Assembly (NCBI GenBank): GCA_963828165.1 | Contig: CAWHDR010000001.1 | Coordinates: 2,839,511 to 2,903,510, forward strand | DNA length: 64,000 nt | DNA from: an uncultured Chloroflexia bacterium | GTDB lineage: Bacteria > Chloroflexota > Limnocylindria > Limnocylindrales > CSP1-4 | Reading direction: 5' to 3' | Shown: piece by piece, positions 1 to 64,000 of the stretch | Layout: each line of letters opens with the position of its first letter | Numbering within the stretch: position 1 is the first letter of the stretch | Notes under the pieces: model-generated | What the model saw: the letters and a program-made list of their open reading frames with translations, nothing else | The model's database searches: none | Told to the model about the DNA's origin: nothing | Made by a program: the position numbers and the translations under genes

Positions 1-2119
1 CCGAGGCGCAGCGCCAGCTCTACGAGAACTTCAGCCTGTTCATCCGCAGCTTCCTGCCGCGCTACCCGCAGCCCGAGGCGGACGCCATCGAGAACCTGAG
101 CATGGCGGTCATCGTCGACCAGAAGCGGCTCGGCGGCGGATCGACCTCGACGGTCGGCACGATCACCGACATCTACACCGTGCTGCGGCTGCTCTTCTCC
201 CGGCTCGGCGAGCCCCACGTCGGCTACTCGAACGCGTTCTCGTTCAACGACCCGCAGGGCATGTGCCCCGAGTGCAACGGCCTGGGCAAGAAGATCGGCG
301 TCGTGTCCGACGACTTCCTGGACCTGTCCAAGTCACTCAACGAGGGCGCGGTCCAGGTCCCGGTCTGGGGCAGCTGGGAGATCGACGCCTACGCCGCGTC
401 CGGCTTCTTCGACAACGACAAGAAGCTCTCCGACTACACGCCCGAGGAGATGGACCTCCTCCTGTACGGCAAGGATCGCAAGTACAAGCTGCGCGATCGG
501 CGACAAGTCGATGAACGCCACCTACCTCGGCGTGATCGAGAAGTTCGAACAGGCCTATGTGCGGCGCGACCTCAAGACCCGCCCCGAGCGGACCCAGAAG
601 GCCGTCGAGCCGTACCTCCGGATGCGCACCTGCCCGCTGTGCAAGGGCGGCCGTCTGAGCCAGGCGGCGCTCGCTTCCAAGGTCAACGGACACGCGATCA
701 ACGAGCTCGCCGCGATGGAGGTGGGCCACGTGATCCCGATCATCCAGAGAGATCGAGGGTTCCGTCGCGGCGCCGATGATCGCGACGCTCGTGGAGCGGC
801 TCCAGGCCATGGTCGACATCGGGCTCGACTACCTGAGCCTGGACCGCGAGACGGACACGCTCTCGGGCGGCGAGTCGCAGCGCATCAAGATGGTCAAGCA
901 CCTCGGCAGCAGCCTCGTCGACGTCACGTACATCCTCGACGAGCCGAGCATCGGCCTCCACCCGCGCGACGTGCATCGCCTCAACGACCTGCTGCAGAAG
1001 CTGCGCGACAAGGGCAACACCGTGATCGTCGTCGAGCACGATCCGGACGTGATCAAGGTCGCCGACCACGTCGTCGACATGGGCCCGGGCGCGGGTGACG
1101 CCGGCGGTCGCATCGTGTTCGAGGGTACGTACGCGGACCTCAAGCGGGCCGACACGCTGACCGCCCGATTCCTGCAGCGCTCGCTGCCGATCAAGGAAGA
1201 CGTCCGCACGCCGAGCGGCTGGCTGCCGATCCGTGGTGCGGCCGTCAACAACCTCAAGGGCGTCGACGTCGACATCCCGACCGGGGTCCTGACGGTGATC
1301 ACGGGCGTCGCGGGCTCGGGCAAGAGCTCGCTCATCGACGGGGTGTTCCTGCCCGAGCATCCGGAGGCGATCGTGATCGACCAGTCCGCGATCGGGACGT
1401 CGACGCGCTCGAACCCGGCCACGTATACGGGTGTGATGGACGACATCCGCAAGGCGTTCGCGGCCGCGAACAAGGTCGATGCCGGTCTGTTCAGCTTCAA
1501 CTCGAAGGGAGCCTGCGAGACCTGCAACGGGGCCGGGGTGATCTACGCGGAGCTGTCGTTCCTGGGCGGCGTCAAGACGCCGTGCGAGACCTGCGAGGGG
1601 CGGCGCTTCAAGGACGAGGTCCTCGAGTACCGGCTCGACGGTCGCAACGTGAACGAGGTGCTGGGCCTCACGGTCGCCCACGCGCTCGAGGCATTCACGC
1701 ACAAGGAGATCCTCCGCAAGCTCCAGGCCATGAGCGACGTCGGTGTGGACTACCTGACCCTCGGGCAGCCACTGAGCACGCTCTCGGGCGGCGAATGCCA
1801 GCGCATCAAGCTCGCGAGCGAGCTGCACCGCAAGGGCAACATCTACGTCCTCGACGAGCCCACGACGGGGCTGCACATGTCCGACACGAGCCACCTGCTG
1901 GCGATGCTCGATCGGCTCGTGGATGCCGGCAACACCGTGATCGTCATCGAGCACAACCTCGATGTCGTCCGCAACGCGGACTGGATCATCGATCTCGGGC
2001 CGGAGGGTGGTACGCGCGGCGGCGAGATCGTGTTCACGGGCACGCCCACGGACTTGCTACGGGCCGAGCGATCGCTGACCGGCCAGTACCTGCGCAGGGA
2101 GGAACCGGCGGCCGCCTGA
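1..2119 (+). CDS. uvrA: UvrA-like (class II/DrrC-type) ABC ATPase, 5' end outside window, split by two frameshifts (~497, ~750)
   Basis: Joined ORFs 102-779, 511-1098 and 776-2119 give AEAQRQLYENFS..., FSFNDPQGMCPECNG, LSGGESQR, LDEPSIGLHPRD, GVAGSGKSS, LSGGECQR and LDEPTTGLH. These are two ABC cassettes with Zn fingers. Confidence 0.9.
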
Positions 2120-2163
2120 GCGACCGCCGGGCGGCCCGGTCCAACGCTTGACGAGGAGCATCG

Positions 2164-3015
2164 ATGCAGGTCGAGGTGAACGGGACCCGCCTCTGGTTCG
2201 ACGTCGACGGTCCCGCTCTCGTCCCGGTGGGCGCGGCGATGCGCGAACGGCCCACGATCGTGCTGCTGCACGGTGGGCCGGGTGGATACGACCACTCGTA
2301 TTTCAAGCCCGACTTCGCGCCCCTCACGCGCGTGTCCCAGGTCGTGTACCTGGACCTGCGTGATCACGGCCGGTCCGCGCGACACGACCCGGCCGATTGG
2401 ACCTTCGAGGCCTGCGCGGACGATGTTCGCGCGTTCTGCGACGCCCTGGGCATCGCCAGACCGATCGTGTTTGGCCACTCCCTGGGCGGCTTGACGGCAA
2501 TGCTGTATGGCGCCCGTCACCCCGGCCACGCCGGAGGCCTGGTCCTCCAATCGACGATGGCCCGGTTCGACCTGACGCGGCTCGCCGAGGGCTTCCGCCG
2601 CGTTGCCGGCGACGAGGTGGGCGAGCTGGCCAGGCGCGATTTCGGCGGCGAGCCGGTCACCGACGAGGACTCGGCCCGGGTCTTCACCGCCTTCGGTCCT
2701 CGGTTGCCGGACGGTCAGCAATTGGGTCGCAGGGTCGGGAACCCCGACATCGGGGAACCCGGGATGGAGCTGCTCCGCCGCTTCGACGTCGTCGACCAGC
2801 TCGGTCGTATCGAGTGCCCGACGCTCGTCTGCGTCGGCGACCTCGATCCGGTCACGCCCGTGGGGGCCGCCCAGGAGATATTCGAGGCACTGCCCGAGGG
2901 CATCCGGCGGCTGGAGCTGATGCGAGGCGCCGGTCACTTCCCGTGGAAGGACGTCCCCGATCGGTATTTCTCGGTCATCGCGGGCTTCGTCGAGGGCGCG
3001 GCCGGGCCGACCTAG
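2164..3015 (+). CDS. Alpha/beta hydrolase (proline iminopeptidase-like)
   Basis: LLHGGPGG oxyanion motif, GHSLGG nucleophile, GDLDP and AGHFP. An AGGAG RBS lies upstream. Confidence 0.88.
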   Translation: MQVEVNGTRLWFDVDGPALVPVGAAMRERPTIVLLHGGPGGYDHSYFKPDFAPLTRVSQVVYLDLRDHGRSARHDPADWTFEACADDVRAFCDALGIARPIVFGHSLGGLTAMLYGARHPGHAGGLVLQSTMARFDLTRLAEGFRRVAGDEVGELARRDFGGEPVTDEDSARVFTAFGPRLPDGQQLGRRVGNPDIGEPGMELLRRFDVVDQLGRIECPTLVCVGDLDPVTPVGAAQEIFEALPEGIRRLELMRGAGHFPWKDVPDRYFSVIAGFVEGAAGPT

Positions 3016-3065
3016 ACGCGGGACGTGACCGTGCAAGACTTGCCACACGCAAGGGGGTCACGGGC

Positions 3066-3563
3066 ATGGGTCTTGGGTTCCTCAGCCACGTCCGCCTGGC
3101 AATGGTGATCGGCCTGGCTTGCGTGTTGGCTGGCTGCGGGCCAGGTCAGACGCCCATCCCGGCCGGTGCCCAGCAGGTTCATGTGTCCATCGTCGGTTCC
3201 GAGGTCCGATTGGAACCCGCCACGGTCTCTGCAGGGGACGTCTACGTCGTGCTCGACACGCCGGGCTCCAGCGTCGGCTTCGCCCAACGGAAACGGACGG
3301 CGGCTGAGGCACCCGGTCCCTTGACGGATGCCGACCTGGACCGGCTCGCGCTCGGCGACACCCAGGGAACGGCCATCGGCGGGTTCGATGACACCGGGTG
3401 CTCGCCGGAACAGCGGGCCGAGTCCCGCGGCCGGATCGGTCCCTGCGGGAATGTCTTCCAGATCGTCCTGACGCCCGGCAGGTACGCGTTCTTCACCGGC
3501 AGCCTCGAGGGTGAGGCTGGCGCGGATCCCCAGTCGATCACCGTCCTCGAGGTCCTTCCGTGA
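3066..3563 (+). CDS. Putative lipoprotein, unknown function
   Basis: Hydrophobic signal ending in lipobox LAGC. This is the C-terminal part of ORF 2397-3563. Confidence 0.65.
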   Translation: MGLGFLSHVRLAMVIGLACVLAGCGPGQTPIPAGAQQVHVSIVGSEVRLEPATVSAGDVYVVLDTPGSSVGFAQRKRTAAEAPGPLTDADLDRLALGDTQGTAIGGFDDTGCSPEQRAESRGRIGPCGNVFQIVLTPGRYAFFTGSLEGEAGADPQSITVLEVLP

Positions 3564-3591
3564 GCGTGACCGGGCGGGCTACTCTTCGGAC

Positions 3592-4581
3592 GTGACGATC
3601 ACCCGCAGGACCGCGAAGGCGCCGAAGACCGCGCTGCCGACCTTCATCCCGCCGATGCTCGCGACGCTGGTGGCCGTCCCGTTCGACGATCCGGACTGGC
3701 AGTTCGAGATCAAGTGGGACGGCTTCCGGGTCGAGGCCATCGTCGAAGGCGGCACGGTCCGGCTCCTGACGCGCGGACAGCAGGACGCCGCAAGGTATTT
3801 CGGGCCGTTCCTGGAGCCGCCGACCTGGATCTCCGCGGGCCTGGCCGTCGTCGATGGCGAGGTCATCGCGATCGACGATCACGGCGAGCCCGATTTCGCG
3901 CTGCTCCAGGCCCGGATCAAGGGCGGCGGCAGGGGAGACGCGGCGACGCCGTTCATCTACGAGGTGTTCGATCTCCTCTTCCTCGATGGTCGGTCGTTGC
4001 TCGACGAGCCCCTGGAGAACCGCAGACGCATGCTGGGCGAGGTCCTGCGCCCCGACCCACGTGTCCGCCTGAGCGAGGACATCGCCGGGGACGGGATCGC
4101 GTTCTTCGAGGCAGCGAAGGTGCGTGGCCTCGAGGGCATCATGGCCAAGGACCGTCGCTCGACCTACCTGCCCGGGAAGCGGTCGATGGCCTGGCAGAAG
4201 ATCAAGATCCGGCCGGAGCAGGAGCTCGTGGTCGGTGGGTACACGCGCGGGACAGGGACAGCGGTGGATCTCGGCGCCCTGCTCGTCGGGGTCTACGAGG
4301 CTGGCGCGCTCCGATATGCCGGCAAGGTGGGCGCCGGCTTCACCGCCGACGTCCGAAAGGAGCTCCTGACCGCGATCGAACCGCTGGCAGCCGACGAGTC
4401 ACCGTTCGCGATCCGACCACCCCGGGCCGCGGCTCGGAACGCCATCTGGCTTCGCCCGGAGCTTGTCATCCGGGCCGAGTTCGCTGGCTGGACCGGCGAC
4501 GGACTCGTCCGCCAGGCGGCGTACAAGGGCTTCGATCTCGGCAAGGACCCCAAGGCCGTCGTTCGTGAGGCGCCCGGGTAA
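3592..4581 (+). CDS. ligD: ATP-dependent DNA ligase, LigD ligase domain (NHEJ)
   Basis: EIKWDGFR adenylation motif, VVDGEV, FDLL, LEGIMAK and C-terminal OB fold (YAGKVGAGF, WLRPEL). TACTCT-N6-GTG start. Confidence 0.9.
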   Translation: MTITRRTAKAPKTALPTFIPPMLATLVAVPFDDPDWQFEIKWDGFRVEAIVEGGTVRLLTRGQQDAARYFGPFLEPPTWISAGLAVVDGEVIAIDDHGEPDFALLQARIKGGGRGDAATPFIYEVFDLLFLDGRSLLDEPLENRRRMLGEVLRPDPRVRLSEDIAGDGIAFFEAAKVRGLEGIMAKDRRSTYLPGKRSMAWQKIKIRPEQELVVGGYTRGTGTAVDLGALLVGVYEAGALRYAGKVGAGFTADVRKELLTAIEPLAADESPFAIRPPRAAARNAIWLRPELVIRAEFAGWTGDGLVRQAAYKGFDLGKDPKAVVREAPG

Positions 4582-4636
4582 GGCTCTACCCATCCCGAAT
4601 CGACGCCCAATCCTGTCGATCGAGAGAAGGGGAGCG

Positions 4637-4855
4637 ATGCAAGCAGCCCTCCAGGAGCGCTACGGCCCGCCCGAAGTCGTCCGCGTCACGGACGTCGAGC
4701 GCCCAGTTCCCATGGACGACGAGGTGCTGATCCGCGTCCATGCCGCGTCCGTGAACCGTGCCGACCTCGACGCGCTCGGGCCACGGCCGGGCTTCGTCCG
4801 GCTGTTCCTCGGCATGCGCGCGCCAAGGAACCATCGCACGGGCATCGATGTCGCC
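4637..4855 (+). pseudogene. 5' stump of a Zn-type alcohol dehydrogenase / NADP quinone oxidoreductase
   Basis: MQAALQERYGPPEVVRV...EVLIRVHAASVNRAD...RTGIDVA matches the GroES-like N-terminus, then similarity stops after about 73 aa. Confidence 0.75.
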
Positions 4856-5117
4856 GATCTCGGCATGCAGTGGCTCGAGCGCCGAGAGGTCGCTTCCGCG
4901 CAGGCCGGCCCTGCGAAACGACGCCCGGTGGAGCCAGGCACCCGACAGGTCGACGTCGCGGAACGTCGCGCCTCCGGCGTTCGGCGGGGCCGGATCGTCC
5001 TGCGTCGTGACGATCCCGCTGCTCTTCCTGGCCGAGGGCTGGCGACCAACGACACGGTGGGTTTACGGTATGCGCGCGCAGCACGACTGCGTGGCTGGGA
5101 GCAGCGGGTACTGCACC

Positions 5118-7082
5118 ATGGTCGAGACACTCGAACTCGGTCGCGAAGCGATGAACCGCCACGCTTGGGCAGAGGCGGTGGACGTGTTCGTCGCAGTCGA
5201 CAACGACGGCGGCCTCGGAGCGGGTGACCTCGAACAGCTCGGCACTGCGGCCTGGTGGTCGGGGCAGCCTGACCAGGCCACGGAAGCGCTGGAACGGGCG
5301 TTCACCGCCTATGCCGACGCCGGCCAGTCGAGCGATGCCGCGCGGGTCGCCCTGGCCCTCGCGTACCAGGGTTTTCGTCGCCAGGCCGGTTCGGTCGGCG
5401 GTGGCTGGCTGGCCCGGGCGGCTCGTTTGCTCGAATCGGACCCTGAATCGCCGTCACACGCTCGGATCGCCGTCTTCCACACGCTCGGAGCGCTGATGGA
5501 GGGCCGACTGACGCAGGGCATCGAGCTGGCCGATCGAGCGATCGAGCTCGCGCAGAAACACCACGACCCCGATGCCAACTACCTGGCGATGAGCTTCAAA
5601 GGCATGGGCCTGGTGTTCGCGGGGGAGCTGGAGGCTGGTCTGGCCTTGATCGACGAGGCGGCCGCGGCGGCCGCCTCGGGACAGCTCGAGCTCCGGACCG
5701 CCAGCGACATCTACTGCAACACGATGGCCGCCTGTCGAAACGTCGGCGATCTCAAGCGCGCGAGCCAGTGGGCGGATGAAGGGGAGCGCTGGATGCGTCG
5801 CCAGGCGGTGGGCGGCTATCCCGGCATCTGTCGCGTGCATCGCGCCGAGCTCAAGCGACTCCACGGCCGATGGTCCGAGGCCGAGCAGGAGGCGCGCCAG
5901 GCCTGCGTGGAGCTCGAGCGCTTCGGGCTCCTCGATGCGGTTGGCTACGCGCAATACGAGGTGGGCGAGGTTCGCCTGCGGATGGGCGACCTGGACGCGG
6001 CCGGCGAAGCCTTCGACCGAGCGTACGAATACGGACACGACGCACAGCCAGGGATCGCACTCCTGCACCTGGCCCGCGGCGAGATCGACGAGGCCAAACG
6101 CTCGATCGAACGCGCGCTCGCGGCGACAACCAGCGGCGGGGGTGCCACCGACCGCGCGACCCGGGCGCGATTGCTCCCGGCCCAGATCGATATCGCCCTG
6201 GCGGCTGGCGACCTCGAGACCGCCGGCCCAGCCGTCGATGAGCTGGAAACGATCGCGACCGACTTCCACCGACCCGTGTTCGAAGCGGGCGCACTCACGG
6301 CCCGCGGAGAGCTCTTCCTCGGTGAGGATCGGCCCGCGGACGCATCGCCCCTCCTCGGACGGTCCTGGCGGATGTGGCAGGACACGGAACTGCCCTACGA
6401 GAGTGCCCGGGCGCGCCTGCGGTATGCCGAAGCCGAGGCGGCCGCGGGCGACCCAGAGGGTGCTCGCCGGGATCTGCGTGCTGCCCGCAGCGCGTTCGAG
6501 CGGCTCGGAGCGAGGCGCGACCTAGCACGCGTCGACGCGGTCCTGGGGGAGGGGTCCGAATCGTCGGCCCATGCCACCCGGCGGGTGACCAGGACGTTCA
6601 TGTTCACCGACATCGTCACGTCCACCGACCTCGTCGGGTTGATCGGCGATGACGCCTGGGGTGACCTGCTCAAATGGCACGACCGGGAGCTGCGATCCGC
6701 CTTTGCGAACCACCGCGGGGAGGAGGTCAAGCGCACCGGCGACGGCTTCTTCGTCGCGTTCGAGCGAGCCGCTGACGCCCTCGAGTGCGCGGTCGACATC
6801 CAACGCCGGCTGGCGCGGCACCGCCAGGATCACGGGTTTGCACCCACGGTCCGCATCGGTCTCCACACGGCGGAGGGATCGCGCGATGGCGGCGACTATC
6901 AGGGCCGAGGCGTGCACGTGGCCGCGCGCATCGGCGCGGCCGCGACGTCCGCTGAGATCCTCGTGTCGACCGGGACGCTTGGCGAGATGGGCTCGGTCCG
7001 TTTCGGGTTGTCCGAGACGCGCCAGCTCACCCTCAAGGGGGTCGAAGAGGCCGTGGAGGTCCGCAGCGTCGTCTGGCGGTAG
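5118..7082 (+). CDS. TPR-like helical sensor fused to class III adenylate/guanylate cyclase
   Basis: Ala-rich helical repeats followed by FMFTDIVTST, KRTGDGFF, RIGLHTAE and VHVAARIG. Confidence 0.85.
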   Translation: MVETLELGREAMNRHAWAEAVDVFVAVDNDGGLGAGDLEQLGTAAWWSGQPDQATEALERAFTAYADAGQSSDAARVALALAYQGFRRQAGSVGGGWLARAARLLESDPESPSHARIAVFHTLGALMEGRLTQGIELADRAIELAQKHHDPDANYLAMSFKGMGLVFAGELEAGLALIDEAAAAAASGQLELRTASDIYCNTMAACRNVGDLKRASQWADEGERWMRRQAVGGYPGICRVHRAELKRLHGRWSEAEQEARQACVELERFGLLDAVGYAQYEVGEVRLRMGDLDAAGEAFDRAYEYGHDAQPGIALLHLARGEIDEAKRSIERALAATTSGGGATDRATRARLLPAQIDIALAAGDLETAGPAVDELETIATDFHRPVFEAGALTARGELFLGEDRPADASPLLGRSWRMWQDTELPYESARARLRYAEAEAAAGDPEGARRDLRAARSAFERLGARRDLARVDAVLGEGSESSAHATRRVTRTFMFTDIVTSTDLVGLIGDDAWGDLLKWHDRELRSAFANHRGEEVKRTGDGFFVAFERAADALECAVDIQRRLARHRQDHGFAPTVRIGLHTAEGSRDGGDYQGRGVHVAARIGAAATSAEILVSTGTLGEMGSVRFGLSETRQLTLKGVEEAVEVRSVVWR

Positions 7083-7116
7083 CGGAGGCGCGAGCTGGGG
7101 CCCCGTCGTGGCCCCA

Positions 7117-8760
7117 TCAGTTGGGCGAGAGATCCTCCAGGCGCCACGCCTCCACGAGATCGCTCTTGCCCTTCACGCGCAGCGCGCCCAGTGGCTCGCC
7201 GGCCCGGCCGTCTCCGAGCGCCTCCCAGGTCGCCTTGCCGATGACCACCTGTCCCGGCTCGCCCGCCGCCATGAGGCGCGCTGCGGTATTGATCGAGTCA
7301 CCGATGGCCGAGAAGCTCCGCCGAGCGTCCGCACCTACGACCCCGACGACCGCAGGCCCGGTGTTGACACCGATGCGGAACACGGGCCAGCGGGGATGGG
7401 CCGCGGCGACCGGCTTTCCAGCAGCCACGATCGACAGGCCCGTGCGGGCAGCCCGCTCTGCATGATCGGGCTGGTCGCCGCCCGCATTGAAGATGGCCAT
7501 CACGCCGTCACCCGCGAAGTGCTCGATCACCCCGCCGCCGGCATCGATCGCCGGGACGACCGCCCCCCAGTACTCGTTCAGCATGCCGACGACCTCGGTC
7601 GGTGACCGGGTCTCGCTGAACGTCGTGAATCCGGCGAGATCGGCAAACACGACGCTCACCTCACGCTCCTTGCCCGGGGACGCGGCTACATCGGGCGTGA
7701 CGCCACGGATCCCCTGGGTCACGACCGACGGCAGATACGGCTGGAATGCAGCGTCCAGGCGCCGAACCTCGCGGGCCGTCTCCGTGAGCAGGGCCAGCTC
7801 ATCGTCCGACGCACCCTCGCGCCGCAGGTCCGACAGCACGCGTTCGGTCGACTCTCCCCGAACCTCCGCTGACGCGACCGACGTCACCGCCGACGCGAAC
7901 CAGCGATCGACGCTGGCGAGCGTCGCCTCGAGGTAGAGACCCCCGAACGTCGCGGACAGGGAACCGCCGCGACGGTACTCCTGGCGGGCACCAAGGGCGA
8001 TCGCCGCGAAGGCCGCGAGCATCAGCAGATGCCACTCCCACCAGCTGGCGTGCCAGTTCCGGCTCAGCGACACGGCGATCATCGCCTCGGCCAGCAGCAC
8101 GTACGCCACGCCCATGCTGAAGGTCACGGCACCACCGCGGTGGCGATAGAACAGGAACGAGCGCCACGCCGAATAGGCGTACAGCGCGACCGCGACGAAT
8201 GAAAGGAATCTGAGCGGACCGGCTCCCTCGAACGCCGTGGGCGGCCCGTTGAGGGGCGGTAGCCGCGCGATCGAGACGAACGCCCAGACGGCCATCAACG
8301 CCAGGAGACCACCGAGCAGGAGCGGTCGCAAACGGAGGACCGTCTGGGCCCGCGGCCCGGCCAGCGGGCTGGTGGACGCCGCCGCGAAGACCGACGCGAT
8401 GATGAGCCCGACCGGCGTGGCCGTGGCGAACCCGACGTTCGACTCGGCCAGCAGCACGCCCGGCGTCGCGAGGGCATGCAGGCCGAGGAACCCAGCACTC
8501 GACAGGAAGGCGAGCGAGATCAGCACGACCCGGGCGTCTCGGTAGCGTCCCGCCGCGATATTGGTCACGTACGCCAGGACGGCATTCACGGCCGCCGCCA
8601 CCAGGACGAGCCAGAAATGGCTCGGCTCGTGGTGCCATTCCATATCGAGTTCGGGCCGCGCCAGGAGCAGGCCCAGCCCGATGAGCGGCAGCGTCAACGT
8701 CAGCGCCGTGACCCACGGGATCCGCGCCGAGTCGCCCACCGGACGGACCTCGCTCGCCAT
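7117..8760 (-). CDS. Multi-pass membrane sensor fused to class III adenylate/guanylate cyclase
   Basis: About 8 TM helices followed by VVFADLAGFT, HFAGDGVMA, RIGVNTG and GDSINTAARL. TATCTT-N6-ATG start. Confidence 0.88.
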   Translation of the reverse strand: MASEVRPVGDSARIPWVTALTLTLPLIGLGLLLARPELDMEWHHEPSHFWLVLVAAAVNAVLAYVTNIAAGRYRDARVVLISLAFLSSAGFLGLHALATPGVLLAESNVGFATATPVGLIIASVFAAASTSPLAGPRAQTVLRLRPLLLGGLLALMAVWAFVSIARLPPLNGPPTAFEGAGPLRFLSFVAVALYAYSAWRSFLFYRHRGGAVTFSMGVAYVLLAEAMIAVSLSRNWHASWWEWHLLMLAAFAAIALGARQEYRRGGSLSATFGGLYLEATLASVDRWFASAVTSVASAEVRGESTERVLSDLRREGASDDELALLTETAREVRRLDAAFQPYLPSVVTQGIRGVTPDVAASPGKEREVSVVFADLAGFTTFSETRSPTEVVGMLNEYWGAVVPAIDAGGGVIEHFAGDGVMAIFNAGGDQPDHAERAARTGLSIVAAGKPVAAAHPRWPVFRIGVNTGPAVVGVVGADARRSFSAIGDSINTAARLMAAGEPGQVVIGKATWEALGDGRAGEPLGALRVKGKSDLVEAWRLEDLSPN

Positions 8761-8817
8761 CGCCAAAAGATACGCCCGGCCCGTCAGCGGCCGCGACGTC
8801 CCGGCGGCGGGTGACCC

Positions 8818-9204
8818 CTAGTTCAGCGCCACGACCAGGCTGGACACGAGGAGCACGACCGCGACCGGCACCCAGATCCGGCGCTCACGCGCGCTTCGAC
8901 TGATCGCGTTCAGGGCGACGGCGACCACCGACACCGCGACGGGGACCCAGACCAGCCACGGCAACCCCGTCGCGATCTCCGGCAGGGTGACGCCAGCGTC
9001 CGACAGGACCACGAGCGCCAGCAGCCCGATCACGACGCCCTGGATCATGGCCGCGACCCGCAGCGGGGGAGGGAACCGGCCGGGAAACGATCCGCCCATC
9101 GCGTAGACACCCCACGGCGCACCGAGGGCCAGCGCGAACTGGAACACGACGACCCCGATCGCCACGGCGGCGAACAGGAGGGCGGCGGCGGCCTGGATAT
9201 CCAC
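8818..9204 (-). CDS. Small 4-TM membrane protein
   Basis: FQFALALGAPWG..AMGG..PG motif with four hydrophobic segments. GTG start inferred. Confidence 0.7.
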   Translation of the reverse strand: MDIQAAAALLFAAVAIGVVVFQFALALGAPWGVYAMGGSFPGRFPPPLRVAAMIQGVVIGLLALVVLSDAGVTLPEIATGLPWLVWVPVAVSVVAVALNAISRSARERRIWVPVAVVLLVSSLVVALN

Positions 9205-9265
9205 CCAGGCATCTTCGCAGACCCGTTGCCGGGAACCTCGTCGTGCCTCCGGTCGTCCGGAGGCC

Positions 9266-9859
9266 GTGACCAACTCGACTGCGAGCTCCCCGCTCGCCCG
9301 CTTCGACGCGCTCTTCACGGAGCACCAACGGCCCGTGCTCGCCTACGCGACGCGCCGCACGCCGACGCTCGCGGATGCCGAGGACGTCACCGCGGAGACG
9401 TTCACGATCGCGTGGCGCAAGATCGACGCGGTTCCCGTCGTGGATCCCCTCCCGTGGCTCTACGCCGTCGCGCGGCGTGTCCTTGCCAACCACCGCCGGG
9501 GCAGCGGCCGTCGCGAACGACTCGCCGCGCTGCTCCGGGTCGAGGACGTCGCCACGCCCATGCGCGCCGGTGACGACCTCGACGGACCCGTGTTCCTCGC
9601 CCTGGCATCGTTGTCGCCGGCCGACCAGGAGCTCCTGCGCCTCGTCGCGTGGGAGGAGCTGGGAAACCAGCAGATCGCCGCGGTCCTCGACATCACGCCG
9701 AACGCGGTCGCCATCCGCCTCCATCGAGCGCGCGCGCGCTTCGCAGACGCCCTCGCCCGAGAATCCCGGGACGATGACCTGAAAGATCTGGATCCGAGCC
9801 GGACATCGGCAGATGTGAAGGGCACGAACGGTGCCGCATGGAACGGAGTGGCGAAATGA
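9266..9859 (+). CDS. ECF RNA polymerase sigma factor
   Basis: Region 2 (DAEDVTAETFTIAWR, WLYAVARR) and region 4 (EELGNQQIAAVLDITPNAVAIRLHRAR). Confidence 0.9.
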   Translation: MTNSTASSPLARFDALFTEHQRPVLAYATRRTPTLADAEDVTAETFTIAWRKIDAVPVVDPLPWLYAVARRVLANHRRGSGRRERLAALLRVEDVATPMRAGDDLDGPVFLALASLSPADQELLRLVAWEELGNQQIAAVLDITPNAVAIRLHRARARFADALARESRDDDLKDLDPSRTSADVKGTNGAAWNGVAK

Positions 9860-10479
9860 GCATGACGAACGGACCCGATCCGATCGACCGGCTCGGCGCT
9901 GCCAACCCGACCCGTGCGGACGAGGTGCCCGCCGCGAGTCTCGCCCGCGTGTCGGCGAGGATCCAGGAGCACATCGTGACCGACATCCAGAACACTCCCA
10001 CCACCGCCCCCCGGCGCCGCCCGTTCGCCCTGTTGGGCGGCCTGGCCCTCGCTGGCGCGTTCGCCCTCGCGATCGCCTTGGGGTCGAACCTCGGCGCTCC
10101 GGCGCCCGGCGGCGCGCCGATCGCCGCGAACCCGAGTCCATCCGAAAACCCCGCGGCCGGCGGCGGCGGCCTGGCATCGTGCCTCGTCTACGATCCGGCC
10201 AATCTGCCGACGTTCGACATCGTCTTCGATGGGACCGTCACCGCCGTCGATGGCGACCAGGTCACGTTCGATGTCAACGAGGACTGGAAGGGCGCCGGTG
10301 ACAGCATCACCCTGACCGCGCCCGACACGGACGTCGCGCTCCTGGGCGAGATGCCCGAATTCGAAGCCGGGGGCCGGTACCTCGTGACCGCGGCCGGCTC
10401 GAACATCAACGCGTGCGGCTACACGCTCGACTACTCCGCCGATGAGGCGGCCAAGTGGGCGGCGGCCTTCGCCGGCTGA
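9856..10479 (+). CDS. Putative single-pass anti-sigma factor
   Basis: ATGA overlap with the ECF gene. Cytoplasmic N-terminus, one TM helix and an extracellular Cys-containing domain. Confidence 0.65.
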   Translation: MSMTNGPDPIDRLGAANPTRADEVPAASLARVSARIQEHIVTDIQNTPTTAPRRRPFALLGGLALAGAFALAIALGSNLGAPAPGGAPIAANPSPSENPAAGGGGLASCLVYDPANLPTFDIVFDGTVTAVDGDQVTFDVNEDWKGAGDSITLTAPDTDVALLGEMPEFEAGGRYLVTAAGSNINACGYTLDYSADEAAKWAAAFAG

Positions 10480-10501
10480 CCCGATCTTCCACGGCAACCG
10501 C

Positions 10502-10525
10502 AGACCCCGCCCGATGGCGGGGTCT
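10502..10525. terminator. Hairpin between convergent genes
   Basis: AGACCCCGCC-CGAT-GGCGGGGTCT, a perfect 10-bp stem. Confidence 0.7.
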
Positions 10526-10539
10526 CGGCTTGTCCGGGC

Positions 10540-11139
10540 CTACGTGCCGGACGAGGTGTCGAGCGGCGCGGTGTCGTCCGGCCCGAACGCGAAGCCGGTT
10601 CGCCGCCAATCGGCGTACTCGGCCACGAGGCCGTCCTCGTCGACCGTCAGGTCGGCCTCGAACGTCCCGCTCGCGTAGCGGTACGTGTACTCGGCGAGTC
10701 GGGTGTAGGTCTGGGCGGCCTTGACCGCGGCGAGCTCCGGGAACCGGATCCACGCTGCCTGGATCGTCTGCGACTTCCCTATCGTGAGGCCCAGGCGTCG
10801 GATCGGCAGCGTGTTCGTGGACGGGCTGCACCCTAGATCGACGTCGGTGCAGCCTCGAAGGGCGCGCGCCGCCACCCCATCGACCGTCCAGCTCCCTTTG
10901 GCGTTGCGCTCGAGGCCGATCGTTCGTGTATCGAACCCGCGGAGGTCGCGGACGTGCACGGCGGTGGTCATCCCGGCACGATCGGTGAGGACGCGGTACT
11001 CGACTCGGACGGGCAGACCATCCTCAGAGCCAAGGACCGTGCCGATCAGCGACAGAGCGCCGTCGCGCAGCGTCAGCGTGCAGTGCTCGTCGGTTGCGAT
11101 CTCATCGGATCGCCGCCACGCCACGCGTCTCGTGGTCAT
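10540..11139 (-). CDS. Putative glycolipid-binding domain protein
   Basis: GCTDVDLGCSPSTNTLPIRRL, QTYTR and LTVDEDGLVAEY motifs. Confidence 0.8.
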   Translation of the reverse strand: MTTRRVAWRRSDEIATDEHCTLTLRDGALSLIGTVLGSEDGLPVRVEYRVLTDRAGMTTAVHVRDLRGFDTRTIGLERNAKGSWTVDGVAARALRGCTDVDLGCSPSTNTLPIRRLGLTIGKSQTIQAAWIRFPELAAVKAAQTYTRLAEYTYRYASGTFEADLTVDEDGLVAEYADWRRTGFAFGPDDTAPLDTSSGT

Positions 11140-11171
11140 ACCCGAATGCCTCCGTAAGGTTGCGTCGAACC

Positions 11172-12830
11172 TTACTGCTGGCCGCCGACCTCGGCAGCAA
11201 GGTCGGCATCGAGCCGGCGCGACGACTCCACCTCGGCTAGAGCTCGACTCCGCGATTGGCCGGTCAGGGCCTCGAGGAAGGCCCCGCGGTCGATCGCGAT
11301 CAATTCGGTCGGTGTCAGGGCGGTCACCGTCGCCGTCCGCGGGATCTCGCGCAGGAGCGCGATCTCCCCGAAACTGTCGCCGGTGATGAGCCGGCGCTGG
11401 ACACCACCTGGCGTCGAGACGTCGACTTCACCGGCCAGGATCACGTAGAAGCGATCGCCGATCTCGCCGGCGGCGACGATCGTCCGGCCCGTCTCGACCT
11501 CGACCATGGCCGAGCTCGTGGTGAGTCGTTCCAGGACCGTCGCCGAGAGCGGTCCGAACATCGGCACACGTCGCATCGCGCGCAGCTGGCGCGCGCGGCT
11601 CGGGACCAGGCGGTCCGCTCGGATCAGCGTCGGCGCGGCGATCGCCACCACGGCGCCAAACGCCAGGCCGCACACGACGATCGCCGCCATGGGTCCGAAC
11701 GCCACGATGAGCAACGGTACGGCCAACGCGCCTAGCGACTGCGAGGCCATCATGATCGACTCCATGACGCCGAAGACCCGGCTCATCACGTCGTCCCCGG
11801 CCAGTCGCTGGGCGAGCGTCAACGCCTCCACGTACACGAACGCCCAGCCGACCCCGGACACCACGACCAGCCCCAGGACCACGATCGGGGTCGGCTCCAA
11901 GCCGATCGCGGCGACGGACACGGCGAAGAGGGCGCCCGCGCCCACGTAGATCGCGGCAAGGCGTTCCCGGCCCATGAGCAAGCCCGTTACGCCGGCACCA
12001 ACGACCGAGCCAAGCCCGGCCACGGCGGCCAGGTACCCGATCGAGCTCTCATCGCCGCCGAGAAGCTCGATGGCGATGACGGTCATCAGGACATTGAACG
12101 CCCCCAGGAGGGCGATAGCGCCGCCAAGGATCGCGACGACAGCGAGGAGCCGTCGATCCCCCAGGATCGTGCGCAGGCCGGCGCCAAGCTCGGTGAACAG
12201 CCTCTCACGGGGTTGGACAGCCACGGGGACGACCCGTGGGCGAGCCGCTCTGGCGAGCGGAAGGACCACCAAGAACGACGCCAGGGTGAATAGCGCCAGC
12301 GCCGCATACACCGCGGCGGCACCGCCGATCCCCACGAGGAGCCCGGCGAGGAGCGGACCGATGAGGGCGCCGAGGCCCTCGACCGCCCCTGAGGCGGCGT
12401 TCGCAACGGCCAGCGACTCGGGTGCCTCCGCCACCTCCGGCAGGAGCGCCGCATGGGCCGGCCTGACGAGCGTGATGCTCGTCGCCGCGAGCATGGCCAT
12501 CACGTACGCGATGAATGATGGGGCGAACGCAAGAGCCACGGCGGCACCGCCCATGGCCAGCGCTACGATCGCGTAGGCGGCGGTGAGAACCTGGGCTCGT
12601 GGGCGTCGATCGCCGAACACGGACGCCGCCGGCGCTACCACGACCGACGGGAGAAACACCACGCCGGCGACGATCCCCGCTTCGACCGCGCCACCGCGCG
12701 AATAGGCGTACACGAGGAGACCGATCCACGAGGCCCACTCCGCGACGCTGAAGGCAAGGAACGCCGGGACGAGCCGCCGTAGCGCCGGCAGCCGAAGGAC
12801 CGCATGAACCGTTACCAGGGCGGCAGACAC
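11172..12830 (-). CDS. MFS transporter fused to cyclic-nucleotide-binding domain
   Basis: About 12 TM helices followed by GDRFYVILAGEV...GDSFGEIALL...PRTATV. Confidence 0.88.
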   Translation of the reverse strand: MSAALVTVHAVLRLPALRRLVPAFLAFSVAEWASWIGLLVYAYSRGGAVEAGIVAGVVFLPSVVVAPAASVFGDRRPRAQVLTAAYAIVALAMGGAAVALAFAPSFIAYVMAMLAATSITLVRPAHAALLPEVAEAPESLAVANAASGAVEGLGALIGPLLAGLLVGIGGAAAVYAALALFTLASFLVVLPLARAARPRVVPVAVQPRERLFTELGAGLRTILGDRRLLAVVAILGGAIALLGAFNVLMTVIAIELLGGDESSIGYLAAVAGLGSVVGAGVTGLLMGRERLAAIYVGAGALFAVSVAAIGLEPTPIVVLGLVVVSGVGWAFVYVEALTLAQRLAGDDVMSRVFGVMESIMMASQSLGALAVPLLIVAFGPMAAIVVCGLAFGAVVAIAAPTLIRADRLVPSRARQLRAMRRVPMFGPLSATVLERLTTSSAMVEVETGRTIVAAGEIGDRFYVILAGEVDVSTPGGVQRRLITGDSFGEIALLREIPRTATVTALTPTELIAIDRGAFLEALTGQSRSRALAEVESSRRLDADLAAEVGGQQ

Positions 12831-12843
12831 CTGTACCTGGCGC

Positions 12844-13794
12844 TCAAAGGGTGGCGAGGAAGTCGTTGATCTCCTTGGCCAGCCGCTCGGGTTCCGAGAA
12901 GTGGAGGCTGTGATCGCCACCCTGGAACACCACGAGCCTGCCGCGCGGTACCGACAACGCAAGCTCAGTCTGGGCGCGGTCCCAAAGCGCGTCCAACGCG
13001 GGGCCGGGCCAGTCGCGCGGCCACGGGGCATTCCCGCTATGCCATTTCGTCCCCGCGACGACAAGGGTGGGCACGTCGGGGATCCCCGCCGCTGCCACGA
13101 GGGGCTCGCTGGCGACTTCGTCCATCGGTGGCTCGATGGTCTGGAATGACTCGACCTCTTCGGCGCGTTGCTCTGGTGTGAGCAGCGCCAGCATTCCCCG
13201 GTGGAACTCTGGCGTCAGCGTTTCGACGAGGACGAGCCCCTGAACCTCCGACGGGTAGGCTGAAGCGAAGAGGCGGACGTTGTAGCCGCCGAAGGAGCGC
13301 CCGACCAGGACATACGGCGGCTCCAGGGCCGCTGCGAGAAGGAGCTTGTGCAAGTCTTCGGCCGCGGTCGCGCTGGTCCGGGGACCGGTTACGTGCCCAC
13401 TCTCGCCCAGGTTGGCTCGGTCGTAGGTGCACCGTCGATAGGTGTTGTCGATGAGGCCGATGAAGTCCTTGCGGCTGCGGTTCCAACTCGCCCCCGTGCT
13501 CCCCGAGCCCGCCTCGAACAGCACGACCGGACCATGCGATCCGCGACACTCCAGGTAGAGCGAGTACCCGCCGACGTCGTACATGCCGGCGAGGTCTGGC
13601 TTGCGGGGATCCGTTGTCGATGTCCCCGTGCTCGGGCTGTCCGGTGAACGTGCCGTTGGGCCAGGCGTCGCCGTTGGAACCGGACCGGTCGAACCACATG
13701 CGGCCGTGATCAGCGCGATCGCCACCAACGCCACCAGCCAGGCTACAGGGCTCAGGGCTGACCATCTGTCACGGATTCGACCGCGGATCTGCAC
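12844..13794 (-). CDS. Alpha/beta hydrolase lipoprotein
   Basis: Lipobox [19 protein letters not shown] nucleophile and GDHSLH. Confidence 0.82.
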
Positions 13795-13894
13795 GGATCG
13801 ACTCTACGCCCCGCAAGCCGAGCTGCTCGTAGAACCGTCTCGATGCCGCGAGATCCTTGACGGCGAGACTGACCGAAAATGCGCCGAGGTCCAT
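13769..13894 (-). pseudogene. 5' stump of VOC/glyoxalase gene
   Basis: Hand translation gives [27 protein letters not shown], then unrelated sequence and a stop at 41 aa. Confidence 0.7.
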
Positions 13895-14080
13895 CGGGGT
13901 TCTTCCCGGAAGCGGCCATTGCGGGCGGGGCCGCCGACCAAGTGTACCGACGCTTCATGCCTCCGGATGACGCCGAGCGATCCCTGCAACGGAGGTGCAA
14001 GCCGGGCTTGGGGGTCGCCGAGGACGGATTGACGGCATGGCGCCGAGACTGGACTCGACCCCCGGAGAATGGAGGCGGAT

Positions 14081-14836
14081 ATGTATGAGCGAGAGGCGGG
14101 TCGGGGCCAGCAGGATGCCGCGCGATCGAGCCAGCGCCCAGGCGACAGCCAGCGAGACGCATACGACCCTTCGGAACGAGGCGAGATGACGCGACGGGAC
14201 CCATCGTCGGCGGAGCGCCGCGAAGGGGCATGGGACCAGGGTGAGCAGGGCGGCTGGACGGGATATGTAGTCCCGTATCGCTATTACGGTCCCGGTTATC
14301 GCGGCGTCGGCTACTACTCCGTGATGTACCAGGGTTCCGACGGAGGCGACGATCAACCGCAGCAACAGGGCCGGTGGCAGCAGGCGCGGCCGGCCGACAG
14401 CCAGCAGTCCGGTGGCCGGTGGACCGGTGGGTTCGCGGGGCGTGGCCCGAAGGGCTACCAGCGCTCGGACGAGCGGATCCGTGAAGAGGTCAGCGACCGG
14501 CTGATGGCTGATGACAGGATCGACGCGTCTGAGATCGAGGTCATCGTCAAGGACGGCGAAGTCACCCTGCAGGGCACCGTTGACGACCGCTGGGCAAAGC
14601 GACGGGCTGAGGACATGGTCGAACAGGTCATGGGCGTCCGAGACGTCATGAATCAGATCCGCGTGGAACCGGGGGCGGGCGCGAGTTCGCAGAGGACGTC
14701 GAGCACGCAACGATCCCGGACGCCGACGTCGACAGGGAGTTCGGCAGGCTCGAGGGACCAGACGACATCCAGGTCTGGCGACGAGCAGGCGACTGGCACG
14801 AACGGCCGGCGACGGACGACGACGACGTCCCGCTGA
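14081..14836 (+). CDS. BON domain protein with low-complexity flanks
   Basis: GRGPKGYQRSDERIREEV...EVTLQGTVDDRWAKRRAEDMVEQVMGVRDVMNQIRV. GGAGG RBS. Confidence 0.88.
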   Translation: MYEREAGRGQQDAARSSQRPGDSQRDAYDPSERGEMTRRDPSSAERREGAWDQGEQGGWTGYVVPYRYYGPGYRGVGYYSVMYQGSDGGDDQPQQQGRWQQARPADSQQSGGRWTGGFAGRGPKGYQRSDERIREEVSDRLMADDRIDASEIEVIVKDGEVTLQGTVDDRWAKRRAEDMVEQVMGVRDVMNQIRVEPGAGASSQRTSSTQRSRTPTSTGSSAGSRDQTTSRSGDEQATGTNGRRRTTTTSR

Positions 14837-14855
14837 CACCGGTCGCGTAAACGAT

Positions 14856-14883
14856 GAGGCCCCGCCCGATCGGGCGGGGCCTC
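14856..14883. terminator. Perfect 28-bp palindrome, bidirectional terminator candidate
   Basis: GAGGCCCCGCCCGATCGGGCGGGGCCTC between convergent genes. Confidence 0.75.
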
Positions 14884-14891
14884 GGTGTGTC

Positions 14892-16079
14892 TCAGTCCGG
14901 GTGGCGGGCGATGGCGTCCAGGTAGACGGCTCGCGCCGCCAGCAACTCCCGGACGCCGTCGACATCACGGTCGAACTGCTCTGATCGATAGGTCGGGTCC
15001 GAGATCGCCAACCCGCTGAAGTACAAGCCCACGATCCCTCCCAGGACCGCGCTGACGACGAGCAGCTCGGCCGAGATGGTTCGCGGTTCGTTGGCCAATG
15101 AAAACTCGATGACGATGCGCGGCAGGGTCCCGATCCAGCCGGCCTGGACTTCTCCCGGGATGGCCAGCACGGCAAACACCACCAGGAAGGCCATCACGAT
15201 CAGCGCGACCGCGACGACCTGAAGGAGCTGCGGCACGACGACGAGCAAGGTCAGGTTGCTGCGGTGCAGCCACGAAAGCCGCGGCAGACCGACCAGCGCA
15301 GGGCTGGCGACGGCAGCGAGCGGTGCGACCGGTGTCGCCGCCGCGCTCTCGAGGATCGCTTCTCGATGGAGCTCGTCGCCGAGCCGCCTGAACTCCCGGT
15401 GGAAGGCCGTGACGACGAACAGCGACGCCATGAGGAGCAGGAAGATCAGGACCAGCGCGAGCTCAGGGGCGCTCATGGCATGGGCGACCTGCCAGATCTC
15501 GGCGCCGAACAGCAGGAACACGACGAGGATCACGAGCAGCGGCAACGTGCGCGCAACGAGCTCGACGAGGTGAACCAGCTGGAGCCAGAGTCGCTCGAAC
15601 GCCCAGATCCCGATCTCGATGAGGCCGAAGCCGATGACGATGTAGATCGCCCCGATGCCCGTCAGGGCGCCGAGCGTGGCCGTGATGGCTTCGGAAACGT
15701 TCTGATCGATCAGCGCCGCCGGCAGGGCGGGCAGGAGTCCGATCGTCGCGATATCGAGCATGTCGAAGGTCGAGGGCCGCAGAGCTGCCGGCCGATGACG
15801 CAGGCGGCTGACGATCGCCCAGGCGACCCCCATCCAGGCGATCGTCGCCGCGATGCCGAGGACGTTCCAGGCCAAGGGCCATTCCGGGCGGGTGCCCCAG
15901 TCCCTGATCGTGCCGACCACGAGCCACAGCGAGATCAACGGAGCCGCCCGCGAGTCCATGGCGCGCTCGGAACTGTAGCCCTCGATCAGCTGCGGAACCC
16001 CGCGCCGTGCGAACCAGCGCTCGATGTCGCGCCGAAGCTCCGGCGTGAGCGTGGTCGGGGGCGAGTCCGGCGTCGTCAC
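14892..16079 (-). CDS. Multi-pass membrane protein, unknown function
   Basis: About 8 hydrophobic segments. TAGTCT-N7-GTG start. Confidence 0.8.
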   Translation of the reverse strand: MTTPDSPPTTLTPELRRDIERWFARRGVPQLIEGYSSERAMDSRAAPLISLWLVVGTIRDWGTRPEWPLAWNVLGIAATIAWMGVAWAIVSRLRHRPAALRPSTFDMLDIATIGLLPALPAALIDQNVSEAITATLGALTGIGAIYIVIGFGLIEIGIWAFERLWLQLVHLVELVARTLPLLVILVVFLLFGAEIWQVAHAMSAPELALVLIFLLLMASLFVVTAFHREFRRLGDELHREAILESAAATPVAPLAAVASPALVGLPRLSWLHRSNLTLLVVVPQLLQVVAVALIVMAFLVVFAVLAIPGEVQAGWIGTLPRIVIEFSLANEPRTISAELLVVSAVLGGIVGLYFSGLAISDPTYRSEQFDRDVDGVRELLAARAVYLDAIARHPD

Positions 16080-16138
16080 GGCCCGCAGACTACTCGACCA
16101 GGTTTACCGGGGCGCGGATTTGGCGTACAACTGGCGCC

Positions 16139-16321
16139 ATGACCGACGAGGACCTGCCCGCCAGCGAGGCCGCCCGAGCTCGACGTCGCGATCGCGACAT
16201 GGAGGCCGAGCGGCGGGCATTGCTGCGCCCCGGAATGGCCAAAGTCTTCCGCCAGGTCACCGAGGCCGCGGCGAAGCCGCCGAAGCCCAAGCAGCGGAAG
16301 GCGAAGCGCTCGAAGACGTAG
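16139..16321 (+). CDS. Small basic hypothetical protein
   Basis: 60-aa ORF with typical codon usage, preceded by TACAAC-N7-ATG. Confidence 0.55.
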   Translation: MTDEDLPASEAARARRRDRDMEAERRALLRPGMAKVFRQVTEAAAKPPKPKQRKAKRSKT

Positions 16322-16364
16322 CACGTCGCGGCCGATCACCTGACCGATGTCGTACCGTCCGCGC

Positions 16365-17201
16365 ATGTCCTCGAGCATCGCGCTGATCGAGACCGGGAGG
16401 CTGCCCTCCGGACACCCGTACGCGCGGATCGGCTCGGGCTCGCGGGTCGTGCTGTCCATCCCCGGTCTGTCGTTTACCGCCGATGTGTCCAAGCCCGCCT
16501 CGATCCGCCGATCGTGGAAACGCTGGCTGGAGCCGATCGAGCGGCACGACCTGACCATCGTCGACGTCGGTCGCCGGGCCGACCTCCCACCCGGCAGCTC
16601 GTCGGTGGACATCGCCGACGACTACGCCGCGGTCATCCGCGAGCGATGGGGGAGCGCGGTCGGGGTCATGGGCATCTCCACCGGTGGCGGCTACGCGCAG
16701 TGGCTGGCGAGCCGGCATCCCGAGCTCGTCGACCGCCTCGTGCTGGCGTACACCGGCCATCGCGTTCCGCCCGACGCGCAGGCGCTCGAGCGCCGAGCAG
16801 CCGACCACTTCCTGGCCGGTCGCTGGCGTTCCGGCTTCGCCCTGATGGCACCGTGGGTCGTGCCGGAGCATGCGCGGCTCGCCGGAGCGGTCGGCTGGCT
16901 GCTGGGTCCGTACATCGCCGGCCGGCCAACGGACCTGCGGGTCCTCCGGCTCGATGCCGATGCCGACGACCGGCACGACGCGACGGACGCCCTGGGTGGG
17001 ATCCGCTGCCCGACGCTCGTGATCTCGGGCGGCCGGGACCTGTTCTATCCGCCCGACCTCACACGCGAGCTCGTCGCGGGCATACCGGATGCGCGGCACA
17101 TCGATTACCCCGATGCCGGTCACGGCCGGGGTGCCCGCTTCCCGGAGGATGCCTGCGCGTTCCTCGGCGCGAACGGCGGCGGTCCCACCGGAGGGTCGTG
17201 A
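16365..17201 (+). CDS. Alpha/beta hydrolase
   Basis: GISTGG nucleophile, GGRDLF and AGHG. TACCGT-N6-ATG start. Confidence 0.85.
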   Translation: MSSSIALIETGRLPSGHPYARIGSGSRVVLSIPGLSFTADVSKPASIRRSWKRWLEPIERHDLTIVDVGRRADLPPGSSSVDIADDYAAVIRERWGSAVGVMGISTGGGYAQWLASRHPELVDRLVLAYTGHRVPPDAQALERRAADHFLAGRWRSGFALMAPWVVPEHARLAGAVGWLLGPYIAGRPTDLRVLRLDADADDRHDATDALGGIRCPTLVISGGRDLFYPPDLTRELVAGIPDARHIDYPDAGHGRGARFPEDACAFLGANGGGPTGGS

Positions 17202-17313
17202 CGGTCCGGGGTGCTCGTAGCGTCAGGCCAGCGCGACCGTACGGGATGCATGTCAAGCCCCCGGCGACAGCACTGACGAGGCTCTCCGTCGCCGGATGAC
17301 CGAACATATCGTC

Positions 17314-18342
17314 ATGTCCGTGATCGATTGGTTGCTCGACTCCGACCCTTCCATCCGCTGGCAGGTCAGGCGCGACCTGACGCACGAGCCCCCCGACGTC
17401 ATCGCCGCCGAGCGGTCGCGCGTCGCGACGGAGGGCTGGGGCGCTCGGCTGCTCGCACTCCAGGCGCCGGACGGCATGTGGGGCGGCCGGCCCTGGTCAC
17501 AGGACTGGACCGACACGTTCCACGTCCTGGAGCTCCTGCGCCGGTTCGGGCTCGATCCAGACAGCGAGCAGGCCCGGAGGGCGGTCGCCCTCGTCAGCGA
17601 ACACGTCACGTGGCGGGTTCCTGAGTTCGAGACCCCGTGGTCCGACCACCGCTTCTTCGAGGGCGAGGTCGAGCCGTGCATCAACGGCAACGTCGTCGCC
17701 AACGGCGCGTACTTCGGCGTGGACATGTCGACGCTCGTCGACCGGCTCCTGGGCGAGCAGCTGCCGGACGGCGGCTGGAACTGCGAGGTCGAGAACGGTG
17801 CGACGGTGTCGTCGTTCGGGACGACGATCAACGTGCTCGAGGGCCTGCTCGAGCACGAGCGGGCAGTCGGTGGATCGGCCGAGGTGGCCGCGGCACGCCG
17901 ACGGGGCGAGGAATACCTGCTGGAGCGCCGGCTGTTCCGGCGCAAGTCGACGGGCGAGGTGATCGATCCCGGCTGGCTCGGGTTCTCGTTCCCCCACTGG
18001 TATTTCTACGACGTCCTCCGCGGTCTCGAGCACCTGCGCGCCGCCGGGGTGGAGCCCGACGAGCGCGTCGCCGAGGCCGTCACGGTCGTCGAGGGCAACC
18101 GGGACGCCGACGGCCGCTGGCCGCTCCAGAACGTCCACGAGGGCGATACGCACTTCGAGATGGAGGACGGGGAGGACCAGCCGAGCCGCTGGAACACGCT
18201 CCGTGCCCTGCGCGTGCTCGACTGGGCCGGCGCCGCCACCCATGCCGATCGGCGAGCACCCGCCGACGCGGCCGCGCTCCAGTCCGAGCCCGCTCGACCG
18301 CGACGCCTGGCTCGCGTCGTTGGCCAAGCGGGGCTAGGGTAG
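17314..18342 (+). CDS. Prenyltransferase/squalene-cyclase-repeat protein
   Basis: WLLDSDPSIRWQV, QAPDGMWGG, QLPDGGWNCE, RDADGRW and PSRWNTLRAL (QW-like repeats). Confidence 0.82.
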   Translation: MSVIDWLLDSDPSIRWQVRRDLTHEPPDVIAAERSRVATEGWGARLLALQAPDGMWGGRPWSQDWTDTFHVLELLRRFGLDPDSEQARRAVALVSEHVTWRVPEFETPWSDHRFFEGEVEPCINGNVVANGAYFGVDMSTLVDRLLGEQLPDGGWNCEVENGATVSSFGTTINVLEGLLEHERAVGGSAEVAAARRRGEEYLLERRLFRRKSTGEVIDPGWLGFSFPHWYFYDVLRGLEHLRAAGVEPDERVAEAVTVVEGNRDADGRWPLQNVHEGDTHFEMEDGEDQPSRWNTLRALRVLDWAGAATHADRRAPADAAALQSEPARPRRLARVVGQAGLG

Positions 18343-18381
18343 GCATCCGATCACAGGCCCGCGACGGGCCGGGAGGACCCC

Positions 18382-18939
18382 ATGACGACCGAACGCACAC
18401 CCGTCAATGAACGGCCTTTGATCGACGACCAGCCCGACACGACCCCGTGGGCACTCGCGCGAGAACGCCTCGCGAACCCCGCGCCAGGCCAGACGAGCTG
18501 GCTCGCCACCGTGCGACCCGATGGCAGCCCGCACCTGATGCCGATCATCGCCTTCTGGATCGACGACGCGTTCCACTTCGTCGTCAGCGAGGGGACCCGG
18601 AAGGGGCGCAACCTCGCCGCGGATGGACGCTGCGTGGTGGCGACCGGGAGCACGACGCTCCCGTCGCTGGACCTCATCGTGGAGGGGCACGCCAAGCCGA
18701 TCGACGACGAGGCAGCGGTCAAGCGGATCGCGGACATGCTCAACGGCAACAACTGGCCACTGGAGGCGCGCGGCGACCAGGTCTTCGGTCCCAACGCCCC
18801 GACGGCCGGGCCGCCGCCGTATTCGATCTACCGGTTGATTCCCTCGAAGGTGTTCGGCCTCCCAGGGATGCTCGGGATGGAGAAGTACGACCGAACCGAC
18901 CTTCCGAAGCCGACGCGCTGGGAGTTCGACGGCGCCTGA
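18382..18939 (+). CDS. Pyridoxamine 5'-phosphate oxidase family (flavin/F420 split barrel)
   Basis: WLATVRPDGSPH and TRKGRNL motifs. Confidence 0.85.
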   Translation: MTTERTPVNERPLIDDQPDTTPWALARERLANPAPGQTSWLATVRPDGSPHLMPIIAFWIDDAFHFVVSEGTRKGRNLAADGRCVVATGSTTLPSLDLIVEGHAKPIDDEAAVKRIADMLNGNNWPLEARGDQVFGPNAPTAGPPPYSIYRLIPSKVFGLPGMLGMEKYDRTDLPKPTRWEFDGA

Positions 18940-18940
18940 A

Positions 18941-19720
18941 TCATGGTGGCGCAAGCCCGCAGTCGGGCGTCGTGCACAGCTCCAGACCGAGCGCGTCCAG
19001 GCCCTCGGCCAAGGGCGTGAAACCGAGCAGCCCACCGAAGCTCCGACTGGTCACGCCGGCCGGCAGTCCGCGAACCAGCACGGCACCGCCTGAGTCACCT
19101 ACGCCGACCTCGATGTCCGCTGCCGCGACGATGCAGGGGAAATAGTCGCCGTCGGCGCTGGGGTCATGGAGATACTCGCCGGACTCCGCCACCGTGCCGA
19201 CGCGGTAGATGTCGCGCCCGTTGATCTCGACGGGGTCGCCGATCTCGATGTCCGCGCATGAAAGCGGCGGCGTCGTCGCGTCGATGACGCGCACCCCACC
19301 CTCGCCCATGTCGACAACGTTGAGGCGGCCCCACGGGATGCGATCGGGTGCCACGACGAGATAGTTCATGTCCGATGGCCGGCACGTATGCCCCTCGTGC
19401 GGGCACGGCGCGAGCACGGCGGCCGGCCCGAACACGCCCCGCACCGTGCGACCGTCGGGGTCCAGGGCCGTCATGCCCTCCGAGGCGCAATGAGCCGACG
19501 AGGTGAGGACGATCGTGTCGTCCTTGCTGGCGTAGAAGCCGGCGGCACAGGAGCCCCAGAGCTGGCGCCCGGCCAGGACCGGCGGTTCGCCCGCCGGCAC
19601 CGTGAGCGACGAGAATGGGTTCCTGACGAACAGGACCCCGACGACGATGATGACTGCAGCGGCCCCTGCGAGCAGGAACGGGCGGGCGCTCAGACGGGCT
19701 GGTCGGCTTCGAAGGGTCAG
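18941..19720 (-). CDS. Membrane-anchored trypsin-like (S1) serine protease; start uncertain (possible CTG)
   Basis: N-terminal TM helix, LTSSAHC (His), GDSGG (Ser). Confidence 0.75.
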   Translation of the reverse strand: MTLRSRPARLSARPFLLAGAAAVIIVVGVLFVRNPFSSLTVPAGEPPVLAGRQLWGSCAAGFYASKDDTIVLTSSAHCASEGMTALDPDGRTVRGVFGPAAVLAPCPHEGHTCRPSDMNYLVVAPDRIPWGRLNVVDMGEGGVRVIDATTPPLSCADIEIGDPVEINGRDIYRVGTVAESGEYLHDPSADGDYFPCIVAAADIEVGVGDSGGAVLVRGLPAGVTSRSFGGLLGFTPLAEGLDALGLELCTTPDCGLAPP

Positions 19721-20547
19721 GGCACGAACAGCGACGCCGGCAGCGACGGACCGTTGAATCGATCGAGATCGACGGCTCCGTTGATCCCCGGCACAGCGCC
19801 CATGCTCGAGTGCTGCCAGAACGACCAGCCATGGCCGGCCCAGCCGCCGGCCGGGACGGCCGGCTGACTCGCGGTCGTCCAGTGCGCGATCCACAGGACC
19901 GAATAGCCGTTCCGCGCGAACCAGTCGGTGTTCGCCATGGACGTGGACCAGAACGTCGGGTTCGTGTAGATGATCGGTCGCACACCAGTCGCGGCCGTGA
20001 CCTGCGACAGCCACGTCTGTGCCCACGTCGCCAGCGATACCGGGTCGAGGCCGTTGGCAGTCTCGAAGTCGAGCACCGGCAGGAGGTCGCCTGACGCGAT
20101 CGCGGCATTTCGAAGGAACCAAGCCGCCTCGTTGCCCGCGTCGTTGAACGCCATATCCGGGTTGGCAAAGTGGTACGACCCGACAGACATGCCCGCTGCC
20201 CGCGCCCCCGAACTGTTCGCCCAATAGGCCGTATCCGCCGTCAGCGTGCCTGCGGTCGCACGAACGAACGCGAAGCGCTTGCCGGCGGTCGCGACCTGCG
20301 GCCAGTTGATCGGCCCTTGGTGGTAGCTCACGTCGATGCCGTCGACGTAAGCGGGCGTCGGCGTCGGGACCGGTGTCGGTGTCGGAGTCGGAGTGGGTTG
20401 AACGGTCGGCGTCGGTGTTGGAGTGGGTTGAACGGTCGGTGTCGGCCTTCGCGTGGGCTTCGGCCCCTTGGCCTCTGCCACGGAGGGCGATGCCAGGAAG
20501 ACGACGGCGACGGACATGGCGAGAAGCCCCGCGAGGAGTCGGTGCAT
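19717..20547 (-). CDS. Secreted GH25 lysozyme/muramidase with Pro/Thr linker
   Basis: Signal peptide, (PT)n linker, GIDVSYHQG, GSYHFA, VLDFE, WQHSS and VDLDRF. Confidence 0.9.
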   Translation of the reverse strand: MHRLLAGLLAMSVAVVFLASPSVAEAKGPKPTRRPTPTVQPTPTPTPTVQPTPTPTPTPVPTPTPAYVDGIDVSYHQGPINWPQVATAGKRFAFVRATAGTLTADTAYWANSSGARAAGMSVGSYHFANPDMAFNDAGNEAAWFLRNAAIASGDLLPVLDFETANGLDPVSLATWAQTWLSQVTAATGVRPIIYTNPTFWSTSMANTDWFARNGYSVLWIAHWTTASQPAVPAGGWAGHGWSFWQHSSMGAVPGINGAVDLDRFNGPSLPASLFVP

Positions 20548-20646
20548 CGGGACATGCTCGCGGGGATGGGCAACCGCGTCAAACCCCCATGGCAGGATTT
20601 CCTGGCCCGACCATCGCCGCGGCCGACCCGGTGCGATGATGCACAC

Positions 20647-21528
20647 ATGCCTCGGCTGCAGCGCAAAGCCATCGCGACGCCGGGGCCCTCGAGCTCGTGG
20701 TCGCCGCGGCTGAAGCGGGAGCCGGGCGGCGGGGCGACTCCCGCCGCGGAGCTCTGGCAGACCTACAGCCACCACGCGGCCCGGATCTTCGGGTCCGGCC
20801 CCTCCCCGACGACGGTATTCGGCGAGCGCTCGTTCTTCGTCGCTTCAGGCGCTCCGCATGTCGATCTCAACCAGGCGGCCCTCTACGGCGACGCCGGGGC
20901 TGCCGACGCCATCGAGATCGGTCGCCTGGCGGTCAAGTCCGACGATCCCGTGCTCCTGGCACGCTCCGCTGAGGTGACCGCCGAGCTCGAGGAACCACTC
21001 GAACAGGCCGGCTTCACCCGGCTTCCGACCGCCGAACATCTCTTCTGCATGCCGGGCACGCCACCGCGGTCCGGTCTCGCGCCCTTCGACGTCAGGCGGA
21101 TGACGTCGCCCGCGGACGTGGCAGCGATGCAGGCGATGTTCGCCGACGTCCACGACTACGGGCCCGGATTGACCGGTGCGCTGTTCGGCACGCTCGACCC
21201 CGCAGACGACGGCCTGTCGTGCTGGATCGCCTGGGACGGCAACGAGGCCGTCAGTCTCGCCTTCGTCACGCACGAGCCGTCGACCCTGGGGCTGTGGGAG
21301 GTCATGACTCCCCAGCGTCACCGTCGTCGGGGTGCTGCGCGAACGGTCGTCGTCACCGCCCTGGACGAGGTGGCGCAACTCGTCGGAGGCGTCGAGCGAT
21401 CGCTGTTTTGGTCCTCGCCCGCCGGTCGACCGCTCTACGACTCCCTCGGGTTCGAGATCGCGGACACCGTGGAGGTCTGGGTCCGCGGAGCCAGCGAGGC
21501 TGACCTCGCCGCCGTCGGAGCCGGCTGA
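20647..21528 (+). CDS. GNAT-family acetyltransferase-like protein
   Basis: VMTPQRHRRRGAA acetyl-CoA loop and GRPLYDSLGF. Confidence 0.75.
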   Translation: MPRLQRKAIATPGPSSSWSPRLKREPGGGATPAAELWQTYSHHAARIFGSGPSPTTVFGERSFFVASGAPHVDLNQAALYGDAGAADAIEIGRLAVKSDDPVLLARSAEVTAELEEPLEQAGFTRLPTAEHLFCMPGTPPRSGLAPFDVRRMTSPADVAAMQAMFADVHDYGPGLTGALFGTLDPADDGLSCWIAWDGNEAVSLAFVTHEPSTLGLWEVMTPQRHRRRGAARTVVVTALDEVAQLVGGVERSLFWSSPAGRPLYDSLGFEIADTVEVWVRGASEADLAAVGAG

Positions 21529-21600
21529 GCAGTGCCGATGAGTTTCTGCATGGCCGATGGTCTAACCATCATGGAACCCGACCCGAAGGAGCGATGACTC

Positions 21601-22212
21601 ATGAAGCTGACCGCATCGATGATGCTGACCGTGGACGGCGTGTACCAGGGTCCCGGCGGCCCCGACGAGGACCGGCGCGACGGATTCGAGCGCGGCGGAT
21701 GGATCGCCGCACACGCCGACGAGGAGACCGGGAGTTTCCTGAAGGCGTGGTTCGAGCGCGCGGATGCGTTGCTGCTCGGGCGCCGGACCTGGGAGATCTT
21801 CGAACGGTATTGGCCGCACCACGACGGGGGCGAGGGCGATCCGGTCTCGCACGGCATCAACGTCTTGCCCAAGTACGTGCCGTCGACCACGCTCAAGGAT
21901 CCGGGCTGGAACACGCACGTGATCGATGGCGACGTCGAGGCGGCGATCCGCGAGCTCAAAGCGAAGCCCGGGCGCGACCTCCAGGTCCACGGCAGCGGCG
22001 AGCTGCTCCGTTGGCTGCTCGAGCGCGACCTCGTCGACGAGCTCAACCTGCGGATCAGCCCCGTGGTGGTGGGCGACGGCCGGCGGCTCTTCCCGGAGCG
22101 CGGCCCGACGCACGACCTGGAACTGGTCGAATCGCGGTCGACGCCGTCCGGTGTGATGCTCCAGACCTACCGACCGGCCGGCCGGGCGACCTTCGGCAAC
22201 GCCGACGAGTGA
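21601..22212 (+). CDS. Dihydrofolate reductase / RibD C-terminal family protein
   Basis: LTVDGVYQGPG, LLLGRRTW, HGSGEL and PVVVGDGRRLF. Confidence 0.9.
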   Translation: MKLTASMMLTVDGVYQGPGGPDEDRRDGFERGGWIAAHADEETGSFLKAWFERADALLLGRRTWEIFERYWPHHDGGEGDPVSHGINVLPKYVPSTTLKDPGWNTHVIDGDVEAAIRELKAKPGRDLQVHGSGELLRWLLERDLVDELNLRISPVVVGDGRRLFPERGPTHDLELVESRSTPSGVMLQTYRPAGRATFGNADE

Positions 22213-22312
22213 CCTCCTAGGGCTGCGTTGGTGCCGAACGGGCTCGGCACGTGCGCCACCAACGGTTCAGAATTCATGCCCCGGAACAAGTCGGAACCAG
22301 GAGGTACCACCG

Positions 22313-24019
22313 ATGCGATCCCAAGGCAGGCGCGCGCTCGCCGCGCTCACCGCGACTCTCATGCTAGCCATCCCGACAGCGTCTGTTGGCGCGGGAGACA
22401 CGGCCGACTATGTCGTCGTCGCCGAGCAGGGCGCGTCCAGCTCGGCCGTCAAAGCGGCGGTCAAAGCGGCCGGCGGCAAAGTGACCGGCCAGAACGCTGC
22501 GATCGACACATACTCGGTGACTGCACCGGCCGCCGGCTTCATCTTGGAAGTCAGCGCGTCCGGCGCGGTCGACTCGGCGGCTCATGCGAAGCCGATCGGT
22601 TCCGTTCCCGGCGCCGAACCCGTGAAGGAGCTCGTCCCGGACGCCGAAGCCATCGCGGCCACCAACGCCAGCGGCAAAGCGCAGGGCAAGAAGCCAGGCG
22701 GCGGAACCACGGCCGGCCTGGACCCGCTCGACGGCGATCAGTGGGGCCTCGAGATGGTCCGCTCCGACCTCGCCCGTGCGGTCAACGCGGGCGACCCCCG
22801 CGTCCTGGTCGGGATCCTCGATTCAGGGATCGACTTCAGCCATCCCGACCTCGCCAGCCAGATGGTGCTGAGCCTCTCGCGCAACTTCGCCCCGGACAAG
22901 CCGGACATCGACGGGCCGTGCGAGGTTGCGAGCTGCCTCGATCCGGTGGGCACCGACGACAACGGTCACGGCACCCACGTCGCCGGGATCGTGGCCGCGG
23001 CGGTGAACGGCCTCGGCATCTCGGGCGTCGCGCCCGGAGTCCGGCTGGTCCAGCTGAAGGGCGGCCAGGACAGCGGCTTCGTCTTCCTCGAGCCGGTGAC
23101 CAGCGCGCTGACCTACGCGGCCGACAACGGCATCGACGTCGTCAACATGTCCTTCTACGTCGACCCGTGGCTCTACAACTGCCAGAACAACCCGGCCGAC
23201 TCCCCGGAGGCGCAGGCGGAGCAGCGCGCCATCGTGACCGCGCTGTCGCGTGCGCTGGACTACGCCCACGGCAAGAACGTGACGCTCATCAACTCGCTGG
23301 GCAACAACCACGAGGACCTCGGCCACCCGAGGACCGACCTCAGCAGCCCGGACTACCCGGCGGGCGCGAACTACCCACGGACGATCGATAACAACACGTG
23401 CCTTAACCTCCCGGTCGAGGGGCCGCACGTCATCGGCGTGTCGGCGCTCGGGCCGTCGACGGCCAAAGCCGACTACTCGAACTACGGGATCGAGCAGATC
23501 TCGGTCTCGGCGCCGGGCGGCTGGTTCCGGGACCTCCTCGGGACGCCAGCACACCGGACGAACCCGAACCTGATCCTCTCGACCTGGTCTCGCGCTGCAG
23601 CTCTTGCCGCCAACTGGATCGACCCAGTGACGGGCGAGCTCACCCCGGCCGGGCAGGCCGCCGCCATGGTCAGGAGCTGCGTCGACGGTGTCTGCGGCTA
23701 CTACCGCTACATCCAGGGCACCTCGATGGCGGCGCCTCACGCCACCGGCGTGGCCGCGCTGATCGTCAGCCGCTTCGGGATCAAGGACAACAAGCTGGGC
23801 GGCCTCCGGCTGTTCCCGCACAAGACCGAGTTCGTCCTGCTCGAGACGGCAGCCGAGCACGCCTGTCCGACCCCACCGCTTCGGGACTACGGGCCCGAAG
23901 GCCGGCCGGATGAGTTCGATGCGCTCTGCGAGGGCGACCTGGAATTCAATGGCTTCTACGGTTACGGCATCGTCGATGCCTACGCCGCGGTGACGGAAAA
24001 GCTCGAGCTACCCGACTGA
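22313..24019 (+). CDS. Secreted S8 subtilase
   Basis: Signal peptide and catalytic triad motifs ILDSG, GHGTHVAG and GTSMAAPH. Confidence 0.93.
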   Translation: MRSQGRRALAALTATLMLAIPTASVGAGDTADYVVVAEQGASSSAVKAAVKAAGGKVTGQNAAIDTYSVTAPAAGFILEVSASGAVDSAAHAKPIGSVPGAEPVKELVPDAEAIAATNASGKAQGKKPGGGTTAGLDPLDGDQWGLEMVRSDLARAVNAGDPRVLVGILDSGIDFSHPDLASQMVLSLSRNFAPDKPDIDGPCEVASCLDPVGTDDNGHGTHVAGIVAAAVNGLGISGVAPGVRLVQLKGGQDSGFVFLEPVTSALTYAADNGIDVVNMSFYVDPWLYNCQNNPADSPEAQAEQRAIVTALSRALDYAHGKNVTLINSLGNNHEDLGHPRTDLSSPDYPAGANYPRTIDNNTCLNLPVEGPHVIGVSALGPSTAKADYSNYGIEQISVSAPGGWFRDLLGTPAHRTNPNLILSTWSRAAALAANWIDPVTGELTPAGQAAAMVRSCVDGVCGYYRYIQGTSMAAPHATGVAALIVSRFGIKDNKLGGLRLFPHKTEFVLLETAAEHACPTPPLRDYGPEGRPDEFDALCEGDLEFNGFYGYGIVDAYAAVTEKLELPD

Positions 24020-24037
24020 CCCTCAAGCCACTCGACA

Positions 24038-24069
24038 GCCGGCGGTCCCCTCGGGGCCCGCCGGCGTTT
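24038..24069 (+). terminator. Intrinsic terminator
   Basis: GCCGGCGG-T-CCCC-TC-GGGG-C-CCGCCGGC followed by GTTT. Confidence 0.65.
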
Positions 24070-24089
24070 CCGATTCCGGACCGCCTCGT

Positions 24090-24506
24090 TCAGCGGAGCG
24101 GCTTGAGTCGGGCGATCGGGATGACTCGGTCGGTCTTTGACGGGTACTCGGCGAACTGTGCATGTTCCGCCACGTGCCGGTTCCACAGGGCGTCGCGGTC
24201 GGCCCCTTCCGCGACCGTCGCGTTGGCTTGGAACTTCTGGCCCTCGGCCTCGATCGTCACGACCGGGTTTTCGACGAGGTTCCCGAACCACGCCGGATCC
24301 TCGGGCGCCCCGCTCTTCGATCCGACCACGACGTAGTCGTCACCATCGCGCGAGAAGGTCACGACGGCCTCTCTCGGTTCGCCGGTCTTCGCCCCGGTCG
24401 TCGTGAGGACCATCACGGCCTGCCCCTCCAAGTAGCCACTCGTGGGGCGGCCGTTGGCGCGGATGTCGGCGATCAGGGTCTTCGTCCAGTCGGCGTAGTC
24501 GGTCAA
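24090..24506 (-). CDS. Deazaflavin (F420)-dependent nitroreductase family protein
   Basis: LTTTGAKTGEPR, GSKSGAPEDPAWFGNL and TDRVIP. Confidence 0.88.
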   Translation of the reverse strand: MTDYADWTKTLIADIRANGRPTSGYLEGQAVMVLTTTGAKTGEPREAVVTFSRDGDDYVVVGSKSGAPEDPAWFGNLVENPVVTIEAEGQKFQANATVAEGADRDALWNRHVAEHAQFAEYPSKTDRVIPIARLKPLR

Positions 24507-24558
24507 GGGGGACCTCCGGCTCAGGCGGCGCTCGGTTGTCTACGCAACCATCCCACAC

Positions 24559-25026
24559 TCATCGCTGCGGGCGCTCGTAGCGGTCATTGGCTGCCAGTTC
24601 ATGCGCCTCGCGTTCAGCGGTCCTGCCGAACTTCTCGAGCTCGCCCCGGAAGCTGCCCTCGTAGGAGCCGCGCGAGAAGACCCACGACGAGATCGCAGAG
24701 ATCCGTCCGATCGTCTCGAACTCCTGGGTGACGCGCGTCCCGGCGCCGTCCGGCGCGAACGTCGCGCTCGACTTGCCACGCAGGACCCAACTGCCGAACC
24801 GAGTGGCGAAGCGGCGGGGCCACTCGACTTCGAGGACCTCGGTCGGGCTCTTGACCGGTCCGAAACGGACAACGTAGGTCGTGCCGACGCGATCCACTGG
24901 GCCGGAGATGTCCGTCACTCCGGTGACGCCACCGACCCATTCGCCCATGCGCCCGAGATTCGTCCACAAGGCGAACACCAACTCCGGCGGCGCGTCGACA
25001 TGGATGCTGAACACGTAGTGAGCCAC
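24559..25026 (-). CDS. SRPBCC family protein
   Basis: SIHVDAPPELVFALW N-terminus. TATGCT-N6-GTG start. Confidence 0.8.
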   Translation of the reverse strand: MAHYVFSIHVDAPPELVFALWTNLGRMGEWVGGVTGVTDISGPVDRVGTTYVVRFGPVKSPTEVLEVEWPRRFATRFGSWVLRGKSSATFAPDGAGTRVTQEFETIGRISAISSWVFSRGSYEGSFRGELEKFGRTAEREAHELAANDRYERPQR

Positions 25027-25141
25027 CCGCGGAGCATATCGACACGACTTGACCCCCGCGCGGACGGGCACTTCAGTACGCGCGCCGCCAAGCGGCGATA
25101 CTGGTACGTACACCGGATCTAGCGCTCAGGGGAGGCATGTC

Positions 25142-25591
25142 ATGGCCAATCTCGTCGTTCACTTCGAGATCCACGCGTCGGAGCCGCAAAAGGTCATCGA
25201 CTTCTACTCGAACCTCCTCGGCTGGACCTTCCAGGACTACGGCGGCGGCGAGCAGCCGTACTGGGTCATCGATACCGGCGAGGGCGCGATCGGCAACGCC
25301 GCCGGTCAACCCGGGCTCGGCATCAACGGCGGTCTGACCCAGCGCGGGGGTCCGCGTCCGGACGTCGGCGCCCCGGTCAACGGCTGCAACATCGTCATCG
25401 GCGTCGAGGACGTCGACGGGCTCATGCGCCGCGGCATCGAGCTCGGCGGGACCGAGGCGCTGCCGGCGACCGACTGGCCCGGCATCGGTCGCGGTGGCTA
25501 CCTGCTCGATCCCGACGGCAACGTCTTCGGCCTCCTCTCGCCCGTCCTCTCCGACGGCACAGTCGCCATGGGAGCCGGCGCAGAGGCATAG
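25142..25591 (+). CDS. VOC/glyoxalase family protein
   Basis: VVHFEIHASEP...FYSNLLGW...DPDGNVFGL. Confidence 0.88.
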   Translation: MANLVVHFEIHASEPQKVIDFYSNLLGWTFQDYGGGEQPYWVIDTGEGAIGNAAGQPGLGINGGLTQRGGPRPDVGAPVNGCNIVIGVEDVDGLMRRGIELGGTEALPATDWPGIGRGGYLLDPDGNVFGLLSPVLSDGTVAMGAGAEA

Positions 25592-25611
25592 CCAGGTCAG
25601 GCGATCCGGGG

Positions 25612-26203
25612 CTACTGGCTCGCGGTTTGAGCGGGGCGATCTGCTGTACGACTTCGACCGGCCTCCATGCGCTCGAGGAGCGCCAGCGTCGTCTGCCAAC
25701 TGCGGATGGTCATCGACTTGTAGGGGGGCGTCCCGACGATCTTGCCGAGCCGGCTTTTCGTCCGTTGCGGCGCTCAGCCGCTGCGAGTAGATCACGCCCG
25801 GGCCCGGCCACACCTCGTCAACGCCCGGCCGCGGGTCGAAGACCTTCATCGCCGTTCGCGCGTCGATTCCCATCAGGAAGACAGCGTCGCTGTGGTACGT
25901 CCCCGGATGGTCACCGAAACCCTTCGGCCGCTTCCGGACGACGGCGCGTAGCTGAGCACGCGTCAGGACCAGCACCGCGATCAGCTCGCTGTCGAGCTTG
26001 AAGGCCCTGGGAAGCGCTTGCTCGAGCTCTCGCTTGATCGCGGCAGCGGTCCGATCGGAGCTCAGGATCACGTTGCCGCTGGCGATGTAGGTGGAGACCT
26101 CGGTGTGTCCGAGCGACTCCAGCAGCTCGCGCAGCGCCGCCATCGGCACCTTGTTCCGGCCGCCGACGTTGATGCCGCGCAGGAGGACGGCGTATCGGGT
26201 CAT
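25612..26203 (-). CDS. DUF1697 family protein (one frameshift near 25770)
   Basis: MTRYAVLLRGINVGG...TYIASGNV, with the C-terminal MTIRSWQT in a shifted frame. Confidence 0.85.
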
Positions 26204-26216
26204 GTGGGCAGCCGTC

Positions 26217-26285
26217 TCACAGATGCGGCGCGACTCCCTCGCCGAGTTGCTGCATGACCACGACCTGGCGTCGTAGTGGAGCAGC
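26217..26285 (-). pseudogene. 3' stump of an LLM oxidoreductase
   Basis: Encodes LLHYDA/QVVVMQQLGEGVAPHL*, nearly the same as the end of the 35704-36720 gene (LLEYDAQVEVMEQLAEGVAPHL*). Confidence 0.75.
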
Positions 26286-26335
26286 GCCCGAAACCAGCGA
26301 GGTGCCAGTCGCGCCCCGCCGGCCGCAGCGGAACC

Positions 26336-26824
26336 TCAATCTTCACGCGTATACGTGCCGGCAACGCCACCGAGACGCTTCCGGATCCCGTGTAGTCCGC
26401 TGCGCATGACCGAGTGATGATTGAGCCGGAAGATGGCGTCGACGAAGGGCAGGGGAGCGAACAGGTTCATCCATCGCCGGGTGGTCCGGATCGCCCAGAC
26501 GTAGCGAACGACCGTCGTCGAGCCGTCCTCGTGCAGCGACCATTCGCCGACGCCCTGGAGCTCTCCGGTCGCGTCACCGACGATCGACGTGGGGACCTCC
26601 CGGCGCGCCACGCGCATGTCGAACTGCAACCGGTACGGCAGCTTCCCGACGAAGGTCATCCGATACAGGGCACCCGTGCCATCCGCATCGGCGTCCTCGA
26701 GTCGCTCCACGGCCTTGACCATCGGCCACCACTCCGGCCACGCCTCTGCCGCGTCGATCTCGGCGAAGACACGGTCGATGGGCGCCTCCAGGCGCCAGAC
26801 CGTCACGAACCGATACGCCGACAT
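26336..26824 (-). CDS. SRPBCC/polyketide cyclase family protein
   Basis: YRFVTVWRLEAPIDRVF...WPEWWP...NHHSVMRSG. Confidence 0.82.
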   Translation of the reverse strand: MSAYRFVTVWRLEAPIDRVFAEIDAAEAWPEWWPMVKAVERLEDADADGTGALYRMTFVGKLPYRLQFDMRVARREVPTSIVGDATGELQGVGEWSLHEDGSTTVVRYVWAIRTTRRWMNLFAPLPFVDAIFRLNHHSVMRSGLHGIRKRLGGVAGTYTRED

Positions 26825-26950
26825 CAGCTCTCCCTCTGATACGTAGGTCGGCATCGTATGACGGCGGGTGCCGTCACGCGGCGATCACCAGGCGCGGCCG
26901 GTCGGCCGATCCGGGCAATCGTTCAGATCGACCCGTATCCTTGCCCCGCA

Positions 26951-27785
26951 ATGAAGGATGTACTTGCACGTCACGCGGTACGGGTGAGTGGTGATCCCGA
27001 CCGCTCAGCCGATGCTTTTCGCCCATGGTTTCGGCTGCGACCAGACGCTCTGGCGGTTCGTTGCCCCCGCGTTCGCCGACGGCTTCCGTGTCATCACCTT
27101 CGACTACGTCGGCGCTGGTGGGTCGGACCGGAAGTCATACGACCAGGAGCGATACGCCAGCCTGGACGGCTACGCCGAGGACGTGCTGGAGATCTGCCGG
27201 GCGCTGGACCTCGAAGACGTGGTGCTGGTAGGGCACTCGGTCAGCGCGATGATCGCCGTCCTCGCATCCATCGCGGAGCCCGCTCGGTTCAGCGATCTCA
27301 TCCTCATCGCGCCGTCACCGCGGTACCTGGACGACCCACCCGCCTACCGGGGCGGATTCACCCGACCAGACATCGACGGACTCCTGCAGATGCTCGACGC
27401 CAACGCGACGGGCTGGGCGGCCTTCCTGGCGCCGATCGTGATGGCGAATCCGGAGCGACCAGAGCTCACGGCAGATCTCGAGGCCACGTTCTGCTCCATC
27501 GACCCCGTCATGGCGCGGCAGTTCGCGGAGGTCACGTTCCTGGCGGACAATCGGGTCGACTTGCCCAACGTGACGACGCCGTCGTTGATCGTCCAGTGCG
27601 CTCACGACGCGGTCGCCCCGATGGAGGTCGGCGCGTACATGGAGCGCCACCTGCCTGGAAGCACGTTGTCCGTCATCGACGCCACCGGTCACTGTCCCCA
27701 CGTCAGCCATCCCGAGGCAACGATCGCGGCGATGCGGGACTACCTTGACGCACGACAAGGTCACCGCGGGCTCGCCCATCCGTGA
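26951..27785 (+). CDS. rsbQ: RsbQ/KAI2-like alpha/beta hydrolase (frameshift near 27000)
   Basis: MKDVLARHAVRVSG + FAHGFGCDQ, GHSVSAMI, PSPRYL and GHCPHVSHP. Confidence 0.85.
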
Positions 27786-28963
27786 ACCTCGGATCGGATG
27801 CACTGCCAGCTGGCGTGATCCACCTGTCCAGCGACTTGCGCATCCTCGCCGCGAACCGCGAAATGGGCGCGTTGACCGCTCGGAACACGGGCGAACTCAT
27901 CGGGGAGCTACTCGACGTGCTGCTCTCCGCACCTTCGCGGATCCTCTTCCAGACCCACGTCTATCCCGCCCTGAAGGCCGACGGCCGCGTCGAGGAAGTG
28001 TTTCTCACCCTCGCATCGTCCACCGGTGATCACGTCCCGGTCCTGTTGAATGCCGTTCGTTCCTCGGGATCCGAGGAGCCCGCATATGTAGCCGTGCTGG
28101 TGCGGGTCCGCGCGAGGTCTCGGTGGGAGGCGGATCTCCTCGCTGCGACGCGAGCGCTCGAAGGCGAGCGGGCCGCCAGCCAGCGACTCGCCGAAGAACT
28201 GGCCGCGACGGCCGCGGATCTGCGCGTCCGACACGCCGAGGAGCAGCGGAACCGCGAGTTCCGCGATGCGTTCATCGGGGTCGTCAGCCATGAGCTTCGT
28301 ACGCCGATCACGACGATCTACGGGATGAGCCATCTCCTTCGCGAACGCCATGCGTCCATGACCCCCGAGGCCTTGGCCGACCAGCTCGGCGACATCGAAG
28401 CGGAGTCCGATCGGCTGCGCCGCCTGACGGAGGACCTGCTCGTCCTGAGCCGCGCCGAGGGTGGCCGGCTGGAGATGGCGGCGGAGCCGATCGTCATGCG
28501 CAACGTCGTGCAGGCCGCCGTCGAGAGCGAACGCGCCCGATCCACGACGCACCATTTCACCGTGGACGCACCCGCCGGACTGCCGATCGTCCTGGGCGAG
28601 GATGTGTACGTCGGGCAGGTCGTCACGAACTTCCTCAGCAACGCCGTGAAGTACAGCCCACCTGGTACGACGATCCGTGTCGCCCTGTCGAGCGAGGCGG
28701 GAGGGATCGCCGTGCGCGTGACCGATGCGGGTCGGGGGCTCCCGCCCCAGTCGCCGGAACGGCTGTTCGACCTGTTTTACCGAGCGCCGGATGTCGTCGG
28801 CCAGGCGCCCGGCGCCGGCATCGGGCTGTTCGTCTGTCGCGCGCTCATCCAGGCGATGGGCGGGCGCGTCTGGGCGGCGGCCGCCTCTCCGCCGGCCGAA
28901 AGCGGTGCCGAGTTCGGGTTCTGGCTTCCCGCGGCGGCGGAGGACGGTGCGGACGAAGATTGA
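27782..28963 (+). CDS. PAS-domain sensor histidine kinase
   Basis: RsbP-like PAS (RILFQTHVYPAL), SHELRTP, NFLSNAVKYS and GAGIGL. GTGA overlap with the rsbQ-like gene. Confidence 0.9.
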   Translation: MNLGSDALPAGVIHLSSDLRILAANREMGALTARNTGELIGELLDVLLSAPSRILFQTHVYPALKADGRVEEVFLTLASSTGDHVPVLLNAVRSSGSEEPAYVAVLVRVRARSRWEADLLAATRALEGERAASQRLAEELAATAADLRVRHAEEQRNREFRDAFIGVVSHELRTPITTIYGMSHLLRERHASMTPEALADQLGDIEAESDRLRRLTEDLLVLSRAEGGRLEMAAEPIVMRNVVQAAVESERARSTTHHFTVDAPAGLPIVLGEDVYVGQVVTNFLSNAVKYSPPGTTIRVALSSEAGGIAVRVTDAGRGLPPQSPERLFDLFYRAPDVVGQAPGAGIGLFVCRALIQAMGGRVWAAAASPPAESGAEFGFWLPAAAEDGADED

Positions 28964-29177
28964 CCACGACCACGCGTTCGAGGACCACGTCGGCGAGTCT
29001 CGGCGCATCGATCTCCAGCAGACGTTCTACGAGCCGGCGCACGACGGGACGATGCGCCTCGAGCCCGACCGACCGGCGGCTCCGTTCTCCACGAACGGCG
29101 TCGACGGCGCAGCCGCCGTCTCGGCCAGCGACCATACTGCGGTCCAACCCCGCCCCGAACATGCCCCGAGGGGAGCG

Positions 29178-30569
29178 ATGGCCGACACGCCTGCCTCACT
29201 TGCTCCACGCGACCTCGATCAGCTGCGCCGAGCGTGCGGCGAAGTCATCACGCCCGACCATGCGACGTACGACGACGCGCGCCGACTCTGGAACGCGATC
29301 CACGATCGTCGCCCCGCCGCCATCGTCCGGCCGACCTCAGCCACGAACGTCGCAGCGGCGGTCCACTTCGCTCGCGACCACGACCTCGAGATCGTGGTCC
29401 GATCGGGTGGTCATAGCGCCGCTGGACTCAAGGGTGCCGACGGCTGTCTCGTCGTGGACCTCTCGGAGATGCGCGGGGTCGAGGTCGACCCTCGGGCGCG
29501 CATCGCCAGGGTGAACGGCGGCGCACTCCTCGGCGAGCTCGACATCGCCGCCCAGGCCCATGGTCTCGTCTGCCCCACGGGCGTGGTGGGCCACACCGGC
29601 GTGGCCGGGCTCACCCTCGGGGGTGGAGTCGGCCGCCTCCAGCGGCACTTCGGCCTCACGATCGACAACGTGGCTGCCGTCGAGATCGTCACCGCCGACG
29701 GCCGGCTCGTCCGCGCGAGCGAGACGGACGAGCCCGAGCTCTTCTGGGGTCTGCGTGGCGCCGGTTGGAACTTCGGGATCGCGACCGCCTTCGAGTTCCG
29801 GCTCCAGCCGTTCGGACCCGACCTTCACCGGGGTGTACTCGCGTTCCCAGCGACCCACGTCCAGGACGTGTGGGCCGTCTTCCACGACTACGCGCTCGGT
29901 GCGCCGGATACGGTGTCGATGATCTTCGGGATCGATCGGGCGGGGCCGGACGCCGGCTACCCGGACGATCTGGTGGCCAAGCCGATCACCTACCTGGCCT
30001 GGAACCACAGCGGGTCGGCCGACGACGTCGACCGTGACACGGCAGGGCTTCGCGTGGGCCCGGCACCGGTCACCACCACGCTCGGGAGCGCGCCGTACCT
30101 GGAAGTCCAGACGGCGCACGACCTCGCGTTTGCGTGGGGCAGCCGGTCGTTCATCCGGAGCCACAACGCCCAGGACGTCCGTCACGAGGCCCTCGACGAG
30201 CTGGTGGAGCTCGTCGCGACGGCGCCGGGGGAGGGGACGTTCTCGGTAACCGCCCTGGGCGGAGCGATCGGCCGCGTCCCCGAGGACGCGACCGCCTATG
30301 CCGGTCGAGGGTCCGTCTTCGACCTCAGCGCGGACTCGAGCTGGACCGACCCGGCGCTCGACGAGGCCAACGCCGAGTGGTGCCGGCGGGCCATGGAGGT
30401 GGTCGAACCGGACCGAGCGCTCGGCGCCTACGCGAATGGCAACTCTGATGTCGGCCCAGACGAGTCGCGCAGGATCTACGGCGACGCGAAGCTCGCACGC
30501 CTTGCCGCGCTCAAGCGCGAGTGGGACCCCGACAACGCGTTCCACGTGAACACCAACGTGGCTCCGTAA
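29178..30569 (+). CDS. FAD-binding oxidoreductase (BBE/VAO family)
   Basis: RSGGHS covalent-FAD motif, GLTLGGG, FWGLRGAG and KREWDPDNAF. Confidence 0.9.
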   Translation: MADTPASLAPRDLDQLRRACGEVITPDHATYDDARRLWNAIHDRRPAAIVRPTSATNVAAAVHFARDHDLEIVVRSGGHSAAGLKGADGCLVVDLSEMRGVEVDPRARIARVNGGALLGELDIAAQAHGLVCPTGVVGHTGVAGLTLGGGVGRLQRHFGLTIDNVAAVEIVTADGRLVRASETDEPELFWGLRGAGWNFGIATAFEFRLQPFGPDLHRGVLAFPATHVQDVWAVFHDYALGAPDTVSMIFGIDRAGPDAGYPDDLVAKPITYLAWNHSGSADDVDRDTAGLRVGPAPVTTTLGSAPYLEVQTAHDLAFAWGSRSFIRSHNAQDVRHEALDELVELVATAPGEGTFSVTALGGAIGRVPEDATAYAGRGSVFDLSADSSWTDPALDEANAEWCRRAMEVVEPDRALGAYANGNSDVGPDESRRIYGDAKLARLAALKREWDPDNAFHVNTNVAP

Positions 30570-30706
30570 GACCGCCGATACCGGCTCCGCTCGCCCGATC
30601 GCTGCCTTGATGCCCGCGATCGGAGCGACGACGACGACCAGGTCCGGGGCATGATCCGCCCGGGACGCCATCCCTGAACATCGCGCGATGGCGGTACCAT
30701 CAAGTC

Positions 30707-31825
30707 GTGACCCAACGACTCCAGACGACCCTGTTTCCGCCTGCCCGACGACCTGCCGAATCCCCGGCATCGCGCCTCCTTGACGTCTCGACGATCTACC
30801 TCGAGCCCGGGGTACTGGAGCATGCGCGCGGCGTGGAGATCCTCGAGCGGTACCCGACGGCGAAGCGGATCGAGGTCGCATCCCACTGGCGCATCCCCGG
30901 CCTCTTCGGCAACGACGGCAACGTCGAGCGCTGGAACGAGATCAAGCGCACCGTCCTCGTCCTCGGCGTCAAGAAGAGCCTCCGGATCGAGCCGAACGGA
31001 CGCAGCACGGATTTCCTGGCGCCGTCCACCGCGAATGGCTGCGCGATGGCGTGCGCCTACTGTTACGTCCCTCGGAACAAGGGCTACGCCAATCCGATCA
31101 GTCTCTTCGTAAACATCGAGGAGATCGTCACCTCGATCCGTCGGCATGCCGGCAAGCAGGGGGTAAAGCCGGAGCCGAACCAGGTCGACCGGGATCTGTG
31201 GGCGTACGACATCGGGGTCAACAGCGACTGTTCCGTGGACGCAGACCTCTCGGACAACGTCCGCGACCTCGTCGACCTCTTCAAGACGCTGCCGAACGCC
31301 AAGGGGTCGTTCGCCACGAAATACGTCAATCCGGCACTGCTCGATTACGACCCTCAGCGAAAGACCCGGATCCGGTTCAGCCTCATGCCCGAGGGTGTCG
31401 GCCGCTTGCTGGACGTGCGAACGAGCCCTATGCCCGAACGGATCGCGGCCATGGCGTCGTTCCACGATGCCGGCTGGGAAGTCCAGATCAACTTCAGCCC
31501 CGTCATCATCACGGACGACTGGCTGGACCGCTACGACGAGCTGTTTCGCGAGATCGACGACACCGTCCCCGAACGGGTCAAGCGCGAGCTCGCGTGTGAG
31601 GTGATCTTCCTCACCCACAACGAGCGCCTCCACGAGGTCAACCTCGGCTGGCATCCGACCGCCGAGGACTACCTCTGGACACCCACGAACCAGGAGGCCA
31701 AGGTTTCGCAGGGTGGCGGTCACAACGTCCGGTACCGCACCGGCTACAAGGGCCGGATGGTTCGCTCGTTCCTCGAGCTGCTCGAGCGACGCATGCCGTA
31801 CTGCCGGGTCCGGTACGCCTTCTAG
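30707..31825 (+). CDS. Spore photoproduct lyase family radical SAM protein
   Basis: GCAMACAYCY (CxxxCxxC), YDIGVNSD, FATKYVN, RIRFSLMP and NFSPVI. Confidence 0.88.
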   Translation: MTQRLQTTLFPPARRPAESPASRLLDVSTIYLEPGVLEHARGVEILERYPTAKRIEVASHWRIPGLFGNDGNVERWNEIKRTVLVLGVKKSLRIEPNGRSTDFLAPSTANGCAMACAYCYVPRNKGYANPISLFVNIEEIVTSIRRHAGKQGVKPEPNQVDRDLWAYDIGVNSDCSVDADLSDNVRDLVDLFKTLPNAKGSFATKYVNPALLDYDPQRKTRIRFSLMPEGVGRLLDVRTSPMPERIAAMASFHDAGWEVQINFSPVIITDDWLDRYDELFREIDDTVPERVKRELACEVIFLTHNERLHEVNLGWHPTAEDYLWTPTNQEAKVSQGGGHNVRYRTGYKGRMVRSFLELLERRMPYCRVRYAF

Positions 31826-31975
31826 CGCCAGGCCCGGTCCCGGACGCGACCGTAGAAGTGTACGCGGGCTGCGGCTCTGTCGGCCACCTGTAAGGTGCCG
31901 CACGCGACTGCATGGGTTTAGACCGGGGCGCAGGATCGATGCTTGCCTCCCATCCCCAGCGAAAGGAATCGACCC

Positions 31976-32230
31976 ATGCTCCGTGTCCTCCGATCCATCG
32001 GCATCACACCCGACATGTTCTATCTCGCATCACTAGGTTCGATGTTGCTCTCGGTCATGCTGTGGTTCGTTCCGCGCGGCGGCGACGACGCGGACAAGGG
32101 ACGGCCTGAGCGTCTTGCGATCTTCGTGGGCCTCTGGCCTCCGACGCTCTTCCTGATGGGGCACGCCCTGCGGGCCGAGGCACCCACGCCGGAAGGTCCG
32201 GCGGCGCTCGACTCGGGCATGTCCATCTGA
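31976..32230 (+). CDS. Small 2-TM membrane protein
   Basis: AAAGGA RBS and ERLAIFVGLWPPT motif. Confidence 0.7.
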   Translation: MLRVLRSIGITPDMFYLASLGSMLLSVMLWFVPRGGDDADKGRPERLAIFVGLWPPTLFLMGHALRAEAPTPEGPAALDSGMSI

Positions 32231-32262
32231 CGACAGCCGGGCACGTCCGGAACCGTCGGCTC

Positions 32263-34959
32263 CTGACCGGGCCTCGCCTGCCTGACACCGAGCGCTCTGT
32301 TCGCCTGCTTCGGACCCGGGTCCTGCACGGGCCGAACCGTTGGTCTCGACTGCCGGTCGTCCACCTGCGGGTCGACCTCGGAGCCCTGGAGCACCTGCCC
32401 ACCAACCTGCTGGCCGGCTTCGGCGAACGGCTCATGGCGACCCTGCCGGGGCTGGGCCGCCACACCTGTTCGACCGGCCGGCCCGGCGGGTTCGCGGACC
32501 GGCTGGTGGAGGGCACGTGGATGGGCCACGTCGTAGAGCATGTCGCCCTGGAACTGCAGCGCGCAGCGGGTGGCAGCTCGACCCGCGGAAAGACCCGAGC
32601 AGCTGGCCCCGGCGGCGTCTACGACGTCATCTTCGGCTTCGAGGACGAGACGGTCGGACGAGCGGCCGGTGCGGCCGCGGTGGACCTGACCAACGACCTG
32701 ATCGATGCCCACGGCCCGGCCCCCGACGCCGCTGACCGCATGGTCGAATCGCTCAGGACATTGGCCGAACGCGCGCGATTGGGCCCGTCCACCCAGGCGA
32801 TCGTCGATGTTGCCCATCGCCGGCACATCCCCTGGACCCGGCTCAACGAGCGCAACCTGGTCCAGCTCGGCTGGGGCGTCCGTACGCGCCGGATCCGGGC
32901 CACCGTGACGTCCGAGACGAGCCTGATCGGGGCCGAGATGGCGCGCGACAAGGACGAGGCTGCCGCAACCCTGGAGCGAGCGGGCCTGCCGGTCCCCGGC
33001 TGGCGGCTCGCGACCTCCGTCGCGGACGCGCTCGCCCACGCTCGAGCCCTGGGCTATCCCGTCGTGATCAAGCCCGTGGACGGTCATCACGGACGAGGCG
33101 TGACGCTGGGCATCAGCGACGACGATGGCGCCGCTGCGGCGTTCGGTCGGGCGGTCGCCTCGAGCCGGCGCCGGCAGGCCATCGTCCAGCGCCAGGTCTC
33201 CGGTCGCGATCATCGCCTGCTCGTCATCGGCGGGCGGCTCGCGGCCTGCGCCGAGCGGGTGCCCGCGGGCGTCGTCGGCGACGGCACATCCACGATCGCG
33301 GCGCTCGTCGATCGCGAGAACGCGGACCCGCGACGCGGCGAGGGCCACGCCCTGGAACTGACCAGGATCCGGATCGACACGGCGGCCCAGGCGGTGCTCG
33401 CCGCGCAGGGGTTGACCCAGGACGACGTGCCGGCCGCGGGGCGGCTCGTCGAACTCGCGAGCGGCGCCAACCTGTCGACCGGCGGCACGAGCATCGACCG
33501 CACCGACGAGGTGCATCCGAGCGTCGCGTCGATGGCCGAGCTGGCGGCGCGCGTCGTCGGGCTGGATGTGGCCGGGATCGACCTGGTCACGACCGACATC
33601 GGCCGACCGTTGGCCGACACGGGTGGGGCGATCATCGAACTCAACGCAGGGCCCGGGTTCCGGATGCACACCCGACCGACCGTCGGGCGCGGCCGCAATG
33701 TCGGCGGGGCCGTCCTCGACCACCTCTTCGGACCAGGCGCTGACGGGCGGATCCCGATCGCCGCGGTGACCGGCTCGAACGGGAAGACCACGACCGTCCG
33801 GCTCCTGGCGCACATTCTCGAGACGTCGGGCCTGGCAACCGGGATGACGACGACGGAGAGCATCGTCGCGGCAGGGCTGGTGCTGAAGACCGGCGACATG
33901 GCGGGTCCGGCGTCAGCCCGTCTCCTGCTCGGCACGCCGACGATCGAGGCAGCGGTGCTCGAGGTCGCCCGCGGCGGCATCCTGCGCGACGGCCTCGGGT
34001 ACGACTACAACGACGTCGCCGTGGTCACGAACGTGACCGGCGACCATCTCGGCCTGGACGGGATCTCCACGCTCAAGCAGCTGGCCGACGTGAAGGCCGT
34101 GATCGTGGACGCGGTCCCGAGGACCGGGACTGCCGTCCTCAACGCCGACGATCCGCTCGTCCGGGCGATGGCGGCCCGCAGTCGTGGCGCCGTGGCACTG
34201 TTCACGACGGAGCGGGAGGGTGGACCAGGCCACCGCGCGGTTGCCCGACACCTCGCCGGCGGCGGGCTCGCCGGTCTCATCGAGGCGGAAGGAGGCACCG
34301 AGCACGCGGTGGTCCGACGGGGGACCGAGACGCTCTTCAGAATCGCCCTGGCCGACATCCCGATCACCTGGGGCGGGGCAGCCCGGATGCACGTGGCCAA
34401 CGCACTGGCCGCCGCCTGCGCCGCCGTCTGCCTGGGGGTCGCACCTGCCGACATCACACGAGGGCTGCGAACATTCGCGTCGTCGCCGGGTCGCGTCGAG
34501 CGCCACGTGGTCGATGGCCGCGAGATCGTCCTGGACTACGGCCACAACATCGCCGCCCTGCGATCGATCGGCGACCTCGTCGAGCGCATCGCGAACGGGC
34601 GACGGGTCATCGGCGTGGTGAGCATGCCGGGCGACCGGCGCGACGAGGACCGGGTGGCGTTCGGGGCGATGGCAGGAACGCTGTTCGACCGGCTGTACGT
34701 CGCCGAGCCGGCGATCCGCGGCCGGCCGGAAGGCGAGGCGGCCGGCCTCCTCATCGACGCCGCGGCCCAGGATCGGGATGGCCGGCCCGCACGCTGCGGG
34801 CGACCCGTGTTCATCGCCGATGAGGCGGCGGCTGCGCAGGCCGCGTTCGGAGGCTCCGATCCCGGCGACCTGCTCGTCTTCTGTGTCGCGAACGGGCCCC
34901 GGGCGATGGCGGCGCTGCGCGGGCCAGGCGAGTCCTTCGGGCCCGCGGGTCGCGGTTAG
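32263..34959 (+). CDS. cphA: Cyanophycin synthetase (start upstream of called ORF; exact codon uncertain)
   Basis: In-frame N-terminus RVLHGPNRWS...VDLG, GHVVEHVALELQ, ATP-grasp domain (KPVDGHHGRG, ELNAGPGFRMH) and Mur-ligase domain (VTGSNGKTTT, EVARGG, DYGHN). Confidence 0.92.
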   Translation: MTGPRLPDTERSVRLLRTRVLHGPNRWSRLPVVHLRVDLGALEHLPTNLLAGFGERLMATLPGLGRHTCSTGRPGGFADRLVEGTWMGHVVEHVALELQRAAGGSSTRGKTRAAGPGGVYDVIFGFEDETVGRAAGAAAVDLTNDLIDAHGPAPDAADRMVESLRTLAERARLGPSTQAIVDVAHRRHIPWTRLNERNLVQLGWGVRTRRIRATVTSETSLIGAEMARDKDEAAATLERAGLPVPGWRLATSVADALAHARALGYPVVIKPVDGHHGRGVTLGISDDDGAAAAFGRAVASSRRRQAIVQRQVSGRDHRLLVIGGRLAACAERVPAGVVGDGTSTIAALVDRENADPRRGEGHALELTRIRIDTAAQAVLAAQGLTQDDVPAAGRLVELASGANLSTGGTSIDRTDEVHPSVASMAELAARVVGLDVAGIDLVTTDIGRPLADTGGAIIELNAGPGFRMHTRPTVGRGRNVGGAVLDHLFGPGADGRIPIAAVTGSNGKTTTVRLLAHILETSGLATGMTTTESIVAAGLVLKTGDMAGPASARLLLGTPTIEAAVLEVARGGILRDGLGYDYNDVAVVTNVTGDHLGLDGISTLKQLADVKAVIVDAVPRTGTAVLNADDPLVRAMAARSRGAVALFTTEREGGPGHRAVARHLAGGGLAGLIEAEGGTEHAVVRRGTETLFRIALADIPITWGGAARMHVANALAAACAAVCLGVAPADITRGLRTFASSPGRVERHVVDGREIVLDYGHNIAALRSIGDLVERIANGRRVIGVVSMPGDRRDEDRVAFGAMAGTLFDRLYVAEPAIRGRPEGEAAGLLIDAAAQDRDGRPARCGRPVFIADEAAAAQAAFGGSDPGDLLVFCVANGPRAMAALRGPGESFGPAGRG

Positions 34960-35102
34960 CGGCAGCCAGCGGGCGTCCGTCGCGATGCGCTTGCCGTCTG
35001 ACAGCCGGCTGTAACCACACCGGACCGAACGGCATCCGTCGGCACCGGCCGCCCGATGGATGCTCTTCGCGTCCGATACGACGCCGCCAGAAAGGGCAAG
35101 CG

Positions 35103-35672
35103 ATGAGCACGTACAAAGTCGGCTATTTCGTGGGGAGCCTCTCCTCCACCTCCATCAACCGCGAACTGTCGGAGGCGCTGATCAAGCTCGCGCCGGACGA
35201 TCTCGAGTTCACCGAGATCCCGATCAGGGATCTGCCGCTCTACAGCCAGGACTACGACGCTGACTTCCCGCCCGAGGCCAGGGCCCTCAAGGAAGCGATT
35301 GCCGACTCGGACGCCGTCCTGTTCGTCACACCCGAGTACAACCGGTCGATCCCGGGCGCCCTCAAGAATGCGATCGACTGGGCGTCGCGGCCCTGGGGTG
35401 AGAATTCGTTCGACCAGATGGCCGCCGCCGTCATCGGGACGTCGGCCGGGCAGATCGGCACGGCGATGGCCCAGCAGAGCCTGCGCGGGGTACTCAGCTT
35501 CTGCAACGCGCGCCAGATGACCGCACCCGAGGCCTACATCCGGTATTCCCCGGAGACGTTCCCCGGCAACGGCGAAGTCGCGGACGAGTCGACGCGGGCA
35601 TTCCTCACCAAGTACATGGAAGAGTTCCGGACGTACATCGCGCGAGTCCTCACCGTCATCCCGCGAACCTGA
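35103..35672 (+). CDS. NADPH-dependent FMN reductase
   Basis: GSLSSTSIN and VTPEYNRSIPGALKNAIDW. Confidence 0.92.
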   Translation: MSTYKVGYFVGSLSSTSINRELSEALIKLAPDDLEFTEIPIRDLPLYSQDYDADFPPEARALKEAIADSDAVLFVTPEYNRSIPGALKNAIDWASRPWGENSFDQMAAAVIGTSAGQIGTAMAQQSLRGVLSFCNARQMTAPEAYIRYSPETFPGNGEVADESTRAFLTKYMEEFRTYIARVLTVIPRT

Positions 35673-35703
35673 GGGTTCGCTTCGCTCCAGGCGCCACGGG
35701 GGA

Positions 35704-36720
35704 TCAGAGGTGCGGTGCGACCCCCTCGGCGAGTTGCTCCATGACCTCGACCTGCGCGTCGTACTCGAGCAGCGGCAGATGGCTGCGCGCTACGAACTCG
35801 ACCGGCACGGGCACCTGGCGCCGGATCCCGAGTAGCGTGTCGACGAGCTCGTCGGGCGTGCCGGCGTACGCGGTCCGGCGCGAGAGGAGCCTTTCGTCAT
35901 CGCCATCGAACGGGGGAGGGGACGTGGCCGGGAGCGGTCGGGTCGCCGACGCCTCCATGTCCGAGTACTTCCAGTTCAGCCCCCAGACGGCGTCGCGGTA
36001 GCGGGCGAGCGCATCGGCCCGGGACGTGCCGGGCAGCAGGATCGAGTAGTGGATGAACCGGAAGGTGGACGGGTCGCGTCCGGCCTCCTCGAGCTCGTCG
36101 AGCACCCACCCGACTTGTTCGCGGAACTTGTCCGCCGGGGCGTTCGAAAAGATGCCGTCCGCGAGTCGGGCGGCCCGGCGGATGGCCGGCTCGGCGCCGC
36201 CGCCGACGAGGACCGGGATCCGGGTCGACGGTGTCGGGCGCACCGCGAGGGTAGGTAGCTGGTACACCGATCCCTCGTGGGTGAACGGCTCGCCGCTCCA
36301 TGCCTGCGGCAGGATCCGGAGGATCTCTTCCATCGCCACGCCGCGACGCCGCATGTCGGCTCCGAGTCCGGCGTACTCGACTTCCGACCAGCCGAGCCCG
36401 AGCCCGAGTGCGAGTCGACCGTGGCTCAGCAGCTGGACGGTCGCCGCATCTTCCGCGAGGCGCAGCGGGTGATGCATCGGCGCGAGGATGACGCCGGTGC
36501 CGATCTCGATCCGTGAGGTCGCCTGGGCGAGGGCCGCGCTGACGACGAGCAGCGAAGGCATGTAGCCGTCGTCGACGAAGTGGTGCTCCGTCGTCCAGAC
36601 CGAGCTGAAGCCGAGCCGTTCGGCCTCGACCGCCAAGCGGACCGTGTCGTCATACGCACGCGTCCAGTCGGTCTCGCCGGGTCGGAGCTGGGCGCTGAGG
36701 AGTCCGAATCCGAGGGTCAT
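35704..36720 (-). CDS. LLM-class flavin-dependent oxidoreductase
   Basis: AERLGFSSVWTTEHHF, HPLRLAED and GRLALGLGLGW. Confidence 0.9.
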   Translation of the reverse strand: MTLGFGLLSAQLRPGETDWTRAYDDTVRLAVEAERLGFSSVWTTEHHFVDDGYMPSLLVVSAALAQATSRIEIGTGVILAPMHHPLRLAEDAATVQLLSHGRLALGLGLGWSEVEYAGLGADMRRRGVAMEEILRILPQAWSGEPFTHEGSVYQLPTLAVRPTPSTRIPVLVGGGAEPAIRRAARLADGIFSNAPADKFREQVGWVLDELEEAGRDPSTFRFIHYSILLPGTSRADALARYRDAVWGLNWKYSDMEASATRPLPATSPPPFDGDDERLLSRRTAYAGTPDELVDTLLGIRRQVPVPVEFVARSHLPLLEYDAQVEVMEQLAEGVAPHL

Positions 36721-36851
36721 GCCGGAGAGGCTACTGCCCTGGAGCCCGAGGCGCAGGTCGGCCCGGTAAAATCAACCGGTCCCAGCGCCCGCCGAGGCAC
36801 ATCGCCACGTCATCGAGCGGCTTGCGCAAGCGTCGGAGCGGAGGATCGATC

Positions 36852-37223
36852 ATGGATTGGAAGCTCGAGCTCGTTTCGGTGCCAGTGTCGGACGTCGACC
36901 GGGCGATCGCGTTCTACACCGACAAGGTCGGCTTCCATCTCGACCAGGATCACAAGGTCAGCGATCAGCTCCGCTTCGTTCAGCTGACGCCCGTGGGGTC
37001 GGCCTGCTCGATCGCGATCGGGACGGGGATGACGGACAAGCCGCCGGGCTCAGTCGGTGGGCTCCAACTGGTCGTCAAGGACGCCGCCGCCGCACGAGCG
37101 GAGCTGCTCGAGCGTGGCGTCGAGGTGAGCGACCTCCAGGACATGCCGTGGGGCCGATTCGTGTTCTTCAGCGATCCGGACGGCAATGGCTGGGCGGTCC
37201 AGGAGCTCCCGGCTCGGCCTTGA
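36852..37223 (+). CDS. VOC/glyoxalase family protein
   Basis: VPVSDVDRAIAFY...FSDPDGNGWAVQE. Confidence 0.9.
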   Translation: MDWKLELVSVPVSDVDRAIAFYTDKVGFHLDQDHKVSDQLRFVQLTPVGSACSIAIGTGMTDKPPGSVGGLQLVVKDAAAARAELLERGVEVSDLQDMPWGRFVFFSDPDGNGWAVQELPARP

Positions 37224-37351
37224 TCCGCCCACGACGTCGGGCGGACCAGCAGCGACGCCCGAGACCGCTCGACGGACTGGTGACAAGACCCGCCCCTCCG
37301 TCGGAGAACCCCGGACCGTCCGGCCCTCGTCTTCCACCGTAGAATCCGTAC

Positions 37352-38374
37352 GTGAAGAAGATCGGATTCCTCTCGTTCGGACACTGGTCCGATTCGCCGT
37401 ACTCCCAGGTGCGCTCGGGTGCCGACGCGTTGATCCAGTCGATCGAGCTCGCGGAAGCCGTCGAGGATCTGGGGGCCGACGGCGCCTACTTCCGCGTCCA
37501 CCACTTCGCGCAGCAGCTCGCGTCGCCGTTCCCGCTCCTGGCGGCGATCGGGGCGCGGACGAAGCGGATCGAGATCGGCACGGCCGTGATCGACATGCGC
37601 TACGAGAACCCGCTGTACATGATCGAGGACGCCGGTGCGGCCGATCTGATCGCCGGTGGCCGGCTGCAGCTCGGGATCAGCCGCGGCTCGCCCGAGCAGG
37701 TCATCGACGGCTTCCGCTACTTCGGCTACGCGCCCGCGGAAGGCAAGACCGACGCGGACATGGCGCGCGACCACACGGAGGTGTTCCTGCAGGCCCTGTC
37801 CGGCGTCGGGTTCGCCCAGCCGAACCCCACGCCGATGTTCCCGAACCCGCCCGGACTGCTCCGCCCCGAGCCGCATTCGCCGGGCCTGCGGGACCGGATC
37901 TGGTGGGGCGCGGGATCTCGAGCGACCGCCCAGTGGACGGGCGAGCAGGGGATGAACCTGATGTCGTCGACCCTGCTGACCGAGGACGCCGGCGTGCCGT
38001 TCCACGAGCTCCAGGCCGAGCAGATCCGCCTGTTCCGCGAGGCATGGACCGCGGCGGGACACGAGCGCGAGCCGCGGGTGTCGGTGAGTCGCAGCATCTT
38101 CGCGCTGGTCGACGATCGGGATCGGGCGTACTTCGGTCGCGGCAACCAGGAGACGGACAAGGTCGGCTACATCGACGCGCAGACGAAGGCGATCTTCGGG
38201 CGCTCCTACGCCGCGGAGCCCGACGTCCTCGTCAAGGAGCTCGCCGGGGACACGGCGATCCAGGCCGCCGACACGCTGCTGCTGACCGTCCCCAACCAGC
38301 TCGGGGTCGAGTACAACGCCCACGCCATCGAGAGCATCCTCAAGTACGTGGCCCCCGATCTCGGCTGGCGCTGA
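37352..38374 (+). CDS. LLM-class flavin-dependent oxidoreductase
   Basis: IGFLSFGHW, FRVHHF and RLQLGISRGSPE. TAGAAT-N6-GTG start. Confidence 0.9.
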   Translation: MKKIGFLSFGHWSDSPYSQVRSGADALIQSIELAEAVEDLGADGAYFRVHHFAQQLASPFPLLAAIGARTKRIEIGTAVIDMRYENPLYMIEDAGAADLIAGGRLQLGISRGSPEQVIDGFRYFGYAPAEGKTDADMARDHTEVFLQALSGVGFAQPNPTPMFPNPPGLLRPEPHSPGLRDRIWWGAGSRATAQWTGEQGMNLMSSTLLTEDAGVPFHELQAEQIRLFREAWTAAGHEREPRVSVSRSIFALVDDRDRAYFGRGNQETDKVGYIDAQTKAIFGRSYAAEPDVLVKELAGDTAIQAADTLLLTVPNQLGVEYNAHAIESILKYVAPDLGWR

Positions 38375-38539
38375 TCAGGTCGAACGCGCCTGGCGTCCGC
38401 GCAGATCCGCAATGGATCCACCTGCCGCCGAGCGCCAAAGACTGAGGCATGACGGCGCCGAACGCGCCTCACGTAGACTCGGGTTCTCGGCCGCCGGGTC
38501 GCAATCGGGGAGTCGAATGGTGGACGCGCGGTCGACCGG

Positions 38540-38983
38540 ATGAACCCATCCATCGAATGCCCACGCTGCGGCGCCTCGACCGTCGAACGGACGAATTGTG
38601 ATTCCGGAGAACGCTTCCTCGGATGCAGTCGGTTTCCGGCGTGCCGTGGAACACGACCGCTGGTCGACGGCGCTAAAGCGAGCGCGCCGACACATCCCAC
38701 CCTTCCCACTCGTCCGGCGCGCCCAACCCGCCCAACCCGCTACAAGCTGAGCGCGGGCGGCCGGGCTCGCAATCTCCCAGATGTCGTCGAGCTACTGGTC
38801 GCCCGAGCGATCGGTAGAAACCTGACGCCGATCCAAGGCTGCATCGTCCAAGTCCTCGCTGTCGTGGTCTTCGCAGGCCTCGTGTACGCGTTCTTCGTTT
38901 CCGGCCTGTTCATGCGGGTCGTCGAGCCATTCGCTCAGTGGTACACAGACCAGGTGTTCCCCACGCCCACAACAGCGCCCTGA
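38540..38983 (+). CDS. Topoisomerase-type C4 zinc-ribbon protein with C-terminal TM helix
   Basis: CPRCG...RFLGCSRFPACRGT followed by a Pro-rich linker and a hydrophobic helix. Confidence 0.75.
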   Translation: MNPSIECPRCGASTVERTNCDSGERFLGCSRFPACRGTRPLVDGAKASAPTHPTLPTRPARPTRPTRYKLSAGGRARNLPDVVELLVARAIGRNLTPIQGCIVQVLAVVVFAGLVYAFFVSGLFMRVVEPFAQWYTDQVFPTPTTAP

Positions 38984-39022
38984 TCGGAACGCGCCGGATC
39001 GAGGAGTAAGGAGGTTACGCCC

Positions 39023-39406
39023 GTGGGATCAGTCGAGGAAGCAATCCGGGCGAGATTCAGGACGCCCACGACGCTTCATACCCTGGGGCAAAGAAAGCCT
39101 TTCGTCCTTCAGCGCATCGACCACAATGGGATCGTTCTCCTGCTCGGGAAACAGCGGAACTACACGCCGTTGGGCTGGGACTGTCTCGAGGGCATCGTCC
39201 CGTTCCTGCGTCGTTACTCCGGATGGGTACCCGCCGGCGGGACGTACGTGGTCGACGGCGAGCTCGGCACGCTCGATGAATACCTGAAGGACTGCATCTC
39301 ACGGCAGACCTCGCGTTGGGTCGCTGTGGTCCTGCAGGAAGCTGGCGTCGTCGGCGTGGATAAGGGTCCGCCCCTGCGAGTCCGGCTCACCGAACAGTTC
39401 AGGTAA
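39023..39406 (+). CDS. Hypothetical protein
   Basis: Strong AAGGAGG RBS and a globular-looking 127-aa ORF. Confidence 0.75.
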   Translation: MGSVEEAIRARFRTPTTLHTLGQRKPFVLQRIDHNGIVLLLGKQRNYTPLGWDCLEGIVPFLRRYSGWVPAGGTYVVDGELGTLDEYLKDCISRQTSRWVAVVLQEAGVVGVDKGPPLRVRLTEQFR

Positions 39407-39472
39407 CCGCTGCTCGACCGGAATCGGGCCTCTGACAGCCTAGGTGGCACACGCGATCGTCAGGATCGCGAC

Positions 39473-39874
39473 ATGAACGGTTTCGGTACCGCGCGACACC
39501 GTCAATTGCCCGTCGGGCTGCTCTCAGCCGGCTGGGCCGATGGCAATCGAGGCGAGAACCTCGTGGTCGAGGTCCTGGCCGCCGCTGGGGTCGCCCCTCG
39601 CTTCAACGTGGCCGGTAGCGTCCTCGACTGCCATCAGCAGTTCGCCGTCGGGCCGTACACGCTCGATTTCGCCTGGCCGAAGCTCAGGATCGGGCTCGAG
39701 GCGGACGGCGGGATCCACCAGAAGACCCGCTGCTACACGCGCGATCGCCGCCGCGACGCCTGGCTGCGGGAGCACGGCTGGCTGATGTTCCGCGTCGACA
39801 TCGAGAACCGCGCCCTGCTCCCGAGCCAGATCGGGCGGGTCCTCGACGTCGTCCGTGCGATGGCGCGCGCATGA
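39473..39874 (+). CDS. DUF559 / Vsr-like endonuclease domain protein
   Basis: QFAVGPYTLDFAW...LEADGGIH...DRRRDAWLREHGWLMFR. Confidence 0.85.
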   Translation: MNGFGTARHRQLPVGLLSAGWADGNRGENLVVEVLAAAGVAPRFNVAGSVLDCHQQFAVGPYTLDFAWPKLRIGLEADGGIHQKTRCYTRDRRRDAWLREHGWLMFRVDIENRALLPSQIGRVLDVVRAMARA

Positions 39875-39954
39875 GCGCCTCGAGGATGGCGACGGGCGCT
39901 GACTAGACTTTCGCTCGACCGAACCGGTTGGGGAACGAAAAAGAGGGAGCGTCG

Positions 39955-40482
39955 GTGACTGCAGGCACGCCGGACCGCGTCTATCGCGCGATCAGTCGAG
40001 TGAGTCATGACAACCGCCGCTACTGGCCGACCCTCGACGTCCCCGTCGCACCACAGCGCTGGAACCGAGAGGATCAGCCCACCATCTACGCGTCGCGCGA
40101 GCCGCAAGTCGCGGCAGCCGAGAAGCTTGGGCAACTGTCGAGATCACCGACGCTCCGCTCGGCGCGTGCATTCTGGAGCATCGCGCCGGCCACGGACGAG
40201 GTGTTCATCCTATCCTTCGACCCCAGCGTCTTTCGCGCCAACCTCGCCGATCTCACGGGTCTCCCGGACATCGGCGACTTCCTGACGCCGGACTACAAGG
40301 CCAGTCAGGAGCGCGCCGCCACCCTGCTCGCAAATGGGATGACGGCATTGCGCGCGCCGTCGGCGGTGTTCTGGCCAGACCTGCACCTCAACGAGGCGTA
40401 CTTCGTCACACTGCCTGGCCAGCCCCAACGGGAGCAGTTCCCGCAGGTGCACGAGTTCGGCAAGTTCAAGGGTGAGCCTTGA
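39955..40482 (+). CDS. RES domain protein (putative NAD-targeting toxin)
   Basis: VYR, QRWN...IYASREPQVAAAE, DYKASQ and LRAPSA, the R-E-S family pattern. Confidence 0.75.
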   Translation: MTAGTPDRVYRAISRVSHDNRRYWPTLDVPVAPQRWNREDQPTIYASREPQVAAAEKLGQLSRSPTLRSARAFWSIAPATDEVFILSFDPSVFRANLADLTGLPDIGDFLTPDYKASQERAATLLANGMTALRAPSAVFWPDLHLNEAYFVTLPGQPQREQFPQVHEFGKFKGEP

Positions 40483-40526
40483 CAGTGGGACCTAACTGGG
40501 ATATGGTCGGGACTCGAATGGGAGTC
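40479..40526 (+). promoter_or_regulatory. Sigma70-type promoter with phased GGGA repeats
   Basis: TTGACA (40479)-N17-TATGGT (40502). GGGA occurs at 40487, 40498, 40509 and 40520. Confidence 0.7.
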
Positions 40527-40531
40527 ATCGC

Positions 40532-40933
40532 ATGACCGCCGTCCTCGAATCGGTCAAAGCAACCCAGCAGGCGACCGACCAGAGTTCACTGCTCGCTATC
40601 GCCGCCTTCTTCGGGGTTCCTCCCACCGGCGAAGTGATGCAGCAACTCACCGGGAAGGGCAGCTCCGTGCTCGATCGGGTGAAGAACGGAGCCAAGCTCG
40701 GCTCGGCCGATGACCGCGCACACCTCGAGGTATTGGCGGCATTCGTCCGGGAGTTGCACGGGTACCTCACGCACGCGATGGGTTCACGCTCGCCCGACGC
40801 GCACGGCATGGAACGCTGGCTCGCTGCGGGCCAAGTCGAAGTCGGAGCCCGGACATACCGGCCGATCGAGGCGCTCGCCGATCGAGAACTCGCCATTGGC
40901 GCCCTGAACACGCTCCGCGCCACGCTGGACTGA
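40532..40933 (+). CDS. Putative Xre/MbcA/ParS-like antitoxin
   Basis: HTH-like N-half and C-terminal MERWL...GARTYRPIEAL resembling the DUF2384 W-L...P-I/L-E-L pattern. Adjacent to the RES gene. Confidence 0.55.
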   Translation: MTAVLESVKATQQATDQSSLLAIAAFFGVPPTGEVMQQLTGKGSSVLDRVKNGAKLGSADDRAHLEVLAAFVRELHGYLTHAMGSRSPDAHGMERWLAAGQVEVGARTYRPIEALADRELAIGALNTLRATLD

Positions 40934-41003
40934 CGCCAAACGCTCGTCGCATACACTCCGGCTGAGTCAACGCGAACCTGCGTCGATCGGGGGAGGGGAG
41001 AGG

Positions 41004-42943
41004 TTGCACCTCTACCAGGGCACGACCCAGCAGTTCATCGCCGACGCTACGCAGGCGCGCCTGGCGAACATGCTCTCCGACCGGTGGTTCGACGAGTTCC
41101 GCTACCGGCCGTCGCCGTCCGAGGTCACGTCCTGGCGAAACTCGCTCGAGCGCGATGGCGCACGTCCTCCAGGTCGCCGACCTGACCGACCAGGGGATCC
41201 TCGTCGAGCTCAAGATGCCGCTCACCTCGAAGCGGCTCGACGTCCTCATCACCGGCTCGAACCCCGACACGAAGCGCGACTCCGCCGTCATCGTCGAGCT
41301 CAAGCAGTGGACCGAGGTCGGCCGCTCGAACATCACCGACTGCGTCACCGTCGACTACGGCGGCAGGCCGCGCGACACCTCCACCCGTCGCGCCAGGTCG
41401 CGCAGTACCAGCGCTACCTGCTGGACACGCATCCGGCGTTCTCCGACGACCGCGCGATCGCGCTCGACGCCTGCGCCTACCTCCACTACGCCCAGCACGA
41501 CCCGACGTCGCCGCTCTACCACGCCGACTTCGCGACGCTGCTCGGCACGAACCCGTCGTTCGCCGGCGACCAGTCGGACGCGCTTCGCGACCTTCCTCGA
41601 CCAGCGCGTCGCCGGCCCGGACGAGGGCGAGATCCTCGAGCGCGTCGCCGCGACCGCCTTCAAGCCGCACAAGCGCCTGCTCGACCACGTCGCCCGCGTC
41701 ATCCGCAACGAGCCGACCTTCGTGCTCCTCGACGAGCAGCTCGTCGCCTACAACGCGATCCTCGACGCGGTCGGCCACGCCGGCACAGAACCAGCAGAAC
41801 GTCGTCTTCCTCATCGAGGGCGGCCCGGGCACCGGCAAGTCGGTCATCGCCCTCAACCTCGTCGCGGAGCTCGCCGAGCGCGGCCTCAGCACGCTCCACC
41901 TGACCGGCTCGAAGGCGTTCACCGAGAACCTGCGCAAGATCGTCGGCGGCCGGGCCGGCGCGCTGTTCAAGTACTTCCGCGACACCGCGACCGTCACCGA
42001 CAAGCTCGACGTCGCCATCCTCGACGAGGCCCACCGCATCCGGACGATCAGCACGAGCCGCTTCACGCCCGCGAAGGCGCGCACGGGCAAGTCCCAGATC
42101 GACGACATCCTCGACTCGAGCCGGGTCACCGTCTTCTTCATCGATGACCTGCAGGTCGTGCGCCCGGGCGAGGTCGGCAGCACGGACCTGATCCGCGAGG
42201 CGGCCGCCAAGCGCTGCGATCGAGGTCCGCGACTTCAAGCTCGAGGCGCAGTTCCGCTCGAACGGCTCCGATTCGTTCATCCAGTGGGTCGACAACACGC
42301 TCGAGCTCGACCGGACGCCGCAGGTCCTGTGGTCGATGGACGACGAGTTCGACTTCCAGATCGTCGGCTCGATCGGCCAGCTCGAGCAGAAGATCCGCGC
42401 CAAGGCCGGCGAGCCGGGACGACCGCCCGACTCGTCGCCGGCTTCTGCTGGCCCTGGTCCGACCCCGACGACGACGGCCAGCTCGTGCCGGACGTCAGGG
42501 TAGGGGAGTGGTCGATGCCCTGGAACGCCAGGGACGGCGTCGGCCGGCTCGGGCCCGGCATCCCGAAGTCGGACTTCTGGGCGAGCGCGAAGGAGGGGAT
42601 CGACCAGGTCGGCTGCGTCTACACCGCGCAGGGCTTCGAGTTCGACTACGTCGGCGTGATCGTCGGCCCCGACCTCGTCTACCGGCCGATGGACGGGGGA
42701 TGGGTCGGCCAGCGCGACCAGTCGCACGACCGCGTCGTCCGCCGCGGCGTCACCGAGGCCGAGTTCACCCGCTACGTCAAGAGCACCTACCGCGTCCTGC
42801 TGACCCGCGGCCTCCGCGGCTGCTACGTCTACTTCATGGACGCCCCGACGCGCGACTTCTTCCTGAGCCGGACCGAAAGCTCGCGCGGGGCTCTTCGTCA
42901 CACCGCGGAGACCAAAGCAACCTATGCACGCGATGGACAGTGA
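41004..42943 (+). CDS. DUF2075 (Schlafen group 3-type DNA/RNA helicase) with N-terminal nuclease-like domain; several frameshifts
   Basis: SEVTSWRNSL, KRLDVLI..IVELKQW, IEGGPGTGKS, ILDEAHR, ARLVAGFCWPW, GCVYTAQGFEFDYVG and YRVLLTRG. Confidence 0.88.
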
Positions 42944-44017
42944 TGCGTATCTCCGAAAGTCTCTCGAGCGACTTGATCGGAGCCGCCGGCCTGTTACTGC
43001 TTGGTCTGCTCGCCGCCGCATGGTTCCTCATCGGCCTTCCGGAGATGCCTTCCCTTGCAAGCCCAATCAACCTTGAAACCGGCCGCCCCTTGGAGGTCAC
43101 GCTCTCAGCGCAGTCCGCGCCACCTCCAGCCCAAGTCACCGTCCGAATCACTGTCGTGGACGCGAACACGAGTCAGGGAGACATTGCAGCGCTCGTGCAG
43201 GTTCGAATTGCGGACAAGCACCTACTCGCCCTTCGTGACGTAGCGACTCCTCCGATCTGCGCGGGGGCCAATCGACGGCGACGGGTACGGTTGTTGTCGT
43301 CAGGCGAAACGGACGGCTTGGACTCACCGACGATTGTTACGGGCAACTTGCGTTCGATCTGACCCTCCTACCCACCGAGGGTGGCGCCACGCACATATTG
43401 ATCGGCCTTGGGTCGGTCGTGGATCGGCCAACTGGCTTCACAGGAGCCAGCTTTGCCACAAACGTGGCGTCGCCCGCGTTCTCCACCCCGCGCGCCTTTC
43501 CTGATGACAAACAGTGGTACGCAGCGTTTCCATCGCTCTCCTACGATCGCCTCGTTGAGAGGACTGCGACAGGGTTTGCGTTCTACGCAGACGTGCGCTT
43601 TGAGATCGAGCGAGCCGGGCACTCGGAAGCCAGGATGTCAGCGTAGACACCGCGGCCGCCGATGGGAGTGCGCCAGTCTCATTCGTCGTTTCACGGGACG
43701 CCGTCACGCGATTGTGGGTGTATGGAGCAGCACTGCTTCCTACCGCCCTCTTCCTAGCGGTTAGTTTGAGTAGCAAGTCCAAAAACCGATCGGGCACTCA
43801 ACCGGACATCGACGTGCTGAACATCGGAATTTCGCTGCTGGCAATTCTGTCCTTATCGACGTCCTGGTCCCCGCCGAAGCGGAAACGCCAAATCGGGTCC
43901 AACGATTGTTGGTCGGCCAGATCGTGGCATTTGTTGTGTGGCCGAGCTGGCGGGATTGGCTCCGAAGATCGCATGTTGCGATGCGTTCGGCCCCTGACCC
44001 AGCATCACCCCGCGTAG
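42943..44017 (+). CDS. Putative membrane protein (N-terminal TM, soluble domain, C-terminal TMs); frameshifted, end approximate
   Basis: TGATG coupling to DUF2075. Hydrophobic segments lie in ORFs 42508-43362 and 43712-44017. Confidence 0.5.
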
Positions 44018-44063
44018 GGCAAGAACCACCGGCCGATCCGGGAACGATTGATCGGAGACCCAA

Positions 44064-46060
44064 ATGAAGTTGCTCCGGGCCAGGGTTCAGAACTATCGAA
44101 GCATCCTCGACAGCGGGTGGTTCGACGTTGAGGAACAGAAGACCATCTTGGTCGGGACGAACGAGTCGGGCAAGACCGCCCTCTTGCGCGCGCTCCAAAC
44201 ACTCAACCCTCCGGCAGGCGAAGGGGAACTGGAGGCCTTTCAAGACTTCCCGCGGTCAGACTATGGACGGATTTCGGGCGGGGCGACATCGCCCCCGAGG
44301 ATGTTGTCATCGTAGAAGGCGACTTCGCCGTCGATGAGGACCTCCGGGCCCGCCTCGCGGCTATCGACGCAACGATTCGGCATCGTTCAGACGGTCCGGA
44401 TTGCGCGCTACCTGGCTAACAATCGGCGAGTGTCGATGGACGGAGTAACGTCCAGTGTCCGCTGGCGCACGATGGCGCGTAAGTTTGGATCGGCTCCGCT
44501 CCAACGCCGAGAAGGCCGGGGGCCAGGAGGCGACACTCAGGGCATTTGACGTCTTATCGCGTGATTTGGACTCAGATGACTTCGTTCTTGGGGAGGTCGC
44601 CGAGAAGCTGTCTGAGTGGCTGCGCGAGTCCGCCCAGGTTTGAAGGCCTCAGATCAGGCCGCTGTTTTGACATCCCTGCTCGAGATTCGAACTGAGTTGC
44701 CCGGCCGACACGCTAGGGCTCGCGAAGCTGTGCTCGAAGCAGCTCCCCTCGCTCTTTGTCTATTACTCAAGCTTCACAACCGTGCGGCCCCGAATAACCT
44801 GTCCCTTCTAGCTACTCGAATACAGGCGAACGATGTGGACGCCGACCTGGACGCCGGCAATGTCGCTCTGTTCAAACTTCTTCGGCTCGACGCTGCCGAA
44901 GTCTCCGCCCAGGGCAAGGCATCGGTCAAATCGGTGACGTCGCAGGAAGACGCCGAGCAGGTACAGAACCAACTGGCCAAACGACAACATACCCTCGCTG
45001 AGGCTGGCGAAGGACCTCACTTCGGCCGTCCGAAAGGTATGCGGGGCGAGAAGCACAAACTGGAATTCCGCGCGGATGGCGATTGGGTGCGCGTAGTCGT
45101 CGTTGAGAATGATGTCGACATCGAACTGGATCAGCGCAGTGCCGGATTTCTTGTCTGGTTGGTCAGCTTTTATGTCGTCTTCAAGGCGGAAACGGCTGAC
45201 AACTTGGCAAATGCAATTCTTCCTTCTCGACGAACCAGGACTGAGTCTCTGATGCCCCGAAGCAACGACAATTTCGCGAAACTGTGTCGTCAATCGCGAC
45301 GGGCAATCAAACGCTATATACGACCCATTCACCTTTCATGGTGGGTCCAGATGAATTGCACCTGGTTCGCGTGGTCGAACTACGCTCCAGGAAGGGCACT
45401 CGGGTCCATCAAGGGGTCACCAGCGCTGATCCGGCCGCGCTATTTCCCCTCCAAGCGGCACTCGGGTACAGCATGGCGCAATCGCTGTTTGCGCAGCAGT
45501 CCGAACCTCGTTTGTGAAGGGCTCACCGATTTCTGGTACATCGAAGGCATGAGCAATCTGCTGGGCGAACGCAAGCGGCCTTCTCTTCGTGAAGACATAG
45601 CGATCGTGCCGGCTGGAGGAGCCAGCAAAGTGGCCTACTTTGCCGTTCTCCTTCGCGCCCAAAAGCTCCAGGTTGCAGCTCTGTTGGATTCCGACACCGA
45701 AGGCGAGCATGCGGCGGGCCTGAGCGAGTTCGTGTACGCCCTTGGTCGGGCGCAAATCCTTCGGACAGGCGACTTCACGGCGAAAGTCGGGACGCTCTAC
45801 CACGGAAGACCTCCGTATGACTCTTGTGCACGTTGCCAAGGCAGAACTTGGATGGGATGTACACAAAGCCGCGCTCTCGCAACCAGAGCGCCCAGTCCTC
45901 AAGATTTTCCAGACATCGCATTGGAAAGAACTTCTCCAAGTATCAGTTGGTGAAGGCCTTCGTCAGGTGGACTGGTGCTCATTCGCACAGGGATCTCGAC
46001 CCCGCTGAGGTATCGAATTGGACCCTTCTCTTCGGTCGAATTAACGAAATCCTGAAGTAG
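44064..46060 (+). CDS. OLD-family ATP-dependent nuclease (ABC ATPase + TOPRIM); many frameshifts
   Basis: VQNYRSI, VGTNESGKT (Walker A), RSAGF, LLDEPGLS (Walker B, shifted frame), YTTHSP, LVCEGLTD and LLDSDTEG. Confidence 0.88.
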
Positions 46061-46131
46061 AGGTTTGGAGACGGTCGGTGCTGTTGCGATGCGGCACGAG
46101 TACGGATCCGGACCTTCCTGGGAGACCCTAG

Positions 46132-47738
46132 GTGCGCCTAAGCCTTGAACTGGTCTCTGCATTGGACCTTGAATTCGCATCACACCAGGCGGCCGAGAGA
46201 GGCAGTGACTTCTTCCCGCTGACACTTGCGTTTCGCGCCGCGAACAATCCGGACTTCCTCCGTTGGCTTCGGTCGTCTTGGTCGAAGGGGTTTGTCGCCC
46301 GAGTCAACCCGAATTCGTTGTCGTGCCAAAGCTCGGCGCCGGTACCAGGCTGGCAGTGGACATGCCCGTCGAAGAACGACTGCTATTCGATGCGCTGTGC
46401 GCGCACTTATCGAACATTGCTCTTGGGCAGCTGGTGAATCGGTCAGTTGACTTCGAGGATCGCCCTGCCGCCGAAGACGTCCTCGCGCGAGGCGAAAACT
46501 CTCATGTCCTAATGACCGACATCGTCGCGTTCTACGACTACCTTGACCGGTCAAGACTTGCCATTGAGCTTGAGGACATCACTGGGGAAGGAGAGGCAAC
46601 TTCGGCCCTTTGTGAACTTCTTGACCATGCGATGGGAGATCGGGAAGGAATTCCCCGAAGGGTTGATGCCAACTGCTACGTTCTTGGGCGACGTATACCT
46701 GTCGATTGCAGATCGGGTGTTGGGCCGCGGGGGTACGCCAGTGGTCCGCTGGATCGACGACTATCGTTTCGCCGCGAGCAGTCTTAGGGACGCATTTCAC
46801 CTAAAGACCGAGCTGGAGCTCCAACTTAGGGATCTGGGACTTGTGATCAACTCGGCGAAGACTTGGATGCCAACGCGCGATGAGTACCGAGCGCTCATTG
46901 CGAGCCGAACGGGAGCGGAAGTCGACCGAGACCGCTCTCAAGAGCCGAATCGAAACGCGTATTCGAGATGAGTACGAAACCACTGACGCCGAGGACGATC
47001 GACCGAAATCGGTTCGAGCCAAGGGCGTCCGAATAGACCCCATCCTGGAGGGACGCAGCTCACAGAGGCTGCTGCGGACGACGCTGAATGGGGCGCGACA
47101 CCGCAGGGCTATGCGACGAGTCGTCGAATTGAACTCAGCCTGCGCGAACTCGGCCGGACGGGATCCTCGGCGCCGTTGGGAAGGCTAGGTGTGCTTCTGT
47201 TTCGGCACCCTCACCTGACGAAACAGGTTTCGTACTATCTGCGCACCAGGATCAACGGCGGTTGGGAAGCCGACACGGTTCGACTTGTGTCGGAGGCCTT
47301 GGCGGCCGATGCCTTTCCCTATCCCTGGCAGCGGGGTTGGCTCCTCCACGCACTAATCCCCGCCAAGAAGAAGCCATTGCCCCCAGCGGCTATTGATGTT
47401 CTCTGGCAGCGTTCCATGCTGACGATCTGAGTTTTGTTTCGCTGGTCGCGCGGCGATTGTCCTCGCAACCCAAGGACTTCTACCAGCTCGGTCCAGAGCT
47501 GGCGCACGCCTTCATCTGCGACGTGGCTAAATCCAACGGTGCGGATCTTGTGGGGGCTGCAAGCCTAATGCCCGAGACGACGGCGCGAGATCAAAACATA
47601 GAGTCGGTGCGTCGCGACCGCCTTCTTCTGTCGAGCAATTGCCGAGGCCAGCGCCGACACGAGCGCCATCTACTTGTGATGACATCGGCGGTAAAGAGTG
47701 AGTTCTGCACCTGGCTGGTCGCCGAACTTGAGCATTGA
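46132..47738 (+). CDS. Reverse transcriptase, UG/Abi-like, with helical C-terminal extension; frameshifted, end approximate
   Basis: Joined frames give VPKLGAGTR, TDIVAFYDYLD, GIPEG, FLGDVYL, RWIDD (46747-46761), LGLVINSAKT and later PYPWQRGWLL. Confidence 0.85.
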
Positions 47739-48305
47739 AGCCGAACGGGCAATTCGAAGACTTGAACCGCCTTCGAATAGTCATCGCCCGATCACAGGCC
47801 ACGATCCGTCTGATCCCGAGCCCAACGCGTCGAGCTCAACTCTCCGACTCGGCGGAACTGGGCGTCGTCCGGGCCTTCTCTGTGCTCGAATCTTATCTGA
47901 GCGAACGAGCAGACACCATCATTCGTGAGGACCTTCCGGTTCCTGCGTCCCCCACGTCGCTCACAAAATTCGCTCACCTCAACCTCCTAGGGGCTTTTCG
48001 CGGCAACTTCGAACGAGGGATGGTTGGCTTCTGGAAAAGGCCTCCAATGTCGATCTGCAGAAGCTTCCCGACGGGTGGAGTAGCGTCGACGAGTTTCGCG
48101 AGCTCCGAAATCTCCTTACTCACGGTTTGGGTTACATCCGGCCAGGCGGTGCTCAGCTCCCCAGAGTCTGGCCAAGCGCCTTCGAAAGGTCACGGCAGAT
48201 CCAGGAACCTTCACCGGAGGGGTCCCGGTGGAGAATGAGGATTTCGATGAAATGGCCCGACTGGTCCGATCGACCGTACTGTGGGTCGATCAGCAAGTCA
48301 CGTAA
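47735..48305 (+). CDS. HEPN-domain putative RNase; two frameshifts
   Basis: Helical N-terminus (VVRAFSVLESYL) and R-x4-H motif FRELRNLLTHG (RNLLTH at 48106-48123). Confidence 0.75.
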
Positions 48306-48331
48306 CGGACATAACTCACCTTCTCCCGGGA
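48304..48331 (-). other. Degenerate dif-like Xer recombination site
   Basis: Minus strand reads TCCCGGGAGAA-GGTGAG-TTATGTCCGTT. It shares 17 bp with the site at 49481. Confidence 0.75.
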
Positions 48332-48879
48332 CCCCTCGCCACCAGCTCATTTGCGGCCCCCAGACGCCCTAGGACGGCCGTGGCGCCGCTTTCCGCTCTT
48401 CGATGGCCGTCCGCCTGACTTCGGCGCTCCGGGCGGCGGGGGAGGGCTAGTTTCAGCCTCAGTCGGCGGCTGGCGATCGACGTCGGCGGCCGAGTCACCC
48501 GGCGCGACGTTCCGAGGACCGAGGGACTGCGGACCTGCGGTCCTTCCGTCCCCCGGTCAATCTCAGCGTGCGGGTCCTGAAATCGCGGGCCGTCAAGGGC
48601 GGCTCTGCCGAGCCGTCGCCTGCGGCGATCGCGGACCCTTGACCGCCCTCGTCCAGATCGATACGCCTGAGGCGGGCGCGAATGCAACCGGCGATGCTCT
48701 GGACACCGGAGCTCCGTCCGACCTGGTCGACGCGTCACGGACCAGCCGGCCGCGATCGCGGCCGCGATCGCCTCAGCCCGGGTCACGCCCTGCCGCGTCA
48801 GCGATGTCCAGCACCACCGGCCGTCGCGATCGGCGTAGTCGCAACCGAGGTTCCAGACCTGCAATCTCACCAGCGGCAT
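48316..48879 (-). CDS. Phage-like small Zn-binding protein (first ~65 aa; remainder doubtful)
   Basis: CDY...WC...AIAAGW...LRCPEH, preceded by TTGCAG-N17-TAGGAT-N6-ATG. Confidence 0.6.
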   Translation of the reverse strand: MPLVRLQVWNLGCDYADRDGRWCWTSLTRQGVTRAEAIAAAIAAGWSVTRRPGRTELRCPEHRRLHSRPPQAYRSGRGRSRVRDRRRRRLGRAALDGPRFQDPHAEIDRGTEGPQVRSPSVLGTSRRVTRPPTSIASRRLRLKLALPRRPERRSQADGHRRAESGATAVLGRLGAANELVARGPGRR

Positions 48880-48914
48880 AGCGACATCCTAAACACTCCC
48901 ACTGTTCACTGCAA
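48880..48914 (-). promoter_or_regulatory. Leaderless sigma70-type promoter
   Basis: -35 TTGCAG (48914-48909), 17-bp spacer, -10 TAGGAT (48891-48886), 6 nt to ATG. Confidence 0.65.
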
Positions 48915-49131
48915 GCCCTATTTGTCACGCATATGCAGTCCTGCACCTGTTGAGAGTGTCTATAGGTACGTTTGGTGTGTTGAGACATTGCCTCTGTGTC
49001 AAGGCCGCCAGACGCGCCGGAGCCCGAGTGCATCAACCAACACTCGGGCCCCGGGTCCTCACAGCGCGAGTGATCCACCGGTGTCGCCAACCACCGCACT
49101 CCGCGAGGCCGCTACATTTACGCCCAGATCG

Positions 49132-49395
49132 TCAGCTGTAGACGCGGGGCGGCGTGCCGTTCAGGGTGTCCCGATGCTCGTCCGTGAGCGCGAGTTGAGT
49201 TCGGATTGGCCAGAGCGCCAGGCGAAGATGCATGAAGCGCCCACAGACCGGGACCTGCCAGGGCGGACCCTCGCCGGCCCAGCCGTGCTCGTACATCATC
49301 GGCGACGGGAACTCAACCGACTCAACCGGCGACTCCCCGCAGACCACACAAATCCGCTCGCCGAACCGCCACCGGATCCACGGGTCCACGGGCAA
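49132..49395 (-). CDS. Small Cys/His-rich hypothetical protein
   Basis: CVVC...CGRFMH potential Zn ligands, inside the dif-flanked segment. Confidence 0.4.
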   Translation of the reverse strand: MPVDPWIRWRFGERICVVCGESPVESVEFPSPMMYEHGWAGEGPPWQVPVCGRFMHLRLALWPIRTQLALTDEHRDTLNGTPPRVYS

Positions 49396-49480
49396 TCGCG
49401 CCTCTCGAGAGACCGAACCCTCCGCGTCAGCGTTGCGGTCCGGCTGGGCCGCATTCTGGCCCTCAATGGGGTCAAAATCA

Positions 49481-49508
49481 ACCGGACATAACTCACCTTA
49501 TCGGAAGT
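49481..49508 (-). other. dif: dif site (XerC/XerD chromosome dimer resolution site)
   Basis: Minus strand reads ACTTCCGATAA-GGTGAG-TTATGTCCGGT, an 11-6-11 layout with the ATAA/TTAT dyad and TTATGT XerD-arm start. It is intergenic. Confidence 0.85.
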
Positions 49509-49544
49509 GGCATCGGGGACTTCGGAGGGCCCGGAAGTGGCCAT

Positions 49545-50309
49545 CTACCGCGCCGTCCAGCCGCCGTCGACCGTCAGGACGGTTCCTGTGACCATCCCGG
49601 CTGCCGGCGAGGCCAGATACAGCACCGCGGCGGCGACATCGGCCGTCGACGCGACGCGGCCGGCCGGGATCCGCTCCAGGACGGACGTGAGGAATACCGG
49701 ATCGTCCAGGCGCTCCGCCGTACCGGGCGTGTAGACCCATGTCGGGGCGACGCAGTTGACCGTGACGCCCTGTGGCGTCCACTCCAGCGCCAACACGCGC
49801 GTCAGGCCGATCACCGCCGCCTTGCTCGCCGAATAGGCCGCGTGGCGCGGGATGCCGACCAGACCGGCCTGAGACGCCATGTTGATGATCCGTCCGGAAC
49901 CCTGCGGCAGCATCACCCGGGCGGCGGACTGTGAGGCGAAGAAGAGCCCGCGGACGTTGACCGCGAACAGCTCGTCCCACTCGGCCTCGGTCGCGTCGAT
50001 CGCGTCGTGGTTCGTCCCGAGCCCGGCGTTGTTGACGAGGATGTCGAGTCGCCCGAACGCGTCGACGACCTGCGCGACCGCGCGTTCGATCGACACACGG
50101 TCGGTCAGATCGAGCTCGACAGGGGAGGCTTCGCCACCCGCGGCGCGGATGGCGCTGACGACCGAATTGACGCGCTCCCCTGCCCTCCCGGCAACCCCGA
50201 CCCGAGCGCCGGCCTCGGCGAACGCCATGGCCAGATCGGCGCCGATGCCCCCGGTCGCACCCGTCACGAGCACGACCTGACCCTCGACCGAGAACGAAAC
50301 GGCGGTCAC
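49545..50309 (-). CDS. SDR family oxidoreductase
   Basis: TGATGGIG, NNAG, YSASK and VDGGW. TAGGCT-N6-GTG start. Confidence 0.93.
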   Translation of the reverse strand: MTAVSFSVEGQVVLVTGATGGIGADLAMAFAEAGARVGVAGRAGERVNSVVSAIRAAGGEASPVELDLTDRVSIERAVAQVVDAFGRLDILVNNAGLGTNHDAIDATEAEWDELFAVNVRGLFFASQSAARVMLPQGSGRIINMASQAGLVGIPRHAAYSASKAAVIGLTRVLALEWTPQGVTVNCVAPTWVYTPGTAERLDDPVFLTSVLERIPAGRVASTADVAAAVLYLASPAAGMVTGTVLTVDGGWTAR

Positions 50310-50318
50310 CGTCGGAGC

Positions 50319-50735
50319 CTAGCGCAGCATCGAGTCGGTCGCCGCGTCGGTCGTGCCGCCGTAGAACCGCTCCAGGACCTCACCGAACGACGGTTCATCG
50401 GGTGCGGCGAGATGGAACAGCGTCATCGACGACCGAACCTTCATCGCGTCGAGGGATCCGAAGATCTGATCGGGGGTCGCTCCTGACGTAGCCAGGACGG
50501 CGCCGACGCATTCGCGCAGCCGAGGCCCCAGCACCGGATGGTCCAGGTAGGCCCGCGCCTCGTCCAATGACGCGATGCCGTAGAACCGGGACGTCTCGCT
50601 CCGTCCGAGGCCGGCGAGCTGCGGAAAGATGAACCAGATCCAGTGCCCGGTCTTGCGTCCCGCACGCAGCTCGCGCAGGACGCCCTCGTACACGCCCTCC
50701 TGGGCCTCGACGAAGCGCTCCAGATCGAACGGCAT
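50319..50735 (-). CDS. DUF1810 family protein
   Basis: FDLERFVEAQ...GRKTGHWIWFIFPQL...DAMKVRSSMTLF. Confidence 0.9.
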   Translation of the reverse strand: MPFDLERFVEAQEGVYEGVLRELRAGRKTGHWIWFIFPQLAGLGRSETSRFYGIASLDEARAYLDHPVLGPRLRECVGAVLATSGATPDQIFGSLDAMKVRSSMTLFHLAAPDEPSFGEVLERFYGGTTDAATDSMLR

Positions 50736-50796
50736 CGACCCATTGTGCGACGTTGACGCCCGCGATCGCGCACGGGAGGCATGCCACCATGCCCGG

Positions 50797-51366
50797 ATGG
50801 AGTCCCCTCCCCCGGCGCACCCCTGGCGCCCGACCCGCGCCGAGCTAGAAGCCGCCGACGGCAGAGCCATCCCCGACGTCATCGCCCCGGGACTCAAGGT
50901 CCTGTTCTGCGGCATCAACCCCGGTCGCTACTCGGGTGCCACCGGACGCCATTTTGCCCGCCCGGGCAACCGATTCTGGCCGACCCTCCATGCGGCGGGG
51001 TTCACCGAGACCCTCCTGACGCCCTGGGACGGCGACGCGATGCTCGCAGCGGGCTTCGGCATCACGAACCTGGTCAACCGGACGACGGCGACGGCCGCGG
51101 AGCTGGGTGCCGCCGAGCTGCGCGAAGGCGCCGTCCGCCTGCTCGCGACCGCGGAACGATACCGCCCGGCGTGCGTGGCCATCCTCGGCATCTCCGCCTA
51201 TCGGATCGCCTTCGATCGACCGAAGGCCACCCTGGGTCTTCAGTCCGAGCGACTCGGGCCCAGCAGCCTCTGGATCCTGCCCAATCCCAGCGGCCTGAAC
51301 GCCCACTACCAGCTGCCGGCCCTGGCCGGGGTCTTCCGTGAGCTGCGCGACGCGCTCGACCTCTGA
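50797..51366 (+). CDS. mug: G/U mismatch-specific DNA glycosylase
   Basis: FCGINPG, HFARPGNRFW, GITNLV and LPNPSGLN. Confidence 0.92.
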   Translation: MESPPPAHPWRPTRAELEAADGRAIPDVIAPGLKVLFCGINPGRYSGATGRHFARPGNRFWPTLHAAGFTETLLTPWDGDAMLAAGFGITNLVNRTTATAAELGAAELREGAVRLLATAERYRPACVAILGISAYRIAFDRPKATLGLQSERLGPSSLWILPNPSGLNAHYQLPALAGVFRELRDALDL

Positions 51367-51573
51367 CGGACGCCTCGTCGGGGGTCGGACCGTCTCCCGC
51401 AACAAACCGAAGCATGACGGTCGGCTCGAAGACGTCGGTCGCGACGAAGGGCGCGAGCCCAGCCTTCGAGGAGCCGTTCGAGTGCCTGACGTTCGAGGAG
51501 CCGGGGGGCCGTCTTCGAAGTGCCGGTCGCGCAACCTGGTACCGTCCATTAACCGACCCGGGCGGCCCGCGGC

Positions 51574-52395
51574 TCATGTCCCGCAGGCGAACGCGAAGTA
51601 GATCGGGATGTCGAGTCCGATATGGACCGCCATCGGGATCAGCAGCGATCGGGTCCGCACCGCGATGACCCCGGCAACGAGCCCGCCCACGCCCAGGGCG
51701 AGCATCAGGGGCAGCTGCAATCCGATGACATCCGCACCCGAGTGCGCCACGCCGAACACGATGGCCTGGCCCACGACCGCCGGCCCCAGCCCCATGACCT
51801 TGGCCGACCAGCCCAGCAGCGCGCCGCGATAGATCATCTCCTCCATGACCCCGTTCGCGGCCGCGAACACGAGCGCCGGCACGAGTGCTGCCGCCACGAG
51901 CTCGTAGCCCACGTCGCCAAAGAACGGCCGGGCGAGATACGGGCCGGCGAGCAGCGCGATCGGACCCGACACGAGGAAGCCGACGACAGCCCAGCGCACC
52001 CAGCGGCGGGCCGGCGAGCGCAGGGACAGCGACGCCGGGGTCGCCCGCAGGATGAGTACGAGCCCCGCGAGGCCGCCCAGGACGACCAGCGCCTCGAGCG
52101 CGCGCCACGTCGCCACGGGCGAGGTGGGGTTCGCGCAGTCGGACCCGTCGAGGGCGACCGTCGGAGCCGGCAGACCGCCCCAGAACAGGCTGAGGGCAAC
52201 GGGCACCGCGCCAGCCCAGGCCCAGCGAACTGGCGCGTCGCGCCAGATCGCGATCGCCGCGCCGGCGGCCAGCCCGACAAGGACGACAGCGCGCAGCCCC
52301 GGCAGCGCCGCGGCGAGCACCAGCAACCCGAGTGGCACGGCAGAGCGCGCGAAGTCAACGGGGTCGCTGGGGAGGTAGCGGCGCGCGGCTCCCAC
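51574..52395 (-). CDS. CPBP family intramembrane metalloprotease
   Basis: EEMIYRG, FGVAH and HIGLD motifs in a multi-pass membrane protein. Confidence 0.85.
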   Translation of the reverse strand: MGAARRYLPSDPVDFARSAVPLGLLVLAAALPGLRAVVLVGLAAGAAIAIWRDAPVRWAWAGAVPVALSLFWGGLPAPTVALDGSDCANPTSPVATWRALEALVVLGGLAGLVLILRATPASLSLRSPARRWVRWAVVGFLVSGPIALLAGPYLARPFFGDVGYELVAAALVPALVFAAANGVMEEMIYRGALLGWSAKVMGLGPAVVGQAIVFGVAHSGADVIGLQLPLMLALGVGGLVAGVIAVRTRSLLIPMAVHIGLDIPIYFAFACGT

Positions 52396-52420
52396 GACTA
52401 GCCCTCCCCCGCCGGCACGC

Positions 52421-53395
52421 TCAGGCGTTGCTGCCGGTGACGATGACGAGGGCCGGCCCGACCGGCCGTTGGCCTGCCAGCAGCCCGGCCCACGAGGCCG
52501 CAGCGGCTCCCTCCACGGTGATCCCGAGCTCGTCGGTCAACTCGGCCTGGGCGCTCCGGAGGGCGTCCTCGGAGACCGTGACCATGTCGTCGACCCGGCC
52601 GCGCATGAGCTCGACCGCACGCGGGATCGCGACGCGCGATGCGATGCCGTCGGCGTACGTGGCCGCGCTGTCCGTGTCGATCGCTCGACCCGCCCGCCAC
52701 GAGAGCGTCATCGCTGCCGCGGCCTCGGCCTGGACGCCCAGCACCCGGCAACCGGGCGCGGCATGGCGCAACCACGAGCCCACGCCGTTGATCAGGGCGC
52801 CATTGCCGACCGGCACGGCAGCGACCGCCGGCATGGGCAGGAGGCCGGCGTCTACGGCGTCGGTGACCTCGAGCGCGAGTGTCCCGGCGCCCGTCGCGAT
52901 GCGGGCATCGTCCCCATCGACGAGGAGCGAGGCATCGTGCTCGGCCGCATAGGTCTCTGAGACGACGCGGGCGTCGTCGAAATCTTCGCCAGCCTCGATC
53001 ACCGTGGCGCCGAGCGCCCGCATCCGGGCGACCTTCGCGCGATTCGCCCGGGTGGAGCAGAAGACCACCGCGGGCACGCCCAGGGCGCGTGCGGCGTAGG
53101 CGACGCCCTGGCCGAAGTTGCCCGCGGACACGCACACGATGGCACGGTCCTGGCCGATGCTCCCCTCCCCCGCCAGCGCCGCCATGGCGACCCACGTGCC
53201 GCGGCCCTTGAACGAGCGGATCGGGTTGACGGTCTCGACCTTGACCACGACCGGGACGCCCAGGCGCGCGGACAGGCCCTCATGGAGGTACTGGGGCGTG
53301 CCGGTGAAGACGGGATCGATCCGATCGTGGGCGGCGCGGATGGCCGCCGGCTCCAGGTCCGGGTGTGCGATCACGGCGCGAGCTGCCCGGGACAT
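52421..53395 (-). CDS. PLP-dependent threonine/serine dehydratase family protein
   Basis: SFKGRG PLP lysine, SAGNFG, PVGNGAL and TGSN. Confidence 0.88.
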   Translation of the reverse strand: MSRAARAVIAHPDLEPAAIRAAHDRIDPVFTGTPQYLHEGLSARLGVPVVVKVETVNPIRSFKGRGTWVAMAALAGEGSIGQDRAIVCVSAGNFGQGVAYAARALGVPAVVFCSTRANRAKVARMRALGATVIEAGEDFDDARVVSETYAAEHDASLLVDGDDARIATGAGTLALEVTDAVDAGLLPMPAVAAVPVGNGALINGVGSWLRHAAPGCRVLGVQAEAAAAMTLSWRAGRAIDTDSAATYADGIASRVAIPRAVELMRGRVDDMVTVSEDALRSAQAELTDELGITVEGAAAASWAGLLAGQRPVGPALVIVTGSNA

Positions 53396-53397
53396 GA

Positions 53398-53589
53398 AAA
53401 CGCCCGAAGGAACGGCCGGTCCGTAGTTGTCAATACCGATGTAAACACCGGTACCGCCACTTGCGGTCTGGCGCCCCTTCGAGCAAGACGAACTGTATCC
53501 GGCGAGGCCGGGGCCTGGGAAGGGGGTTTATCCACGAGTTTGCGAATTGGGTGCGGTGCGGGCTCGCACCGTCCACAGCCCATCCACAG
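53398..53589 (-). repeat. Copy 1 of a ~190-bp structured non-coding unit (stem-loop module + 3 DnaA-box-like sites)
   Basis: Blocks AAACGCCCGAAGGAAC, ATGTAAACAC, GCCCCTTC, GCAAGAC, CCTGGGA, TTATCCACGAGTTT and TCCACAG x2 recur in the same order about 260 bp downstream. Confidence 0.85.
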
Positions 53590-53847
53590 AACCGCACCTC
53601 GTCGCCGCCCGCACTCGTGCCACGCGTCTGCCGCACCGCCGTCCTCCGGCGGACAAAAAGAAACGCCCGAAGGAACTCGATCACTAGATGCCCCGATCCA
53701 TGTAAACACAGATCAGATCACTAGATGTTCGTGCCCCTTCAGGCAAGACCTACCTTACCCGCGCGAGACCCCTGGGACAATCGTGTTATCCACGAGTTTC
53801 CTTGCCGGAGCCTTGCATTTCGAGGGCCTGTCCACAGGCTGTCCACA
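53528..53847 (+). promoter_or_regulatory. Cluster of six co-oriented DnaA-box-like 9-mers
   Basis: TTATCCACG (53528, 53786), CCGTCCACA (53569), CCATCCACA (53580) and CTGTCCACA (53828, 53839), versus consensus TT(A/G)TCCACA. Confidence 0.65.
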
Positions 53848-53848
53848 G
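53661..53848 (-). repeat. Copy 2 of the structured non-coding unit
   Basis: Same conserved blocks with different intervening sequence. A U-tract (TTTCTTTTT) follows the closing stem on the minus strand. Confidence 0.85.
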
Positions 53849-53865
53849 CCGGGGGACGCGAGACC

Positions 53866-55320
53866 TCAGCGGCGGCGCAACAGGAACAGGACCCGGACGC
53901 TGTCCTCGATCGGCGCCTCCCGCACGACCTCGAAGCGTTCCGACGCGGCGGCCCGGAAGCCGTCGAGGGTGTAGTCGGGGAACACGTCACGACGCGTGGC
54001 CAGCAGCCGCCGGACCATGCGGTCCTCCTTGGGGACGAACTCGACGATCGCCCACGGAGCGAGATCCGCGAAGAACCCGAGCACCATCGGCAGCGGCACG
54101 TTGCGCGAGATCGCCAGGTGGTGGACGAGGGCCAGAGCCAGCGCGATGTCCGGATCCGCGCGGTCGAGGAGCGAGCGGCGCTCACGACCCGCCCAGCCGA
54201 TACCCGGGCTCGGGTTCGCGACATCGAGGATGAGCGGCAGGATGTCGGTCCTGCCCTCGGCGCGTAGCTGGCGGTAGTTCCGCTCCGCCGCCGCCGGGTC
54301 GATGTCGAATGCCAGGACGCGCTTGCCGGCGTCGGCCGCGATCCGGCTGTACCGGCCGGTGTTGGCGCCAAGATCCCAGAGCCGCGTGCCCGTGGCCTCG
54401 CCGACGAACGCCTCCACGAGTCGCGCCTTGTCCGCGGTCGCGGCATCGCCGTAGCTCGTGTGGTCGGCGTAGTCGGACCACTCGGTGCCGGCCGGCTCCC
54501 AGCGCAGCCGCTCGACGGTGCCACGCAGGTTCCGGATGAGGCCCTCGAGCCGCTGCCGGCTGATCCGCGCCCCCCGCGCCGCGTCGACGTCGCCCTCATC
54601 TTCGCTGCCGGCATATCGCCGCTGGGCTCGGGCATGGAGGTGAACATGCGACAGCAAGCCGAAATTTAGGCGCGTCCGCCACGGAAGAAGGTTGCTGGCG
54701 AGATCCAGCGGCACGCCGTCGGGGTCGGCGCGGAGCAAGCTCGCGAGTCGGACGTCGCGTCGGGCGATCAATGCCAGCGGCGCCAGGAAGTGCTCACAGA
54801 ACTGGCGGTACGCCACCCACGGCGCGCCCTCTTCGAGCGGCTCGAACGAGAGTGAATCGATCAGGATGGGCCGGGCATCACGGAACTGGACGTTGTACGC
54901 CGAGGCATCCTTGAGCTGCCAGCCTTCGGCCATGGCGTCGAGCTGCGCGTCGAGCGTCAGGAGCGCGGCATCGCGCAGCTCACCGAAGGTCCACTCGAAC
55001 GGATAGCTGATGAACTCGATCTTCTCGGGGCGGATGACCGCGTGGGCGTCGGAGCCCTGCGCGCGTTCGATCGAGATGGGCTCGTACGGGATGAGCCGGT
55101 CACCCTCGATGAGCCGCTGCTTGAGCGGGCTCGCCTCGAACGCGTCCCACTCCGCCGCGAAACTGCGCTGGATCTGGCGGTAGGGCTGGCCGTCCTGCCA
55201 GAAGATGAAACCGCTCGGATCGCGGAACGAGCCGCCGTCCCGCTCGACGGCGCCGGCCGGGGTGGCCGTGTCGGTGCCTGGCACCGCGTTGGCCGGGTCA
55301 GCGACCCCGGGTGCCGTCAT
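53866..55320 (-). CDS. NoeA-like protein: kinase-like N-domain + class I SAM methyltransferase
   Basis: SFRDPSG, LKDASAYNVQF...ILIDSLSF, then LWDLGANTG and LALVHHL. Confidence 0.82.
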   Translation of the reverse strand: MTAPGVADPANAVPGTDTATPAGAVERDGGSFRDPSGFIFWQDGQPYRQIQRSFAAEWDAFEASPLKQRLIEGDRLIPYEPISIERAQGSDAHAVIRPEKIEFISYPFEWTFGELRDAALLTLDAQLDAMAEGWQLKDASAYNVQFRDARPILIDSLSFEPLEEGAPWVAYRQFCEHFLAPLALIARRDVRLASLLRADPDGVPLDLASNLLPWRTRLNFGLLSHVHLHARAQRRYAGSEDEGDVDAARGARISRQRLEGLIRNLRGTVERLRWEPAGTEWSDYADHTSYGDAATADKARLVEAFVGEATGTRLWDLGANTGRYSRIAADAGKRVLAFDIDPAAAERNYRQLRAEGRTDILPLILDVANPSPGIGWAGRERRSLLDRADPDIALALALVHHLAISRNVPLPMVLGFFADLAPWAIVEFVPKEDRMVRRLLATRRDVFPDYTLDGFRAAASERFEVVREAPIEDSVRVLFLLRRR

Positions 55321-55483
55321 GCACAGGCGCAGCGGGCTTGTCCTCGCCGCCGCGACGGCGCACCACGTTCAGGAACCGGCCGATCTGGTGCCGGAAGAAC
55401 AGTGGTATCGCGACTGCGGCCGCGATCGCGGTCTGGATGATGAGGCTGCCGGTGCCCGGATCGATGTACGCGAGTTCAAGCAT
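55298..55483 (-). CDS. Small single-TM protein with AYIDPGTGS motif
   Basis: 61 aa with one hydrophobic helix and a basic tail. It overlaps the methyltransferase start. Confidence 0.75.
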   Translation of the reverse strand: MLELAYIDPGTGSLIIQTAIAAAVAIPLFFRHQIGRFLNVVRRRGGEDKPAAPVHDGTRGR

Positions 55484-55529
55484 GTTCGCGGGTCGCTCCG
55501 ATCTTGGTTAACCGCCCGATAATCCCCTG

Positions 55530-57122
55530 ATGACCAACGATAGCACGGCCTCCCGAGCCACGGCTCAGGCGGGAGGCCGGCTTCGCACGCCCTGGCGCGG
55601 CCGGCCGCTCCCCGTGCATCCCCTGCTGCTGGCTGCCTACCCGGTCCTGTTCCTGTACGGGCAGAACCTGGGCGAACTGGCCCCGAGCGATCTCGTCGGA
55701 CCCCTCGCCGCGATCGTCCTCGTCGCGCTGGCGGCGTTGATCGTCGGTGCGTACGTCGTCCGTGACGGCCGGCGGGCGGCCCTGGTCGTTTCCGCCCTGG
55801 CTGCCGCGCTCCTCCTGTACGGCCACGTCGCGGGCCTCCTGGGTCCCCTTGGAGTCCGAGCCGTCGTTCTCCAGGTTGGCTGGATGGCCCTCATCGGGCT
55901 CACGGCGGTGTTCGCGATCAAGGCTGGCTCGGATCGACTGGCCCTGGTGACCCGCGGGATGAACCTCGTGACCGCGCTCCTGGTGATCGTCACCCTCGTG
56001 TCGATCGTGCCCGCCGAATTCGCTCGCGCGAACCGGAGCGCGGCGTCGGCGACGCCCATCGGAGGCACCGCGGGCCCAGGGCGCGACATCTGGTACCTGG
56101 TGTTCGACCGCTACGGGTCCGCCCGATCGCTCGACCTGCTCTACGGGATCGACGACCGGCCCTTTCTCGATCGGCTGAGCGCCCGAGGCTTCGATGTCGT
56201 GACCGACAGCCATGCGAACTACGTCAAGACCGCGCTGTCGCTGGCGGCGACGCTCAATCTCGACTATCTCGACGACATCGTCGCCGCGCAGGACCCCGCC
56301 TCGGAGGATCACGGGGCCATCTACCGGCACCTTGCCGACCACGCGGTCGGCCACTTCCTGCACGATCGAGGCTACCGCTATGTCCACGTCGGCTCGACCT
56401 ACGACCCGACCGAGACGAGTCCGCTGGCGGATGTCAACCCACGGATCGATGGCCCGTCCGACTTCGTCGACGCGCTGTTCGACGTGTCGGCACTGCCGGC
56501 CATCGCGCGACGGCTGCGGATCCGCACGAACACGCCCGCACGAGAGCGGCACCACCAGGTCGGCCGCTTCCAGCTGGACACGCTGGACGACCTCGTGACC
56601 GAACCCGGCCCGAAGCTCGTCTTCGCGCATGTCCTGCTGCCGCATCCCCCCTACACCTTCGCGAGCGACGGCAGGTTCCTGACCGACGAGGAGGACGCGG
56701 CGCTGACCAACGCGGAGGGGTACGCCCAGCAGCTGGTCTATCTGCAGGCGAGACTCGAGGCCCTGGTCGACCGTCTCCTCGCGCTGCCGGACGCCGAGCG
56801 GCCGATCATCGTCCTCCAGGCGGATGAGGGTCCCTACCCGGTCGACTACGCACGGGATACCGTCGGCTACGACTGGGCCACGGCGGCGACCGAGGACCTC
56901 GAGATCAAGTTCGGGATCTTCAACGCCATGTACCTGCCCGGGGGCGAGGCGCCCGCGGTGCCCACCACCCTCAGCTCCGTGAACACCTTCCGGTTGATCT
57001 TCAACGCGTACTTCGACGCCGACCTGCCGCTGCTCCCCGACCGGACGTTCACCTCCGCGGGCAAATACCGGCCGTACGACCTCACCGAGATCACGGATCG
57101 CCTGCCGAGCGCCGGATCCTAG
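55530..57122 (+). CDS. Membrane-anchored alkaline-phosphatase/sulfatase-superfamily protein (LtaS/EptA-like topology)
   Basis: 5 TM helices followed by YLVFDRY, NYVKTALSL, PHPPY and QADEG. GATAAT-N6-ATG start. Confidence 0.8.
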   Translation: MTNDSTASRATAQAGGRLRTPWRGRPLPVHPLLLAAYPVLFLYGQNLGELAPSDLVGPLAAIVLVALAALIVGAYVVRDGRRAALVVSALAAALLLYGHVAGLLGPLGVRAVVLQVGWMALIGLTAVFAIKAGSDRLALVTRGMNLVTALLVIVTLVSIVPAEFARANRSAASATPIGGTAGPGRDIWYLVFDRYGSARSLDLLYGIDDRPFLDRLSARGFDVVTDSHANYVKTALSLAATLNLDYLDDIVAAQDPASEDHGAIYRHLADHAVGHFLHDRGYRYVHVGSTYDPTETSPLADVNPRIDGPSDFVDALFDVSALPAIARRLRIRTNTPARERHHQVGRFQLDTLDDLVTEPGPKLVFAHVLLPHPPYTFASDGRFLTDEEDAALTNAEGYAQQLVYLQARLEALVDRLLALPDAERPIIVLQADEGPYPVDYARDTVGYDWATAATEDLEIKFGIFNAMYLPGGEAPAVPTTLSSVNTFRLIFNAYFDADLPLLPDRTFTSAGKYRPYDLTEITDRLPSAGS

Positions 57123-57223
57123 CCGGTCGCGATGGCCGGCGGCCGGTCCGCGGGTCGCCGGTGCGCGGGCGGCCGGTTCGCGAGCGGACCGCGCGTGATG
57201 GTTGACGGCCCGATAATCCCCTC

Positions 57224-58846
57224 GTGACGACCGAAGCACCGACCCTGCCGGGCACCGCCGATGGCGCGACGGCTCGGCTCCCGGGGCGGATCCGCTCGGC
57301 GTGGCGTGGCCGACCTTTGCCCCTGCATCCCTTGCTGCTGGCGGCGTACCCGGTCCTGTTCCTGTACGGGCAGAACCTGGGCGAGCTCGAGCCGTCAGAC
57401 CTGGTCGCACCGCTCGTCGTCATCGTCGCGGCCGCGCTCGCGCTGCTGCTGATCGGGGCACCCATCCTGGGCGACGCGCGTCGGGCGGCTCTCGGCGTCT
57501 CCGCCCTGGCGGCCGCGTTGCTCCTGTACGGCCACCTCGCCGGGGTGCTGGCTCCGCTCGGCGTCAAAGCGGGCTTCCAGCAGATCGGCTGGGCGGTGTT
57601 CCTGGTCGTCGTCGCCATCGCCGCGGTCCGTTTGCGCGATGCGCGTCTGGCGGGCATGACGCGCGCGCTCAACATCGTGACGGCGCTCCTGGTCGTGTTC
57701 GCCCTCGTCACGATCGTCCCTGCCGAGATCGCCCGCTTCGGGCGCGGCACGACCGCGCAGGCAGCGATCGGCGGGAGCGCCGGCCCGGGCCGTGACATCT
57801 GGTACCTCGTGTTCGATCGATACGGCTCGGCGAGCTCCCTCCAGCTGCAGTACGAGATCGACGATCGCCCCTTCCTCGATCGGCTTCGCGCTCGCGGGTT
57901 CCAGATCGTGACCGACAGCCACGCGAACTACGTCAAGACGTCGCTGTCGCTGGCGGCGACGCTGAATCTGGACTACCTCGACGACCTCGTGGCCGCACAG
58001 GACCCCGCGTCCGACGACCACGGTCCCGTGTTCGAACGGCTGTCGGACCACGCCGTCGGCCGGTTCCTGCGCGAGCGGGGCTACCAGTACGTCCACGTTG
58101 GATCGTTCTACGGCCCGACCAAGACGAGCGTGATCGCCGACCGCAACCTGCCGCCCGGCGGACCGTCCGATTTCGTCGCCTCGCTGTACGACACCTCGGC
58201 GCTGCCAGCGGCGGCGCACCGCCTCGGCATCAGCCTGGCGGCACCGGCCCGCGAACGACATTACGAGGTCGGGCGGTTCCAGCTCGATACCCTCGACGAC
58301 GTCGCGGACGACCCAGGTCCGGCATTCGTCTTTGCGCACGTGATGATCCCGCACCCCCCGTACACGTTCGCGAGCGACGGGTCGTTCGTGACCGACGAAG
58401 CGGACCGCGGTCGGCGGCAGGCACTGGCGTACGGCGAACAGCTGACCTACCTGCAGACGCGGATCGAGGCCCTCGTGGACCGGCTGCTGGCCCGTCCCGA
58501 GGCGGAGCGGCCGATCATCATCCTCCAGGCGGACGAAGGCCCCTACCCCCGCGAGTACGCCCGCAACACGATCGGGTACGACTGGGCGACCGCCTCGACG
58601 GACGAGCTGGAGATCAAGTTCGGGATCCTGAACGCGATGTACCTGCCCGGCGATGGCGCGCTGACGCCGTCGACGACCCTCAGCTCGGTCAATACCTTCC
58701 GCCTGCTGTTCGACCGCTATTTCGACGCCGACCTGCCGTTGCTCCCCGATCGCTCGTTCACGTCGGCCGGCAAGCTGCGGCCGTACGACATGACGGAGAT
58801 CACGGATCGGCTGCCACCCCCGCGATCGAGCGCAGTCGATCCATGA
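57224..58846 (+). CDS. Tandem paralog of the preceding sulfatase-superfamily protein
   Basis: Collinear high similarity with the same motifs. GATAAT-N6-GTG start. Confidence 0.8.
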   Translation: MTTEAPTLPGTADGATARLPGRIRSAWRGRPLPLHPLLLAAYPVLFLYGQNLGELEPSDLVAPLVVIVAAALALLLIGAPILGDARRAALGVSALAAALLLYGHLAGVLAPLGVKAGFQQIGWAVFLVVVAIAAVRLRDARLAGMTRALNIVTALLVVFALVTIVPAEIARFGRGTTAQAAIGGSAGPGRDIWYLVFDRYGSASSLQLQYEIDDRPFLDRLRARGFQIVTDSHANYVKTSLSLAATLNLDYLDDLVAAQDPASDDHGPVFERLSDHAVGRFLRERGYQYVHVGSFYGPTKTSVIADRNLPPGGPSDFVASLYDTSALPAAAHRLGISLAAPARERHYEVGRFQLDTLDDVADDPGPAFVFAHVMIPHPPYTFASDGSFVTDEADRGRRQALAYGEQLTYLQTRIEALVDRLLARPEAERPIIILQADEGPYPREYARNTIGYDWATASTDELEIKFGILNAMYLPGDGALTPSTTLSSVNTFRLLFDRYFDADLPLLPDRSFTSAGKLRPYDMTEITDRLPPPRSSAVDP

Positions 58847-60937
58847 GGGCTTCGGTCGCTGCGGTCGTGGGTTCGGCCTGGACCTGCGGGACGAGGCGGC
58901 CGGCCAGCTCCGTGGCCTGTTCGCGTTCGACGAAGGCCACGATGCGCTCGAGTGCTTCGGGCGCGACGTGGATCCGGGCGTCGTCGAGGGCGAGCTCCTC
59001 GAGGTCCAGTCGGAAGACGTATGACTCGATCGGAGCGCCGCGCGGTCGTTCGAAGGTCCAGTGCGCGACCTCCTCGAAACCCGGCGCGCCCTCGATCGCC
59101 GGGATGATCGTGGGGGCCGCGGTCGACGTACCCGTCGTGTAGACCCAGTAGCTCGCGTCGCTCTCACGCAATTGCCCGATGAGCTTGCCCGCCGAGAACG
59201 CCTGGAATTCGTTGACGTTCTTTGGCGCGATGTCGATCGATACCCAATCGTCGCTCGCCGGCTGATCGAACACCGTGACGCCATCCGGGGCTTCGGCATC
59301 GACCACGACGGTCACGTGGCGGACCTGACGCAGCCTGAAGTCGTCCCGTAGCGGCAGGCCCATCTCGAAGCTGAGGTAGGACCCGAACGCGATCGTGGAC
59401 CCCGGCTCGGCGTTGTCCCGACCCACGCCACGACGGTGTCGACGGCCTCCTCCCTGGTGGCGACGGTCCGGCGGAAGTCGATAGGTCACGAGAACGGCGC
59501 TGGCGCTCACCAGGCCGACGGTCAGCAGGCCCGACCGCGCGTTCGCGCATGGCCGGGTACGTCCGCGGATCGGCGACCGGCGCGGAGCGCAGCGGCGCCG
59601 CACCGCCGCGATCACGCCGACGGCCAGCCCACCGATCAGGCCGATCCGGATCCGACCCCGAAGACGTCGGCGACGGCGGCCCCGAGGATCGGGCCGAAGA
59701 GCGCACCGACGGCCAGGATCGTCGGCGAGGGCCAGCGGCGGAGGGCCGGCTCGAAGAGCCACAGCCAGCCGGCCGCGGCGATACCCGCTCCGATCGAGAG
59801 CTGGGCGAGGTAGTTGCGCGGCGGCTCCCCGACGCCGATGACCAGGATCACGAGCGGGAGGCCACAGATCGTGGCCAGCCACAGGTCTTCCAGGGCTTCG
59901 CGCCCGCCCAACGCCGCGTCCCGGCACGCCACGATCGACAGCAGCAGGCCGACCGCGCCGATCCCGCTCGTCACGAGGATCGGATACCACTGGCGGACGT
60001 ACCCGGCGATCTGTGGCAGATCGATCAGCGCGGTGCCGCGCCCCGCAGCGTGCCCGTGAAGACCAGCGTCAGGCCGGTCACCCACACGATCGTGAGGGCG
60101 ATCACCAGCCAGGTGCGACGGGACCCTCGAGCCGGCCGCCGAGTCGCTCCCCCGCCTCGGCAGGTCGAGCCGGCTCCCGAGCACCGCGGCCAGCCCGAAC
60201 ACCAGCAACGCGAGGCCGATGGGCGCCAGCGTCCACCCCGGGGTCCCCAGGCGGTAGACCCGTCGGTCACCTGTGCCACGAAGATGAACCACGGTGCCAC
60301 CACGGCCGTCGCACCCAGGATCAGCCAGCCGGCAGCACGGAGGATCGGCCGCCACGGTTGCCGATGGAGGACCGCCATAAGGACCGGCACCGGTGCGAGC
60401 GGCAGGTTGATCTCCTTCACCAGGAACCCGAGCCCAAACACCAGCCCGGCCGCGATGGCAACGAGGCGGAGCCCCGGCGGACCGCAACCAGGCCCAGCGC
60501 CAGGTAGGCGACGGCAAGGGTGGCGGACGGGACGTCGAGCCGAGACGTCCTCGTCAGCTCGTGGAGGTAGGTCGTCGCGAGGAGGGCGATCGCCGAAGCC
60601 CGCCGCAGCGGTCGGATCCGCCATGCCAGCGCGGCGCTCACCAGGAGCAGGCCACGCCGCAACGCGTTGAGGAACCGCCCCACGACGAGGGGGTCGATGC
60701 CGAGCGCGACCGCCGGAGCCACGACGACGGTCGACCACACCGGCGCGTGCGAGAGGAAATAGCCACCGAACACGTTCTGTGGCCCCTGCCCCTCGACCAT
60801 GCTGTAGCCGATGCCGAGGTAGTTGGCCTCGTCGAAGGTCACCCCGAACGGGGGGGCGAGCACAGGGCGACGGCGAAGAAGATCGCTGACGACGCGACAA
60901 GGACGATCGACAGCCGCGGTCGGGGCCGGATCGACAT
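58800..60937 (-). CDS. GT-C fold (ArnT/PMT, GT39/83-like) glycosyltransferase; multiple frameshifts
   Basis: TFDEANY, HAPVW, SRLDV and GFLVKE motifs, many TM helices and a soluble C-terminal domain. Confidence 0.75.
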
Positions 60938-61022
60938 GACTCGGGATGGTACCGGGCGCCATCCGTCTGGACTCCCCCCTCCCGGCAGACGCCGAGCCCG
61001 GGCGTGCCCGGCCACGGCCCCC

Positions 61023-62354
61023 CTAGCCTGCTGCGGCGGCGGCCCCGTCCCGTTGGTCGCATCGGTCGCGGCCTGGGCCCACCGTTCCGACGCCGCCTCG
61101 AGCTCGCTGGCGAGCGCCGGCGCCACCCGCCCCACGATGCGGACGTCACGCTCGCCGTACTCGAGCTCGACGGTCCCGCGCTCGCGACCCGCGCGAGCAG
61201 CTCACCCGCGGCGTAGGGCAGCGATGCATCGATGTCGACCCACAGTGTCCGAGCAGCGCCGCGATCTCCGCTCGGAGCGTGTCCATCCCGAAGCCGGTCA
61301 GCGCGGAGACCAGCACGGAACCCGCGACGGCCGGGGCCACCGCGCTGCCGTCAAGGGCGGCTCGTTCCACGAGATCGGCCTTGTTGAACGCCACGAGCCG
61401 CGGCTTCTCCCCGCCCCGAGCTCGTCGAGGACGGTCTGGACCGTCGCCCGGTGCTCCGCGACGTGCGGATCGGACGCGTCGACGACCTCGACCAGCACGT
61501 CCGCGCGGTTGACCTCCTCGAGGGTGGCCCGGAACGCGTCGACCAGCTGGTGCGGCAGCTTGTGGATGAACCCGACGGTGTCGGTGACGATCGCGGTCTG
61601 GCCGTCGCCGAGCTTCACCTGGCGGCTCGTCGGGTCGAGCGTGGCGAAGAGCTTGTCCTCGGCCCGCGCCACCTCGGAACCGACGAGCGCGTTCAGCAGC
61701 GTCGACTTGCCGGCGTTCGTGTAGCCGACGATGCCGACGGTCGGCCACAGGCGCCGGTCCGGCCGCGCGCGGCGGTCGAGCGCTGCTGGCGGACCTGCTC
61801 GACGCGCTCCTTCATCTTCGTGATCCGGTCCGGATGAGCCGGCGGTCGGTCTCGAGCTGGCTCTCGCCGGGACCTCGCGAGCCGATGCCGCCCTGGGTGC
61901 GCGAGAGGTGGGTCCACAGCTTGGTCAGCCGCGGGAGCTGGTATTCGAGCTGCGCGAGCTCGACCTGGAGGCGGCCCTCGTGGGTCTGCGCGTGCAGGGC
62001 GAAGATGTCGAGGATCAGCCGGCTGCGGTCGATGACCTTCACCTTCAGCAGGCCCTCGAGGGCTTTCTGCTGGGCCGGCGACAGCTCGTCGTCGGCGATC
62101 GAGCAGATCGAAGCCGGTCTCGCTCTTGGCCGGCGCGAGCTCCTCCGCCTTGCCCTTGCCGATGTACCAGTTGGGGTCGACGTGGCGGCGGTTCTGCCAC
62201 TCCGCGCCCACGACCTCGGCGCCGGCGGTGGTCGCCAGGTTCGCGAGCTCCGACAGGATTCCTGGGCGGTCCAGCCGTCCTCGTCGCCGGTGTCGACGGC
62301 GACGAGGAAGGCCTTCTCGACCGGCACTTCGAGATCGATGAGGCGGGAGGTCAT
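61023..62354 (-). CDS. hflX: GTPase HflX; multiple frameshifts, 3' end approximate
   Basis: [65 protein letters not shown] and NKAD. Confidence 0.92.
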
Positions 62355-62438
62355 GCGCGTGCAGGATAGCGCGGTCGCGTGATGACGCCCGTGCAACGCC
62401 CTGGCGGTCACGCTCGGGGCTCCCCAGGAGGTGCCCGC

Positions 62439-63046
62439 ATGTCCGACGACCGTGGTGAAACGCGAGGTCCGCTCGATCCCGACGACGTCGCCCTCATCGA
62501 AGAGATCCAGAGCCTTCAGGGCGAGGAGATGCCCGTCGACCAGGACGCGGTGCTGGAGCCCGATGAGATCGAGAGCCGGCGGACACCGACTCGCTGACCG
62601 AGCTCCGACCGGGGTGAGCCTTCGCCGGACCCAGAGGTAGAAGACGGAGATGCCGAGAGCCTCGACGGGCTGGCGCTCGACGACTTGCGCGAGGGCGAGA
62701 CCGATGACCCGGACGTTGCGACGGAGGAAGGACTCGCCTACGTCGCGCCTTCTGACCCGCCCTTCCGGGTCGACGCCGAGGACCCCGAAGGCATCGAGGT
62801 GGCCGGCGCGATCGACGACTCGGGTGAGCTGGATCTGACCGCGCGCATCCGCGACGCCCTCGAGGCCGACAACGCCGCGACGAGCGGGCGACGCGGATCC
62901 GACTCGTCATCGGGACACGCGGCTCAACGGCCGTCGTACGTGGGATCGTCGACGACGTTGACGACAGCGACACGATCGCCTCGGTCATCGAGGCCGTGGA
63001 TGGCGTGGACGAAGTCATCGACGAGACGACGCTCGCCGACGGCTGA
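62439..63046 (+). CDS. Acidic protein with C-terminal BON domain; frameshifted
   Basis: [27 protein letters not shown] and LTARIRDAL...VRGIVDD...VDGVDEV. Confidence 0.65.
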
Positions 63047-63061
63047 CCATCGGCGGCGGAC

Positions 63062-63993
63062 CTAGCCGGTCGCCGTCCGGGCAACGGCGAGCGCCCGGTC
63101 GAACGGGTCTGTCAGCGTCGCCTCCAGCCACTGGACGTCGGGCTCGCTCCGGAACCACGTCCGTTGGCGCTTCGCGAACGCGACATTGCGCTGGGCGTCG
63201 GTCGTCACGGCCTCGTCGAGGGTGCGGCGGCCGTCGGCGACGTCCCAGGCCTCGTGGTACCCGATCGCCGAGAAGGCCGGCAGGTCCGGGTCGTAGCGCT
63301 CGCGAAGGGCCACGGCCTCATCGATGAGCCCGTCGTCGAACTGCGCCCGGGCACGGGCCGCGATCCGACGCTCGTGCTCGGCGCGGTCAACCGTCAGCCC
63401 GATCCAGGCGAAACGGCCCGTCGTAGCCGAGCGGGGCGGGCCGCGGTCCGTCACCGCGTAGCTCGGCGATCTCCAACGCCCGGAGGACACGGCGCGGATT
63501 GGCCGTGTCGGTCTGCGCGGCCAGGGTGGGTGCGAGGACCGTCAGCCGGTCCACGAGCGCAGGCAGCCCGTCGGCGGCGAGCTCCCCTTCGAGTCGCTGC
63601 CGCAGCGCGGGGTCGTCCGGCAGCGCTTCGAGGTCCAGGCCGCGCGCGACGGCCCGCAGGTAGAGCCCCGTGCCGCCGACGAGCAGTGCGACGCCGTCGC
63701 GCTCGGCCACCCCGGTCAGCACCGCTCGGGCGTGCGCGACGAAGTCGGCCAGCGCGAACCGCTCCGGCGGATCGACGAGATCCAGTTCCTCGTGCGGAAC
63801 GCGCGCCCGGTCCGCGGCACGCACCTTGGCCGGGCTCGATGTCCAGGCCGCGGTAGACCTGCCGGGACTGGGCCGAGATGACCGTTGCTGGCCGGCCTTC
63901 CGCGATGAACGCCTCTGCCAGCCGGATCCCGATTTGGGTCTTGCCGGTCGCCGTCGCACCCGCGACCACGACGAGCGGTGGGGCGTCGGCCAT
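63062..63993 (-). CDS. miaA: tRNA dimethylallyltransferase; frameshifted
   Basis: GATATGKT, SRQVYRGLDI, VGGTGLY, NPRRVLRALE, AIGYHE and FAKRQRTWFR. Lies upstream of hflX. Confidence 0.93.
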
Positions 63994-64000
63994 CTGGCCA

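Follow-up and report, generated by a model that had tools for sequence, protein, structure and literature searches.

A tandem pair of small RNA genes with DnaA-box-like promoter repeats belongs to an undescribed structured RNA family of Chloroflexota

The window analysed here is a stretch of 64,000 nucleotides from the genome of an uncultured Chloroflexota bacterium (Limnocylindrales). Two hairpin-forming small RNA genes, named A and B, lie in tandem on its minus strand between two protein-coding genes. The features of the locus are as follows.

52421–53395, minus strand: gene of a PALP pyridoxal-phosphate-dependent enzyme, downstream of the RNAs (PF00291, E 1.7e-60, match from residue 29)
~53397–53486, minus strand: small RNA B (from sequence, fold and covariance model match; 5′ end predicted)
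53492–53497, minus strand: −10-like hexamer TACAGT of RNA B (from sequence and conserved position)
53528–53541, minus strand: proximal box AAACTCGTGGATAA of RNA B (from sequence)
53571–53587, minus strand: distal direct repeats GTGGAT-N5-GTGGAC of RNA B (from sequence)
~53655–53746, minus strand: small RNA A (from sequence, fold and covariance model match; 5′ end predicted)
53752–53757, minus strand: TAAGGT, the −10-like hexamer of RNA A, with its 3′ end 8 nt upstream of the CCUG in closing stem P1
53775–53780, minus strand: −35-like TTGTCC of RNA A, 17 nt from the −10 and after the proximal box
53786–53799, minus strand: proximal box AAACTCGTGGATAA of RNA A (from sequence and conserved position)
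53828–53848, minus strand: two distal direct repeats CTGTGGACAG of RNA A, 11 nt apart, with GTGGAC at 53841–53846 and 53830–53835
53866–55320, minus strand: gene of a 484-aa methyltransferase-like protein, upstream, with its end 18 nt from the distal boxes
61046–61895, minus strand: hflX, located by tblastn, 7 kb off and broken into several frames on this contig

By Pfam, the seven neighbouring proteins include the PALP enzyme, the methyltransferase-like protein, a CPBP protease, a DUF1810 protein and an SDR protein. The first ATG of the PALP reading frame abuts the U-tract of RNA B. The neighbours in relatives are HflX, a 190-aa protein without a Pfam match, an acyltransferase and an MBL hydrolase, and synteny identifies hflX as the usual upstream neighbour of the RNA pair there. 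No recombinase or transposase family was found among the Pfam matches of the neighbours, at this locus or in relatives. In 53 loci, the gene after the RNAs is co-directional in 43 (PALP in 22, acyltransferase in 11, others in 10) and on the opposite strand in 7. A protein encoded between hflX and the RNAs in relatives (c2) was considered as a partner of the RNAs and rejected; it has no Pfam match, lies near Glycolipid_bind-like proteins in the atlas, and was not found in this genome.

Both RNAs are built on the same closing stem, P1, in which GCCUGAAGGGGC or GCUCGAAGGGGC pairs with GUUCCUUCGGGC, and a T-tract follows each. In RNA A, the upstream copy, positions 53733–53744 pair with 53665–53676, the U-rich tail occupies 53655–53664, CAUCUAGUGAUC is found on both arms of the imperfect middle helix, and the apex is a 10-bp stem with a UUUA loop. 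P1 of RNA B has its closing positions at 53484 and 53402; the middle helix contains AGACCGCAAG and CUACGGACCGG, a UUUA loop again caps the apical stem, and the tail reads GUUUU. The sequence features claimed in the initial annotation (stems, T-tracts, 10-bp apical stems, UUUA loops and CAUCUAGUGAUC on both arms) are all present on the minus strand. RNAfold gives −44.5 kcal/mol for RNA A (53660–53750, z −5.86) and −46.5 kcal/mol for RNA B (53395–53490, z −4.62), with 0 of 200 shuffles as stable in either case, and folds each RNA into one imperfect hairpin of ~35 bp and 85–90 nt. The region that the initial annotation described as a large internal loop does differ between the copies, but in these folds it is not a loop; it is a mostly paired helix with mismatches and bulges. 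The repeat unit is longer than the hairpin, as ~170 nt 5′ of each hairpin is also common to both units. GTGGAC/GTGGAT boxes lie in pairs in this shared upstream region, and AAACTCGTGGATAA occurs twice in the window against an expectation of 0.09.

The plus-strand readings fold more weakly by RNAfold (−26.4 kcal/mol for the A region and −37.8 kcal/mol for the B region), and a covariance model (CM) of the family scores 70.9–106.7 bits on the sense strand and at most 36.2 bits on the antisense strand, in agreement with the annotated restriction of the pairing to one strand. RNA A is matched with 93 bits (G000:C1:2893167-2893260) and RNA B with 101.7 bits (G000:C1:2892904-2893000). The closing stem of the family, GCCCGRAGGGGC with GUUCCUUCGGGC, includes two invariant tandem G-U pairs, present in 75 and 80 of 81 rows, and the G-U pairs, these two among them, make the structure strand-specific. 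Like an intrinsic (Rho-independent) terminator, each RNA has a GC-rich stem followed by a T-tract, and the 3′ end of RNA B was called terminator-like by a terminator scan. Different from such a terminator, the stem encloses a conserved insert of 60–100 nt and starts approximately at the predicted transcription start. Therefore, the whole transcript would itself be a terminator hairpin, and the closing stem with its U-tract may also serve as an intrinsic terminator.

The structure is supported by covariation. When 46 copies aligned with MAFFT are folded by RNAalifold, 29 pairs result, and compensatory changes are seen in 14 of them. Among 84 CM-aligned copies, double changes occur in 18 of the 29 pairs and 98.3% of the cells are paired, compared with 86.3% in shuffles (none of 500 reaches the observed value) and 37–46% in a control with slid partners. 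The apical stem varies freely and covaries, and the apical loops interchange among UUUA, CUUG and GCAA across copies.

The CM recovered the RNA family in 98 of 108 sampled genomes of one bacterial family (f1), with 1–5 matches each, as well as in 26 of the 27 genera scored in a sample of the order, where the exception is the single genus of a sister family, and in 9 of 10 genomes of a second, sister order. The relatives with the RNA family are labelled Candidatus Limnocylindria or Limnocylindrales. No CM match was found in the 42 genomes of a sister family with small genomes (f2), nor by CM in the rest of a 151-genome sample of the phylum. Fragments matched by blastn in 12 of 24 f2 genomes were rejected as homologues; they are 22–38-nt pieces with E 7e-5 or weaker, mostly in the A–B spacer and none in the RNAs. 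A pattern search yielded 80 named records; the CM matches 53 of these, all of which are labelled as a Chloroflexota lineage, 15 of them Limnocylindr*. Rfam 15 at gathering thresholds gave 0 matches in the whole window; in E-value mode, 53200–54000 returned only mir-2944 (20.5 bits against a threshold of 56, E 0.25) and sR14 (9.9 bits), and the type C and D loci described below gave none at E≤0.1. A literature search for small RNAs in this branch of Chloroflexota (Limnocylindr*) returned none. RNAs A and B are paralogues in an undescribed ncRNA family that is confined, among the sampled genomes, to one class of Chloroflexota. The suggestion of an unrecognised structured ncRNA family of ~90 nt is supported: no known Rfam family is matched at gathering thresholds, and the homologues recovered by the CM covary strongly.

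Two further types, C and D, are located elsewhere in the same genome and have this same closing stem. Among the four paralogue types, P1 is the only common part of the RNA; the interiors differ among A, B and C/D. The constant closing stem with an interior differing between copies, noticed first in the tandem pair, holds for the family. Common to types C and D are P1, the boxes, a −35 of sequence TTGACC and a −10 of the form TAnnGT, and both expose a conserved 13-nt apical loop (GAUNRCAUCAA), which could pair or bind a protein. Within each type, the interiors are conserved across genera and even across orders; therefore, they are not reprogrammed from copy to copy. Beyond the P1 stem, no seed or binding motif was found that unites the whole set of paralogues. 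When the genome was searched for the conserved motifs and their complements (9–15-mers, up to one mismatch), it returned only the RNAs themselves and scattered coding matches, with no extended complementary target, and the loop sequences, which had been proposed as probes of the host genome, had no other match there. Three short matches were set aside: a 10-mer motif match within 16S rRNA was treated as chance, and the complementarity of a type A 12-mer to the C/D loop (6–7 bp) and of the C/D loop to an AT-rich stretch before dnaN are both too short and inconsistent between genomes.

What could read these RNAs? Profiles for Hfq (PF17209), ProQ (PF04352), CsrA (PF02599) and Ro/TROVE (PF05731) found no protein in any of five genomes, those searched for CsrA being 88–97% complete; hence no known partner class is available in these genomes. 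The chaperone of an Hfq- or ProQ-dependent small RNA, the CsrA/RsmA partner of a Csr/Rsm protein-sponge RNA and the Ro60 partner of a Y RNA/YrlA were accordingly not found in the five genomes, and Y RNA/YrlA gave no Rfam match. Like 6S RNA (RF00013), each RNA consists of one long hairpin in which the 5′ end pairs with the 3′ end. In contrast to 6S RNA, it has ~90 nt instead of 187 model positions and lacks a large central bubble. RF00013 has no match at the locus or in the genome, although this model matched no more than 5 of 14 control genomes.

The most informative part of the locus, passed over by the initial annotation, is the promoter region and the DnaA-box-like repeats in it. In front of each gene lie a −10-like hexamer of the form TAnnGT and, near −50, −90 and −100, three GTGGAY boxes. 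Upstream of P1, a TAnnnT hexamer is present in 94 of 101 distinct promoters; it ends 7–9 nt before the P1 CCCG in all 94 and exactly 8 nt before it in 77. In sense orientation, the GTGGAY boxes are most frequent between −110 and −90 and between −60 and −50, the latter, proximal position being kept in 87 of the 101 promoters. At least two boxes are likewise found in 87, whereas 10 promoters, those of some type-A copies, are free of boxes. The quality of the −35 shows no clear difference between boxed and box-less promoters (mean 3.7 of 6 in both). The whole 3.3-Mb genome contains just 5 instances of the arrangement GTGGAY-N5-GTGGAY, of which 4 belong to small-RNA promoters. An E. coli-consensus promoter scan of 53200–54000 called 0 promoter-like sites, the TAAGGT of RNA A included, so it is conservation that argues for the promoter.

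The DnaA-box consensus is TTATCCACA or TTGTCCACA, and the small-RNA boxes match one or the other in 8–9 of 9 positions; the complement of the proximal box of RNA A, TTATCCACG, agrees with the consensus in 8 of 9. With up to one mismatch to it, at least three sites fall within ~150 bp, namely TTATCCACG and two CTGTCCACA at RNA A, and the type C small-RNA promoter also has three DnaA-box-like sites. The 8-mer GTGGA[CT]AA occurs 69 times in 3.3 Mb, and 6 of 6 genomes carry GTGGACAA or GTGGATAA between dnaA and dnaN, where its frequency is ~100 times that of the genome as a whole. The proximal box with TTGAC also lies upstream of rsmG in 25 of 30 genomes, and an inverted pair of boxes lies upstream of parA; in other bacteria, both are classic examples of genes that lie beside DnaA boxes or depend on them. 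DnaA itself has a full canonical C-terminal HTH domain (PF08299, 91 bits). From these sequence matches, we infer that the GTGGAY boxes are DnaA boxes. A weight matrix made from the small-RNA boxes places the dnaA–dnaN region outside the top 15 clusters of the genome, which leaves room for a dedicated regulator with a DnaA-like site.

The cluster lies 0.48–0.50 of the genome length from dnaA in seven genomes and 0.55 in an eighth. In this genome, GC, AT and amino-keto skew give a weak signal with a broad plateau at 2.9–3.04 Mb, which is only compatible with a locus near the terminus. In RNA libraries, viewed as the assembled contigs of four runs, contigs of all four overlap the locus and three have contigs spanning B and part of A, a weak sign of transcription, since DNA carry-over is possible; 53741–53900 is without cover and was not counted as evidence. 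The contigs cross the A–B spacer and run 50–90 nt beyond the terminator of RNA B, which fits read-through, co-transcription or DNA in the library.

The reading that we favour, with moderate confidence, is that A and B are two adjacent, separately promoted small-RNA genes, paralogues whose products are hairpin-terminator RNAs, with DnaA-box promoters and a probable action in trans. Who binds the boxes is the first point to be weighed. It is possible, if rather doubtful, that the small-RNA genes are as described and that their GTGGAY boxes are bound by a dedicated factor, e.g. a response regulator of the OmpR type, in a cascade like GacA–RsmXYZ or LuxO–Qrr. The 11-nt spacing of the direct repeats, the near exclusivity of GTGGAY-N5-GTGGAY to small-RNA promoters, the ranking of these promoters at the top by the box matrix with dnaA–dnaN outside the top 15, and the extra conserved flanks of the proximal box (ACTCGTGGATAAS) past the 9-mer would all suit such a factor. 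However, the core 8-mers are identical to those of dnaA–dnaN in every genome compared, they recur at the rsmG and parA promoters, and no gene linked to the RNAs is a candidate for the regulator. Qrr1–5 under LuxO and RsmX/Y/Z under GacA are small-RNA regulons made up of several paralogues that have an upstream regulator site in common. The present family resembles them in having several paralogous genes per genome, as the CM counts show, and the same upstream motif at a fixed promoter distance. Unlike them, it shares the closing stem and has no common seed or GGA loops, Hfq and CsrA were not found in the five genomes searched, and the upstream site is DnaA-box-like rather than a response-regulator site.

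Whether the hairpins act as independent RNAs is the other point. An improbable alternative makes them cis-acting 5′ leaders, terminators or attenuators that govern the PALP or acyltransferase gene by read-through. The prevalence of a co-directional next gene, the PALP ATG abutting the U-tract of B, the library contigs extending past that terminator and the shortness of the U-tracts could be taken this way; yet in 7 of the 53 loci the gene that follows runs in the other direction, RNA A is followed by a full promoter and RNA B instead of a gene, and the paralogues sit in unrelated contexts where the downstream gene changes and the RNA stays. A constant 5′ UTR position before a co-directional gene was not found, the 'CATG/CGTG' after the U-tract is also present at copies with no gene behind, and the one long stable helix offers no evident alternative antiterminator fold. 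Less probable still is a function at the DNA level, in which a DnaA-box cluster opposite the origin titrates or recycles DnaA in the manner of datA/DARS and the hairpin either is a by-product or forms in single-stranded DNA. The tandem of two units, each with three to five DnaA-like boxes, and a distance of about half the genome from dnaA would serve such a role, but it accounts poorly for a strand-specific structure with its tandem G-U pairs, apical loops that are RNA-type tetraloops, a −10 at fixed distance, U-tracts after the stem and covariation far above the controls. Box-less copies of RNA A persist, which indicates that the RNA is selected in its own right; a titration role in addition to the RNA function is compatible with the evidence. 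We give almost no credence to the programmable guide or decoy, of the bridge-RNA or 6S type with two-sided loops swapped between copies, that the initial annotation had in mind. The constant closing stem and the differing interiors of the four types do invite it, and IS110 bridge RNA is a structured RNA beside its recombinase whose internal loops match target and donor DNA. The likeness to bridge RNA goes no further than an ncRNA with structure and with internal regions that vary from one copy to another: here the interiors are mostly paired, conserved by type across genera and orders and without a target or donor match elsewhere in the genome, and the Pfam matches of the neighbours include no recombinase family. 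On the 6S side, half the length, no central bubble and no match of the Rfam 6S model in the genome stand against it.

For the favoured reading, the small RNAs are probably independent genes under DnaA control, as judged from the box sequences. In the mechanism we propose, DnaA occupancy would set the transcription of A, B, C, D and rsmG, and would thereby link replication status to the processes under control of the RNAs. The RNAs probably act in trans on putative targets. The middle helix carries sequences that are specific to each paralogue and conserved within it, and for A and B a protein reading this conserved helix seems more likely than seed pairing of the Hfq type. A more ambitious version, which we offer tentatively and think unlikely in full, is that paralogous small RNAs read by DnaA, their main pair opposite the origin near the terminus, report DnaA-ATP occupancy or replication status, or feed back on initiation, via a protein that recognises the tandem-G-U stem and the paralogue helices.

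Two known systems bear on the DnaA aspect. E. coli datA and DARS1/2 are described as DnaA-box clusters outside oriC (PMC4585315). As far as that description goes, they share with the present locus a clustering of at least three DnaA-box-like sites, outside coding sequence and at a distance from the origin, and a conserved chromosomal position. In contrast to them, the clusters here sit at fixed promoter positions before a structured, covarying RNA gene, and any effect on DnaA is putative. B. subtilis also has DnaA-box clusters. CcnA is a cell-cycle non-coding RNA of Caulobacter that concerns the response regulator CtrA and GcrA (PMC8959179). In the outline given by that source, it is alike in that the synthesis of an ncRNA is tied to a master regulator of the cell cycle or replication, a tie that is putative here. 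It differs in the involvement of CtrA/GcrA instead of DnaA boxes, in showing no relation in sequence or structure and no paralogue family within that outline, and in belonging to an unrelated phylum.

If the favoured reading is true, an undescribed and well-supported ncRNA family would be added to a large and mostly uncultured branch of Chloroflexota. Because Hfq, ProQ, CsrA and Ro were found in none of the five genomes, the family could point the way to a new RNA-binding partner. An entire set of small-RNA paralogues bearing DnaA-box arrays would, moreover, be unusual, and a link between replication initiation and RNA regulation would become directly testable.

Two units with 74% identity in alignment lie on the minus strand of 53395-53865 in the window, which forms the final 64 kb of the 2.9-Mb contig C1 of the host genome (G000; 3.3 Mb, 70% G+C). 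Each unit ends in a long hairpin:

53665-53744, minus strand: stem of RNA A, the upstream copy; fold -44.5 kcal/mol, z -5.86
53402-53484, minus strand: stem of RNA B, the downstream copy; fold -46.5 kcal/mol, z -4.62

For either RNA, 0 of 200 shuffles folded as well as the native sequence, and the plus-strand readings of the A and B regions were weaker (-26.4 and -37.8 kcal/mol). The stems, UUUA loops and T-tracts that the initial annotation described for both copies are present in the sequence, as is CAUCUAGUGAUC on both arms of copy A; in the predicted fold, most of what it took for a large internal loop is paired. Its view that the element lacks a known family is borne out, with no matches at the Rfam gathering thresholds and nothing credible in E-value mode.

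The same RNA pair is found on contig C6 (24105 bases), a variant 95-97% identical that links the end of C1 to the start of C5. The RNA A copy on C6 retains the closing stem (P1) through a register shift, and the RNA B copy (L002 1871-1967), where the proximal box reads GTGCATAA, scores 78.8 versus 101.7 bits, with about six changes that lack compensation in the apical stem's 5′ arm. The hflX gene in the window (61046-61895, C1:2900556-2901405) matches its relatives only in five or six fragments that fall into different frames, while the C6 allele gives a single continuous match of 285 aa, which suggests indel errors in the C1 assembly or a decayed allele on C1.

Of 36 genomes of the genus, blastn found the locus in 34, and the extracted hairpins fall into two types, each conserved between species. 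Type A carries CUAGUGAUC on both arms; type B carries GACCG(C/A)AAG and CUACGGACCGG. The apical stem varies with compensation, and its loop alternates between UUUA, CUUG and GCAA. From a structure-blind MAFFT alignment of 46 copies, RNAalifold gave 29 pairs, 14 of them with double changes. A covariance model built from the hairpin copies (R1) gave scores of 70.9-106.7 bits for sense copies, against 36.2 bits or less for the antisense strand. With 84 copies aligned to R1, paired cells reached 98.3%, against 86.3% in column shuffles (0 of 500 reached the observed value) and 37-46% with slid partners, and 18 of the 29 pairs showed changes on both sides; this alignment was fitted to the model and hence leans towards structure, a bias from which the 46-copy alignment is free. 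Two tandem G-U pairs of the closing stem are retained in 75 and 80 of 81 distinct rows. Covariation thus strongly supports the proposed RNA structure. The suggestion of guide or decoy RNAs with exchangeable loops found no support, since the interiors are conserved within each type across species.

Two weaker R1 matches in the host genome (C1:2017246-2017336 and C1:873806-873892), with counterparts in five other genera, allowed two further types, C and D, to be recognised. They have in common with A and B the closing stem GCCCGRAGGGGCC with GGUYSCUUCGGGC and the upstream GTGGAY boxes, and are distinguished by a conserved 13-nt apical loop containing GAUNRCAUCAA; their promoters have a TTGACC -35 and a TAnnGT -10. 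The initial picture of a fixed scaffold with a variable interior therefore holds between paralogue types and fails within a type. The RNAs constitute a real, strongly supported and undescribed small-RNA family, of which RNA A and RNA B are two of the four paralogues in the host; searches combining Limnocylindr* with small or non-coding RNA found no paper in the literature searched. A type A that lacks boxes occurs in the sister order together with a 78-nt type D that has them, and therefore both types are old. Some genera have versions of about 130 nt with a second, internal hairpin, and one closed genome has three copies within 4.2 kb, two of them identical (L071 and L076 of G073; L075, L079 and L070 of G119, C1:2283517-2287706).

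R1 matched 98 of 108 genomes of the host's family, with 1-5 matches each, and 26 of the 27 genera scored in the order sample, the exception being the single genus of the small-genome (1.1-Mb) sister family, where 0 of 42 genomes matched. In a phylum sample of 151 genomes, 9 of 10 genomes of one family from another order of the same class matched, and none in the remaining families scored. A pattern scan of named genome records stored 80 loci, of which 53 matched R1 (E<=1e-8). Each of the 53 bears one of the labels Chloroflexota, Chloroflexia, Anaerolineaceae or Candidatus Limnocylindria/Limnocylindrales (15 the last), and no record labelled as another phylum matched, which points to the host being a member of the Limnocylindria.

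Across 53 loci surveyed for context, hflX is typically followed by a 190-aa protein and one or two RNAs (two in 27 loci, with gaps of 128-1058 nt), after which comes a PALP enzyme in 22 loci or an acyltransferase in 11; in 7 loci the following gene has the opposite orientation. In the window, the gene ahead of RNA A is methyltransferase-like, and hflX lies 7 kb upstream. The 189/190-aa protein (L010 836-1405 and relatives), which many relatives encode between hflX and the RNAs, ends in a C-terminal WPLE, has no Pfam match and is similar to Glycolipid_bind (PF06475)-like proteins by protein atlas placement. As a partner of the RNAs it was rejected, because searches of the host genome did not find it.

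A short part of the window recurs in six soil metatranscriptome runs, and all four RNA libraries examined contain contigs on the locus. In three libraries, contigs of about 92% identity (word depths 18-75) span 53305-53731, 53347-53703 and 53402-53704, covering B, the spacer and part of A. The locus contigs show neither strand nor ends, with DNA carry-over possible; they support expression weakly at most, with a hint of read-through out of A, into B and past it.

Searches of five genomes found Hfq, ProQ, CsrA and Ro (TROVE) in none and RNase III in all. The Rfam 6S model had no match in the whole host genome, in which SRP RNA lies at C1:2331945-2332044. No extended antisense target of the conserved motifs was found in the host. 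In the predicted fold of RNA A and B, the conserved sequences are inside an imperfect helix with a tetraloop-like cap, and the two CUAGUGAUC copies of RNA A could be read as a duplex of near two-fold symmetry that has two bulged bases. Since these sequences are buried in the helix, protein recognition fits better than seed pairing. For function, we infer that RNA A and B would be read by a protein, whereas types C and D would offer a conserved open loop for interaction.

The tandem RNA locus (C1:2892904) is near the expected terminus, 0.48-0.50 genome length from dnaA (C1:1237837) in seven genomes and 0.55 in an eighth; these genomes are kin, so the distances represent one conserved arrangement rather than eight independent observations.

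Distance between dnaA and the RNA locus in genomes having both on one contig (genome sizes rounded, 85-95% complete)
Genome; distance; genome size; fraction
G000; 1.655 Mb; 3.31 Mb; 0.50
G119; 1.536 Mb; about 3.1 Mb; 0.50
G157 (weak partial match); 1.824 Mb; about 3.7 Mb; 0.49
G147; 1.615 Mb; about 3.2 Mb; 0.50
G135; 1.585 Mb; about 3.3 Mb; 0.48
G074; 1.844 Mb; about 3.8 Mb; 0.49
G079; 1.372 Mb; about 2.8 Mb; 0.49
G153; 1.968 Mb; about 3.6 Mb; 0.55

Linkage of the RNA locus to hflX was checked in G000, G074, G135 and G147 only. The RNA locus and dnaA are on different contigs in 20 of 26 genomes surveyed and in G138, and skew in the host is too weak to place the terminus. In two genomes of one genus (G121, G132), the best match is a type A copy that lacks boxes and is only 0.24-0.26 Mb away from dnaA.

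Among the 101 distinct promoter-plus-RNA sequences collected, GTGGAY boxes in sense orientation cluster at -110 to -90 (two, 11 nt apart) and -60 to -50 (one), with almost none elsewhere. At least two boxes occur in 87 promoters, one in 4 and none in 10; of the box-less ten, nine are type A copies from different genomic surroundings, and the remaining one matches one of those nine on the reverse strand. Upstream of P1, a TAnnnT hexamer was found in 94 of 101; from its end to the CCCG of P1 the distance is always 7-9 nt, and exactly 8 nt in 77, and therefore the transcript would start at the stem or just before it. An E. coli-consensus scan called no promoter at the RNA locus, so the assignment rests on conservation. 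GTGGAY-N5-GTGGAY occurs five times in the host genome, four of these being small-RNA promoters (C6 allele counted).

Read on the other strand, the proximal box is TTATCCACG and the distal boxes are (C/T)TGTCCACA, agreeing at 8-9 of 9 positions with the DnaA-box consensus. The 8-mer GTGGA[CT]AA occurs 69 times on either strand in 3.3 Mb, yet 6 of 6 genomes, representing five genera, have it in the intergenic region of dnaA and dnaN, next to further GTGGAC/GTCCAC cores and then an AT-rich GATGATGGTGATGA...GAGAAGATAG stretch. When the host genome was scanned with a matrix built from the small-RNA boxes, the four small-RNA promoters were found together with the rsmG (gidB) promoter, which has the same box-to-TTGAC arrangement, retained in 25 of 30 genomes across the family, as well as an inverted TTATCCACA/GGTGGATAA pair upstream of parA (soj). 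The host DnaA has a complete C-terminal HTH domain. The same matrix leaves the dnaA-dnaN region outside its top 15 clusters, which counts against DnaA and would suit a dedicated transcription regulator at the boxes; however, such a regulator appears unlikely given the 8-mer common to the dnaA-dnaN region and the arrangements at rsmG and parA. On sequence grounds, we consider it probable that the boxes are DnaA boxes.

Several sites deserve description in their own right. The dnaA-dnaN region is origin-like in 6 of 6 genomes (G000:C1:1236968-1237303; L258-L262), running from GTGGAC/GTGGAT boxes through GTCCAC/ATCCAC boxes and the AT-rich stretch to dnaN. The rsmG promoter (G000:C1:1134130-1134385, L213 about 630-885; L217-L246) combines, in 25 of 30 genomes, an inverted DnaA-like box pair with a TTGAC -35; between it and the start codon is a conserved leader, about 170 nt in the host and beginning ...CCGGCATCCGCAC..., for which Rfam gave no match and which may be structured as well. 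The parA pair (G000:C1:2551250-2551300, L215) lies between divergent parA and carboxyltransferase genes. The second-best box cluster in the genome (G000:C1:2144190-2144300, L214 about 1190-1300) has four DnaA-like boxes in one orientation within a non-coding stretch of about 600 bp, with AT-richer DNA before the boxes, three GC-rich repeat copies after them and an adjoining HTH_3 (XRE-type) gene; this may be a mobile-element site or a second site of origin type. Three direct GTCCAC repeats with 12-nt spacing occupy another non-coding stretch (G000:C1:77715-77745, L216).

For this small-RNA family, the most informative new feature is the DnaA-box-like architecture of its promoters, which is common to rsmG and echoes the origin region.
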